Below are positions 1 to 64,000 of a stretch of 64,000 bases of DNA, one piece after another (the first letter of the stretch is position 1; every line of letters begins with the position of its first letter). This DNA comes from Podarcis filfolensis (taxonomy: Eukaryota): assembly GCA_964270895.1 (NCBI GenBank), contig OZ185437.1. One strand, given 5' to 3'. The notes under the pieces were generated by a model. That model did no database searches, was not told the DNA's origin, and worked only from the letters and a program-made list of their open reading frames with translations. Position numbers and translations under genes: made by a program.

Positions 1-20
1 TCCTTCCTTCCTTTGTTTCT

Positions 21-58
<38 letters not shown>
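1..58. repeat. (TTCC)/(TTTC)n microsatellite
   Basis: Direct reading. Confidence 0.95.
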
Positions 59-59
<1 letters not shown>

Positions 60-236
60 AGCCAGGTTACATCCCCACAGCAATGGTAGCCTAACTTGAT
101 AATGGCTGGATATTCTTATAATACTTAGATTAATACAAAAAGATCTGGAACTAATGAACAATGGTAAATTGGTAAATCTGGTGGTAAGGAGAATGTGTAG
201 TGACTGGGACAAGTAATTTATTAATATTTGCACTGT

Positions 237-294
237 TGATTCAGTATAAAAGCTGTATGCAGTTGTGATTCAGTATAAAAGCTGTATGCAGTTG
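237..294. repeat. Perfect 29-bp tandem duplication
   Basis: TGATTCAGTATAAAAGCTGTATGCAGTTG x2. Confidence 0.95.
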
Positions 295-410
295 TGTTCT
301 ACTATGTTTAATGGCAGCAGAAGATATGTACCAGGCAAGCAGCCAGATGTGAGCTGTTTGATTTCTTCCACCTTTTATATTTTCCCCATGAGCTGCAAGA
401 GGCACAGGAT

Positions 411-565
411 CATAGAAGCATAGAATTATAGAGTTGGAAGGGACCCTTAGGATCATCCAGTCTCAACCTCCTGCAATGCAGAAATATACAGTGTTCCATA
501 CGGGCATCGAACCTGCAACCTTGGCATTATCAGCACCATGCTCTAACCAACTGAGCTATCCAGGC
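411..565 (-). mobile_element. SINE with tRNA-Ile-like head and CR1-type tail (Squam2-like)
   Basis: TAGCTCAGTTGGTTAGAGCATGGTGCTGATAATGCCAAGGTTGCAGGTTCGAT joined to GGTCCCTTCCAACTCTATAATTCTATG. Confidence 0.82.
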
Positions 566-1429
566 ACAATAAATAATTGGATATAGAACCAGTCCAGGCA
601 TAAGGATGTAGAGCCACTCTTGTGCCTGTTGGCAATGTGGACTTCTAGGCTGAATCAGCCTCTATGGACCACTTGTGGGCATCAGATATTTACAATATTG
701 TATCCCTTTCCATTGCTGAGGAGAGTTATGATATCCAGCAGCTGGGTTCTACCTCGGCAAGCCTATCTCCATCAGGCTGTGGGCAGAAAGTACCTTAAAC
801 CTTCTGTATTCAAAGAGTTAATTTCAATAGGTAGGTGGAAAGTGAATACTAAAGGGAAAAACAACATTTGTTCAGTCAAAAGGCCCAGCACAGAAAGAAA
901 GTGTAACTGTTGTGGGCCTCTTGGTCTAGCCAGGGAAGAATCATTTAGCATATACAGAGATCAAAAGGGAAAGAATTCACAAGGTGGAGATATGATCAAA
1001 AGCATCGCAAAAGAATGATAATTGATTTTGAAACCACAGTTCTTGTTTCAAACTTGAAGCTGGTTTTGATTGTCACCTTTTGCAATGAACTTTGGCATGT
1101 AGAACTAGAAAGGTGCTTTGCTTGCAGGAAGCGAGGCAAATATTGTTTGTGATACATATATTATATACCACGGATAATCATCACGCTCTGCATTCTGTCT
1201 GAATAAACAAAAAGTATGTCCCAGATCTGCAGAAAAAATATGTAGTGAGAAAGTCTTGGCCCACACACCCTTAAAGAAGACTTGAGAGACACAGCACTGG
1301 AAATAAATGATTGTATTTATTAATATAACAAACAGAAGATATGCAAACCCTTCAGCAAAATTCAGGAAAGTGAAATCGGATCAGTCTGGTAGGGACACAT
1401 CCCTGTAATGTCCTGGCTATGCTTAAAAC

Positions 1430-1565
1430 CAGGCATAGGCAAACTTGGCCCTCTAGATGTTTTGGGACTACAACTCCCATGATTCCTAGCTAACAGGACC
1501 AGTGGTCAGGGATGATGGGAATTGTAGTCCCAAAACATCTGGAGGGCTGGGTTTGCCTATGCCTG
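1430..1565. mobile_element. hAT-type palindromic MITE
   Basis: 15-bp TIR CAGGCATAGGCAAAC/GTTTGCCTATGCCTG, 8-bp TSD CTTAAAAC. Confidence 0.92.
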
Positions 1566-4148
1566 CTTAAAACAGCAGTCCTGGCTCCAAAACAAAGGAG
1601 AGTGAAAAAAAGAATCCATTTGCGCTAAGGGAGCTTTGAGTATGTGTACCTAACATGTGCACCCCAGCCCCACGGTTCAGCATTCAGCAAAATGCACACG
1701 CCATACATAACAAGAGCACCTGCCAAGTCATAGGCAATGGCAGGTATTGGCAGAGTGCCCTTAGCACTTGACATTCTAGACAGAAAGATCTGTGGTGCTA
1801 GAGGGAGCCATGTGCTGGCATGCCAGGTTAGTTGCATTTTCACCCACATGTTTATTGGTCTTTGGTGAGTGTATGGGGCAGACCCCAGTGTTGTCAGGAT
1901 GCTGTCAGTGGCTCCCGGTTGGTTGCCCAGGAAATTATAAAGACAAGGAAAAGTTTCTTAAGTCCTTTTTTATTTCAGTCTTTACAGAGAGAGGCTACAG
2001 AACCCAGACTTTTGGAAAATGGCATTGTCCTGAGTGAATTTCTCCCACTTCCTCATTCATCATACCACTTTCTCTATGGGTGCTGCTAGGTGCCCTCTGT
2101 CTTTTAGCTCTTTGCTCTCCTACTTTTAAGGCACGTCGGGTTCTGGGAGATGGAGGGTCTGGAATGCTTTCTAATGACAACGTGTCAGCCAGGTGTTGCT
2201 CTGGCTCTCCCATGATTTCCCAACTTTCCCCCTCATCTGCCTCTGAGTTATGACCTCCCTCCAAGCCCTGTTGTAATTCTGAACTGTCTTCCTTCACCCG
2301 GGAAGGGTCAGGATAGGAAGGCGGTCTCCACCATTCCTCCTCTGCCCAGTCCCTGACAAGTGTATGTAAACGTGCTGCACTGAGTTTTTATTATGCTAAT
2401 AATTTTCATCATTGTATAAGGCTTGCATTGAATGAGGTTCTTATAAGCATGTTTTATATATAATGTAGAGTTTCTTTTCAGTCTGAACAGAAGATTCATG
2501 AAACACACATCCAGAAATCCAGATATCTCATTGTCAGAGTTCCATTGGGACCACACCAGAGAATTTCACTCATGGACTTATTTCAGAAATATTTGGACAG
2601 CTTGGCTTTGAGATAATGAATTGAGGAAGTCATCATTGTGGCATTGTATATATTGTTTAATATTTCATGTAACAAAAAGTGTTGAAATTCTGTACATTAT
2701 AGTTAATGAGTTTTAGTAAACTATATTCAGAGTTGTTGAGTTTGTGGTTTATCTCTCTGTATTCCTTAGGAGTGAGTTACTGAGACAGGCCCTGTTTTCC
2801 AGGGACACTCCTGGATTTACAGAAGCCATCCCGGTTTTTTATTTGATCCCGGAATGTTCCGCTTTCCCTTAAGACATCCATATTTTTGGAGGGTATGGAG
2901 TTATGTGACCTTGCAAGCCAAGGAGAAAAGTAACTGTACAACTTTTAGAAGACAACTGGAGGCAGCCCTGTATAGTGAAGGGTTTTTTTTTAAAAAAAGT
3001 TTAATGTTTTATTATGTTTTTATATATGTCGCAAGCCACCCAGAGTGGGTGGGGCAGCCCAGTCAGATGGGTGGGGTATAAATAATAAAATTGTTGTTGT
3101 TGTTGTTGTTAAGGATGTCCCTTTTTCATCTGAGAAATGTTGAAGGGTATGCTGGAATAGCTCTTCCTCACACCTAAAAATGTAAGTCTCCTCCTAGAAC
3201 TGCTATGCAGTACAGATCTTCATTTTGCTTACATAACCTGAGAAATTCATTCTGACTAGCTTCTGCCCAAATGAATCATGCAGGTCGGGATCACATTAAC
3301 CGGTAAAATGTTTTTGTTTCTGTTTTAATCTGGAAATTTGTACCGAGATTCTAACTGTGACTGGAAGAGATAGAAAGCATACATGGCAGAAGTACTTTTT
3401 AAATTATTTTTTAAAATCCTGATTCTGAAAAGCCTTACGCATTCGACAGCCGTCTGAAAGTCTCAGCTCATATTAGCAACTTCACCTGAGGGAGCATGTG
3501 CATTTTGCTTCTGCCTGAATGATGGATGTGAATATGCTTAGCACATGTTTGTGGTGCACCTCTAGAATACATCAGGGATCACGGGCAGTTTGTCAAGCTT
3601 CCCGTCTTGTATTTAAGAGCATGGCTCCCTCTCTCACACACACATATACATTGTGTGTGTGCACTCATACATATACATGCACACATACATATCATATTGT
3701 GCCTCTGATTTATTTGCATTGCCTGAACGACATCATATTCATTAGCAGCCGCCATACTGAACTGTAGTCTCTCCTCTGGGATAGGTGTGAAATCATCTAC
3801 AGTGTGCTGAAATAGGAACAGTTGGAAACAGCTGTTCTAGCGATCTGAAGTGGCTATAGCTCCGATCCATTATAGGAGAAAGGAAAATAATAGCAACATG
3901 AACTGCTTTGATACGTCAGTTGTTTGTGCTTGTTGGTCACAGTGCTTCATTCTATGGCATATTTTAATGTGTTTACTGCACATTACTGTTTGCTCCTTCA
4001 CAGCATTTCTTAAAATAAACAAATGAAAGGAGAGCCTGTCACTTAGTGATAGCACACATCTCTCCATACAAAAGGTCTCAAGTAGAGTTTGGGGATGTGG
4101 GGCTGGGCGGAACATGCCCTCAGTCCTGGAGAGCTGCCTCCAAGTAGG

Positions 4149-4588
4149 TGTTAGAATTCCTGCTCCATGATTGCAGTCATGGGATTTTTGTCTATCACAT
4201 GATGGTGTATGTTTTGACTCCACAGAGTGGGAAGTGACGGAGACAGGATGTTTGTGTTACTGTGTTCCGTGAAGTGGGAATATTGTTCTTTTTCTCTTTG
4301 CTGTCTGATGCTAGAGAGAGAGGGAGCCATGTTGCAGTGTTCCGTGTGTGTTTATATGTAAATAAAGTAGATTAGCCAAAATGCTGAGTTGCTGAGGTCT
4401 GTTACACAAGCTGCGAAGATTCTGCGGATCCCTAAGTGTGCCAATGTCTGTTGGCATCGTCCGCTGTGATGTTCGGGCTGAAGAAAGCTCTCGAAGCCCC
4501 TGAACGATCGACCAGGAGGGAGAGAACATGCCAGTTGGGCATGTGTCTCTGCCAGGGTCCTACTTGAGTGTAGGATGAGCTCTTGACA
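4149..4588 (+). mobile_element. Solo LTR (different family), 440 bp
   Basis: TGTTAG...TGACA termini, 5-bp TSD GTAGG (4144-4148 and 4589-4593), AATAAA at 4361-4366. Confidence 0.85.
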
Positions 4589-4628
4589 GTAGGCACAGAC
4601 AACACTGAGCTGGATTGACTAATGGATT

Positions 4629-5037
4629 TGTGATGGGATGTTGAGCTGCTTGCGCGTAAAGTTCCTAATCCCTCAGTGTTTGGCTAAGTCCACAAACCAC
4701 TGTCTGTAACGGAGCGCCATAAGCATGGCTCCGTCAGTCGCTGGCAGAATCCGACAGTGGGCGTTTACGGAATTTCTTCCAGCATAACAGCTCCTTAACG
4801 GAAACACGTCTTCTGGACTCTCTACGTGACAATTTCCGGCGAGGAGTGGGTGTCCCTAATGGAGGTCCTGAAACCTCCTCGCTGTTCTCGCTGGAATTGT
4901 CTCTGAGCCAATCTTCTGACTCGCCTTCCCTTGGAGCTCTTTCTCGCCCCCTGCTGGTTCCCTCCTCCGCTGATAAGTCTCTCTCAACCTCTGGGAGCCC
5001 CTCCACCACCTGTTCTTCCGATGACAGTTCCCTGACA
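4629..5037 (-). repeat. 3' LTR of the Gypsy element
   Basis: 409-bp copy of 9712-10120, preceded on the minus strand by a polypurine tract. Confidence 0.97.
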
Positions 5038-8000
5038 TCCACCTCCCCTCCAGGGCCCCCTCCACCCCCTCCCCTCCCTTCCTCTGCTGGAGGCGAGGGA
5101 GCAAAACCCCTGAAAGAACTTCCCTCATCTTCCGAAGTCTCGAACATTTTCCTCCACCGGTTGCTGTTTTGGGTTTCTAAGTACTCATCCTCCTCGGAAT
5201 CTATTCCTTCTTCCCACTCTGACCCCGTGAATCCTTCCAATTCCTCCTCCTCGTCGGTGGTGCCAAAGTACTCTCTCCGGAACCTCGCTACTGACTGAGG
5301 TTTCCTGGGGAACCTTTGATGGAACGCTTCGATCAAGACCTCGTCATTGACTTCCTCTGCCGTCACCCAGGTGTTTTCTGAGTCCGGTTCCCCTTCCCAC
5401 GCTACCAAATACTCCACCTGATTACCCTTCCACCTGGAGTCGAGGATTTCCGCCACATGGTTGCTGCTTTCCCTCTCTTCTAAGACAGGTCCCTGTGGGA
5501 AAACATCTTCTTTTCCCCCCCTATACGGTGACAGTAATGACCTGTGGAACACTGGATGCAGTTTCATGTGGTTCGGTAACCGGAGTCTGAAAGCTACGGG
5601 GTTAACCTGTTGAATGACCTCAAATGGTCCCAATCTTTTGGGTCTTAATTTCTTGCAACCCCCCTTGAACGGCAGTCCTTGGGTGGACAGCCACACCTGA
5701 TCCCCCATCCTTATGGTTTCACCTTCCCTTCTGTTCTTGTCTGCCTGCTTCTTATATTGTTCTTTGGCCCTTTCTAAGTTGAGTTGGAGTTGACGATGGA
5801 TCGCTTCCATTTCTTCTACAAAAAGTTCTGCGGCTGGGACGCTCCATCTCTCCCCTCCTCCCCCTGGAAATGCCCTGGGGTGGCACCCATAATTAGCCAA
5901 AAAGGGGCTCATCCCGGTGGACACATTCTCCGCATTATTGTAGGCAAATTCCGCCAGCGCCAACTTTTCCACCCAATCGTTCTCTCTGTCATTGACATAA
6001 CACCTCAGATATTGTTGGAGGATACCGTTTGCTCTTTCCGCCTGCCCGTTGGTTTCTGGGTGCCGGGCAGTCGAAAAATTGACCTCCACGTGCAGTAAGC
6101 TCATGAGCTTCCTCCAGAACCTGGACGTGAATTGTTTGCCCCGGTCTGAGACCACCCTCAAGGGGGCGCCATGCAGTCTAAAAATATGTTCTACAAACAA
6201 TTTAGCTGTCTCTTCCGCCGTGACTGCATGTGAGCAAGCTACAAAGTGGCCCATCTTAGTTAACAGGTCTACTACTACCAGTATGGCGGTTTTCCCCTTG
6301 GATTTCGGCAGATCAGTCATAAAATCTATCGATACCGCCTCCCATGGCCTCTCTGGTGTGGGCAACGGTTCTAACAACCCCGCCGGTGCCCGCCTTTCTC
6401 CCTTGGCTTGCTGGCATTGGTCACACCCTCTTACATACTCCCTTACATCTTCCCTCACTCTGGGCCACCAAAATTCCCTGGTAACCAACCACATGGTTTT
6501 GTGTTGCCCAAAATGCCCTGCTGTAGGGCTGTCGTGCATCTGTTTGAGTACTCTCCCTCTCAATTCCCCTTCGGGTATATATAGTGCCCCTTTGTAATAC
6601 AATGCCCCGTTTCTTTCTTCAAAACCTCCGGAGTTTTCTCCCTCCCTCCTTAGACCTTGGAGCTTATTCTGGGCGTATTCATCATTCTGCGTCTCCTCTA
6701 CCAGTTCCCTTTGCCCCACCAACGCCGCCCCACACACCCAGCGGTCCTCTGGGATGATATGTCTCTCTTCGGGTGCTCCCTCCCCCTCCAAATACTCTGG
6801 TTTGCGTGAGAGAGCGTCCGCCCTGACGTTTTCCGGGCCTGGCACATAGCAAATTTCAAAATAAAATTTGGAGAACTCCTGTGCCCATCTCACTTGCCGT
6901 TGGTTGAGCACTTGTGCCGTTCTCCAGTACTCTAAATTCTTGTGGTCCGTGCATACTTGCACCTTGTGTTGTGCACCAATTAGTAAGTGTCTCCATTTCC
7001 GGAACGCTTCGTGAATGGCGAGTAGTTCTCGGTCATATACCGTGTAGTTCTTCTCGGATTTGTTCAACTTCCGCGAGAGAAAGGCACACGGTCTCCACTC
7101 CGACTTATCCTTCCCCGGCTGAAGAAGCACCGCCCCCACCGCCCGGTCTGATGCGTCAGTTTCCACTCTCATGGGTTTTTGTAAATCCACATGCAGGAGC
7201 TGTTCTTCCGAAGCGAAGGCCTTTTTCAATTCTTCGAATGCTTGCTCCGCTTCTGCCGTCCAAACAAATTTCTTCTTGCTGCTGAGACAGTCCGTGATGG
7301 GAGCCGTTAAATGGGCAAAGTTCTTGATGAACTTCCGATAAAAGTTCCCAAACCCTAAGAATCTTTGCACATCCTTTTTCGTTTTCGGTCTCTTCCATTC
7401 CAGTACTGCCTGGACCTTGCCTGGATCCATGGCTAACCCCTTGTCTGACAAGCGGTACCCCAGGAATTCCACCTCCTTGGTGTGAAACTGACACTTCTCT
7501 AATTTCACCCACAGTTGGTTTGCTTGCAGTCGGCTCAACACTTCTCTGACGTCCTTTACATGCTGCTCCTCATTCTCTGAATAGACTAATACGTCATCTA
7601 GGAAGGCCACACAATTCTTGTAGAGCAGAGGCCCCAGCACGTGGTTCATGAACGATTGAAAACATGCTGAGCCTGCTTGTAATCCAAAGGGCATAACGAG
7701 ATATTCGAAAGCCCCTAGGGGGGTGAACATCGTTGTCTTCCATTCATCCCCCTCCCTTATCCGTATCAGGTTGTATGCCCCCCTTAAGTCCAGTTTAGTG
7801 AAAATTTTTCCCTTCCTCACCCGGGTCAAAATGTCATCAATCCTGGGCATGGGAAAGGCCACTGGTTCCGACACTGCATTTATGCTCCGGAAGTCCACTA
7901 CAAGTCTAGGTTTATTCGTGTTTTTTTTGTCCACAAAAAACACTGGGCTGCCCCCCACCGCTCTGGACTCTCTGATGAAACCTCTCTTCAGGTTTTTGTC

Positions 8001-8714
8001 AATAAACTCCCTCAACTCCTGCATTTCCCTGTCTGACATGGTATACAGCTTGCCCACAGGGAGCTGGGCTCCAGGGACTAGATTGATCTGGCAGTCAAAG
8101 GGTCTATGCGGTGGTAGTTTGTCTGCTTCCCTTTCGCTGAAGACATTGCTCAGGTCAGCGTATTGTTTGGGCACCTTTCCTTTGTCCGTTACTTCTGTTC
8201 CTGCTAGAAAGGCCTTTCCCCCTTCTGGAGCCTTGCCCTCTTTGCAATGTTCTAGGCAATGTGCTGACCCAAAGGAGACCACTCTCTGATGCCAACCCAC
8301 TAGCGGATCATGCAACGCTAGCCAGCTCATCCCCAAAATAATGGGAGCCCCTCCCAAGGTGGCCACATGGAACGCTATTCTTTCGGTGTGCCTGGCTACC
8401 CTCATTACCATTGGGACGGTCTGTAAGCTGACTCCTCCTCCCAACAGCTCTCTCCCATCGATCGTGGTCACCTGCAAGGGGTTGCTTAAAGGGATAGTCT
8501 GTATCTGGTGTTCTGCTGCAAACTCCTTGCTCATAAAATTACAGGAGCTGCCTGAGTCCAATAGCGCCCTTATCTTTAAGGGATGTCCGTTTGGCAGCTC
8601 TAGCAACACCTCTATCACTAGGGCTGGTCTCGGAGGTTCTGGCGTGGGCACTTTTACTGCTCCTTGGCCTGACTGCTGTGCCCTGATGGTGGCAGTCAGG
8701 CGCTGGCTTTTACT
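4734..8714 (-). CDS. pol: Pol (protease, RT, RNase H, integrase, chromodomain, long acidic tail), probably made as a ~1,640-aa Gag-Pol fusion by -1 frameshift
   Basis: DSG protease (8550-8558), RT KLDLRGAY and FLDD (7593-7604), RNase H TDAS/RELLA/TDH/ADALS, integrase HHCC plus D-D35-E, GPF motif, chromodomain. The frame is open from at least 8825 and lies at -1 relative to gag. Confidence 0.96.
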   Translation of the reverse strand, partial: SKSQRLTATIRAQQSGQGAVKVPTPEPPRPALVIEVLLELPNGHPLKIRALLDSGSSCNFMSKEFAAEHQIQTIPLSNPLQVTTIDGRELLGGGVSLQTVPMVMRVARHTERIAFHVATLGGAPIILGMSWLALHDPLVGWHQRVVSFGSAHCLEHCKEGKAPEGGKAFLAGTEVTDKGKVPKQYADLSNVFSEREADKLPPHRPFDCQINLVPGAQLPVGKLYTMSDREMQELREFIDKNLKRGFIRESRAVGGSPVFFVDKKNTNKPRLVVDFRSINAVSEPVAFPMPRIDDILTRVRKGKIFTKLDLRGAYNLIRIREGDEWKTTMFTPLGAFEYLVMPFGLQAGSACFQSFMNHVLGPLLYKNCVAFLDDVLVYSENEEQHVKDVREVLSRLQANQLWVKLEKCQFHTKEVEFLGYRLSDKGLAMDPGKVQAVLEWKRPKTKKDVQRFLGFGNFYRKFIKNFAHLTAPITDCLSSKKKFVWTAEAEQAFEELKKAFASEEQLLHVDLQKPMRVETDASDRAVGAVLLQPGKDKSEWRPCAFLSRKLNKSEKNYTVYDRELLAIHEAFRKWRHLLIGAQHKVQVCTDHKNLEYWRTAQVLNQRQVRWAQEFSKFYFEICYVPGPENVRADALSRKPEYLEGEGAPEERHIIPEDRWVCGAALVGQRELVEETQNDEYAQNKLQGLRREGENSGGFEERNGALYYKGALYIPEGELRGRVLKQMHDSPTAGHFGQHKTMWLVTREFWWPRVREDVREYVRGCDQCQQAKGERRAPAGLLEPLPTPERPWEAVSIDFMTDLPKSKGKTAILVVVDLLTKMGHFVACSHAVTAEETAKLFVEHIFRLHGAPLRVVSDRGKQFTSRFWRKLMSLLHVEVNFSTARHPETNGQAERANGILQQYLRCYVNDRENDWVEKLALAEFAYNNAENVSTGMSPFLANYGCHPRAFPGGGGERWSVPAAELFVEEMEAIHRQLQLNLERAKEQYKKQADKNRREGETIRMGDQVWLSTQGLPFKGGCKKLRPKRLGPFEVIQQVNPVAFRLRLPNHMKLHPVFHRSLLSPYRGGKEDVFPQGPVLEERESSNHVAEILDSRWKGNQVEYLVAWEGEPDSENTWVTAEEVNDEVLIEAFHQRFPRKPQSVARFRREYFGTTDEEEELEGFTGSEWEEGIDSEEDEYLETQNSNRWRKMFETSEDEGSSFRGFAPSPPAEEGRGGGGGGPGGEVDVRELSSEEQVVEGLPEVERDLSAEEGTSRGRERAPREGESEDWLRDNSSENSEEVSGPPLGTPTPRRKLSRRESRRRVSVKELLCWKKFRKRPLSDSASD
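5038..5051 (-). other. Polypurine tract
   Basis: GGAGGGGAGGTGGA immediately 5' of the 3' LTR TG on the minus strand, within a longer G-rich run to ~5078. Confidence 0.9.
5307..5462 (-). other. Chromodomain at the integrase C-terminus
   Basis: NHVAEILDSRWKGNQVEYLVAWEGEPDSENTWVTAEEVNDEVLIEAFHQRFP matches the chromo pattern xVExI...YLVxW.G...ENTW. Confidence 0.9.
8646..8714 (-). promoter_or_regulatory. Gag-pol -1 ribosomal frameshift signal (slip site plus H-type pseudoknot)
   Basis: A_GTA_AAA, 6-nt spacer, 10-bp stem GCCTGACTGC/GCAGTCAGGC, loop GGGCAC pairing with downstream GTGCCC; located at the end of gag. Confidence 0.75.
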
Positions 8715-9667
8715 TGGTCCTGTCCTTCCTCCTCCTTCCCCCCAACAGCTCCTGCCATCCCTTGCCATTCCTTTCTTTGTGGACAGACTCTGGCAAAATG
8801 ACCTGGCTGCTGGCAGAGATAACATTTCTTGGGGCTCTTCCCCTCCTTCTTCCGCCCTTCACTGGGATTTGAAACTGCCCGCGCGCGCGCTGTTCCAACT
8901 TCCATCGGCTCTGCGGGCGGGAAAGCTGGCTCCGGAATCTCTGGAATGCGGAAATCACTCCAACGCTCCCCTTTCCCTTCCCGCTTCTCCAAGGCTCTGG
9001 CCTCCTGACGTGCTCCAATGGTCAGCGCTGATTTGGTCAGCTGGTCCATAGACTCCGCCCTGGGCGCCCGGGAAAGTTCATCTTTCACAGCCGAGGAAAG
9101 TCCCTCTTCGAAAAGCATTTGAATGGGTTCCGCTGACAGATCCCACCCCAATTTGTGTATCAACATAGTAAACTCAGTCCAGTACTCACGGACAGATCGG
9201 CTCCCCTGTTTACAAGCCATCAACTGTCTGCGCACCACTCCCTGTTCAATGTCGCTGGAAAACATCAGGTCCATGGCGCGAAAAAACTTCCGTGCGTCTT
9301 TCAAGACTTCATTATGCCCTGCCATCAGGGGTCTAACCCAGTCTCTCGCCCCTCCTTCGAGATGGCTAATCACAAACGCCACTCGCGATTCCTCATCGGG
9401 AAAGTCATCAAACTGCAGATTAAGAGCATACTGCATCTCTGTCCTAAAGGCTTGATAGTTCCTGGGATCCCCCCCAAACTTCTGCACCAATCCTGGCATC
9501 TTTCTTGCTTGTGGGGGGGCCTTTGCCTTTTCTGCATCCTGAGCCCTCCTCTCATCGAGCCTCGCCGTTTGCAGCGCTAGCTGGACCTCCAACACCCGGT
9601 ACCTTTCTTCGAGGCTTGGACCGGCTCCAGCTCCTCCTGCTTCTCCGGTTCCGGCTGGGTTGCTCAT
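8696..9667 (-). CDS. gag: Gag (capsid plus CCHC nucleocapsid), 323 aa from the first ATG
   Basis: ATG at 9667 (GGCATCATGA); retrotransposon gag-like KFGGDPRNYQAF and QGSRSVREYWTEF; zinc knuckle CYLCQQPGHFARVC; TGA at 8696-8698. Confidence 0.93.
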   Translation of the reverse strand: MSNPAGTGEAGGAGAGPSLEERYRVLEVQLALQTARLDERRAQDAEKAKAPPQARKMPGLVQKFGGDPRNYQAFRTEMQYALNLQFDDFPDEESRVAFVISHLEGGARDWVRPLMAGHNEVLKDARKFFRAMDLMFSSDIEQGVVRRQLMACKQGSRSVREYWTEFTMLIHKLGWDLSAEPIQMLFEEGLSSAVKDELSRAPRAESMDQLTKSALTIGARQEARALEKREGKGERWSDFRIPEIPEPAFPPAEPMEVGTARARAVSNPSEGRKKEGKSPKKCYLCQQPGHFARVCPQRKEWQGMAGAVGGKEEEGQDQVKASA

Positions 9668-9698
9668 GATGCCTTCTCTGCACAAGCTGCTTTCAGGG

Positions 9699-9709
9699 AC
9701 TGTCGGATT
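9699..9709 (-). other. Self-priming primer-binding site
   Basis: AATCCGACAGT starts 2 nt after the 5' LTR, lacks the TGG of tRNA-type PBSs and is exactly complementary to LTR 9831-9841. Confidence 0.8.
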
Positions 9710-9711
9710 GC

Positions 9712-10120
9712 TGTGATGGGATGTTGAGCTGCTTGCGCGTAAAGTTCCTAATCCCTCAGTGTTTGGCTAAGTCCACAAACCACTGTCTGTAACGGAGCGC
9801 CATAAGCATGGCTCCGTCAGTCGCTGGCAGAATCCGACAGTGGGCGTTTACGGAATTTCTTCCAGCATAACAGCTCCTTAACGGAAACACGTCTTCTGGA
9901 CTCTCTACGTGACAATTTCCGGCGAGGAGTGGGTGTCCCTAATGGAGGTCCTGAAACCTCCTCGCTGTTCTCGCTGGAATTGTCTCTGAGCCAATCTTCT
10001 GACTCACCTTCCCTTGGAGCTCTTTCTCGCCCCCTGCTGGTTCCCTCCTCCGCTGATAAGTCTCTCTCAACCTCTGGGAGCCCCTCCACCACCTGTTCTT
10101 CCGATGACAGTTCCCTGACA
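9712..10120 (-). repeat. 5' LTR of the Gypsy element
   Basis: Minus strand TGTCAGGG...CCCATCACA; matches 4629-5037 except at 10006 (A) versus 4923 (G). Confidence 0.97.
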
Positions 10121-13100
10121 GGATTGGACGCAAATGTGGCCGTCTGCTGACAAAAGACTATTTGAGCCAGCAGAGGTTTTCTGTAAGTGGAAAGCAGGAG
10201 GGCAGTTTTCAAGGATTCCCTCTCCCCTCTCCAGCCCCTGTGCCCACCCTGAAATCTGCTCCAGAGGGTTGAGGGGGATAGGAGATACTGTAGGGGGCTG
10301 CAGGAGAAAGGGTGAGTTTGGGGCAATCCAGTGCTATTTTTTCTAGAAAAAGAGGTGCTGGAACTCACCATGAACACCTCTTTCATTCTCTTAGAATGGC
10401 AATGGCGCCCACCTGAAAGGTGTGGGAACTGAGTTCTAGAGAGTTCCAGCTATCTCTGCTCCGCTAGATAAAATAGCCTTCCACCAGTGGACTATAACTC
10501 AGTTACCTGACTCTGCACAAGGCAGCTTCCTCTGTAAAACAAGGGCTGGGAAACAGAAATCTTAATATCAGTTCCTGGGTTGTTTGATTTAAGTAGTGTG
10601 GAGGTTATATGTCAGAATTGCAATATAAAGCTTCTAAGGGGTAGTATCTGTTGGACTGTTGACAATGAGAGGACACCCCAACCTGCCCTGTTCCTTGTTT
10701 CTATGTAGCTGTGAGGACCTTCTGAAAAAAACAGAGGTGGGGAACCATTAAATAGGAGTTGCCGTTTCACAATGAAGAATCTTCTGGCTCTAGACTAACT
10801 CTACCCATCCAGACCAACCACAGAATCCTGTTCCAGCTGAGCTGCACTGTTCCCTGTATTGTTAGGCATTCTTCAGTCTCAACCTCTGGCTTGCTCTTTT
10901 ATCCTGCTGTCAGGTTTGTACAGCTGGCAATTCAGGAACTTTCCTGACTGGCCAGGCCACCAAAAAGGCCAATTTAAATTGGCTAATTGGAGTCCCCAGC
11001 TAGTGGACAGTGCCTCAGTGGCTGGCCAAGTATTGTCATTTCCCGTGCCAGGCCACCCAGAGCGGTGCAGTGGAGAATTGTCAACTACCCATACTCTGTT
11101 CCACGTCACAGCTGAGACCACCTTTGGGATACTTCAGGTGCCCCCGCCATTGTTCCCTTCCAGAGCTGTTCTCCACTTTGTAAAATGACTGTAGTCAGAA
11201 GTGAGGCAAAAGTAAACATGTTATGCTTTTGCTTTTAAGCATATTTGATTTTCTTGCCTGAGTGTGCCAAAGGATAATGTGGAAGTAAAACCGAGGAGTG
11301 CAGAAAACATTACAAATAGGCTGTTTCTTCTTCATGCTGTGAGGTATTGATCTTGCTCTTTTGTTAGTAATTTCTATGACAACAGCTCATCAAGTCAGTC
11401 AAATGTAGAAAAATAATATTTTCACAGGAGATAGGTCCACACAAAGACAAGGCTGTGAAGTGCAGAAAACTCTTTCCTCCTTCTTAAATGGTCTGTTATT
11501 ATTGTATATTGCTATTACTAGCAGTGATATGCTGCTATGAAAGCACAGTGTTTTGTACTGAAAGTTCCCAGCGTATTTCAAGCAAAGTGCACTTCTTTAA
11601 GACCAATTGCTTCAAAATAATTAAATTGACCTTTATCTTTCCATGGTTTGTTTGTTTTTTAAGTCAAATCCAGTAGAATTAAAATTGATCCTCTTGAATT
11701 AGCATGATTTTACACAGGAGTCCCCCCCCAAAAAGACTGCCATCAAATCAAAGTTTACATTTTACTGCATAATATCACAGATCCAGTACTTACCAACACC
11801 ACAGAAACACCAATGCAAAGTGTGTGGATCTTCATGATTTTTGCACAGGACCAAAAGAAAATCCACCAACGAATCACAGAACATATCTCTGGATACAAAG
11901 CTGACCTGTAGTTTGATGATTCTGTGATGGGGATCCCTTATAAAAATTATGGGGATCCATAAGAAACAGTGCCTCAGATCCATGTTTTCGCACCGTGGGA
12001 GCACTGGAAAATACAAGATCTGTGATTTTTTATGGTTCAGTCAATGGAGGCATATGTGAACTGTGATTTGATAGTGGGATTACCAGGTTGGATCAATAAT
12101 AAAAATATTATGCCATTTTGATCTGACTTGTGCATGTGCACATACTCTCCCTGCTTTTCTCCCTCTCCTTCCCCTCCTTCCCACCCAACTTAAAATGCAC
12201 CCCATATTCTTCCTCCTGTCTCCCTCTGGCCACTTTGTTTTTCTCCCCTTCTACCAAGGCCCCCCTTTCCTTCCTACTCATAGAGTTGAAAGAGGAAGTG
12301 GGGGGACGGGATGATGATGACGACACAGCACTCTTCCACCTTCTCCCTTTTATGATGTATTTTGTGTTCTCAATTTGTATTTTTATCTTGTGCTCTTTGG
12401 ATGAAGGGCGGTATACAAATTTCATAAATACTGCTACTGCTACTAATAGCTCTGAGTACCTTTTTCCAGGGAGGGGGGAATGGTACCCAACCTTACCAGC
12501 TGTTGATGACGGGGGCAGTGAATGAAGTGGGAGCCTCAGAGGCTTCACGGGCACCATGGGAAGTCTAGAAGGATGCCATTGTGCCCATGGGCACCATGTT
12601 GGAATCCCCAGTGGATTTCATCAAAGTAATATTTCTATGTTAGCACATTTGCTGTAATCAAACTACCATGCAATCCCTCTTTATATTCTTCAACACATAT
12701 CAAAGGAAAACCACAAGCCCACTTTGTCATGGTTAGCAAACCATCAGCAATAAACTCATCATAGCCATTAAATTCCAGGTTATGACCCCACCAAAGGATT
12801 TTTGAAACATTAGCTGCAAAAATATTTGCATACTTGAACGATTTATCTCGCAGGACACCATGACCACAATATACAGCTTAGAAATTCAGAACATTTTGCT
12901 TAATGTCACCAAAGTTATTGGATCCTGTTTTTATGTGGGGAAAACCAGGATGATGGGTGGGTAGTCTGCAGGAATCCTCTGGTCCTGGGTACTAGTACTG
13001 GCAGAAGCCTGGAACTGTACACAGTGTGTAGAAATAGGTTGGTAGCTATTAAAAAGGTACAGCCATGTCTGATTAGAGTGAGAGAAAGTATGGGGAATGG

Positions 13101-14420
13101 ACTTAGAAGATGTGTTTGTAAACCTCTAACTCATACACTACCTTCAATAAATGTGTGCAACGGAGAGTGCTTTTCAGGCTTGTGATAAATAATCACGCAA
13201 GAGAGGAAGAGCAATAGAGATGGACACCTCTGCCCCAAACACAGTTCTAATGATCTTTCCATGAGTTGGTGGATGATCTTTGGCAGCAAGAGCCCAAATA
13301 CACTTTTCTCTGTCGTGATTTCCTCTTGACCTTAATGTGCGACTTGGTTTGTAACCTGGATGATACTAGTGCGAACAATGCCTTGAATAGCATACATAGA
13401 AATATGTCAGGTGTTGAAGTTGTAGACAGCAGTTTGCTATATGTCTGAAGGGGAAAAAACGAGCATGCTGTGAGATTTGTGTATCGGAAAACGCCTCCTG
13501 AACAATGGTTTTCACTCTGTCGAAGTGCCACAGGGTTTGATTTAATATTATAAAGGCAGAGCCAGAAGACTCTGCTGTCTGGATTATATCTCATCCCTGC
13601 TGCCTCCCCCTGGTGCTTTGCCTTTTAATACGAGTCTCTTTGTAGCTTCACACAGAAGGATCTTCAGGGTTGCTCTCCTTCTGTTCAAATCATTGTAGCA
13701 CGGCAAAACCAATCTTCTCCTTTTTATTTAAATTTTAATAGAGTTTTAACAATTTATAATATCAAACATTCTCCCCTCGCGCCCCCTCCCTTTTTAATAC
13801 TTTGTTATTCAGATGCAAAGCTTAATTTGAAATGTAGTGCGATAACCCAGTGTGTGCAAACTCTTATCTTCTATCATGACAACAGCAGATTCCTGAAAAC
13901 CTATCTGATCTTAAGGCTCGTGATTTAACGCTGGCTTTAAATGAAATGGTATTTCAGGCACCTGGTGGCAAGAAGAAAAGTAAAGTCGCTGTTTTTTAAA
14001 AAGAATGCCCCCCCCTTCTGTTGCTGAGATATGCAAATGTTTGCCTGTTGTTCTTGTTATAAATCTCCTACATTAATGGGCTTGCTGTGGATCCCAGCAG
14101 CTATTTAAAATATTTGTAATTTTGGGGGGTTTTTTAAGAGGAAAACTGAACCACTTCATACTTCACCAGTAGTAGTCTGTGTGGTGGGGCAATGCTGCAG
14201 GGCTGCCTTCTCAACACCAACTTTGCTACAGCTTCCCTGGGTGGGGATGGGGCAGGGTGGTCTCCATGCTGTGGAGGCACAGGTTGAATAGACACTTGTA
14301 CAGAGCACCAGGTTGACACCACTGCTGCTTTTATGTAATCCCAATCTCCCCACCACCCTGTCCAACACCAGTCCTGCCTGCATAAGCTCCATTAATGCTG
14401 CTGGTGGGCGGCTGGCTCCA

Positions 14421-14719
14421 GAAGAAGAAGAAGAAGAAGAAGAGGAGGAGGAGGAGGAGGGGGAGGAGGAGGAGGAGGAAGAAGAGTTTGGATTTGATAT
14501 CCCACTTTATCACTACCCGAAAGAGTCTCAAAGTGGCTAACATTCTCCTTTCCCTTCCTCCCCCACAACACACACTCTGTGAGGTGAGTGAGGCTGAGAG
14601 ACTTCAGAGAAGTGTGACTAGCCCAGGGTCACCTAGCAGCTGCATGTGGAGGAGCAGGGAACCGAACCCGGTTCACCAGATTACGAGTCCACCGCTCTGA
14701 ACCACTACATCACACTGGC
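14421..14719 (-). mobile_element. Squam3-type SINE with expanded (CTT/CCT)n tail
   Basis: tRNA-like head, CORE-like body, GATATCAAATCCAAACTC(TTC)n tail; expanded tail 14421-14484. Confidence 0.88.
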
Positions 14720-14922
14720 ACCACATCTTTACTCCATGTTTACTAATAGCAATAGGGTCAATTCTTGTATGGTGCTACACCTTCTGCTTCCCTTCCCTTC
14801 CTTTTTTAAAAATGATACTTAATTTAAATGGACCCAAACAATGCTACTCTCTGCTTGACAAGGAAGGCAGTGAACGCGAGTTCAGACTGAGCTGATTAAG
14901 TACTGTAGTTGCATGTTCAGCA

Positions 14923-15705
14923 TGTTCAGACCCAGAGACCTCCCCCCCCCCTAAATAAAGACACACTCGACTCACAGCTTTATTGATTACAGAAGGTGAG
15001 TGGTTGCATAGGCTCTGGTTCAACTAACTCCCTGCACCCTTGCAGGCAGTGCTGACCGAGGGCACCAGCATAGGTCAGCCAAGGGTGAACACCTGGGTAG
15101 GCAAAAAGCTGGGAACAGACTATGTTCACCACCCAGATGCCCCCCTGGACTCAGGCACAGGCACAACCCCCTCTCAGGGGTTGACCAAACCAGTTGAGTC
15201 TTTGGATTCCTTTAACGTAATACCCTCCACATAGGGATGGTGAGACCATTCTCCCATCCCTATCACCTGAACCAGTGCCTATCCACAACCTTACAAGTTG
15301 TGATGATTTGCTATGTGGCAGGTGAAACCCAGATGGCAACAGCCAATCAGCCAGGTGGGAAAATTTCTGCTGTGCCCCTGTCCCAACGACAGACGACAAA
15401 CGACGGCATAGCAAGGTCAATCGCAAAATGCCCTAAAAGTAGGGAGAGGTGGGCGGATGTTCCGAATGCACAAGCCGAAAGAGGAAGCTCTGGGTCACGT
15501 GCATGGGTCCCTCGATCCTCTTGAACTGTGGCCCATTGGCCAGATTGAACCCAACATAGAGGGACCTACCAATCGGGTGTTGTAGCTGTCCAATCTTACC
15601 CACTCACAACGCACGAGGTCGGTCTCCAGGTCTCACTGCAACACGTGCCCTCTTTTAGGGAGGCCATGATTTCTTTCCCCTGATCACCACTCTCAAAAGC
15701 CAACA
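14923..15705 (-). mobile_element. Probable solo LTR (ERV-like)
   Basis: TGTT...AACA ends, several CCAAT/ATTGG boxes near 15530-15600, minus-strand AATAAA at 14979-14984; no TSD verified. Confidence 0.5.
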
Positions 15706-17380
15706 AAAGAACAATTAAAGGACTGAAATGTGGGCTGCACTCCCATTGATCCTTTTCTTCTGTCTTCCCTCACCTTCTTCTCCTTTTCCTCTTCCACTCT
15801 GAACTGCCTCTCCACTCATGCACCCTTACACTAACAATACATTTAAGGGCAAAATAAATCAATCCATTGTGGTTTTCTTTTCCACTAAAGAAATAAATGC
15901 ACAGAGGTTTAAACTAAGTCCATCCTCGATGAAACCCAATTAACTAGATAGCAGCAAGTACCAAATGTTCGGCATCCCATGCCAATGATAAAATTAAGTT
16001 ACAATGCTAGTAGACTATTTGGAAAAGTATTTGGGGAATGGTAGTACACTTTGAAAACTGCACGGATGTGACTGCCTTGCCCCTGATTTGAATGTTTATA
16101 CTCAAACACCGAATTAACTCTTGCTTGAAAGTCCAATTCACACACACAGAGACACAATCTGCAGTTAACTCCATGAAATTGTTTGATAACATAGCTTTTT
16201 CATTGAATTGTATTATTATATACAGTCCACTCCAATTGCTCAGATGATTTCCTAAAAGTGATCTAGAGAAGAATTTGACATGCTTATGCTCTCAGTTTTT
16301 AAATGAACAGACAAGATTTAGTTTTTGTTTCCGTACATGCTACTCATCCCTCTTGTTCACTGCTAACCTCAGCTTACTTGCCGTTAATTCATGCTGTACA
16401 TGAAAGAGCTACTGACAAGCTTTCAGAAAGTAGCTTAAATCTCTTTACCTAAGCAGATCCGCTGAATTTAAGTAAACATGCTCATAAATAGCTTTTCCTC
16501 TGTGCTGTCTTTGGAGAGGCTTCTTTCCATCAACTTTATCTGTGTGGATGCAGTCTGATGAGTATTAAAAAAGATATTTATAACTTTGTCAGTCACAGCA
16601 GTATTAATATTGAAATCTCAAGAGGCAAAAGAAAATCCATAAAGATAGTAGGGTCTGGGGAAATGGTGCATGTGTCCATCAAGCTCACGCTGGAATGAAA
16701 GCCATGATAATGACATGCTTCATCGATTAAGACATGTGCGCAGTTTCATCCAGACATAAATGAATTGGGGGGGGGGACTGTGTGCTTAAAAAGAAGCAAA
16801 GCCTATTTTTTGCATAATGGCTGGCTGTATAGCCAAGGTGCCACCCAGCATATAATCTTAAATTTAAATGTATTTATGTGTGCTATTTGTAAGCCTTCAA
16901 GGACCTTTCGTAATTCCATGATGGTGAGGGTGAATCAAATGTGAACATATTTACCACCCTAATGTAAAAACTCCCCCCCTCTCAAATGGCTTCTTTTCTC
17001 CACCTTCTGTTTTATTCAGAGAGAAAGATAGAATGGGTTTGGCACAGAATTTGGCATAAAATTAGAAAGAAAGGCCTGGAGTGGGACATTAATAATAAAA
17101 ATGTTTGCATGAAGGAGTGGGTGGCATGGATGGTACTTTCAGAAGAGCACTGCACAATGTGGGACTAAACTACACAGAATTTTTCAGCAGTCGATTCTAG
17201 CCTAGAAACTAAATCAGAGTGCTGGTAGGCCCTGCTCCAACTTAAGAAGGCCTCTTGGTTACAACGGAGCCCTGAACAAGGGGATGGGGAATCTGTGGAC
17301 GTTCCAGATGTTGTTGGACTACAAATCCCATCATCCCTAAATATTGGCCATGCTTGCTGTGGCTGATAAGGAGTTGGAGT

Positions 17381-17570
17381 CATAAGCATATAAGGAGAGC
17401 TCTGCTGGCTTGGACTAAGGACCCATCTAGTCCAGCATCCTGTTCTTGCAGTGACCAAATGGATGCTTATGTGAAACCATCAACCAGGACCTAAGTGCAT
17501 TAGTGGCCTCCTCACTTGTGATTCTCAGCAGCTGGAGGTAGAACATAGTCACTGTGGCTAGGAGCCATTT
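17381..17570 (-). mobile_element. CR1 3' end remnant
   Basis: CCCATCTAGTCCAGCATCCTGTT motif typical of reptile CR1 3' UTRs; a similar remnant lies at ~47591-47697. Confidence 0.6.
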
Positions 17571-17846
17571 GGAGCTCCTCTTGGACATACTTGGGCAATG
17601 TGTCATGGACACTGCAGTAGAATGAGAGGGTGTCAGGAAGCAGTTGATAAAGCTTCAGGATCTTTTTGCCTTTAATACCCTGAAGCACTTGGTTCTTGGG
17701 CACACTTGGTAACTCACACATCATATATATGATAGAAGAAAGTACTTTGAGATGGTTTCCCAACTGTACATTTGAAAAATAAGCTTTTTTTAAACTGGCG
17801 AAACATTAGTCTGGAACAGTAACCAGACTTTATTGTGCATGGTAGG

Positions 17847-18304
17847 GTGAGGAACCTCAAGCCTGGGTGCCAAATGTGGCCCTTCCGTCTTCTCTGTCTG
17901 GCCTCCGGGACTCTCCCCAGCCTACAACCTTCTTGAGCCACACCCCTCAACAGCCCTGCTTTGCACCTTCCTTGAGTGTTTTTGCCTGGTTGGAATGTGT
18001 CCTTTACCTCTGACGATGCTTAGTGAATGAGAAGATGCTTGCATGAAAGGATGGAGAGGAATGTGTGAGTTTGAAGAATCTAGCCTGCTGTGCAAATCAA
18101 AACACTTACATTTGTTGCTCTGCCCACATTTTCTCTACCTCTGCCTATCAGTGGCATGGTTAGGGCAGCCTAGTTGGATGGGCAGGGTACAAATATAACA
18201 ACAACAACAACAACAACAATTTATTTATTTATTTATTATGGGCTTGCAGAAGGCTCCTCTGAAGGGGAGGTATCTTTCAGGCTGAAAAAGGTTCCCTACT
18301 CTTG
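17847..18304. mobile_element. Decayed hAT-type MITE with inserted LINE tail
   Basis: GGGTGAGGAACCT...AGGTTCCCTACTC ends; the same family recurs at ~21890-22090 and ~32090-32380. Confidence 0.55.
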
Positions 18305-18339
18305 GTGTATGGTAGCGCCACACTACTACACAAACACCA

Positions 18340-18728
18340 GGGATGTGGGTGGCGCTGTGGTCTAAACCACTGAGCCTCTTAGGCTTGCTTATCAGAAGAT
18401 CGGCAGTTTGAATCCGCGCGACAAGGTAAGCTCCCGTTGCTCTGTCCCAGCTCCTGCCAACCTAGCAGTTCGAAAGCATGCCAGTGCAAGTAGATAAATA
18501 GGTACCGCTGCGGTGGGAAGGTAAACAGCATTTCTGTGTGCTCTGGCTTCCGTCACGGTGTTCCATTGCACCAGAAGTGGTTTAGTCATGCTGGCCACAT
18601 GACCCAGTAAGCTGTCTGTGGATAAACATCAGCTCCCTCGGCCTGAAAGTGAGACGAGCGTTTCAACCCCATAGTCGCCTTTGGCTGGACATAACCGTCC
18701 AGGGGTCCTTTACCTTTTACCTTTACCT
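18340..18728 (+). mobile_element. Sauria SINE (Squam1)
   Basis: tRNA-like head GGGATGTGGGTGGCGCTGTGG, conserved body, (ACCTTT)n tail, 13-bp TSD TACACAAACACCA (18327-18339 and 18729-18741). Confidence 0.93.
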
Positions 18729-19912
18729 TACACAAACACCATCTGGATCCATCTCGGAAACACCAAATTGGGCAGAGCATTTGCCAGACATTTTAATTTT
18801 GTATGGGTACCCATTTTGAGAATGGAAGTTTAGGCAGTTTAGAAAAAAACAGTAGACCAGACTTGGTTTAGAAATTATACACAGAAGGCATGCAATGTGA
18901 GTAGCGCATTATAGCTTTGATGAGCGAAATGTGTGGAAATCAAGGGCAAGGGCACATCCTCAGCATTTCTGCATGCTAATAATTTTACAGCTTTCCACTA
19001 GTAACACAGTACTCAGTTTTTTGAAAGCATGGCTGTACTTAATCCCATTATTCTCCTGCTAACAGCTGAAACCTCTTCTGCTCCACAAGCTGTATTTTAA
19101 GTTGTTAACATAAAACAGAGGATAATGTTGCCTCAGCAAAAAATAAAAAAATTAAAAAGCCATTGAATGGATCTGAAAACTATATTGTATTGGAATGATC
19201 TTGAAACAGAATAGCATGCCCAGTGCTCTTAGCTGTCTTGTAGATATTTGAATAGCTTCTTTTCACAGTGGAACAATCAAGTGTAAATGCAACTGACCTT
19301 GTTTTCTTGGCTACTAGTCAATATAATAAAACATACTGTGCTGTTGTGGACAGCTTCTAGTCAACTCAGATGAATTATTGAGTATTGAATGGTGTTTTTG
19401 TTGTTGTTGTTAAATTGCAAACAGCTTCACACAGTCACAAAAACTGTGTGAGTAAACACTTTGATCTGGAACTCTGTAGGACAAAGCATCATCTTGATCA
19501 GGAGTGTTTTGTGGTTTTCTTTATGTACCTTTTTGGACCTTTCAATTCCAAATAAAATAAATTCCCATCAACCGTAAGGTTGGTCAGGGAGGCTGTTGTT
19601 GTTCCTGTCTTTATTTTTCAGTAGATGCCCAGTGTAGATGAGACTGAGTCATGATCCCATGCCATTCTTTGGGGCACTGTTGTGGGAGGAGAGATGGTTC
19701 TTTCTTCACAACATAGACATTCCTATTGGGTTCTGTTGGAAAATGAAGAGCAGGGTTGCATAAACACTGTACATTTAAAGCACTCCCCAAAAAACAATCC
19801 TGGAAACATAAGCTTACCCCTCAGAGAGCTACAATTCCCAGCACCCTTAACAAACTACAGCTCCCAGGATTTTTTGGAGTGGGGAAAGGAATGCACTTCA
19901 GATATGCTCTGA

Positions 19913-20595
19913 GTGGTGGACGTGCCCCAAGGTAAAAGACTTCTGGGAAAGGATTTATAATGAATTGAAAAAAGTGTTGAAAAACACATTTACTAAAATA
20001 CCAGAAGCCGTTTTACTTGGTATAGTGGGGGGTGAAATCCCCAAAAAGGATGTTACTTTTTTCCAGTATGCCACAACAGCTGCGAGAATATTGTTATCGA
20101 AGAATTGGAAGAAACAAGATTTACCAACTATCAAAGAATGGCAGATGAAGATGATGGAACTTGCAGAACTGACCGGGAGACTCCAAGACCAGAGAGAAGA
20201 GACGGTGGAAGAAGATTGGAAGATTGGAAGAAGTTTAAGAAATATTTGAAAAAAATATGTTAATATTTAAACCCTAGAATAGCTTTGGAAGTGAATATAG
20301 GCTGTAGGGGTAGAAGTAGAAGATAGGGTATTTTAAAATAGTATTATTTGTAAGTGATAAAATGTGAAGTTTATTTAAGTATGATTAAAAAAAAGATGGT
20401 TAGAAATTATGATATATGTAAACTGCTAAAGAGGAAGTAAAATGAAAATCAGATAGGTGGGACTTGGGGAAGCCAACTTAACAATGTTTAGGAAAATAAG
20501 GGTATGACAAGAATTTGTTCGTATTGTTTGTCTTTTCTGTCTGTGCTTTTTATATGTGTTATAAAATGAATAATTTTTTGGGGGGTGGGAAACAA
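19913..20595 (+). mobile_element. 5'-truncated L1 (ORF2 C-terminus plus 3' UTR)
   Basis: Translates WWTCPKVKDFWERIYNELKK...YATTAARILLSKNWK, typical of the L1 ORF2 end; candidate 11-bp TSD ATATGCTCTGA (19902-19912 and 20596-20606). Confidence 0.85.
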
Positions 20596-21383
20596 ATATG
20601 CTCTGAATTTATGTGGCTTAAGCCACAACCAGGCTGTCTGAACATCCCCAATGGTGCTCATATTGGCAGCAAATGATTCTTTGGGTCAAGAGAGAGAAAC
20701 ATAACATCTGTTGCCTCATCAATATGGAACCCCCCAAAAAGTTTATTATGATTTTGGTACACCCCTGAAGACCATTCTTCTCTTTGGGGGTGATTTCACG
20801 CATCACCGCCCCACCCCCGACAAATACTTTGGGCCAGCACAAATAGTAGCTAGATTCTAGAAATGTAGGATGGGTGTAACTTGGGCTGTTTTTAAGGAGT
20901 CTTCTAAGTCTTTGATGCTAACTGGGTTTTTTTTGTATGTTCTTATATTTTTGTTCTGCTGTGTTATTATGAAATTGCTTTTGTAGTGTTTGTTTGAAAA
21001 GCATCCCTGTTTCTTTGTTGTAAGCCGCTTTGAGCACGATTTTTCTTTGTGTGTGGAAAAGTGGCATACAAATAAAATGAATGAATGAACTGTTGATAAA
21101 TCCACTCTAACTGCTTCAGCCCTTTTCTTTGGATTTGTAGGTTTTGGCATGATATGTGGCCATAATAACAAAAGGCTATTGCAGGTTACTTGCTACCCTT
21201 ACACCAAACGTTCAGCGATGCCTCTTTTACGCATGATGTTACAGAGCTTTCTGTTGCCGTGAGTATTTTAAGAGGGGGCATTTCGTTCTCAATAATATGG
21301 CACATTTCCACAGACAGCGTGGAAAAATGTATAAATGAGTGTTTTTAAAGATACAAAGTGGCCCTTCATCTGGGCGGTCATGA

Positions 21384-21403
21384 GTTGCCTAGCAACCAAT
21401 TGG
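21384..21403. promoter_or_regulatory. RFX X-box abutting a CCAAT palindrome
   Basis: GTTGCCTAGCAAC (21384-21396) overlapping CCAATTGG, in non-repeat DNA. Confidence 0.55.
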
Positions 21404-23050
21404 CTTCCCTTTCAATGTAAGAATTCAGAAGCTTTCTGACATCAAATTACTATTCCGATAATGCCTGCCTGAGTCTCCCTCACACAGTTGTATAGCAAGC
21501 AGAAATGTAAGACATGCAGCCGTCATGCTAATAGGAAAGCATTTTTGTCCTCCTCTCCTCAGTGGAAGGAAGCCAAAGTCTTGTGGCATACTTTCAAAGT
21601 GAAGCTCTCAGTATATTTGCAGCTTCAATTATATTGTTTCACTCTTCAGAAGTTTCTGCAAACTTCAAACTTTTCAACTTTCAGGGTCACCTCTGATGTT
21701 ACTTTACCTCAGGGGTCACCAACCTGTTTCGAGCCCATGGGCAGATTGGCAGATTAGAGAAACTGCCGTGATCACCACATTCACACACCACGACCAACCT
21801 ATGCTATGAGCTGAAACAGAAAGCTTCTTTCAGACTTAATTTCAGCAAGGGGTGGGGTGGGGTAGATGCACTGTGGATGCCAGGGAAGGTACATTGAACT
21901 CTGATAATGCCTCTTGCTTGTTTGAAGAATAGAGAGGAATCGGCTACTGTGCATGGAAACTTGCCTACTGTACAATTTACATTGGTTTCTCCACCCTCTT
22001 TTGCCTCTGTTCCTCCTTACCAGTGACCTTCACACAGTTTCCCATAAGAGAATGTGGCCCTCAAGTTGAAAATGGCTTCCCATACCTTTGATGTTTACAG
22101 AAGGGCAGAGTATTCAGCATGGTTCCCCCCCTCTTTTTCTAAAAAGCGGCTATCTCTGCAAATTGATTAACATGGAATAGAGATACTGTGCATTGCCTTC
22201 TCTAACCTTAGTGCAACCTATTTGCCTAACACTATTAAATTTAATTTTGAGAACTTCACCCTTGATCCAGAATCGCATCCTCCTGAGGTTCAATTTGGGT
22301 TAACTGCTGTAAATTAAATAATGGAAGTCCCATCCACAGAGAAGTCTTCTGATACAAGCTGCATTGAAGTCAATGGGATCTGCACCATCAAAATGGCCAG
22401 ACTGTGAGGCTGACAGCTTAATTAACTCGGTGGTGAACTCCATAGAAACAAGGTCCTGATAGGTTTAACCTCTATTACTCTTCTCCAACCATCTTCTATA
22501 CTTTAGAAGCAATTCTAAGGAATGTGTACCATCTAATCTGTGCCATCGTTGTTGGTGGGTGGACAAATGCCATTAGGAATGACAAAACTATCAAGCCTTC
22601 CATTGTTCCTTCCGTTTTAAATCTAAACAATTGCTTGCAGCAGCTGAGAAGGACTAAAAAAGTAAGGACAAAATGCCCTCACCCAACATTTCACAGAAAG
22701 GCTTTGCTGAGGGAAAAAGTTGTTCTTGCTTTTCCAGTTATAATTAGGTCTGCTAGATTAGTCACCCTGTTAACATTTATATATATATATGTATAAATAT
22801 ACATAGCCACTCTGGTTCTGTGAACAAAGAGTGACTGTGCAGAAGTTCTGTCATACTGCAAGTTCTTCCATATGTGGCTGTGTGGAACAGGAGTTATTGC
22901 CTTCTCCCTCACTTGCCCCACTGTATTCTTATCTCTGTTTATCAGTAGAGAAGTATTGGTTTTGGTCTGGGGACCAGCTATTCCCCCTTCAGTTCTGAGC
23001 TGGGACAGGCAATTACTTATGGCGGTGAGATGGGGACAAGAAACCCATTA

Positions 23051-23643
23051 CAGTTGTACCTTGGTTTTCGAACAGCTTAGTTCTTGAACGTTTTGGCTTC
23101 TGAACACTGCAAACCCAGAAGTGACTGTTCCGGTTTGCAGGGGCAGAGGAAGGGGGGTGCGATGGAGGCAGGTTGCCCCGGGTGCCACCACTGAGGGGTG
23201 TGACAAAATGCCAGGTGGCACTCCCTGTGGGGCCTGCAGCAACACGTCTCTCCTGGGAGTGATGTGGTGGCTTGGGTGCCCGCAGGCTCCACACTGCACC
23301 AAATGGTCTGCCTGCTACCTCCCTCCAGCTGTAGGGTGGCTGAGTGGGAGGAGGTAGGCAGACTCCTCAGAGGCCCAGCGGAGCATCCTGCCCCACCGGT
23401 GGCTGGCTGTGCCCCCATAGGTGCAGGACTTGCACGCCGCCCCAGGCGAATGATTGGCTTGCTCTGCCACTGCCGGTTTGCAAACTATTTTTGGAAGTTG
23501 AACATCCGATGGGGCTTCTCCGGCTTTCGATGGGCTGCAAGAGTTTCCTGCAGCCAATCAGAAGGCATGCTTTGGTTTTCAAACATTTTGGAAGTCGAAC
23601 GTACTTCTGGAATGGATTCCGTTCAACTTCCAAGGTACGGCTG
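23051..23643. mobile_element. Tc1/mariner (Tigger-like) MITE interrupted by a hAT MITE
   Basis: TIR CAGTTGTACCTTGG/CCAAGGTACGGCTG, TA on both flanks. Confidence 0.85.
23138..23472. mobile_element. hAT-type MITE nested in the mariner MITE
   Basis: TIR CAGGGGCAGAG/CTCTGCCACTG, 8-bp TSD CCGGTTTG. Confidence 0.88.
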
Positions 23644-23841
23644 TATATTGTATTTTCAAATCAGCTACCTACATCACCTCTCTGAGGTGCAACTTCCTCA
23701 TCTTTTTGAGTATTTAAAGCAGGAGTAGGGGATCTTCTTCTTTAAGAAAACCAACAATTTAAAGGCCTCATTCTCTTGCGGGCAGCCTTCCATGACTACA
23801 TGCATCTTGTTTTTTTCAGTAATTTATGTACATATTTATGT

Positions 23842-23915
23842 GGGATGAGCGCTGCATCCCATAGTCGCCTTTGATTGGACTCAAAACCGTCCAGGGGTCA
23901 TTTAACTTTACCTTA
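23842..23915 (+). mobile_element. Sauria SINE 3' fragment
   Basis: Matches the last ~75 bp of 18340-18728. Confidence 0.7.
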
Positions 23916-25079
23916 CCTAGTATATACATTTTTGTACATCTTAGCTGGAGAACTGCATTGCAAAATACGGAGTAACAATGCCATCCTATGAATGCTTAGT
24001 TAAAAAATATGCCTCAGTGATTAAATGGGACTTAACTCCCTAAGTAAGTGTTCAGAGGATTTGAACCTAAGTCTGGACCTCTTCAGCTGTTCAGAATTTG
24101 TATCAGGGAGAGGCATAGGTCCATGCAATTTGATCCTGCCCTCTACACCCTTCCCTCCCCACAATGAACAGGCTTACAATCCTCCCCACAATTTTGAACC
24201 CATTGTGTGCTGTTCTAGCCCATTGTCTGCATTCTGTAGGCATTTTTAGACACTCTTTTTACATAAATACTTTTCAATGCACAATAACAGTTCAGAACGT
24301 GGACCAAACAAATCCCTACCCAATTCCTAGCCCTAGTTTCTATACCTTTAACAGGGCCTCTGAGGCTTATGACTATCAGCTGTAATTTCAGTATTTCATA
24401 AATATAATTGTAAGCCTCATACGATTTCAATATTTCATGAAATGCCTTCAAGGGCTTATATTAGACTCTTGAGGACCTCAAAGTACTGTGTGAAACATAG
24501 CATGGCATCCACACCGTAAAGTAACCAATATGTAGAAACTGTTCTCCTCTCACTATTCAATCTTCACACTGTGCGCTGTGAGGCAATTTTTCATTTCTAC
24601 TTACGGTAGGTACACATGAAATTAAAGGAATGCAAAGGTTGTATCCTGTTTGCATGGCAATTCTGGGAAATGTCCGCTGTTTCACCAGCTTAGCTTTACA
24701 ACTCAGATAATCAAGCTGAGCCTGCGTAGATGTCTTCTCCACTGTTGCCATCACTGGCCATTCAACCTTGAATGGACTCTTCCTGCCCCTGACACATCAG
24801 TCAATGTAAATTCAAGATATAGCTTTATCTTCTTTACTTGCCTGCCAAGAACTGTTTTTCGCTCTGATTACAATTCCTGCTCCAGCTCCCCAGAGAGTTA
24901 AGATATGTCAATAGTGCCAGCCCAAGATGTTTTGTGCAATCTGCATTAGGAGCAGACTAAAAAGTCTTGCTGAACCATTTAGACACCAATTCCCACCTTC
25001 ATTTGCACCCAGTGCCCCCTCTCACGGTGCCTGCTAAACTGTACTGTGCTTCATTGCAGATGATGACAACAACAAAACA

Positions 25080-25510
25080 ACAACAATATTGTTTTTCTCA
25101 GCCTTTCACCTTGAGGTCCCAGGGCAAGTTACAACAATGTTAAAATATAGTATTGAAAATGGTTAAAATACATAGTAGTAAAAAGAATAGGGTGGGTCAT
25201 AAAATATACATCTCAGGTTTTAAAGAGGTTCACCTTCAGAGAACAGTGGAATCTATATAATGAAAGTGTCATGTGCGCCTCTGTGGAAAGTGAACCCCAC
25301 AACTCAGAGGCTGCCAAAGAGAATGCCCTCTCTGGGGCCACCAACCCCTGAACTTCTGAGGGTGGTGGAATTGCCAAGAGGCTCTCCTCTGCTAACACCC
25401 AAGAGGGTCTGTAGGAAAGGATATTTGTGGCCTAAGTCATTTAGGGCTTTAAAAACTAATGTGAGCACATTGAATTGGGGCCGGAAACAAACTGGCAATC
25501 AATACAGCTG
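25080..25510 (-). mobile_element. L2 LINE 3' fragment (degenerate)
   Basis: Frames give LPVCFRPQFNVLTLVFKALNDLG and RAFSLAASELWGSL, decayed L2 ORF2 C-terminal motifs. Confidence 0.8.
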
Positions 25511-28249
25511 TTCTAAAACACAAAATATGTATGTTCTAAAGGGAACCACAGTAATCAGGTGGCAACAGGGGACTTATTCTCATTTCTGTGAGTTTAACAG
25601 CTGGAAATAGTAGTATAGCTTTGACAGATCAAAATACGACCACCAGTGCCCCCAAGCACTTGCCAGTCGTCTTATTAGAAGTTTAATATTACAGAAGCTC
25701 AGCCTGGAACAAGCACTATTTATGTAAGCATCCTTTCCCGGAAAACATTTAATTCAATATTAAACTGGTTGGGGAAAGCAGAACAGATTATTTCCAAGGT
25801 TTTTGCATGTGGGAGTTAGGGCAGGAGAAAAAAAAAATCTCACACTGTGGGCCTTTTGGTCACCCATGTACCCCCACTTCAGACATTTTATTATTTGAAC
25901 AGGAATAATTAGTATCTTGCTTGGTTTTAACAACGAGCAGAAACTATTAATTAACTGAAGCTGACTGGCTCTGCTTGTGATCACCATTGTAGGGAACAAA
26001 TTGACTAAATTAATAAGACTGGGAGAAGGGAGTCAGCAAAAAAATGAAGCCTATGTCAAATTCTCTCTCTCTCTCTTTTAATATAGAAAAAGTTAGCACG
26101 GGTGGTCTGCTCACTTTTGTTACTGTCCCAAGATTTGAACCCAGGTACCTAGTTTAAGGCTAACAACCCACTCACTGCATCAGCTTTCCCCAAAACTGGT
26201 GCACTCCAGATGTTTTGCTCTACAACTCCTATCACTGCAACCAGGATGGCCAATGGTCTGGGATGATGGAAACTGGAGCCCAACAACAGCCAGTGTGCAG
26301 AAGACTACACTGCACCATAACTGCATGCATGATTCTGGTTTGGAGGATTGGAGATGTGTCCTCTTTTTCTCAGAGTGAGGTCTCCAAACCCAGATTACAG
26401 ACCACCAGTCCTGGTTTGCAGAGCTTGTTGTCAGTTTGTAGAATGGTAGAGTTCAAAGGGAACCCAAGATTCATCTAGTTCAACTTCCAGCAATGCAAGA
26501 ATCTAAGCTAAAGCATCCATGACAGAATGGATGTAATGCAATCTGCATGGACTCTGGACAGTCACTGTGGGAACTGAAGGCTGTACAAAGGTAAGAACCC
26601 CATCTGTTTCCTCACCCACTTTTGCACCTGGCCTTTGGACTGAGAATGGTTCCCCACCTTTGCTGTGTCATTTTATGATTTTCTGTTTTATGAATCACCT
26701 GCTTCGCACAAGTCTCAAGGCAACTGACATGAAATCAACTAAATGTAGCTTTAGAAACAGCACAAAACATGACAACTAAAGAGAGGCTTTAGAAACAATG
26801 CAGAATAAACACCTAAGGCAGGGACCTTTTCATTCAGCAGAAAAGTCTTGTCAAAACAAAAAGTCTTCAACTTTATCCACAAAGTACAAATAGCAGGTGC
26901 CAGCCATATCTCAACAGAGATGTTGTTCTGTAGAATGGGGGCAGCCACACTGAAAGCCCTGCTTTGAGTTACTGTGGAGCAGGCATCTGATATTTTAGGA
27001 ACTTCAAAGAGATGCAGGATATAGGCATCTTGACTCGTCCCACTTTACACACTGAGATAAGGGTGAAAATGGGCACATACAGTGGTGCACACATACTGTA
27101 GCTCCTCTACGTGACTGGGAACCCTGTTCGCCCAGCGTTCCTGATCCCATGGAAGGATCTACATATGTGCCACACTCTCCATGTAGAAGAAGTCCAAATG
27201 CCACCTTCACAACCACATCTAAAGGCCAAGTCCATCCAGCAAGATCTTGCTTCCTCCCATGTGTAGAGTGGACATGTAGAGCATTCAAGGCAGAGAGCTA
27301 TTTCTGGCTTGTATTAAATCATAGAGATGTGGCTTATGGTGCTATTCTCTTACTGTTTACTGGTAATGTAGCTCTCTCCCACCTAGCATAAAGGAGTTTT
27401 AACTTTTGCTCGCATCTGCTGCAGTACTGGGTCATGTGTGTAACCCCAGCTGGAGTTAACAGCTTAATTGCTATAACCTCACTGCCATTTCAGAGTTCAA
27501 GTACAGTACCTTCTGAAATGAAAACACTCTCACTTTGTATTATATTTTCAATCTCTCATACTAGAATTCACCCTCCTACCTGGTTAAAGTGAATTACTAC
27601 TATAATAAATTAATCACAATTCTCTTCCAATTTGCACAGAGAATTTTTATCATAGTATTGTGCTCTTGCAAAGTAATCATACTGCTAGGTACCGTAATTT
27701 GCATTGTATTTGATCGTTTAATACAGACTTCCATAACAGCCACTTCAGTTTAGTGATTTATTGATAATCACTGTAGTCTTGTTCTGATTGTCCTGTTAAA
27801 TGAAATTAGATTAGGACTTGTTCCTACATTATCATGGGGCATGACTTCCTAAATAAGAAAGAGGTCTTGCACAACTTCGAAAGCACTTAGCTTAGACTTA
27901 CTATGTCCTAGGCTGAAAAAGTTCAAAGGTCACAGACAGATTTTAAGAGCTCTTCTGTAAGCTCTGTGTCCTAACTTGACATCGGGATAATGAAGAGGGA
28001 ATTCTGCATTGATCTAATTGCAACAGGACTAAGCTCATATCCTCACCATACATTTAAAGCACATGGCTTCCACCAAAGGATCCTGGGGCCTCTTGTTTCA
28101 CCCTTGCAGAGCTACCATTCCAAGCACCCTTAACAAACTACAGTTCCCATGATCCTTTGAGGAACACAATGTGCTTTAAATGTATGGTGAGGGAGTGACC
28201 GAAGGTAAAGAGACAACTCCTAAGAGGAATGTAGCCAACAGTCATGCTG

Positions 28250-28380
28250 GTAGAACATGAGACTCTTAATTTCAGAGTTGTGGGTTCAAGCCCTATGCTG
28301 GGCAAAAGATTCTTGCATTGCAGGGAATCGGGCTAGATGGCCCTCACGGTCCCTTTCAACTCTACAATGCTATGATTCTA
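28250..28380 (+). mobile_element. tRNA-Lys-head/CR1-tail SINE
   Basis: Same family as 42127-42270. Confidence 0.75.
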
Positions 28381-31300
28381 GGATTACCTGGTTGCAATAC
28401 ACACAATAACACTATAAGGCAAGCCAAGATTGTGATTTCTCCTGAGACTGAGAGCTTGCTTGGGAGACAGGCACTATCCTGTAAGAAAAACAGATCTTTG
28501 CCACATTTATTTATTTATTCAATATATATTCCACCCTTCCTCCCAAAGGAGACCAAGGTGGCAGTGGAAAGACTGTCAAGATTTATATGGAAAAATTAAC
28601 CACACCAAATATGTTTTGTACATTTTCTTATTGGACACAAAGGAGCCATGATAGAAACAGTGGTTTCTTGTGGCTGCAGCTCAACCTCTTGAACAGACTA
28701 ATAAACATGGTCTTTATAGACCAAAGACAAGATCTGGTCAATGATTTTTAAAGTCCTGCTGATGTCAAAAGCAACTGTAAAGCAGGTGTTTATTTTTACC
28801 CCTTTGGAATAAGTGGGGAATACATGTGTTTACAAGCAGCTGCATTATGCCCATAATTTTTTGCAGATCAGCTTAGCACAAACATCTCTCTTTGTGGGAT
28901 TTGTTTGCAACCAAATGAAAGAATTGTACTACTGCTGGCACCCAAACCAATTAGAATTTTGTCACTGAAATTTAGATTCAGAAATACAAATACAAATGGA
29001 GACCATGATAATTTCTGGTGTATCTTTGGGATTTCAGACATTGCATATTTTTTCAGGGGTGTTGGGGAGGAACGTCAACATTCAGCATGTGAAATATTAA
29101 CGATACTGATAAAATTCCAGGCATCCACTGTAACTTGGATAACAAAGTTGGATGCACAGTGAAACTTGCCTTCTTTACAAATCCTTTATTTATAAGATTT
29201 TCAGCAAGAACTCTACAATCTTTATTATTGCTAAGTTGTTAGAACTTCAGACAACTCTCCAGAAGGCCCATGCCTAATGCTCAATATACACCAGGGAACT
29301 AAGGGCATTTAAAATCACAATTCAACATTCATTGCTAGAAAACAAAACAAAACAAAAATACCTATCAAGGGAAATCATTTTCACAGCAACTAGCATACTG
29401 CAAAATACTTGGAGAAGACAGCAATTTGCCTTTTGTTTCCTTTTTAACTTGTGGAATTATATTGGAAGGGTGTCTTCTGTTTGAATAATATAACCCTGAA
29501 TGCAATAGTTCAAAATTGCCTCCCTAATAGGGTGACATCTAATGAGTTCATTAAACTCAAAATTATATGTAATATTTATGGATGTTATTGTCAATGAACC
29601 AAAACAAGTAGCATTAAAATCATGGAGCCATAAACTGTTATAATGAATAGTGATTGCTGGAAGGTGAGTTATCTGTGCTCTGATCCATTTATAAAACTGC
29701 AATATATTCATAAGAAAAGAACAGTTCACTTCACTGTTTCAGAAGGGAATTGAGCAGCAGCACAGAAGGCTTAGTAACAAAAAATTCCCCATAATAAATG
29801 TGTAATGCTCAAATGCTAAATAGAAATGCTTTAAATTAAAATCTTTCTCTGCAAGGTTAATTGCAATATAACATTTTCTCTTTTATGAACAATTAAGTAA
29901 TTGTGAAATGTGTGCATGTAATTTCAATGTCATTGTCTTTCACCACCAGTTGATATGGGGAAAACTGTGTATAGAGTATAACTTATTCAAAACGTAGCAT
30001 CTTTGCCTTTTAGCATCCACGCACACTAATAATGATGCTTTTCCAAACAGATATACAGAGGCCAATGACTGACATATCAGTTCCACCTGAAGTATTCTGG
30101 AGCACCATGGCTTCCCTTTGCAAAAGTTTCCGGGGGGCTGTAAAGGCTACAGGAAGTTTTGTTTGCTATGAGTTGGATCCAGGCTAACTGTTGGGCAGAA
30201 TTCTGCCTGCCGTACTCTCCTGATAGAAGAAACGGGGAGATTATTTTGACCGATGTTGCCCCTTTCCCCCTTTCCTTATTTTTCTCATCCTTTCCAAAGA
30301 CTACCTTTCCAATTTTTGCTTTGTTTCTTTCAGTGCAATATTATTTCCACCCCCCCCCCACACACACTAGAGAAGCACAGAGACCCCAAACACTGGCAGT
30401 CTTTGTGTTGTACTTGGCAAATGTAGAGGACCCAGTTTCTGCTACCTTTCACCTCCTGTTTGCCCGAAGACAGGATGTTAGGGTGACAGCCTCTCAGCTG
30501 CCTGCTTGCCTTTCTCTGCAGGTGCTTAAGGGAAGTTGCTGAGCCTTTTCTCCTCTGCTTCAGACATTCGGGACAACAATGCTGCTAATAAGTGGTGATA
30601 TTGTTGCATTTGCACTTTCTGAAAATGTTTCTTATCTGCGATTGGTTCTCTTGATTATATAGGACAGGAGTAGCTAACCTCTGGCCCTACAACTGTTCCT
30701 GGATTATAGCTACCATAATCTCTGCCTATTAGCTATGCTGGCTGAGGTTGATGGAAGTTGGGACTGAAAAAAAAAAACATCTACAGGATCACAGATTTCC
30801 CACTGCTGATAGAGTTATATACGTTTGTGTCGTGAATTTGTTTGATCCTCCGTCATCTCCCTAGATCATTGGACAATGTTCACAGGATGATCGGAGCAAA
30901 AGGATTGCCTGCAGACTTCTTCTGTAGTCTCCTTCTACCCTGCTGGCACTCTTTTGTACCGCACTGGGAAACAAGGTGAATTGCTTGTTTTTTCCCTTCT
31001 ACCTTGATTCCAAACTAAATGGTTGCCTGAGGGGTTCTTTGAATATTTCATTTGCCATCTTCATCCAGACTTCTACATTGCGGCATCTTGTTGCCGGTTC
31101 ATTTATTGTTTCTTTTGTAATTGCAGTAATCACACCAATTTTATACTGTACACCTGTGAAAATGTCTTGTGACGCCCCAGGGGGGAGCTCTCCTACAGAA
31201 ACCTCTCTACTTTCAATGCAACAACTGGCAGGAAATGTGGAATCCATGTGGATGCTTCCTCCACCATATCACATGGGCCCCATATCGACAGAAATGACTG

Positions 31301-33293
31301 CTGCTGGGCTGTTATCTCTCTCTAGAATAGATGGTTGGGTATCATTGCTGTTGGCTATCTTGAAAGATCTCTAATAGCTATGCCTATTAGTGCCTGCACA
31401 TTCTCCCTTAGAATCCTGGCAACACAATTCCATCTGAAAGTTTCTTATATATGCAGTTTCTCCCATTGCAAATGTTACTTGAACTGAAAGGATTGCAACC
31501 AAGGCCAAACCCCTTGTGCTTATCAGCCACAGACAAGTTTCCTAATAGCCCCAGATCTTCTGGCCTCCCCAGATTAATGCTACTGGTGTGTTCTTGCTTA
31601 ATTTGCATGTGGCGACTCTTCTCTAGGCTACTTGTGTAGAATGACAGTGTGACTAATAACTAGCTTCTAATGAGCAACCCTTCAATGCAGCCATGCACGG
31701 TTGATTGTACTGTATCTTCTGAAGAAAAAATGATTGACTGGAGTAGCTAGAGCCTCCTACCTTCTCTTTTGTAGACAGCAATCCCCATATTTCAGTGGCG
31801 TTTATGAATTCTAAGTGTTTGATTGTATCATTAACATTTTCCCAGGAGTGCATTTATTTTTTATTAACAAAAAATACCACTCATCTCACTTCTCCTACAA
31901 AATGGGGCTGGCTGGGCAATGTTTACAAGATGTTTTTCAGGATTTTACTGGCTAAGATACAATGGGGGAAATCTGTGGCTCTCCAGATGTTGTTGGACTG
32001 TAACCCCTACCATCTCCGATCATTGCTTATTCTGATAGGAGTTGGAGTCCATCATATTTGGAGAGCCACAAGTTCCCTATCCCTGGGCAAAGGTATACTT
32101 TCCTAGGAGGGAAATATTCGCTGCTAGTAATGGATGGAGGACATAGAGAGGTGTGCAAATGTGCGCAGAAACTAGCCTACTACCCACCTTTGCCTCTGCA
32201 CACCTCTCTCTGTCCTCCATCCAGAATTTAAGGGCACATTCCAGCTATGCAAAAGTACTTAAGGACAATGTGAAGTAGGGCCATTGAGAGCTATGGTCTG
32301 AGGGGAAGAGTCATGAGGGCCTGATAGAAAGGCTCAGAGGGCCACGACTGGCTCCTGAGCCCAAGCATCCCCAACACTGTGATAAATTGTGTGAACCTTC
32401 CCATCCACAAAGGTCTTGGCCTAGAAACAGCTAGCATGTTGTGACACACTGCTTATGGGAATTGTTGTTCATGTGCCTCTGGTGCAGGTGCCACTCTCCA
32501 GACTTTGTGTTCCACCCATTCCCATTGGAAGCTTGGTGGATTATGTGTAAAAGCAGGATGTAGCCTTCATAGAGGTAAACACCATGATAGACTTTCAGCG
32601 TTTAGTCAGCCCAAGCATCGCTTTCTCGCACTGTAGTTGTCGCTGTCACAAGTGTTTCAAACATAAGTGATATGCAACATATCACTTTTTTAAAAAATAT
32701 ATTCTTTCTGACCTATGGGCTAATAGAAGGATGAATAGAGTGCTTAGAATTAAAGGGAATAGAATAAGACTGCTGGAAAGAAAGGGACTAGAGATGTAAT
32801 TATCATCTGAATGGGGGTACTTGCCCTGTTTAAATGCACAGGCAGAACTGAGGAGAGCAGGCACTTAATCCTGCAAATGTTGCCTCCTGCTCCAAGAAGC
32901 CCTATTGGGGCACAGGAGAGATGCAAGCAGCAATGACAGATACTTCCAGGCTTTGATGGAGCATCTCTCCCCCTAGGGATAGCACTACTAGTCCCAGAAT
33001 CCCCAGTGGGATTTGATGCTAGGCATGCATCACACTTATTGCACTTGGGAAATGATGTGCTTTACACTTTACTGTGTAAATTTGCTGTTGGAGTTTCTGG
33101 AGCTAGTATCTCCAGTTCTGCTTGCATCTATGGAGGGGAAAGATGCTCCACCAGGGGAATACATGCTGCCTCTTCCTTCCTGTCCCTTGCCCCTCCTTGC
33201 TCAAGGTAAAATACTGGGTTCTTGGTGCCGGCCGCCCTGAAGTACAGCAGACCATACTTGGTTTGCGAACACCCTTCTGCCCTGTCCTGTCCT

Positions 33294-33754
33294 TGACAAA
33301 AGCCCATGAGGCACAAAGGGAATAAGGTAACAATGGTAGTCTAATAGTTCCAGCACCCTGGACAGCTCCAAGTGCGCAACATCTTCCCAAATAGTGTAGA
33401 ATGGGCCTGAAGCTTTTATTGCTCCACAACCTCTTCCCTGAAGAGCGGAAAGTCTTAAAGGGGCAGATGCCTGGCTCCTCCTCTCAGACAATTCCCTCCC
33501 AGCTTGCTGCCTGGGTTGATGGACCAACATGGGGGAGCACTGGGTCTCTAGAGTGGAGCAGGATGGTTCTGGCAGGGGTTCCAGTAACTCTAAATTGATT
33601 GGCTCAGACTTTAACTCAGGCCCAGTTTTTATGCTAAGACTTTTGCCAGTTTCTAGCATGTCTGCCACCCATGCTATTGGTCTGCTGAATCTGGTTTCTT
33701 CCTCCTCAACTGAGTCATAGCCCAGGCTGCTGCTCAGGGTGGAGGGTCCTGACA
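33294..33754 (-). mobile_element. LTR-like remnant, possibly related in design to the Gypsy LTR
   Basis: Minus strand begins TGTCAGGAC (Gypsy LTR begins TGTCAGGGA), purine-rich open U3-like segment, AATAAAA at ~33414-33420; left boundary and TSD not established. Confidence 0.45.
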
Positions 33755-34917
33755 CTTGCAGGCTTTTTATGAGCATTTGATTTGATCCATCACAAAGGAT
33801 CAACTTCCCTTTTGGGGGTAAGCAATGGAAAGCTCATATATCCATAGAAGGGACAGCCGCTGGAAAACCAGAAGGAGGCCATGTGACGACAGCACAATCT
33901 AATTTGAGATATCTATCATTGACCTGGTGCAGTGAGAAGGAACAAAGGACAGAAACCTCACAATCAGTCCCTGAGTCTTTCAGGGTATTAAAAAGGGCAT
34001 GCTAACAAAACTTATGTGAGGATAGAGAATGAAAACTTTTATTTTATATTCCTAAGGTATAAAAATGTTTGCAACGGACATGTTTTAGTTGGGTGTCCCA
34101 AAAGAGATGAAGGGTGTGAAACAAACTGCCTTTTGCTCAATAGCTGTCAAATGTGTCCCCCAGCAAATTGGAGTGTGTACAAATTGAGGGATATACCAAC
34201 TTTGTAGTTTGTAACACTGGAAAGGAGTAAGAAGGTTAGCAGGGAAGCTTTCTTTCTTATTAGTCTGCTTTGAGTCCAGTTTTGGGACTGAAATGTCCTT
34301 TGTTCCTCTGCTAGGCTTGGTTTGGGAATAATAGGAAACCATAGTTTCACATGATAAGACTTAATCACAATGAATACTGGGCTCACACATTCCCCATCTC
34401 TTGTCCCTGTGTGTGGAAGATCAAAAACTTTCAATTTCTAACTAACCACCATTCCCTGTGGCATGGAACTGTGGTTTGTTTAAACCATAGCTAGTAAAAA
34501 CAAACTAGGAACAAGCTGTGGTTTCAGATCCTGGCTTATTCTCAGACTATAGATAGCAAATCACAGTTCTGAGTTTGGATTTGTAAGGAACTGTGGTTTG
34601 TTTAAAACTGAAATTGTCTCCTTTCACCAGGTACAAAAGAGGTAGAGAAAAGAGGAGAGCACACAAGTCCAAGCAGTGGTGGTTGTTGCCAACTAGACCT
34701 TGTGGGGCTGCAAGGAGGTCCATTGATTGTGACCAAGTTTTACTGTTTTTTTCCCTATCTTCCTCCCTTGCAAAGATATAGTGAACATGGAGGCACTGCA
34801 GTTTTCCAAATAATGTGGTTTGTTCTCAGAGTAGAATACCAGTTTCCCTTTACATCCGAACTGAGCCTATCATTCACAAACTGGTCAAGGCATTTCAGTG
34901 TTGCTGAGGCTTTAAGG

Positions 34918-35055
34918 CAGCCTTTCTCAACCTGTGGGTCCCCAGATGTTGTTGGACTACAACTCCCATCATCCCTGAGCTCTGGCCTTGCTAGCTAGGG
35001 GTGATGGGAGTTGTAGTTCAACAATATCTGGGGACCCACAGGTTGAGAAAGGCTG
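34918..35055. mobile_element. hAT-type palindromic MITE
   Basis: ~30-bp perfect TIR CAGCCTTTCTCAACCTGTGGGTCCCCAGAT, 8-bp TSD CTTTAAGG. Related decayed copies near 17280, 26190, 30670, 31970, 38800, 49280 and 51780. Confidence 0.93.
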
Positions 35056-36957
35056 CTTTAAGGGAACTGGTGAAGAGATTGTATACTTTTGAAGCAGTTC
35101 TTTTGTTGCTGAGTTTAAGTTCACTATGTTTTAATTCAATAGAGATTAACAATATTCTAAAATATCCTACATGTTTCAGTGAACTGCCCCAGGATCCTTG
35201 ACGGATGGAAAGAAAGCCCAAGCATTTTACAACTGAAAGCATTTCCCCACATCTTACTTTTTCCAACAAGTGGGATCTCAAATAGGAAAAAGTAGGATCC
35301 AAAGGTTGCAGGGAGCAGCTATGTTTTTCAAAACAGCTTTAAAGGCAAGAGACTATTTTGTCAATTCATAACATACAATGATATAATTTGCACTGCCTCT
35401 GGAAAATATTAATTGCAATCAGCAGAGACAAAACAACAATACAAATGTGCTCATAAATACGGTTCTATAATGTAATCTGGAATAGAGAGAGAGCTTGTTT
35501 TTTTTTTTGATTAAGGATAACACTGTGCATTCCTTTTGTTCTCAACTATCACAAAATGAGTGAGACCCTAAAACAGAAATAAGAGCTGAGTCTTTCTGTC
35601 ACTCTCATAATCTGTGAAGCAATAATTGTTCAAAATTATATGCAGATTTAAACTCAAGGCTGTGGCTATGGGAAAAGCAGAGTCTTCTTGGAGTGTCAGT
35701 GTTGTGACCCTCTTCATCAGGTTGTGTATATGTGTAAATAGACCATATCTCATAAAGATATCACAGTCTCCTCATCTTCAAAAGGAAACACAAACCCTGG
35801 ACAAACATTTGTCACCACTGGAATCTCTTACTGCTCAGAGATCGGTGTTGAGTCCAACACTATTGGTAATTGATCTTTGCTGAAGACTGGCTTCTTACTT
35901 CTGAAAACCACATGAATGGAAACTGTCATTTGACACCACTCCAATTGGGCACTTAATAATTAATATTCCATAATAAATTAATTGCTTTCCGCCCTCTTGG
36001 CATAGAGATGTCTTATTTTCTCATTTAAAATTAGAATATCCATTTACCAATCGCATACAGCAGAACAGAGCAATACAGCATAGCTGGCTCCAGAGGAATT
36101 CGTGGGCATTTTAGTAAAATAGGCTTATTCTTAAGAATGCCACACCCTGGAATTCAAGACATAAAAAGAAACGATTTGGTTCTAAATGAGGCTAAGAAGC
36201 AACCTTTTTTTTCTTCCGCAATGGTGTAAAAGGGACACATGCTTCAGAGTGCAATCTTATGTATCCTTAGCAAGCCCTATCAAATTCAACGGGGTTTACT
36301 CTTGACTGTGCAATTCTATGCATGCCTGCTCAGACATCTATAGGAAGCACTTGTTAAGATAGTAGCATAGTGTTGAAGGCAGGAAAGGAAGACAGATTTG
36401 TTCAGACCACTGTTCTCCCACCTGCCATCTGGAATGGATGAGGGTGGCAAGGTCAGTCCTGCAGAACTACCCAGCTCTCCCTCTGGTGTTCTTGTGCAAT
36501 CCCAGCCTCCTGCCACCCTGCCTTGCCTTCACCCCATCCAGGTAAATTACAATGATACTGATGTTGGGAGGGTGGCCCAGGCACTGCCAGGTCACATCAC
36601 CTGCTCTTGGGACACAAACTTTTCCTTTTTGAAACCAAACTCCTGAGGATTGAGCGAAGAGAGTTAACTCAGTCTTGCTAACAAATCAATCGAAATCTTA
36701 CATCGGAGAAATATTACCAGAGGCAAGACTAGTAAAAGTTAATCAGGGAAAAGTTATGCTAATATCAACTTTCTATTTCCAAATATCCCCCCCTTTTTAG
36801 CAAGCAAGCAAGCAAGCCTACCCATGCATATAGGTGAGCTATGTACATTTGTTTTTAAATTCTGCTGGTTCCACCCCCTTATATTTTTGATTAAGTGGTT
36901 TATAACATTTCTTAAATAAATAAAATTCCCTGTGCTAATGAAGGTTGATTGGAATTA

Positions 36958-37368
36958 CCATGTTGTTGTTGTTTAGTCGTTTAGTCATGTCCGACTCTCC
37001 GTGACCCCATGGACCAAAGCACACCAGGCACTCCTGTCTTCCACTGCCTCCCGCAGTTTGGTCAAACTCATGCTGGTAGCTTCGAGAACACTGTCCCACC
37101 ATCTCGTCCTCTGTCGTCCCCTTCTCCTTGTGCCCTCTGTCTTTCCCAACATCAGGGTCTTTTCCAGGGAGTCTTCTCTTCTCATGAGGTGGCCAAAGTA
37201 TTGGAGCCTCAGCTTCACGATCTGTCCTTCCAGTGAGCACTCAGGACTGATTTCCTTAAGAATGGATAGGTTTGATCTTCTTGCAGTCCATGGGACTCTC
37301 AAGAGTCTCCTCCAGCACCATAATTCAAAAGCATCAATTCTTCGGCGATCAGCCTTTTTTATGGTCCA
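36958..37368 (-). mobile_element. RTE-BovB LINE 3' fragment
   Basis: RVPWTARRSNLSILKEISPECSLEG...LQYFGHLMRREDSLEKTLMLGK is the BovB RT C-terminus; (CAA)n tail at ~36958-36972. Confidence 0.92.
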
Positions 37369-37754
37369 TGTAGGGATGAATTAAAGATGAAGTAGTTTGC
37401 CTAGGAATTAGGCATTTTCCCCAAAGCAGATAAGGTTCCTAAAGTGAGAATTTAGGCACTTTAAAAAATTGATCCCAGTAATCACTAAACCTTACCCATC
37501 AGAGCCAGTGCAAGTTAGGTTGATCACAATCTGCTCAACAGAATGTTTATCTGTTTGCTCATTGCCTCTCATAGCTTTTGCTCAAGCTGACCATGTTCAG
37601 CTTGTGATTGTCTTTAGACTGCTAGATCCTTTCTGCATGTACCCTTGACCCAAGCTGGCACATGTAAATGTCATCAGAAGAACTGTATCTCTGTGTGGGG
37701 AAATCCAATGTTATCCAGTCTTGAGGCCACCCGAGAACTAGGGAAACTGAGTAC

Positions 37755-37983
37755 TGTTTAAGAACAGCCTTGTTTACGAATTATTCGGTTTACAAACTCC
37801 ACAAAACCGGAAGTGGCGTTCCAGTTAGCGAACTTTACCTTGGTCTAAGAACGGAATCTGAACGGTCGAAGGGCACTGGCGGTGGGAGGCCTCATTAGGG
37901 AAAGCATGCCTCGGTTTAAGAATGGTTTTGGTTTAAGAACGGACTTCTGGAATGGATTAAGTTTATAAACCAAGATACCACTG
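37755..37983. mobile_element. Tigger-like MITE, left end missing
   Basis: Right TIR CCAAGATACCACTG followed by TA; internal AAGAACGG repeats as in 46887-47095. Confidence 0.7.
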
Positions 37984-40900
37984 TATAGCCTTAAACTAGT
38001 TGGGGAGATTGGTTGTATTCTTAATGGGGCAGAATGATACATCTTGGCACCCTTTAAATATATTATCTGAGAATAAATAAAAATATAAATAACTGGATTG
38101 TTTAGAATTTTAGGAGTTGCTCTCAGTAACTCCTGCAGTGGCTTGCAGAATCTCACAAAATATACAACTGGTAGATCAATTCATTCTTCTCCCCTTTGAT
38201 AAAAAAACAAAACACCACCGTATCTGCTCACAGGCTTTTAAAGTCAACTGTATCTAGCCCATTTAAAGGTCGTCATTTAGCATTGTGAATTGCCTCACAA
38301 AAAGAAGACACACTTAAAGTGCTTTTAATTAAATCTGGGGTGAGAACTAATTTTTGTCCATCAAATCCAACACCCTGCTGTGCCACTGCTTTTATTTTTT
38401 CCCCCTTTCTTGTGTTCGCTCTGAATTTTTTCAGTCAGAAAACCTTTCATACTCAGACTGATTTGTATACCTCAGCATGGATGTAATTATATTATAGATA
38501 GATTTGGGAAATTGAATAAAGATATGTCTTCATTATCTTGTGCAGTAGAGAAAGCAATTATCTTAATCTCACAACAGATTCATTATATGTATTAATCCTT
38601 AATTCTATGTACAATATGAGATTACCACTTCTTTTTTGTGGTTTTGCTTCAAAGTGTAAAATTAGATAAAATTTCGAGTTCTAATAAAATGTTTGTCTCT
38701 AGAGAAATTCTACTCCAATCCTATACAGATGTTTTAGTGCACCACAACAATATGCAAAGATATTTTAGAGTGGATATGTTATTTTTGGAATGGGGAACCT
38801 GTAGAAGCCCTCCAGATGTCTCCAACACCTACCAGCTGCAGCCAGCATGGCCATAGTCAGGGATGATGGGACTTGTAGTCCAAGGACATCTGGGGGGCAC
38901 CAAGTTTTCACTTTGGCCTTCTCTGAATTCAAAATTCTGCATCTCTCCTTTTACTTTATTTTTTATATTTACATCAGACAACAGTGTCTTGTTAGACAGT
39001 GTTTCATAATAGGATAGATCTCCTGTTGATCTCCCATAAAGTTTGGGAGATATCGTTCTCTGATCAAAGTAACTATTCATAATATTCCCAGTGAGCATTG
39101 TCTACACTGAGTGGGCAACCTTTTACCATGGAAGGCTGCATTCCCGGTATTGGCTGGGGCCAGAGTTAGTGCAGAGCAGGGCCAGGAACCACCATTCCGA
39201 CTCTTAAGAGAGGGAGAAATAACATGTAATAAAAGAGAGATAGTGAGGATGGGGTGGCGATTATCTCAACTCTTCCCTTTCCTTGCTACTAACATGAAAT
39301 TAGGCTAAGGACCATGCACCCCAAAGGCAAGAAGTAGCCTACCTTTATCTGGATGGAAACAGGTTTTCTTAGACTTGTTAAGCTTTTAAAAACATTTATT
39401 TCCCCCTTCTGGGGCAGAATTAGGCTGCATTGCTATATACGCTTACTTCAAAACAACCCTTATACAGTGGGAATTTTTTGCAAGGAAATATGTATTGGAA
39501 CAAACCATTCGTCCTGAAACCATTAGTCCCCCAAAACCTGAATATTAGAGCTGTGTGGTGATGGTGCATGTCTGTCTATGCCAGAGCCCAAAGAAACACA
39601 ATTGTTTTCCATTTCTTTTTGGCTTTGTGTTCATTTCTCTGGTTTCTTTCTAATTCATTTGTATTCTGAATGCGTCACAAAGGTGTTCCCCCCTGTTCTG
39701 CTTAGATTGCCTGTCAGAATACTTACACATGGGGGTTAAGATTGAAGCAATGTACGGTACTTGACTAAACCTTAGAGCCTCATCCAGTCCAAGTAATTTT
39801 TTTTCTTCACAAACCATAATACTTCTTTAGCTTTCAGCTATTAATAAAGAAAAAGCCAGCAATTCCCTCTCCTCTTCCATTTTAAAAAAGTGTGTCAGAT
39901 AAATTTGCTGGCAGAAAAGAAGCACGGGACTCTGAAAACTGAGCTTATGTCTAATCTTACTTTGTTCATGATTGGAATTCAGAGGGTAAAAGCATGCAAA
40001 TGGGTGTTGCTGAAAATTAAAACAGGAACAAGTGCTAGTACAACTACGTGGCATCGATTATTTCTTTGTCATCCACTCCACATTATCAATCCCTCCCAGT
40101 AGTAGACAGCATGATGGTGTGCCTCTGCTCACCTGCCCTCTGGTTGGTCACGTGACTACTGGTTACCAGGAAGTAGAGAGGGTCAGCAATTTCACATTTG
40201 GGTTTTTAAAAGCTCTCAGTCAGATGCCATCTGGACTTGGCAGTTTGTTAATTTTTAGTTTGCCAATGAGACCAACTTCATCACTAGTATTTGCCTTAGT
40301 TCTCCTCTCCCTCTCATCAGCAGAACTGTCCCATGAGTGGGACTTCAGGTCCAATCTCATAGCTGTGTGGAGATTGCCATGTGCGTGCGCACATGCATAC
40401 ATAATAGGAGATTGCAGCAATTCTCATGACTTTGGGGGGGTTACCAGCATCTATAACCTTGACGTAAACAAACAGCTAAGCCAAATTATAAAGCAATAAT
40501 CAAAGGTATGAAATGAAGCAAAAGTGGTTTCTCTTCTACTATTGAAATATTTCCAGTTTGATCATGGAAACGAGTAGAGAGAATTATCATTGTGATTGGC
40601 CTTCTGAGCTTTAGACAAGGGGAAGATTGTCAGGGAAGGGAGAAATATTAACGGGAGCTCGAGTATCACAGATTGCTGTGGCTATTTTCTGCTTGATAGG
40701 GTTCTGTTTAGGCCATAATTATGCCTAAGCTGTAGTATGATGGTTTATGTTGCTGTTCAAGTGAGAAAATTGTTTTTCCGTCCCAAAGTCTCAGACTTTA
40801 TTTTCAAGGTCAGGTAAAATAATGATGTAAGAAAGAAAAAACGAATTCCACAGAAATTATAAAGCTTTCACATCTTGACAAACATATTGCTTCTGCATAA

Positions 40901-41740
40901 ATAAGCCAACACTAGGCTAGAACTCAAATCTGTGTCTGTATAAAATGTAACAAATAATTGAGCATTTAGGCCTCATCATGACGACTATACCGGTTTGTGC
41001 TACCGTTTGGCTCACTGCTGTAATAAAGGCCAGATGAGTGGGTGAGACCAGACCTACATTCACCTTAGTTCACCCAACAACAATCCGATAATAACCCAAT
41101 AATAGTAACAATCTATTCAATTCGGCCAAAAATGTTTTGTAGTTGGCTGGATATTTTTTTTTTTTTACTGACTCTAAAGAGGCATTTCTGGCAGTCTGTC
41201 AAATACTTGTTGACAGCAGCTCTCCAAACTCATTGGACTACACTGATCTGCAGTCCCCATGGATCTCAGATAGTGCAGTTGCAACTCTGTAGTACAACCC
41301 TCCTCTGATGTACCTTGGTCATCCATAACTTGAAGAGCTCACTTCCTCAGCCTTGGTCTTCCACTTATGTGCATTGCAGTGGCATGGCAGCAGACAATTC
41401 CCTTTGGATCAGGATAGTAGCATGGCTAAAGCAGGGTGTGGCCTGGAAAACTAAGAGGCAAGGAACCCCAAAGAAGCTCAGAAAGGAGAACAACAAGTTG
41501 ACGTGCATGCACCAATTATTTGTATTTCAAATCTCATAGTAGTGTAATGCCTCAAAATACATATTGAAAGTCCGGGGGCTGTTACTAGAAGCTTACACAA
41601 GGATTGATTCAAGGGGACTAATTTAGAAACAATAAATTTGGAGCATTGCTCTGTGAACACAATTTTATTATCAGCTTGTGGTAAGCACAGGATTCAGTTG
41701 CTTTAAGACTCAAGAACTAGTGTTCCATGAGGAATATATA

Positions 41741-41909
41741 CCGTATTTTTTGCACCATAACACTCACTTTTTTCCTCCTAGAAAGTAATGGGAAATGTCT
41801 GTGCATGTTATGGAGAGAATGCCTATGGGTGGCATACCTATGGATTTTCCTCCTCTAAAAACTATGTGCGTGTTATGGTCGGGTGCATGTTATAGAGCGA
41901 AAAATACGG
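41741..41909. mobile_element. pogo/Tigger-type MITE
   Basis: TIR CCGTATTTTT/AAAAATACGG, TA TSD. Confidence 0.85.
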
Positions 41910-42126
41910 TAATTACCAACAAAACTTTTAATTTGTTTTTTATCTTAATTTTCCAAAAATTTACTAAATAAATTATCATACACACCAATCACATTATAAC
42001 ACACATTAAAGCTACTTAGCATTTCAGTCAGGGCTGGATGCTTTTTCTGTTGGCAGTATCAGTTTGTGCTGTTGTACCGCAACATTTCCTAACATTGTCA
42101 ACCAAATCACTTTAGGTCGGACACTT

Positions 42127-42270
42127 CCAGATAGCTCAGTTGATAGATCATGAGACTCTTAATCTCAAGGTTGTGGGTTCAAGCCCCACGATGGGTGAAA
42201 GATTCCTGCAGTGCAGGGAGTTGGACTAGGTGATCCTCGTGGTCCTGTACAACTCTGTGATTCTATGATG
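42127..42270 (+). mobile_element. SINE with tRNA-Lys(CTT)-like head and CR1-type tail
   Basis: TAGCTCAGTTGATAGATCATGAGACTCTTAATCTC...GGTTCAAGCCCC followed by a CR1-like tail. Confidence 0.8.
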
Positions 42271-43244
42271 ATCTGGATTGTGTGACTTAAGCTATTGAGG
42301 CCTGGTAGCTTATTGCTCAGGCTTTATGTGAGAATAGTTGGACTAGATGGAATAACTCTTTGGTGTCTTCCAACTGTGAAGCTATAAATATGACCCCCTC
42401 TCCAATTTTTGATAAGAATGGAGATATAAAATTTATCTGTGTTTTTGGTAAAGTGTTAGGAGAAAGGAAAGGTCAGTGTTAAAATATTTTGCTATCCTTA
42501 CTGGCTGATTTTATAGCAATAGAACCTTCCAAGTTGGCTCAGAAGGAGAAACTCTAGCACAGCCTTAGTTATTTCAAGTACTGTGACAATACTTTCTCTC
42601 TCACTTGAATTATTTGGAAGTAAGATGGTGATATTTATTACCATTATTTACTATAGCTCTCTATGAAATGGTAATAGTCAATTTAGTTACAGAATCAGAG
42701 ACCTATGGTTTTTATATTACTATATCAAATAACAAGAGGCGAAAGCTTAATTTTGCCTGGGGTTGCAGAATTCTCCTGTCAACAGCCTCTTTTCCCTCAT
42801 TCAATCACCACAGTACTTTAAGCATCATTGGTTTATTATATGTTCAGCACTGAAGGGGAGTGCTTGCATGAAATGCATGTGGTGCTCCTGAAAACTATGG
42901 CTCTGTGTGTGATCCTTCTGTGCCTTTATGGAGGTTAGTAATGCTTTTAAAGATATATTTTGGACCAGCCCTAGCATTAGACAGATATAGATGCCTTACC
43001 ATATGTCAGATTATTGGTTCATCCAGCTATCTCAGAGAAGGATCTCCCCACAGCCCCTCCCTGTTTCATGGGATCCTTTTAACAGGGGTGGGGGGAATCA
43101 GGGATTGAACGAGGGACCTACAGCAATCAAAAAACATGTCTTTCTGCTGAGCTATGGCTCCTCCCTAGAATAATGCTCATCTGTTAGGCTGCGTTCAGAC
43201 AGCACTTTCTTGCATTATATCAGTGTTATGTTATCTATTAATAT

Positions 43245-44372
43245 TTTTTAAAAATAATTTTTATTAACCAGCCAATCAAATCAAATTAAATCACATCACA
43301 TAAATTCCAAATTACAAAGCTGAATTTTAAATTTTGTTGGGGGGACCCATATTTCAAGATCCGAAGGGGGATTCTGATCATCTTCTTGCTACTGCGTTAA
43401 TGTCCAAATCAATCCAAATCAGTCCAAACAAAGTTCATAATTCTATCCAGTCTTATCTTGCTGTTTCCACATCACATCTTGTTCATATATTTTCTCTTTT
43501 TTCTTTATGATCTCTTCTAATAGTCTCCTTAAGCCGATAAAAACCAATAATAACCCTGTGTGAATTTTTCCGTTCTTCCAATCCTCAAATCGAGATGGTT
43601 TCCATATATCATCACCTTCATAGATAACATCGCTCTTTCCATCATTAATCTCGCAAAACTGTCGCTCTTAAGTCCCTCTGAGGAGTTTCACCCACAATAT
43701 ATAAACAGCTCTATTTCTCTCTTTCTCCTCCCAGACTCAAGACCTCCGACAGAACTTCCCAATATGGCGACGGCATTTTTAACTGCGTCATTCCAAAGCT
43801 CTTATACATTCCACGCTCTTCTTAAAACATGCTTTGGTTCGAAAGTTTATCTCTACACAGCCTTAAATCCACAGCTTAAGTCCTTAAAACGACATTTCTG
43901 ACTCGTGAGGGGAGGGGATTCTTGTTTAATCACATAAGGAAAGAAAGGAAAGTTTTTCCTCCTCCCCCATCAGTCATTTGCCATACCGTATCTTGGCGTA
44001 TCTTCTCATGTTTTATTCTTGTCTTGTTTTATCAGAGATCTCTTCTGTTAGCAGTCTTTACTCCCCCTCCTTCCTTGAAATATGTGCATTCCTTCATCCA
44101 AATTGTTTCTTTTGAAGTTCTTGCAGCTAGTGGCACGGATCAGGGACGGCGTCCAGGAGCGCCGGAATCCCACAGGAGGGCTTTGTGCCTAGTGCCCCCA
44201 TCCCCACAAATTCGGGGGTGGTATAGGGCACAGCAGGCAAGGGCAGTCCCCCCCACCATCCTGGGGGGGGGGTAGGGAGGCTAATTACTCCCACATAGCC
44301 TCCAAATTAGCTCGTGTGGGTCGGAGAGATGTTATTGTCAGCCATCTTCTGATGCGCCCCCTAGTGGCCCCC
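43245..44372 (-). mobile_element. Non-autonomous, internally deleted L1-like retroposon (1,128 bp)
   Basis: 17-bp TSD ATGTTATCTATTAATAT (43228-43244 and 44373-44389); GC-rich 5' end with AAGATGGC; AATAAA plus short A-rich 3' end; no long sense ORF in the track. Confidence 0.75.
44341..44369 (-). promoter_or_regulatory. CTCF motif plus YY1 core at the 5' end of the L1-like insertion
   Basis: GGCCACTAGGGGGCGC (44354-44369) and AAGATGGC (44341-44348). Confidence 0.6.
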
Positions 44373-46886
44373 ATGTTATCTATTAATATCTGCATTTTAT
44401 GTGGTTTTTCACGCAAAGCTACTTCTGGAAAACTTGCAGAATCTTGCAAAAGTTTAACACTAATTTCCGTGTTCGTTTCCTCCAGAAAAAAACCCCCCGT
44501 TTGCAACCCTGTTAACTCAGAATAATCGTGGGAGTTCTGCACTGTAATTTTCCCGCCATTTGCAAGGACCAAATTTGGAGCGGTGCCCCAGCGTATGTTT
44601 CCTTCCTGCTGTTTCATGGGTGAATCATGGGAGGAACAGAAGCACACATATGCATAAAGGGTGGCGATACGCTCTATGACATCCACTGTTGTGTCAAACC
44701 ATGGCCACTGGAGTGAATGAAATTAAGTGTGATATGGTTGTATGATGATCAAAAAGCCACAACGTGACAGGTAATGCAGCGTAAAAGGAACATTGGAAAC
44801 TGAGACAGAAGCGCTGGCATTATATCCAGGAAAACTAATGCAATACCGCCACTACCATACTGAATACACCCTTAGAGCTGTCAGGTTGCAGTACAGAGAT
44901 CTGTGGCGAAACTGCAGGTATGGCACCCCTCAGGCAGTCTCCCTCATCTTCTGCTGTGTCAGGAAATGGAATATGTATTGTGGATCGATGTGTTGAAACC
45001 TCTCAACTCAGCAGTGAGAATAACTAACAGATTGAGGCTGGTTTTGACAAAAGCTGAAAGCTTTAAAAGTCTACACACGTTTCCTGAAATTAGAACCTCA
45101 TTTGGTGTGTTTTAAAGATGAAACAGCTACTTGAAAGAGCATTTGTTTGTAGTTTGTACGGTTGCTGTTCGTGTGTGTGTGTGCATGTGCCCGCACATGC
45201 AGACTTCCTTTTCCTATATATCGTTCACTCTACATATTCTGGCATACAAAATGTATGTGTTTAAATTCAATCCCTGTGCTTAGGGTTGCGGGAGTGGGAA
45301 TGCAGTCTCACCTGATATGATGAATACATATCAGAAACAGACCATTTTTGACCTTACACGTTGCTCATTTCACACATCTTTTTAAGTCACTGTATCTGAA
45401 AAAAAATGTTCCAATAAAGAGTAATTTAAAAGAAAAATCAAAAGAAGCAGATCTACAGATACAAATTGTTGCTTTAAAACAATTGCCTTGTGGATTCTGA
45501 TGGATGGAGAGGCAGGATATAATTATTTATTTTTTAATATTTCTAGCTGATTGCATTATGGTATGAGACCCCAAACCGTGTTCCACAAGCTTCATTCAGG
45601 TGGAATGTGCATGTCGGTTAAAAAACCAGTTTAAAACCATATATCATCTACCAGAGTTCATTACAATTGCTACTGAATTAGCACATTTTGATTACACTTG
45701 AGGTATTTTTATATCTACTTAATGATAATTATTATACCAGTGGAACCATTGTGAGTTTAATACTATAAGACTCTTGCAGATTATCTCCTTTCCTTGGCAT
45801 ATTATAAAAGTGTTCAAGATTATTGAAGCGTCATTCTTTAAAAGTTGTTGTTTAATACAGTGAATCAATAGGAACAAAATTATCCACTGCAAGAAAAACA
45901 GCTTCAAACAGCTCTCTGAAGCATTTTCTGTTAGAACTTTTACATAAAAATCAGACTTCATTAAGACAGGAAATTTTCAGACTAGAATCTGCTTCTTTAA
46001 GAAAACAAAAAGAAACACACACACAAAATCCTCTGTCTTGGATGCATATTACCTTCTGGAAGGGATTTGAGCTTTAGGCAAATTGTATGAAATGTGTGGG
46101 TAGCAAAACACTTCCTTGCCTAGGCAGGCTGCTTGCTATATAGTAACTCCATGAAATTACAGTTTACGTTTCTGCTCCAAATGTATTCAACTGTGTGTTC
46201 ATGCTTACAAAGAATTGTCAAATACTTCAACATCTAATTACGGCTTTCACAAACATATGTTGGCTGAATTAATTCAACATAAATTTTCTCGTAATAGAAG
46301 CTGTTGCACTTTCTTATACTGCTTGCAAAGGAATATCCATCGTTCACCACAAAGTGCCATAATGTGTTGCTCAATAGAAACAAACAATGCCATTCAGGAG
46401 CACTTAAGGCCTTTTCTCTCTGCTCACCTTCCTCATCCTAGCCATGTTTCTTCAACAAACATGACTAGAAAATTACTGCAAACTCTCCCTCCCTCTCTCT
46501 TTACAATAAAACAGCACCAGATTTACACATTCCTTCTCTTTCCCCAAGATCTGAGGGTGGTGCATTAAACATGCACCTGCATTTCACACATCTGCTTTTA
46601 AAAATTCCTATAGCAACTTCCAGGGGTTGAAATCGGGACTGTGCTACACTGGGAGGCTTTTCCTCACTCCCCAACTCTGCCACTCAAAAGTTGCTGTTAG
46701 GCTGATCTGCTCATCCCTACTGCCAGAGCTATTTTTGTCTTGTGGCCCAGGTTTCGTCCACACACAGTCATGGGTCTGTGTTGCCATGTTTACATGTTTT
46801 TTAAAAACAGGGCTCCTATGAAATCCACATGGTTCTGCGGAAAGAAGGCATACTCCCAAGTAGTGCAGGGGTGGCTTTTTGCCTTA

Positions 46887-47095
46887 CAGTGGCACCTCGG
46901 GTTAAGAACTTAACTCGTTCTGGAGGTCCGTTCTTAACCTGAAACTGTTCTTAACCTGAGGTACCAGTGTAGCTAATGGGGCCTCCCGCTGCACGATTTC
47001 TGTTCTCATCCTGAAGCAAAGTTCTTAACCTGAGGTACTATTTCTGAATTAGCGGAGTCTGTAACCTGAAGCATCTGTAACCCGAGATACCACTG
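46887..47095. mobile_element. Tc1/mariner (Tigger-like) MITE
   Basis: TIR CAGTGGCACCTCGGGTTA/TAACCCGAGATACCACTG, TA TSD. Confidence 0.9.
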
Positions 47096-47789
47096 TATTT
47101 CCTTTTAAAACTTTTTATAACTGTTTGGGGGCATGGCAGTAGCATAGTAAGGGGGTTGCGGTGGGTGCGGGCCTCCACGGGTGTCATCACTGAGGGGGGT
47201 GACAAAATGGCAAAAATATGTGTTTTTGAAAAAATGCCCTCTCCTTCATGTATCGGCCTAATCCAGAGGTGTAGCTAGGTGAGGTGGGGGGCACTGTGCG
47301 CCACACTGTGGAGCTTGCAATGTGCCTGAGCCATGCATCTCTCCTGATGGGGAGGCGGCGGGCAGACTGCCTGGAAGCTCCCTGCTGCTTTTTCGACCAG
47401 CGTGGGGCTTGCATCTGCCCACCACCTCAACTGCCCTACAGCTGAAGGGCAGGCTGCGGAGAGGCTCCACGCAGCATGCCCTGCCCCCATGGGCAGCTTG
47501 TCCCAACCCCCATGAGCGGTTTGCTCTGGCCCCGGCTGCAGGGCGCACACGCCGCCCCAGGCACCTGAGCAGCTAGCTAGGCCGCTGGGGCATAGGAACA
47601 CAGGGAGCTGCCTTTTACTGAGTCAGGGTGTTGGTTCATCTAGCTTAGTGTTGCCTATGGTAATAGGCCAATGACTATCCAGATTTTCAGACATGGGATC
47701 CCCTTAGTGGTCTCCCAGGTTGATCATAATTTTTCATCCCCATTCATTCATTCATTCATTCCCCTGTTTAGGGAAGTTATTAAAGTTTG

Positions 47790-47873
47790 ATGTTTTCTTG
47801 TATTTTTAATATTCTGTTGAGAGCCGCCCAGAGAGGCTGGGGAAACCCAGCCAGATGGGCAGGGTATAAATAA

Positions 47874-47916
<43 letters not shown>
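47790..47916 (+). mobile_element. LINE (L2-like) 3' end with (ATT)n tail
   Basis: GCCGCCCAGAG...CCAGATGGGCAGGGTATAAATAA(ATT)n; similar ends at ~2990-3110, ~12290-12450 and ~20900-21090. Confidence 0.6.
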
Positions 47917-47917
<1 letters not shown>

Positions 47918-48686
47918 GGAGTGAGGGGAACATTACTCATCACTAGTGGTGATGGAGCCATTCGAATTTGAGAAGTTAACCTATCAGTCCTTCTTCTCTG
48001 CCATATTGCATACAAGGATGCCATCAATTCTACCAAGCCAACTGTGCAAGCAGGCTTCATAGCCTTTATTTTATTTTATTTTTTATAGTGGCCTTCTGGA
48101 TTCTCCCGCTTCCAACAAAATCAATAGGGCTGTGTGCCCTCGATCTAGAGAAGCTCCTCTGATAATGTGGAATTGATCAAATGCCATTTTGTTTTCTGCA
48201 GTTATTGCATTATAGACAGAAAGAAGATTGCCCTGGTATTGAGTATAGCACCTTCCCTCTGCCGTTCCAGTGAAGAGAGATAATATCCTTGCTAAACAAT
48301 TAATTTTCTTTACAAGAGGATGAGAGATAAAGGAACAGGGAGGGATTTTATTTCATACATTGGACTCCCCAAAGAAACCAGTGCCAGTGTTTCCTGATAT
48401 GAAGTAGTTTTGCCTTCTAGCTTTCCCCACTTTTTGCCCCACAAAAAATGCTTGCACGCTATCTGGTGGATGATTGCTTTGTTTGGAAAAGCAGTCATTC
48501 CACTGTGTCCCCATTGCCTGAAGATGAAGCTTTATATTGTGATTAAAAAAATATATTTGCATCTAAATCTCAGGGAGGAATAAAAACATATGAAGTTACC
48601 GGTAGTTAGTGCTTGGCTTTTCAGCATGGCAAATGCAGATTTTGAGTGCCACAGAGATAGCAGTGTTTGATCAGGGCTACAGGAAA

Positions 48687-48862
48687 GAGAGTCAGTGTGG
48701 TGTAGCAGTTAACTGTTGGACTATGACCTGGGAGACCATGGTTCAAATCCCCACTCAGCCACGAAGCTCACTGAGTGACTTTGGGCCAGCCAATGCCCCT
48801 TAGCTTAATCTACATCACAGGGTTATTGTGAGGGCAAAATGAGGAGGAAGAGAACCATGTAT
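48687..48862 (+). mobile_element. Old MIR/Ther1/Squam3-like CORE SINE
   Basis: GAGAGTCAGTGTGGTGTAG...GGTTCAAATCCC head followed by a CORE-like segment. Confidence 0.7.
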
Positions 48863-51438
48863 TCTATAGGAGTCTCTAGAACTATACTGGGATAATTTTT
48901 TCATGTTACCTCTGTGATGTTTCTGCCATTCCTCTGTACTCCTCTATGGCCACATTGGTAATGTCTGATATTGTGTGTATAGTATGGGTACTACACATGC
49001 CCACGGATAAGTAGTCCTAGCATGGGAAATAGCTTCATCTGCGTGAGCTACATGACCTGGAACGTCAGATTACATCAACGAATTAATTGAATTACTTTCC
49101 ATACGTTTGTCTCCCACCTTTCTTTCCATTATTGTGTACGTGTGGATGGTCTTCCACCCAGACACTGGCCAGAACCAGACCCTGTTTTGCTTCAGCAACA
49201 TGGTGTCCTGGGAACTGACCATGGGGGAGCAACAACCACACCACCACCATGTGTACATTAAATTATGTGAGGCAGGGATGGTGTACCTTTGGCCCTCCAG
49301 ATGCTGCTGAACTGTGTCTCTCATCCCCGCCAACAGGCACGGCCAGTGACAATGGATGATGGGATTTGTAGTCCAGCAACATCTGGATGGCCAAGGGTTC
49401 CCCACACCTGTCATAAGGGGAAGCAAACTACACCACCCACACCCACACAAACTAGAGTATTTTGAAAGGAAAACCTGAGTAAAATGAACAATAAAAGCTG
49501 GAAAAAAATACATTAATTCTGAATGCCATGTACTTCTCTCCACTTACAAGACATATAGAGAGGGAAATTGTGAGGGAGGGGTTGTTTAAATGTTTGGCAC
49601 TAAGCACGATACATGGTGCGTATATTGATTTGCTGTTTACCAGTATTCAGGCATCTCTTTAAGTACCAAGAAAAGTGTTAAGTGCCTCCCCAAGGACACA
49701 ATGCAATGCAGGGGCTACCCAACAAGGTGAGGGGGAAACCTTTTCCTGAGACCCAAGCCAAATGGTAATTGGCAATTTACCAGATGAACTATTGAACACC
49801 TTTGAACCACACGGAGTGCTGAACACTTAAAATGCAGAATCAGAGCCATTAGGTTAAGTAATGCAATGAATGACATTTTCAAGGAAAATGTTTTCAGTGT
49901 GGAGGAGCTTGATGACAAATTTCAAAACTACCTAGGCAGACTTGAGAGCAGCAGATATATCACTTGCTGTCCATTTGTTCAGTTGTTCCTTAAGGCACAA
50001 ACAAAAGACATCACTCTTTTAATCCACGTTAATTTGCCCAGAATAACAAATACCCACTGGTTATGAGTTAATTGTACGTATGTGATTATTTAGGAATTAA
50101 GTGAATTAAGAGACTCCTATTCCTCTCCCACAGCTATCATTCCCAGAATTCCCTGTGAAAAGGGGTTGACTGTTAAACCACTATGGGAATGGTTGCTCTG
50201 GGAGCTCTGGGAACAGGATTCAACTCTCAGCATCCTTAACAAACTACAGATCTCAGAATTCTTTGGGGGGGAAGCAGTTCATTACACATTATTATGACAC
50301 ATGCTCGTCTATCTGGGAGATGATTCCCACAAACACTGAATGATCTTATAATTTAGTTTTCTATTTAATCACGGTGGTATAGTTGACAATGCTATCAACT
50401 AACTACCTCTCTTCCAGATGAGTTTTGTCTCCGTCTTATTAACTATAAAGTATACAGATTCCACAATAATAAATATGTTGACCCTAGGCACACCTAATGG
50501 TCAAATTTTTCAAGGGCATATGTATGCACCTGTTCCACATTTGATGGCTGGACGGGGTGAGATTTTATGCCCTTATTGACTTTGCAAAGTAGTTGAAATA
50601 TTGATTCTGCTTGGTTGCCCTGGGATATTTTTAAGGCAGACATTTATTCGAGACCTCAGTCTGTCAGTGGAAATAGCATATGATTTACTCAACATAATTT
50701 ACTTCTATTACTGTGCTTTTCTTTGATATGTCAGGTCTACTTAACTCAAAAGTGCTCTGCAGTTCCATTCCAAAAATGTTCACAAAAAGTTGTATTTTTG
50801 AATATGTCATCCTCCATATTAGTCTTACTATTACGTTGCAATTCTGTGTCTTACATGTTTAGAATAGAGATATACTTTGTCGACATGAAACGCACTGCAA
50901 GGAGAAATTCTTCATCTTCTATGAATAACTGTATATGTAAATATAATTTTATCTACTTATCCAGGCTTAAATTGAAGGTCATAATTCATGTCCTTAGGGC
51001 TACAGAGGGAAAGGTGGTTCGATAAGAGACCTTTTTCCCCTACGGGGAGGCTTTCTTGTCAATATCATCCATTCTCAGAAGGTATCCGCAGTAAATCCCT
51101 GTTTTAGAATTACTGCAAATAAGGGAAGCACGAAGACATGAAGAGCAAGATTTGCGAAGCAGTGGAAAGACCACCATCTTTCTGAGAAGAGGAAACAGGC
51201 TGTGCACATTGTACTCTTGGAAAACTGTTGTCAAAGTGTTTGCAATCTTCTATGAATGACATTTTATGTATGTATTTATATGATTCCTTATCTGCCCTTT
51301 ACCAGAAGGGGTGGGGTGGCTGGTGCCCATAACAACGCCATAACAACGCCATAACAACGAAACAATATTAAAACCAGTAAAAGCAATGTACAGCAGACTA
51401 TTAAATATTAAAATCAGTTAAAACAATTTGCACTAGAG

Positions 51439-51441
51439 AAA

Positions 51442-51480
<39 letters not shown>
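51439..51480. repeat. (AAAT)n microsatellite
   Basis: Direct reading. Confidence 0.95.
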
Positions 51481-51571
51481 AGGTAGGTGGTTAGACTAAC
51501 ACCCATCTGCCCAGCTGGCATGGCCAATTTAGGGCAGAATGTGACATATTAAAATCAATTTTTAAAATATA

Positions 51572-51739
51572 CCCTATTTTTCCATCTATAAGACGCCCCC
51601 ATGTATAAGACACCCCCCATTCTGGGGGGACTCCAATTTAAGAAAATGGGGGGAGATGACTCCGTGTATAAGATGAACCATGGTTTTGAACATTATTTTA
51701 GAGTAACAAAAACCCAATCTTATACATGGAAAAGTACAG
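51572..51739. mobile_element. pogo/Tigger-type MITE (older)
   Basis: Imperfect TIR CCCTATTTTTCCAT/ATGGAAAAGTACAG, TA flanks, internal TATAAGA repeats. Confidence 0.7.
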
Positions 51740-53244
51740 TACTTCAGAATGATAGCAAATAAATAAATTCTGGGATTCCATCTACCCCAGCCAGCATGGC
51801 CAATAGTCAGGATGATGGGAGTTGTCATCTAACACCATCTGGAGGACCACAGCTTCCACATTCTCCCCTGCTTTAAGCAGAAAGTGGATCATTTTTTAAT
51901 TGTTTCTGCTGCTTTTCAGTTCCCAGCTATAAACTTTGGGTTCACCAATAACCTGCATTGCAACTTTTGGTTCAGACAATAGCCTGCATTGCAATCAATT
52001 GCTGCATTCCAGGAGGTTGAATTAGATGACCCTATGATTCTATGAACCCTTATGTTGGAGTAGAAATATAGGTGGCAAAATTCAATGGAAGCAGTGATGC
52101 CAACTTCAATTAAAAAAACTGGGGGGGTAAGCCCCTCCCTGCATAATCAATCCCAAGACATAGCACACACACACAAACACCATTTGAAGGCAATGCCCAT
52201 CAACTTTGGGGGAGAGCGGCTTCCTTAAATATTTTATGGTGGGGTGGCAAAGGGACCTCAGCCCCTAGCTCCTATGAATGGAAATGCTAGGCTTCTGAAA
52301 CTGATTTTAGAGGTCATGAAAGTTGTTAGATTATTCGTCTTAGAAGCAGCTGTTGCAGCAGTAGCAGCAGCAATAGTATGAAGGAGAGGTGGTTGTGGCA
52401 TTTCTGCTTTAGGTGCCAAAATAGCTTGGCAAGTCTTGGGTACTTTGCATCTGGACTTGAGGGGACACCATTTGCTATTCAGCCTCAAGCAGAAAAAATC
52501 ACTTGGGCCATCTCTGTTTCTAGCATTGTTCATAAAAGGTATTTTTCTTTCTTTTGCTTTCCTATTAAAACTTTCCTATGAAAACTGATTTCCCTTGAAC
52601 TTGAAAGAATGCTTCTGACATATGTCAGAATGTCTTCTCTTCCACTATTTGGCCTTGGCGACCTATTGCTAAATGACAAAAATATAAAAAATATAAAAAA
52701 TCACTTTTATAGCTCACTTATATTTCTCCAACCAAGGTGGATGTTCATCTCTAAAATGCACACATTTCCAGTGCTACCTATAATTCCTGAGTGTTTCAGT
52801 TCATGTTTGTGATTGGCAAATTTTTGGTAGTTCAGCTTTTCCTTCCAAGATATTCATTTTGCTATACAATTGGATCCGCATGGTTTCAAGTTAGCATTTG
52901 AGACTTTCAGATACTGAAGAACAAAAATATATTGCGCTGTAGAGAAACTCATTAGGCTAACTATCAAGCAAGGTTGCAGCTTGCAGTAAACTCTCACTGT
53001 GGAATAAACATGGGTAAAATTGCATTTTCTAGCAGTATCACACATTTCCCCTAATAGCTAGCACTGTCTTTTTTATTTTACTTTTCTGTTGTTTAGACAT
53101 GTCCCAAGAAGTGTCCTATCCACAAGTCCCCTTTCCTTCTCTGCTTCTTTTGCTTGATACAACCCATCTACTGGAATAAAATTATGGATGGTGTTGAGAA
53201 AGTGGATAGAGGATAGTTTTCCTCCCTCTTTCATCATACTAAAA

Positions 53245-53360
53245 CTCAGGGACATCCAATGAAGCGGAATGTTGGAAATTTATGGAGAAACAAAAGGAAG
53301 TACTTTTCCACACAGTGCATAGTCAAACTATGAAAATTGCTCCTACAAGTTGTAGTGATG
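53245..53360 (+). mobile_element. CR1 LINE ORF2 3' fragment
   Basis: GGACATCCAATGAAG...AAAAGGAAGTACTTTTCCACACAG resembles the CR1 GHPMKL...KRKYFFTQR region. Confidence 0.6.
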
Positions 53361-54109
53361 TAGGTCTTTTTTCTGCAATCTCTACTGTTTGTATAATAAC
53401 CCTTGTGTGACTAAATGTACTGGTCCAATTATTTTAATCCAGGTTCAATCTTTGAATTAATCGTGGGAATCTTATGAAGGTACTCCAAGAAGGTATGAAA
53501 ACTAGACACCTATGTTGGTCTTGTGCCAGTACGTATAACTCTCATGGATTCTCCCAAAGAGCAGCAATTTCATAAGAGACTACTGCCTGAAATCCCTAAC
53601 TTTCCTGAGGAGTGGAATTGCTACTAATCCAGTTTAAGTCTGTGGTGGAGAGATGCCTATTTGTTGTATGGGAGATGGATATCCAGTGCTGTGGTACTAA
53701 TGAATAGCGTGTTGACGCTTAGTAATTTGATGGATAGAGCTCTGGTTTTCTCCCTTAAAAATATTATAATAATTCCTATGTCTGTATATTTTTGAAGAGC
53801 TGCTTTAATGTTTCTGAACAGAATGGAATTAAATAGCTTTTCCTAGATCGCAAACCCACATTTTTCAAAGGTACTTCTTAAGGATAAAATTTCTACAAAT
53901 TGTGCGCTTGAGTAAAGCAAATTTTGCCTCACTTTATAGAGAGTCAATGGTTGAATTCAGACATAATGATAATCCCTGATATAGGACCTGAATGCTCCCC
54001 ACTCTCCTCCTCTGGTATGGCTGTAATTCAGAAACTTCTGTTTGATTAATCTCAGTTCAGCCATATTGTTCGAACCCTAAAGTGTGATTAATTTTAACTA
54101 ACATACACT

Positions 54110-54240
54110 CATAAAATTGTAGAGTTGGAGGGTCCTCTCGTCCAACCCCTTGCAATGCAGGAATCTTTTTGCCCCACATGGGGCTCAAACCCACGACCCT
54201 GAGATTAAGAGTCTCATGCTCTGCTGACTGAGCTATCTGC
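54110..54240 (-). mobile_element. tRNA-Lys-head/CR1-tail SINE
   Basis: Reverse complement of the same family. Confidence 0.8.
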
Positions 54241-56934
54241 CTCATGGGCGTGATTGAAGCAAGCCACCTATAGTTTCAGCAAACTATAGTTAAAATTAAT
54301 CACACTTTTAACGGGTTTGGATGACACAACAAGCTGCAGTTAATCTAAGGAAGCAGAAGACGTCCTCATATCCATGCTGGAAGAGGAGCAGCAGCGCATC
54401 ATCCTCAGGCTTACTGGTGCTTATTCTGATAATGCTATACCATGTTTTGGTGTTATCTCAGAGCAAAACCATTGTAAGCAGAAACAGTGAGTTTCCCTTC
54501 TCAGCTTACATTTTTGAAATTGCTCAGACCTGCATTCCACCCCCCTCACCTCAGAAAACATATTTGTTTTGGACTCTGCTCCCTCCCAGCTACATTTGGC
54601 TCCTTCTCATCATAGGATAAATATAGGCACACACTTGATTATTCTCAGCTCATGAATGCTAGTAAATCCATGTAGACTTTAATGATATGTGTTGAAAAGT
54701 GGGGAAGGGGTGGGTAGGAATGCAAGTTCCTGTGTACACTTAGCTGTTGTATTTGAATCTTTCCCTATGGGGCTGTACGACCATGTGGCTAACAAACTGC
54801 GTTACAAGCTCCAGAACAGATGGGGAGGAGGAGAGCTGAAGACAATGAGGCACTACAAAATGAATGCTTCAAGAAAGTTCTGTTCCTGTATAATGTTTCA
54901 ACAGCAGAAAACATCTGGTTCCGCTTGAACTCCCCCTCCGCCTCTCTCATAATTTAGGAATTGTAGGCCTGAAAACATGACCTACCAAGTTGCATGCTGC
55001 CAACCAGCCTTGTGTGATTGCCTGTCAGAGACTTCATAGACTACCCTCTTGGGAGTGTAAATGCAAGAGGCTTATCAAGCATCTCTCAGGTTACCATATA
55101 TGGCGGTGAGCTATGCTTTGCTTTATTGGTCATGCTGAACAGTCTTGCGATTGACAGCCAAATTTATGATTAAATGTATGCACAATGCTTACTGAGTTCC
55201 TTGTGCTGCATTTGGCTTGGCAGGTCACAAACTGCGCAGGATCAATCTTATTAAATATAACCTTTGATACATTAAGGCAAACTAATTGCATGTCCTCAAA
55301 ATATCAAGACGAAATGGACCAAAATCACTGGTGAGTTTTGCCCCTGATTATTTTAAGGATGGCAGCCTAAATTCCTGCACAGAGATTAATGGGAAAACTA
55401 TCAGGCTTTCATCTGGGTGGTTAGTTTAATTTCTCCCTATTTTGTACAAGGCCTATCCCTTTTTTTAAAAAAAGCCTCTCTGTTTGTTTCTCCTCAAGTT
55501 ATGCACTGTTCTTGTTCACTGTACTCAGCAAAATGTTATCAGGATATCTTTTCTTTCCCTCAGCATTATGAAAGTGACTTTGCTAACAGGGAGTTCTGGG
55601 CACCACAACTGAAGAGCCCATGTCCCAAGCCACAGCTAGTTGTCCCTCTGATGATGGTGAGTTTGAGACAAAGCCTTCAACTGATAATCCCAACAAGGGG
55701 CAGGCTCATACCAGAGAAAGTGGTTCTTAAGCTTAAACTGCACAGGGCTTTAAAGGTAGTCTTCAGTATATCTGCATTGTGACATTTTCTACTCTTCTCC
55801 ATAAACCCAAATGGGAGGCACTGAACAGGCTGCGTTGTGGGAAACATGATCATGGAGCTTCTGAGAAAAGAAACAGATGAACTTATTGAAAGGTATTCCA
55901 CTCAGTTTGACTCAGACCTATTAATGGGCCTAACTTAGTCATGTTTATTAATTTCAATAATTTTTTCCTAGTAAAACTTCTCTGACTACCAGTCTGTAAG
56001 TTCAACCTCCCTTTCTTGATCACATGAATATGGTTTCTGGGTATTCACATAATCTTTGTATGTTTTACTGTCTGAGGCATGTGCTTGAGCTTCATCATTC
56101 AAGGCTACTTTGCCTCACTCAGACTCATAAGGAAGATTCCACAGTTTTTCTCACTTGCAATGTTATCTTCAGTAGTGGCTTTACTTGGGCAGAAAAACGC
56201 TCTGTGCTCCTCTTTGCTCAGTCATCGTCATGCACTGTTAACTGTTTTCTCTGCAGTTCTGAAAAAGCAGAATGTGATTAGTATGTCAGCTCTGAAGCCC
56301 TCTTTTTAATCCCATTGCTAGCATTCAGCCATTGGCTTCACGTTTCATTTCAGCATCTTGTTTAATAGTATCTGTGCTAAGTTCAGTGAGCTCTAGAAAA
56401 GCTAACAGTGGAAATATGGGCCAGCACTATGTACTTTTTGAAGTAATTTGATTTAGAGTAGAGAGCCAATTTAATGTCTCTGCCACCCTTGTGTGCCAGA
56501 AGGCTGTGAAAAGCCCCTTAAGAGGACATACAGCAAACATATTTTTCACATTTTCCAGCCATGTCTTCTTTTCCCTGTTACCAGTGTCTCTTGAATTACT
56601 ATCTAGAAATCAGTAACCAGATAAAATTATAACATTAACTATATTTGATTTGTCGTATATCTCATTCTGGACTGTATAGATTGATCTTTACAGAATAGCC
56701 CCCACACCAAAATCTTTAACAGCCATATTTCAGTTGCCTGACAGTTCCTTCTCTCATGTTACAGCTTCTACAGTTCTAAAATGGCTGCCACCTTTGGGAA
56801 TCTACAACCACATTTCTAAGTGAGGCATTTGAGGCCATGGAAGGCACATAGCACCAGCCAGTCCCCACTGCCTCATCATTGGAGACCATGCAAGGGCCGT
56901 CTTTCTCCATGCTCACTTACAGAATGGGCTATGT

Positions 56935-57304
56935 CAGGGATGTCCAACATGTCAATCGCGATCTACTGGTCGATCCTTGTGAGGTTTTGGTAGATCGCGG
57001 TCGATCGCTGGCCCCCTTCTGGCCCTGCCCCCTCTCCCTGCGTCAGCCTCTATTGTTACAGAAGGGAAGCCGGAGTTTAGAAACGGAGGCTGTTATCTGG
57101 CCAGCGATTGTAATTAGTGGCTGCTTCTGTTCCTCCCTCAGAAGAGCTGCAAAAAAGTCCTTACCCGCCCCCCAATGGGGCATTTCCCCTCCCCTGCAAA
57201 AAAGCTGAACAATTTTGACCTGAACCCCTGAAAAACTGGGGTAGATCACTGCCAGATTTTAATTTTGAAAGTAGGTTGCAGTCTCTTGGGAGTTGGCACC
57301 CCGG
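56935..57304. mobile_element. hAT-type MITE
   Basis: Imperfect TIR CAGGGATGTCCAAC/GTTGGCACCCCGG, 8-bp TSD GGCTATGT. Confidence 0.85.
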
Positions 57305-60228
57305 GGCTATGTGAAGGTCAAGTTAACAGAAAATTTAGCATGAACACCAGGAATTAAATGACCGGCATATTTTTTGTTTCATAAAGGAAATGTTAAGGAT
57401 ACAGTGAACAAGGAGATACCTAAAGGTGTGTGTTTAAGAAGTTTAAAATTACTGTAGAGTTTGTTTTCTAAAACCAACCAATCAGTTTTAATCTTTTATA
57501 CAAAAAAATCACCACCACAACCCTTGGGATTAGGAACAGAGTAACATAGTTATTCAAGTGCAGTGTTCTCTGAGTTTATGTTATGTATACTAGCTCTGCC
57601 TGGAGATACCAGCAATTGAACCTGGAACCTTCTGCATATAAAGCAGCTGTCCTTCCCCAAATGCTGGTAATTTGCAATGAACACCTATGGTATGTGGAGA
57701 GAAGCGGTTACCACCTTCCCAGATGCCTCAGTTGTTCAGAGCAAAAAATGAGGGAGGGTGAGAGATGCCAGAGATTTAAAAGACTTTATAGTATTATTAG
57801 AATCTGCAGTGTGATATGTGAAAACATGTTAATGATTCTGAATCTGGATTGTATACCACTGTTGAGGTAACAGAACTGTCAAGAGAGTCTCTAGCTGGTA
57901 ACTTCTTCCAGGCCTTTGATATGATCCCTAATAGGTCAGGGTCATGCTGAAGACAGAAACCTAAGAAAGTTTGCACTTCCAATGTCACCGTGAAGGAACT
58001 TCTGTTTTCTGAATGTGTTTTGTTTTCCTAGGGTTTTGGTGGGTTTTTTTAAAAAGCAAAAAACAAAATGTTGCTGCAATTAAGTATAAATGTGACCTGA
58101 TTGTTAATTCAATAAAATGAGTTTGGCAGTGGAATGGAGTTGACTATCAACTTATTTATGTTAGAGAAAAATAATTCAAATGAGATTGTACTGGATGTCT
58201 GAAGGGCATTGCATATTATTAATGCTGAACTAATTCCCTGGATGCAGTGAAAAACGCCGTGGTAACTTTATGCAAAGGTTTTAATTCTGTTTCAATACCA
58301 ATTACAATTGTGTTTCTCAAGCTCTGCAATGAAGTTTCCCCAAGACCAGCAGAAACGCCAAGTATATAAAGGTAAAAATATAGATACATTTCTTTGTTAC
58401 ATCTATATTCTACCTTTCATGAATCTCAGTTTCAAGGCAGCTTAAATAATGCTTCCAGATGTCCTCTCATCCAGGAACTGACCAGACCTAGACCTGCTTA
58501 TCTTCCACGTATCATCCTTGCATGACCCAGGACTATAGTTACTGAGAAAAATATAGTTGATAAACTTAGAAGCATGATCAACATAGTAATATCAAATGAA
58601 AATGTCTGATAGCCCCATGCAGAGAAGTTAATGATTTTCCACAATCTGCTTTGTTCATTTGTTCCCCTGCCATTCTCTCCTTTAAGTGCTGATAGTGTAT
58701 GTATTTTTAAAAGTTTATTTATTTAAGAAATATATAACCTGCCTTTGACTATGTCTCAAAGGAGCGTATAGTGTTGCATGATGAAGTCATTGTTACTAGG
58801 ATAAAATGGGTGATTATTTTTTTTTAATGATGGCTTTGCAGTGAATCTGCATGAAATGGTAAGTTTCTTTGAGGGGGGAATCTGGGGAAATTTATTAGTT
58901 CCCCAACCCCATTTCTGTGCTGTAAATATTCACACGCACATCCCGTCAAACATTCTCAACAGTATTCCCAGAAATTTTTCTTCTTAGGTAATCTTGTCTA
59001 TTGTATTGATGCTTCCTTTATTGAGTATCTGACCCCACTCATTAAAAAGGTTCTAAAAATATCAAAAGCAGCTTTCGATAAATCTACAAAGTAGGATTAG
59101 TGGATTATGCTGCATTAGCAATTAGGAGTACTAATGTGATACAAGGAAAAGGCAGGGGCCTGATTCTGTTCCTCTTGGCTGTGTCTGGCACTCTAACTGG
59201 GGTTACTTCTGATTTAAGCCTTTCTCAACAAATCTGTTTTGTTTCCTCTGCTAGCACCATACTCTTCACTCCAGCTTCCCATTCTAATGAGTATATAATG
59301 TATGTGTATGAATTAATGAGCCGGTATGATTATGGGGGCTCTAGAGTTGTTAGAGTCCCTGTGTAGAATTAGCACTCTAATAGGTCTCCTATCACTTGCC
59401 TTGTATTCCAGTTGAGCTGTGGGAATAATGTTTCTTTAAAGAGCAAAATAATGAGCCTTAGTACCTTGGAGAGTTCAGATGCTTTCATCTATTTTCTTTG
59501 GTTAGTTGTGGAGGCTGCATAAGGAAGTCACACGCTATGTTTACTAGGAGTTTAAGACATGACAAGATAATATGACAGTCGATGTTAACATCTTTGGAAG
59601 CAGATTTCATTTTTATTAAGAACTTTTAATTGAGAAGAGGTTTGCATTCGCAAAGGAGTATTTGCGTTGTCTTTCTTTCTTTTTAAAAATAAAATAGATA
59701 CTTGTCTGACTACCTGTAAAGCCTAATGTTGCTTTCACACGTTTTGCTTGGCTGTGTGTAACATATTCGAAAAGAGAAACAAATTTATGTGACTATGATT
59801 ATTGTAATTTGTAACATGAAAAGACTTTGTTTCAAATATAGACGCAACTGATGCTGTCATTTTCTGTTCACTGTACAAATTTGTCCTTATGCACTATGTG
59901 ACCCTATGTGATCATGGGGCATGATCAGTGAGGTCATAGTGTGTAGGCAAATAGATCTGGTTTGTGCCCCATAGTCCTCCCTTGCAAAGATACTGGGGAC
60001 CCACAGGTTTACAAATACCTAGCACCTAAGTGTCACAATTTCTAGCCTGGGGTCATGCAGAGGCAGACCTTGGGGTCTCAAATTTCAGTGGCACCCTGTG
60101 TGGTGCCAAAATCCAGCTCCCTCTTGCCTCTCACCTTCTATACTCCATCATAGTTGTGGTTCCCCCAGTGCAACCAAACCAGTCACGCTCCCCTAAATCC
60201 ACCTCTGGGTCATGCCATAATAACTGTA

Positions 60229-60594
60229 AAGGTAAAAGTAAAGGGACCCCTGACCATTAGGTCCAGTCGTGGCCGACTCTGCGGTTGCAGCGTTCATCTC
60301 GCTTTATTGGCTGAGGGAGCCGGCGTTTGTCCGCAGACAGCTTCCGGGTCATGTGGCTAGCATGACTAAGCCGCTTCTGGCGAACCAGAGCAGCACACGG
60401 AAACACCGTTTACCTTCCCGCCGAAGTGGTACCTATTTATCTACTTGCACTTTGACGTGCTTTCGAACTGCTAGGTTGGCAGGAGCAGGGACCGAGCAAC
60501 GGGAGCTCACCCCGTCGCGGGGGTTTGAACCGCCGACCTTCTGATTGGCAAGTTCTAGGCTCTGTGGTTTAACCCACAGCACCACCCGCATCCC
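60229..60594 (-). mobile_element. Sauria SINE, copy 1 of a tandem pair
   Basis: Full head, body and (ACCTTT)n tail on the minus strand. Confidence 0.93.
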
Positions 60595-60606
60595 ATAATA
60601 AATGTA

Positions 60607-60974
60607 AAAGGTAAAGGTAAAGGTACCCCTGCCCATACGGGCCAGTCGTGTCCGACTCTAGGGTTGTGCGCCCATCTCACTTAAGAGGCCGGGGGCCAGC
60701 GCTGTCCGGAGACACTTCCGGGTCACGTGGCCAGTGTGACGAAGCTGCTCTGGTGAGCCGGCACCAGTGCAGCACACGGAAACGCCGTTACCTTCCCGCT
60801 ATAAAGCGGTACCTATTTATCTACTTGCACTTAGGGGTGCTTTCGAACTGCTAGGTGGGCAGGAGCTGGGACCGAACGACGGGAGCTCACCCCGCCGCGG
60901 GGATTCGAACCACCGACCATGCGATCGGCAAGCCCTAGGCGCTGAGGTTTTACCCACAGCGCCACCCGCGTCCC
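60607..60974 (-). mobile_element. Sauria SINE, copy 2 of a tandem pair (different subfamily)
   Basis: Full length, but the 3' half differs from copy 1 (GGTACCCCTGCCCATACGGG versus GGGACCCCTGACCATTAGG on the + strand). Confidence 0.93.
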
Positions 60975-63261
60975 ATATAAGAACTGTACACAGTGCTTTT
61001 TTCCAGGGGGTAGTCAAGGGTATGCAGTGCTGGCACCTTTTTTGTTGTTAAAAAGTGTGGCACTTGCTGTAACAACTTATTTTTTCTAGGGAAAAAAGCA
61101 CTGACTGTACATTACCCAGAAGTAAATCCCACTGGATTCTATGTGGATTGCTCCCTGATAAATATGTACAGGACATCAGTCTGAATTGGTTAGTTTGAAA
61201 AATACCACACAGAAATTTTCAGGGCTACAGTTTATTCACTGCTACATCTTTTCCCCATAATGTGGAATAAGGTGAGGGATATTGAGTGTACTAGGATATG
61301 GAGTACAAGGTCAGAATTACCACTTAGCAATGAAGTTGACTCAGGCAGGGGGTGGGTGGGATTTTTCTACTTACCTTGTCCTGCCTTCAGCCCCAGGAGC
61401 CTTCATAAAGAGTTGCTTAATGGATACTTTGGCTTGGCCTGTTGGTAATCTATATGCCTATTGAAACAATTATATTAAATTAACTGTTGATTATTCATTT
61501 GTATTGTTATGTTGCAGTTATAGGTATTGTACAATATGTTATTGTATTACTGTATTTAGGCTTTGATTTTTGTGCGAGCCGCTATGAGCACAGATTTTCT
61601 TGTGGAAAATAGAGCATATAAATAAATTGCCAATGACTATGACCTTGGGCACTCACTGTCTCACAGCCAAACCTATCTCACATGGTTATTGCGGGCATAA
61701 CATGAGGGAAAAGGAGACCTATGAGTGCCATATATGGTAGTCTGCTGGGTGGGATGTGCAGGCAGAGTACAATCTATGGTCCAGTACCACATAAAGTTCT
61801 TATCTTAAGCATGCTTTCAACCAGCCTACCTTTTGCAATTGTATTTTAAAGTTGCCAGAGTATTTTACAGTCTTTTTATCATCACAGTAACCCTACCAAG
61901 TAGGTCATCATGCAACAATACAAGAAGAACAGCACTAGAACATTAAAGGCTAACAAATTCATTATGGCATAAGATTTCTTGAGCTAGAGTCTGCTTCACC
62001 AGATGCATCATTCTTGGTAATCCATGAAAGCTTATGCAGTAATACTTTTGCTAGTGCTTCTGGACTATTATTTCATTTTGTTGTAAGTCAATAAGTCTGG
62101 CATTCTGTTCCCTACTGGAAGTCCACAAGCAGGACATGAACACAATAGGGGTGAAAGTTTTGTTCTTGGGGACTTTTTTGTTGATTACATTTTGTTACCT
62201 CCTATTATTTCAGATAAGTATCTGGGAAGCTTCCTAATTAGGATTCATCTTTATGAACAGAGCTGGAAGAAACCCGAGTACCTAAAAATGGAGTGCTTGA
62301 TACTTTCCCTATCCTTGAATATGATCATCTGATTTTGGAACCTGATAATTAGAAATGGCTTATCCTTCCCATAATATGGGATGTCTTCCTCCTCTTTAGC
62401 TTGTCAGCAAAAATCCAAAGCCATCAAATTATGCAAGCACTGTGTGAAGAACTGAGGAGGCCAAAGGAGGGGCAGAGTGGGCTTACATAGCCCCTTGCTC
62501 ATTCCTGCCCCCTTGGATGGTTTTGCCGCAAAAACCCACTACCATCAAAGTTTGGTGGCTGTGTGCTTGTTTCACAGATTTCAAACAATGGGAGGATATT
62601 GTTTTTTCAATTGCTTGACATTCTTATTGGGAGTGCTGTGTCACAGTAGCACTAGTGGACTAGCCTCAACTAAATATATGTGGTGCACACAGTGTACTAT
62701 ATATAATATACTGTTTTCTTTAGCTAATAACTCTTTGTGTTCTTGAACAATCTAAAAATCTGCCGTGGTTGGAAATGGGCCATTGGCGAGTGCAGTCAAG
62801 GAAACACTTCTGGGCAGTAAAATGTTGACCACAAGGAAAGAAAGCTGGGAAAATTTCAAAGCAGGATCCTTAAAGGGAACACCCAGAGGCAGCTGTGATT
62901 GCTTCTGGCTTTCTCTACAGGCGAAACTGCTCAAAAAGTAGAAAATATACATTGCTTTTCAATGCATGTTTTATGGATAAATGCTGAATGAAGTGGGTAG
63001 TTTTACAGTAGGTTTGGAGCAAAAGTCATTCTGCAGGAGGGCACGGCAGCATTACTGAGTATAAAAGCATCCTTACAAGTGAAGGCAGCAACTTTTCCCT
63101 CCAGTGCCGCAGATGGAAGGTCAAAGTATAATACAGAACTGGAAGTCAAGGGGAGTAATCTAAAAGGCTCCCATAAAGAGAATACAGAATGGAAATCTCC
63201 ACTACTGAATTTTAAACAAAGTTTGGCACATTCAGCTCTGCTTTGAAAGGATGTCCACCCA

Positions 63262-63590
63262 AGCCCTGGGCTTGCCGATCGGAAGGCCGGTGGTTTGAAT
63301 CCCCACGACAGGGTGAGCTCCCGTTGCTCGGTCCCTGCTCCTGCCAACCTAGTAGTTCAAAAGCACGAAGTTCAAGTAGATAAATAGGTACCGCTTTGGC
63401 AGGAAGGTAAACGGCGTTTCCGTGAGCCAACGGCTCTGATTTTGCCAGAAGCAGCTTAGTCATGCTGGCCACATGACCCAGAAAAACTGCAGACAAACAT
63501 CGGCTCCCTCGGCCAGTAAAGCAAGATGAGCACCGTAACCCCAGAGTCGTTCACGACTGGACTTAACTGTCAGGGGTCCTTTACCTTTTT
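63262..63590 (+). mobile_element. Sauria SINE, head partly missing
   Basis: Body and tail match the other copies. Confidence 0.88.
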
Positions 63591-64000
63591 GAAAAATGGA
63601 AATGAAGAAAGTTCCATGTACTATACTCCACGTAACTGTCATTGCTACAAAGACAGAGAGAATCATGATCAGAAGATGACTGAGTGCAGACTGGTTTACT
63701 CTTATTTATTTTGTGCCCTCTCCCATTCACATCTACTGGTGGTGATGTTGCATTGCTTCTGACTTTCAGTTGCTTTCCATTTCCTGTGAAAACTTATTTA
63801 AGAGGAACAGATTTCTACCATTTATACTGGACATAAATCTTATGGTCTACCTCTTCGTCCACACTATCCCACCATTCCTTATCAGTGCACTTCTCATGGA
63901 AGGTATGGAGTAAGATGAATTTACATCATTCTAAGTATGTACCAAATATTTACTTCCTCCCTTAATTATATTCCCACTTCTAGTTTTATCTCTTCTGTTG

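Follow-up and report, generated by a model that had tools for sequence, protein, structure and literature searches.

A squamate Ty3/gypsy chromovirus carrying candidate host-type LEDGF/HRP2-binding motifs in its integrase tail

To our knowledge, the targeting of LTR-retroelement integration is understood for a small number of retroviruses and of elements from yeast, and is essentially unknown for vertebrate Gypsy elements. The question is raised here by a stretch of 64,000 nucleotides from the lizard Podarcis filfolensis (assembly GCA_964270895.1, contig OZ185437.1; hereafter, the window), which contains an intact, young Ty3/gypsy chromovirus of ~5.5 kb on its minus strand. Downstream of its chromodomain, the integrase of this element extends into a long acidic tail with two short motifs that resemble the TND-interacting motifs (TIMs) of host proteins, TND standing for the TFIIS-N-terminal-type domain found in LEDGF/p75 and HRP2 and also in TFIIS, ELOA, IWS1, MED26, and PPP1R10. 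Could this tail dock onto such a domain and thereby guide integration?

The full-length element spans 5,492 bp (4629..10120, minus strand, as are all its parts) and lies between two copies of GGATT, its 5-bp target-site duplication (4624-4628 and 10121-10125). Alignment of the 5' LTR (9712..10120) with the 3' LTR (4629..5037; 409 bp with TG..CA ends) reveals 408 of 409 identical positions and a single mismatch. The gag ORF (8696..9685; 329 aa) contains the Pfam domains Retrotrans_gag, Ty3_capsid, and zf-CCHC. The uninterrupted pol ORF (4734..8825; 1363 aa) encodes a protease (aa 79-186), a reverse transcriptase (aa 299-459), an RNase H (aa 522-654), and an integrase comprising a zinc finger (aa 754-808), the rve domain (aa 825-923), SH3_Tf2-1 (aa 1041-1102), the chromodomain (aa 1124-1171), and the tail (aa 1172-1363). 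This PR-RT-RNaseH-IN order with a C-terminal chromodomain, together with gag, the LTR pair, and the target-site duplication, identifies the element as a Ty3/gypsy chromovirus, and in the integrase tree it clusters with squamate Gypsy elements. The 3' LTR also codes for the last ~100 codons of pol, which ends at 4734. The polypurine tract GGAGGGGAGGTGGA (5038..5051), recognized by its sequence and by the LTR boundary immediately downstream of it, is also translated, falling within the tail's Gly-rich run. Conserved islands at the polypurine tract and LTR start reflect constraint at the nucleotide level. Flanking ORFs of at least 150 aa had no Pfam match, and the surroundings of this copy gave no information on its insertion context.

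The chromodomain itself (5313..5456; Pfam E 4.7e-11) is predicted with confidence by AF2 (pLDDT ~90). Aligned to HP1 (1KNA) and CBX3, it keeps one of the three aromatic-cage positions of HP1 (Y24, W45, and Y48 in 1KNA): W45 is kept, while Y24 is replaced by N and Y48 by E. It thus departs from the canonical three-residue methyl-lysine cage, which is not required for membership of the clade. Chromodomain-targeted elements such as MAGGY and those of the Tf1 type belong to the same element class and carry a chromodomain in the same C-terminal region of integrase, but the window chromodomain lacks two of the three cage residues. With such a degenerate cage, it may no longer target integration by itself.

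In the intact pol, the two motifs start 10 and 52 residues past the chromodomain. Motif A (aa 1181-1199, RFRREYFGTTDEEEELEGF; 5229..5285) consists of FRREYF, predicted to form a short helix and anchored by F1187, an 8-residue linker, GTTDEEEE, and LEGF. Motif B (aa 1223-1241, RWRKMFETSEDEGSSFRGF; 5103..5159) opens with RWRKMF, the start of its predicted helix, anchored by F1228, followed by the 9-residue linker ETSEDEGSS and FRGF (aa 1238-1241). Between them lies an acidic, fast-evolving, and indel-prone spacer (aa 1200-1222; 5160..5228). Predicted CK2-type S/T-x-x-D/E sites are present at T1189 and T1190 in motif A and at T1230 and S1231 in motif B. The sequence-only reading had described two mutually alignable motifs in the integrase tail, which the pol translation bears out together with an alignment of A to B that contains one gap; its limits for motif B were exact, whereas the upper limit given for motif A (5229-5279) was 6 nt too low.

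The AF2 model of the tail has pLDDT values below 50, as for a disordered region. Two helices predicted at low confidence (aa 1182-1187 and 1222-1225) correspond to the N-terminal half of motif A and that of motif B, respectively; the sole other one (aa 1343-1350) falls in the LTR-encoded end. TIMs and LEDGF IBD-binding motifs (IBMs) are characterized by disorder, a short helix with an F/V/L/I anchor, an acidic, Gly/Ser/Thr-rich linker of 8 to 16 residues, often CK2 sites, and FxGF, the last being needed by all known partners of LEDGF/HRP2 (PMC9987994). The TIM-like build that had been claimed for the tail therefore holds for its disorder, its acidic linkers, and the FxGF of motif B, and at low confidence for the helices. 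Motif A departs from it in the window copy, ending in LxGF; the relatives P0121, P0129, and P0312 show FVGF or FEGF at this place. Cellular FxGF-class motifs (JPO2/CDCA7L M1, IWS1, MLL1, POGZ, MED1, and ASK, as well as Drosophila JIL-1 with JASPer) share with the window tail the disorder, the anchor Phe, an acidic Ser/Thr linker, and the CK2-type sites, and they have the short helix that is predicted at low confidence in the window tail. The spacing from anchor to FxGF is 8 to 9 residues in motifs A and B and 8 in JPO2 M1, and JPO2 likewise bears more than one motif per protein. Unlike the cellular TIMs, the window motifs are known from sequence and sit on a retrotransposon integrase rather than on a host transcription factor. 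Readings of the helices as RVxF (PP1), SIM, or FFAT motifs do not match the invariant positions.

The FxGF motif recurs across three or more Gypsy lineages of squamates whose flanking sequences are unrelated. In a sister Podarcis family, it occupies the exact register past the chromodomain despite wholly different intervening residues, and among 13 copies only x varies; the linker there is Ser/Thr-rich, not acidic, and the helix reads DFFDDWLF. The deepest relative (P0122) retains motif B alone, amid flanks that cannot be aligned. At the class Phe position of motif A, where the window copy has Leu, P0002 has Met, and in a single Podarcis copy (P0311) this motif reads FEEF. A distant Gypsy lineage of Anolis (P0117) carries KRLRDIFAAPSDEESFEGFT / RDIFAAPSDEESFEGF. 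Examination of the tails and the integrase tree revealed that the motif is absent from sister lineages of the same clade (P0012/14, P0015, and P0016); therefore, it is not essential to transposition. Fish, amphibian, and fungal chromovirus relatives have basic tails of 5 to 30 residues, with no long acidic FxGF tail like that of the window element. As judged from these sequences, the motif is limited to part of one squamate clade and is not a general chromovirus feature.

Motifs A and B are real conserved short linear motifs under purifying selection at the protein level. When the tail was shuffled 50,000 times with its composition kept, at least one motif arose at a rate of 0.014 and at least two at 6e-5. 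Matches to the pattern numbered 2 across the 137,520 residues that made up the pol bodies and 15 across the 7,271 that made up the tails; this pattern was defined post hoc, after the data had been seen, and the rates and counts are indicative only. In relatives down to 33% tail identity, the anchor Phe and [F/L]xGF persist although their codons change synonymously, and the flanks diverge, which is the outcome that the sequence-only reading had proposed to look for. Indeed, of the motif B codons compared between the window and one relative (L001), 2 are identical, 9 differ synonymously, and 8 differ non-synonymously; the anchor F as well as both F residues and the G of FxGF are among the positions with synonymous differences. 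Since synonymous sites are saturated, dN/dS was mostly not computable, and pN was compared in its place: values of 0.17 and 0.23 for the motifs compare with 0.43 for the spacer, and pN is, between the window and L002, 0.32 in motif B, 0.57 in the spacer, and 0.36 in the chromodomain. The anchor Phe is invariant in every motif copy, and all 10 of the motifs that were aligned keep the G and the final F. Among the 40 best-supported variant sites in contigs of four organisms, 8 fall in the spacer, which also has an 8-aa indel in P0003; motif A has 1 synonymous change, and motif B has 1 K-to-E change, at a non-anchor site. Given the rarity of two motifs in the shuffles and the anchors kept through synonymous changes amid diverging flanks, the motifs are unlikely to be a product of chance.

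Comparison with known structures points toward LEDGF by way of a relative. A mixed profile of 11 squamate retroelement motifs, run against 177,635 PDB sequences, had as its top match 6emo_A, aligned on the IBM (E 0.25), and the Anolis peptide retrieved the same chain first with phmmer (12/20 identical, ungapped, E 0.13); E-values of 0.13 to 0.25 are not significant by themselves. The chain in 6EMO is the LEDGF/p75 IBD fused to JPO2 motif 1 (M1, or IBM1). Profiles restricted to lacertid motifs (A5 and A7) retrieved no IBM chain from the PDB, giving spurious matches (CylK and ARL2) or none, so that the JPO2 link is not valid for the window's family by its sequence alone. Similarly, phmmer with the 91-aa tail found only Gly-run artefacts in the PDB, and an ESM Atlas feature search with the tail was uninformative (best score, 0.77). 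The link to JPO2 is thus one of the Anolis relative, and the window's family matches the class by its pattern, not by significant sequence similarity; in this respect, the lacertid motifs differ from the cellular TIMs. Binding of FxGF by a LEDGF domain has been conserved out to Drosophila, in the pair JIL-1/JASPer (10.1101/624023).

The motif is probably a mimic of host TIMs and a variant of integrase-tail tethering. That the integrase tail docks a host TND via its tandem motifs and so tethers integration to H3K36-methylated gene-body chromatin is a proposal that we hold to be evenly poised. The disordered acidic tail would dock onto the well-characterized TND of either LEDGF/p75 or HRP2, phosphorylation of the tail probably tightening the contact. 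As LEDGF/p75 and HRP2 read H3K36 methylation on transcribed gene bodies, the integrase-cDNA complex would be held on chromatin carrying this mark, with avidity gained from the two motifs of each integrase and from the several integrases of an intasome. HIV-1 and other lentiviruses reach the outcome proposed here, an integrase tethered to transcription units marked by H3K36me, via that very domain of LEDGF. Lentiviral integrase engages LEDGF through the structured dimer interface of its catalytic core, unlike an unstructured IBM (PMC10854676). The lizard route, in contrast, would use an unstructured, host-like C-terminal peptide and would be convergent.

The broader evolutionary reading is tentative, and we place it just short of even: a squamate Ty3/gypsy clade may have evolved host-type LEDGF/HRP2-binding motifs in its integrase tail, the Anolis lineage possibly having captured its motif from CDCA7L/JPO2. 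This would constitute a phospho-regulated, non-lentiviral tether and the first retrotransposon mimic of the TND-TIM code of Pol II elongation. Our literature search found no published description of such motifs in Ty3/Gypsy integrase tails. If binding to LEDGF/HRP2 is true, a retrotransposon and the lentiviruses converged on one chromatin tether via entirely different interfaces, and the TND-TIM interaction code is exploited by selfish elements. Moreover, related Gypsy families that bear or lack the motif side by side in lizard genomes would then offer a natural series relating the peptide to the insertion landscape.

The conservation described above indicates selection and not the identity of the partner, and these functional motifs could instead contact histones, in the manner of acidic-aromatic histone-binding motifs, an acceptor for acidic activation domains of the Mediator/TFIIH type, or the element's own basic regions, the last as an intramolecular regulator. 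The tail is broadly acidic with scattered aromatics, the sister-family helix DFFDDWLF resembles an acidic activation segment, and the lacertid-only profiles miss the IBM chains. However, the invariant positions (the anchor F, then F/L-x-G-F after 8 to 9 residues, with x free) define exactly the FxGF class, and generic acidic-aromatic motifs need neither a fixed Gly nor a fixed spacing. The Anolis version, furthermore, shares 12/20 residues with JPO2 M1, whose structure was determined together with the LEDGF IBD. We consider a partner outside the TND family unlikely, while giving it real weight.

Docking onto a TND could also benefit the element in a way other than the choice of integration site, through integrase stabilization or nuclear retention or through recruitment of the elongation machinery to the element. 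LEDGF shields HIV-1 integrase against degradation, and integrase C-terminal peptides steer integration in MLV (with the ET domain of BET proteins), Ty5 (with Sir4), and Ty1 (with AC40). The motifs of the window element lie at this same end of integrase, which favors tethering, although our data do not separate the two functions. Compared with these three systems, the motif class and the presumed partner are different, and the window motif is tandem and downstream of the chromodomain. Host TIMs, for their part, serve the assembly of the transcription elongation machinery (PMC9987994). A benefit confined to functions other than targeting seems to us improbable.

Returning to the tethering proposal, its premise that the motifs function at all is challenged very weakly by a reading of them as chance FxGF strings in a compositionally biased, acidic low-complexity tail, conserved through shared ancestry or through nucleotide constraint from the polypurine tract and LTR start or from an antisense ORF, a reading that the shuffles, codon comparison, and pN largely refute and that sits poorly with anchors persisting at saturated synonymous sites and with motifs in three lineages with unrelated flanks. 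This antisense ORF (4846-5298) is open across the motif region. We rejected it as coding: it is of low complexity, rich in Ser, Leu, and Pro, its frame is broken in L001, and GAR-rich codons are expected to give such a mirror.

The integrase tail of the element carries two short peptides after the chromodomain, read here from the pol translation: motif A (RFRREYFGTTDEEEELEGF; aa 1181-1199, nt 5229-5285, minus strand) and motif B (RWRKMFETSEDEGSSFRGF; aa 1223-1241, nt 5103-5159, minus strand). Both had been claimed for this part of the pol frame by the sequence-only reading, whose coordinates hold for motif B and fall 6 nt short at the upper bound of motif A. The tail comprises 192 residues, includes a translated polypurine tract (5038-5051, minus strand), and has its final ~100 codons inside the 3' LTR. 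In an AlphaFold2 model of the chromodomain and tail, pLDDT is ~90 in the chromodomain and below 50 in the tail, which is predicted to be disordered; at this confidence, tail helices are predicted only at aa 1182-1187, 1222-1225, and 1343-1350, the first two being the N-terminal halves of motifs A and B.

The element itself (4629-10120, minus strand) is a complete LTR retrotransposon of 5,492 bp. We consider it a young, apparently intact Ty3/gypsy chromovirus, because its 409-bp LTRs (4629-5037 and 9712-10120, minus strand, each with a TG start and a CA end) differ by a single mismatch (408/409 identical), a perfect 5-bp target-site duplication (GGATT) surrounds it, gag (8696-9685, minus strand, 329 aa) and pol (4734-8825, minus strand, 1363 aa) are uninterrupted, and pol shows the Pfam order protease, RT, RNase H, integrase zinc finger, rve core, SH3_Tf2-1, and chromodomain (aa 1124-1171, 5313-5456, minus strand, E 4.7e-11). 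It looks potentially autonomous. The 64-kb window has no further copy, and nothing informative emerges from the sequence around this insertion. Contigs from at least four organisms show the family to be highly repeated; one sequencing run, guessed to be RNA, provided contigs ~85-88% identical over 5034-5738. The nearest database proteins are Podarcis muralis entries named "Gypsy retrotransposon integrase-like". Another P. muralis protein (P0004, NCBI "vomeronasal type-2 receptor 26-like") couples a stretch of Gypsy integrase, with 81% identity to the window element, to a V2R receptor body; the probable cause is chimeric annotation or exonisation of an insertion.

The TND-interacting motifs (TIMs; TND, TFIIS N-terminal domain) consist of a short helix with F/V/L/I as its anchor, an acidic, Gly/Ser/Thr-rich, CK2-phosphorylated linker of 8 to 16 residues, and an FxGF element found in every known LEDGF/HRP2 partner (PMC9987994). 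As had been proposed, each sequence-level feature of this class is present in the window motifs, the helix as a low-confidence prediction, with linkers of 8 and 9 residues and S/T-x-x-D/E sites at T1189, T1190, T1230, and S1231. When 177,635 distinct PDB sequences were searched with a profile built on 11 retroelement motifs, drawn from all three lineages, the best match was 6emo_A (E 0.25), and the peptide of an Anolis family, P0117, used alone, again had 6emo_A on top (E 0.13); such E-values (0.13-0.25) are not significant alone, and the weight of the match lies in its top rank on one of the PDB's few chains bearing a LEDGF integrase-binding-type motif (IBM). In this chain, JPO2 motif 1 is joined to the LEDGF/p75 IBD, and the profile aligns exactly on DIFNAPSDD-EEFVGFRD. 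The P0117 peptide (KRLRDIFAAPSDEESFEGFT, residues ~976-995) is identical to human JPO2/CDCA7L IBM1 (KEVADIFNAPSDDEEFVGFR) at 12 of 20 ungapped positions, and its capture from the host CDCA7L gene, instead of convergence, is a possibility. Since lacertid-only motif profiles retrieved no IBM chains from the PDB, the likeness of the window family resides in architecture and invariant positions, not in measurable sequence similarity.

The motif recurs in other lineages. In the integrase tree, the element family falls within a squamate clade (SH-aLRT 94), where its sister group (99) is P0006-P0011, another family from Podarcis. This second family has PMPADFFDDWLFTPTLSASTF[H/Q/R]GF after the chromodomain in an identical register: with numbering from a conserved KP.P, both families place the anchor Phe at +12, F/L at +21, G at +23, and the last F at +24, and they share none of the residues in between. 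Among 13 copies of this second family, variation is limited to the x of FxGF. The Anolis family (75 members, without a chromodomain), whose peptide likewise sits in the tail, lies at the base of the clade. The expectation that related chromoviruses share the motif is thus borne out for squamate lineages, though not all of them (P0012/14, P0015, and P0016, of the same clade, have acidic tails without it), and fails for amphibians and fish. Because of this patchiness, and because chromovirus tails of amphibian, fish, fungal, or metagenomic origin are short and basic, the motif is, judging from these tails, a squamate innovation with multiple gains or repeated loss. A conserved acidic-aromatic motif with a partner other than a TND is a less probable reading, though one to be taken seriously, and would leave the invariant Gly and the fixed spacing unexplained. 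The P0006-P0011 tails (150-400 residues) also keep a Trp-rich block, SYWWDDRPEEQWRRKWL, beside the FxGF motif, and its WRRKW is similar to the RWRKMF with which motif B begins.

We propose LEDGF or HRP2, through its IBD/TND, or else another TND, as the partner that the tail would bind; this docking would tether the integrase-cDNA complex to transcribed, H3K36-methylated chromatin and so affect integration. Affinity would rise with linker phosphorylation, and avidity would come from having tandem motifs in a multimeric integrase. Since conservation of FxGF binding by LEDGF domains reaches to Drosophila JIL-1/JASPer (10.1101/624023), a lizard partner may be expected. TND binding that serves a purpose other than targeting seems unlikely, and on present data it is inseparable from tethering. 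The window chromodomain aligns well to HP1 (1KNA) and CBX3 and keeps one of three aromatics at what we take to be the HP1 cage positions, the other two being Asn and Glu; in the sister family, the cage Trp position is occupied by Lys. Both chromodomains may read methyl-lysine non-canonically or not at all, and a degraded cage fits with targeting having moved to another module. Ty1, Ty5, and MLV provide known examples of tethering by integrase C-terminal peptides. In agreement with the earlier claim of no prior description in Ty3/Gypsy, no retrotransposon with an IBM or TIM is described in the full-text literature searched, which covers a minority of subscription journals; mimicry of host TIMs by a Gypsy integrase, if true, would be a new form of such tethering.

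Selection on the motifs is evident within the family. Both are retained in P0001-3 (tail identity 66-85%), where the spacer between them is variable with an 8-residue indel. An exhaustive representative search added P0121 (66% identity), with both motifs and motif A reading FVGF, and P0129, with motif A again as FVGF. Two further Podarcis copies keep motif B intact; motif A is intact in P0312 and has FEEF in P0311. The predicted retention of anchors amid diverging flanks was seen down to P0122 (33% tail identity), in which motif B alone is left (QWKTVFESDENEDTDFLGF) between unalignable flanks. Among the 40 best-supported variant sites in contigs of four organisms, 8 fall in the 69-nt spacer, one in motif A (synonymous), and one in motif B (K1226E, at a non-anchor position). 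In motif B, comparison with the related sequence L001 finds 9 codons that differ synonymously, 8 that differ non-synonymously, and 2 that are identical; the anchor Phe and all three fixed positions of FxGF are among those with synonymous differences, so the constraint acts on protein, not nucleotides. As synonymous sites are saturated, pN was compared: against L001 it is 0.17 and 0.23 in the motifs versus 0.43 in the spacer, and against L002 motif B (0.32) lies below the spacer (0.57) and near the chromodomain (0.36).

To gauge chance, we used a pattern in which [F/L/M]xGF follows a hydrophobic anchor by 8-12 residues and has at least 6 D/E/S/T in the preceding 12 residues. In composition-preserving tail shuffles it arose at least once at a rate of 0.014, and at least twice at 6e-5, and in 120 related pol proteins it matched twice in 137,520 body residues versus 15 times in 7,271 tail residues. 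As the pattern was set post hoc on data already seen, these figures lend support but do not amount to a formal test. Chance or nucleotide-level constraint is thus very improbable, given the rarity of paired motifs in shuffles, the synonymous anchor codons, and the low motif pN, and an antisense ORF over the tail (4846-5298, plus strand, 150 aa) is judged an artefact, a Ser/Leu/Pro low-complexity mirror of GAR-rich codons that is broken in L001.

The LTR-encoded end of pol (4734-5037, minus strand) has a basic RRKLSRRESRRR stretch, a predicted helix across VKELLCWK, and a PLSDS terminus. It persists in P0121 and partly (LLCWKR) in P0122, 33% identical. Its pN of 0.30 and pS of 0.74 against L001 suggest genuine coding constraint or an overlapping LTR function.
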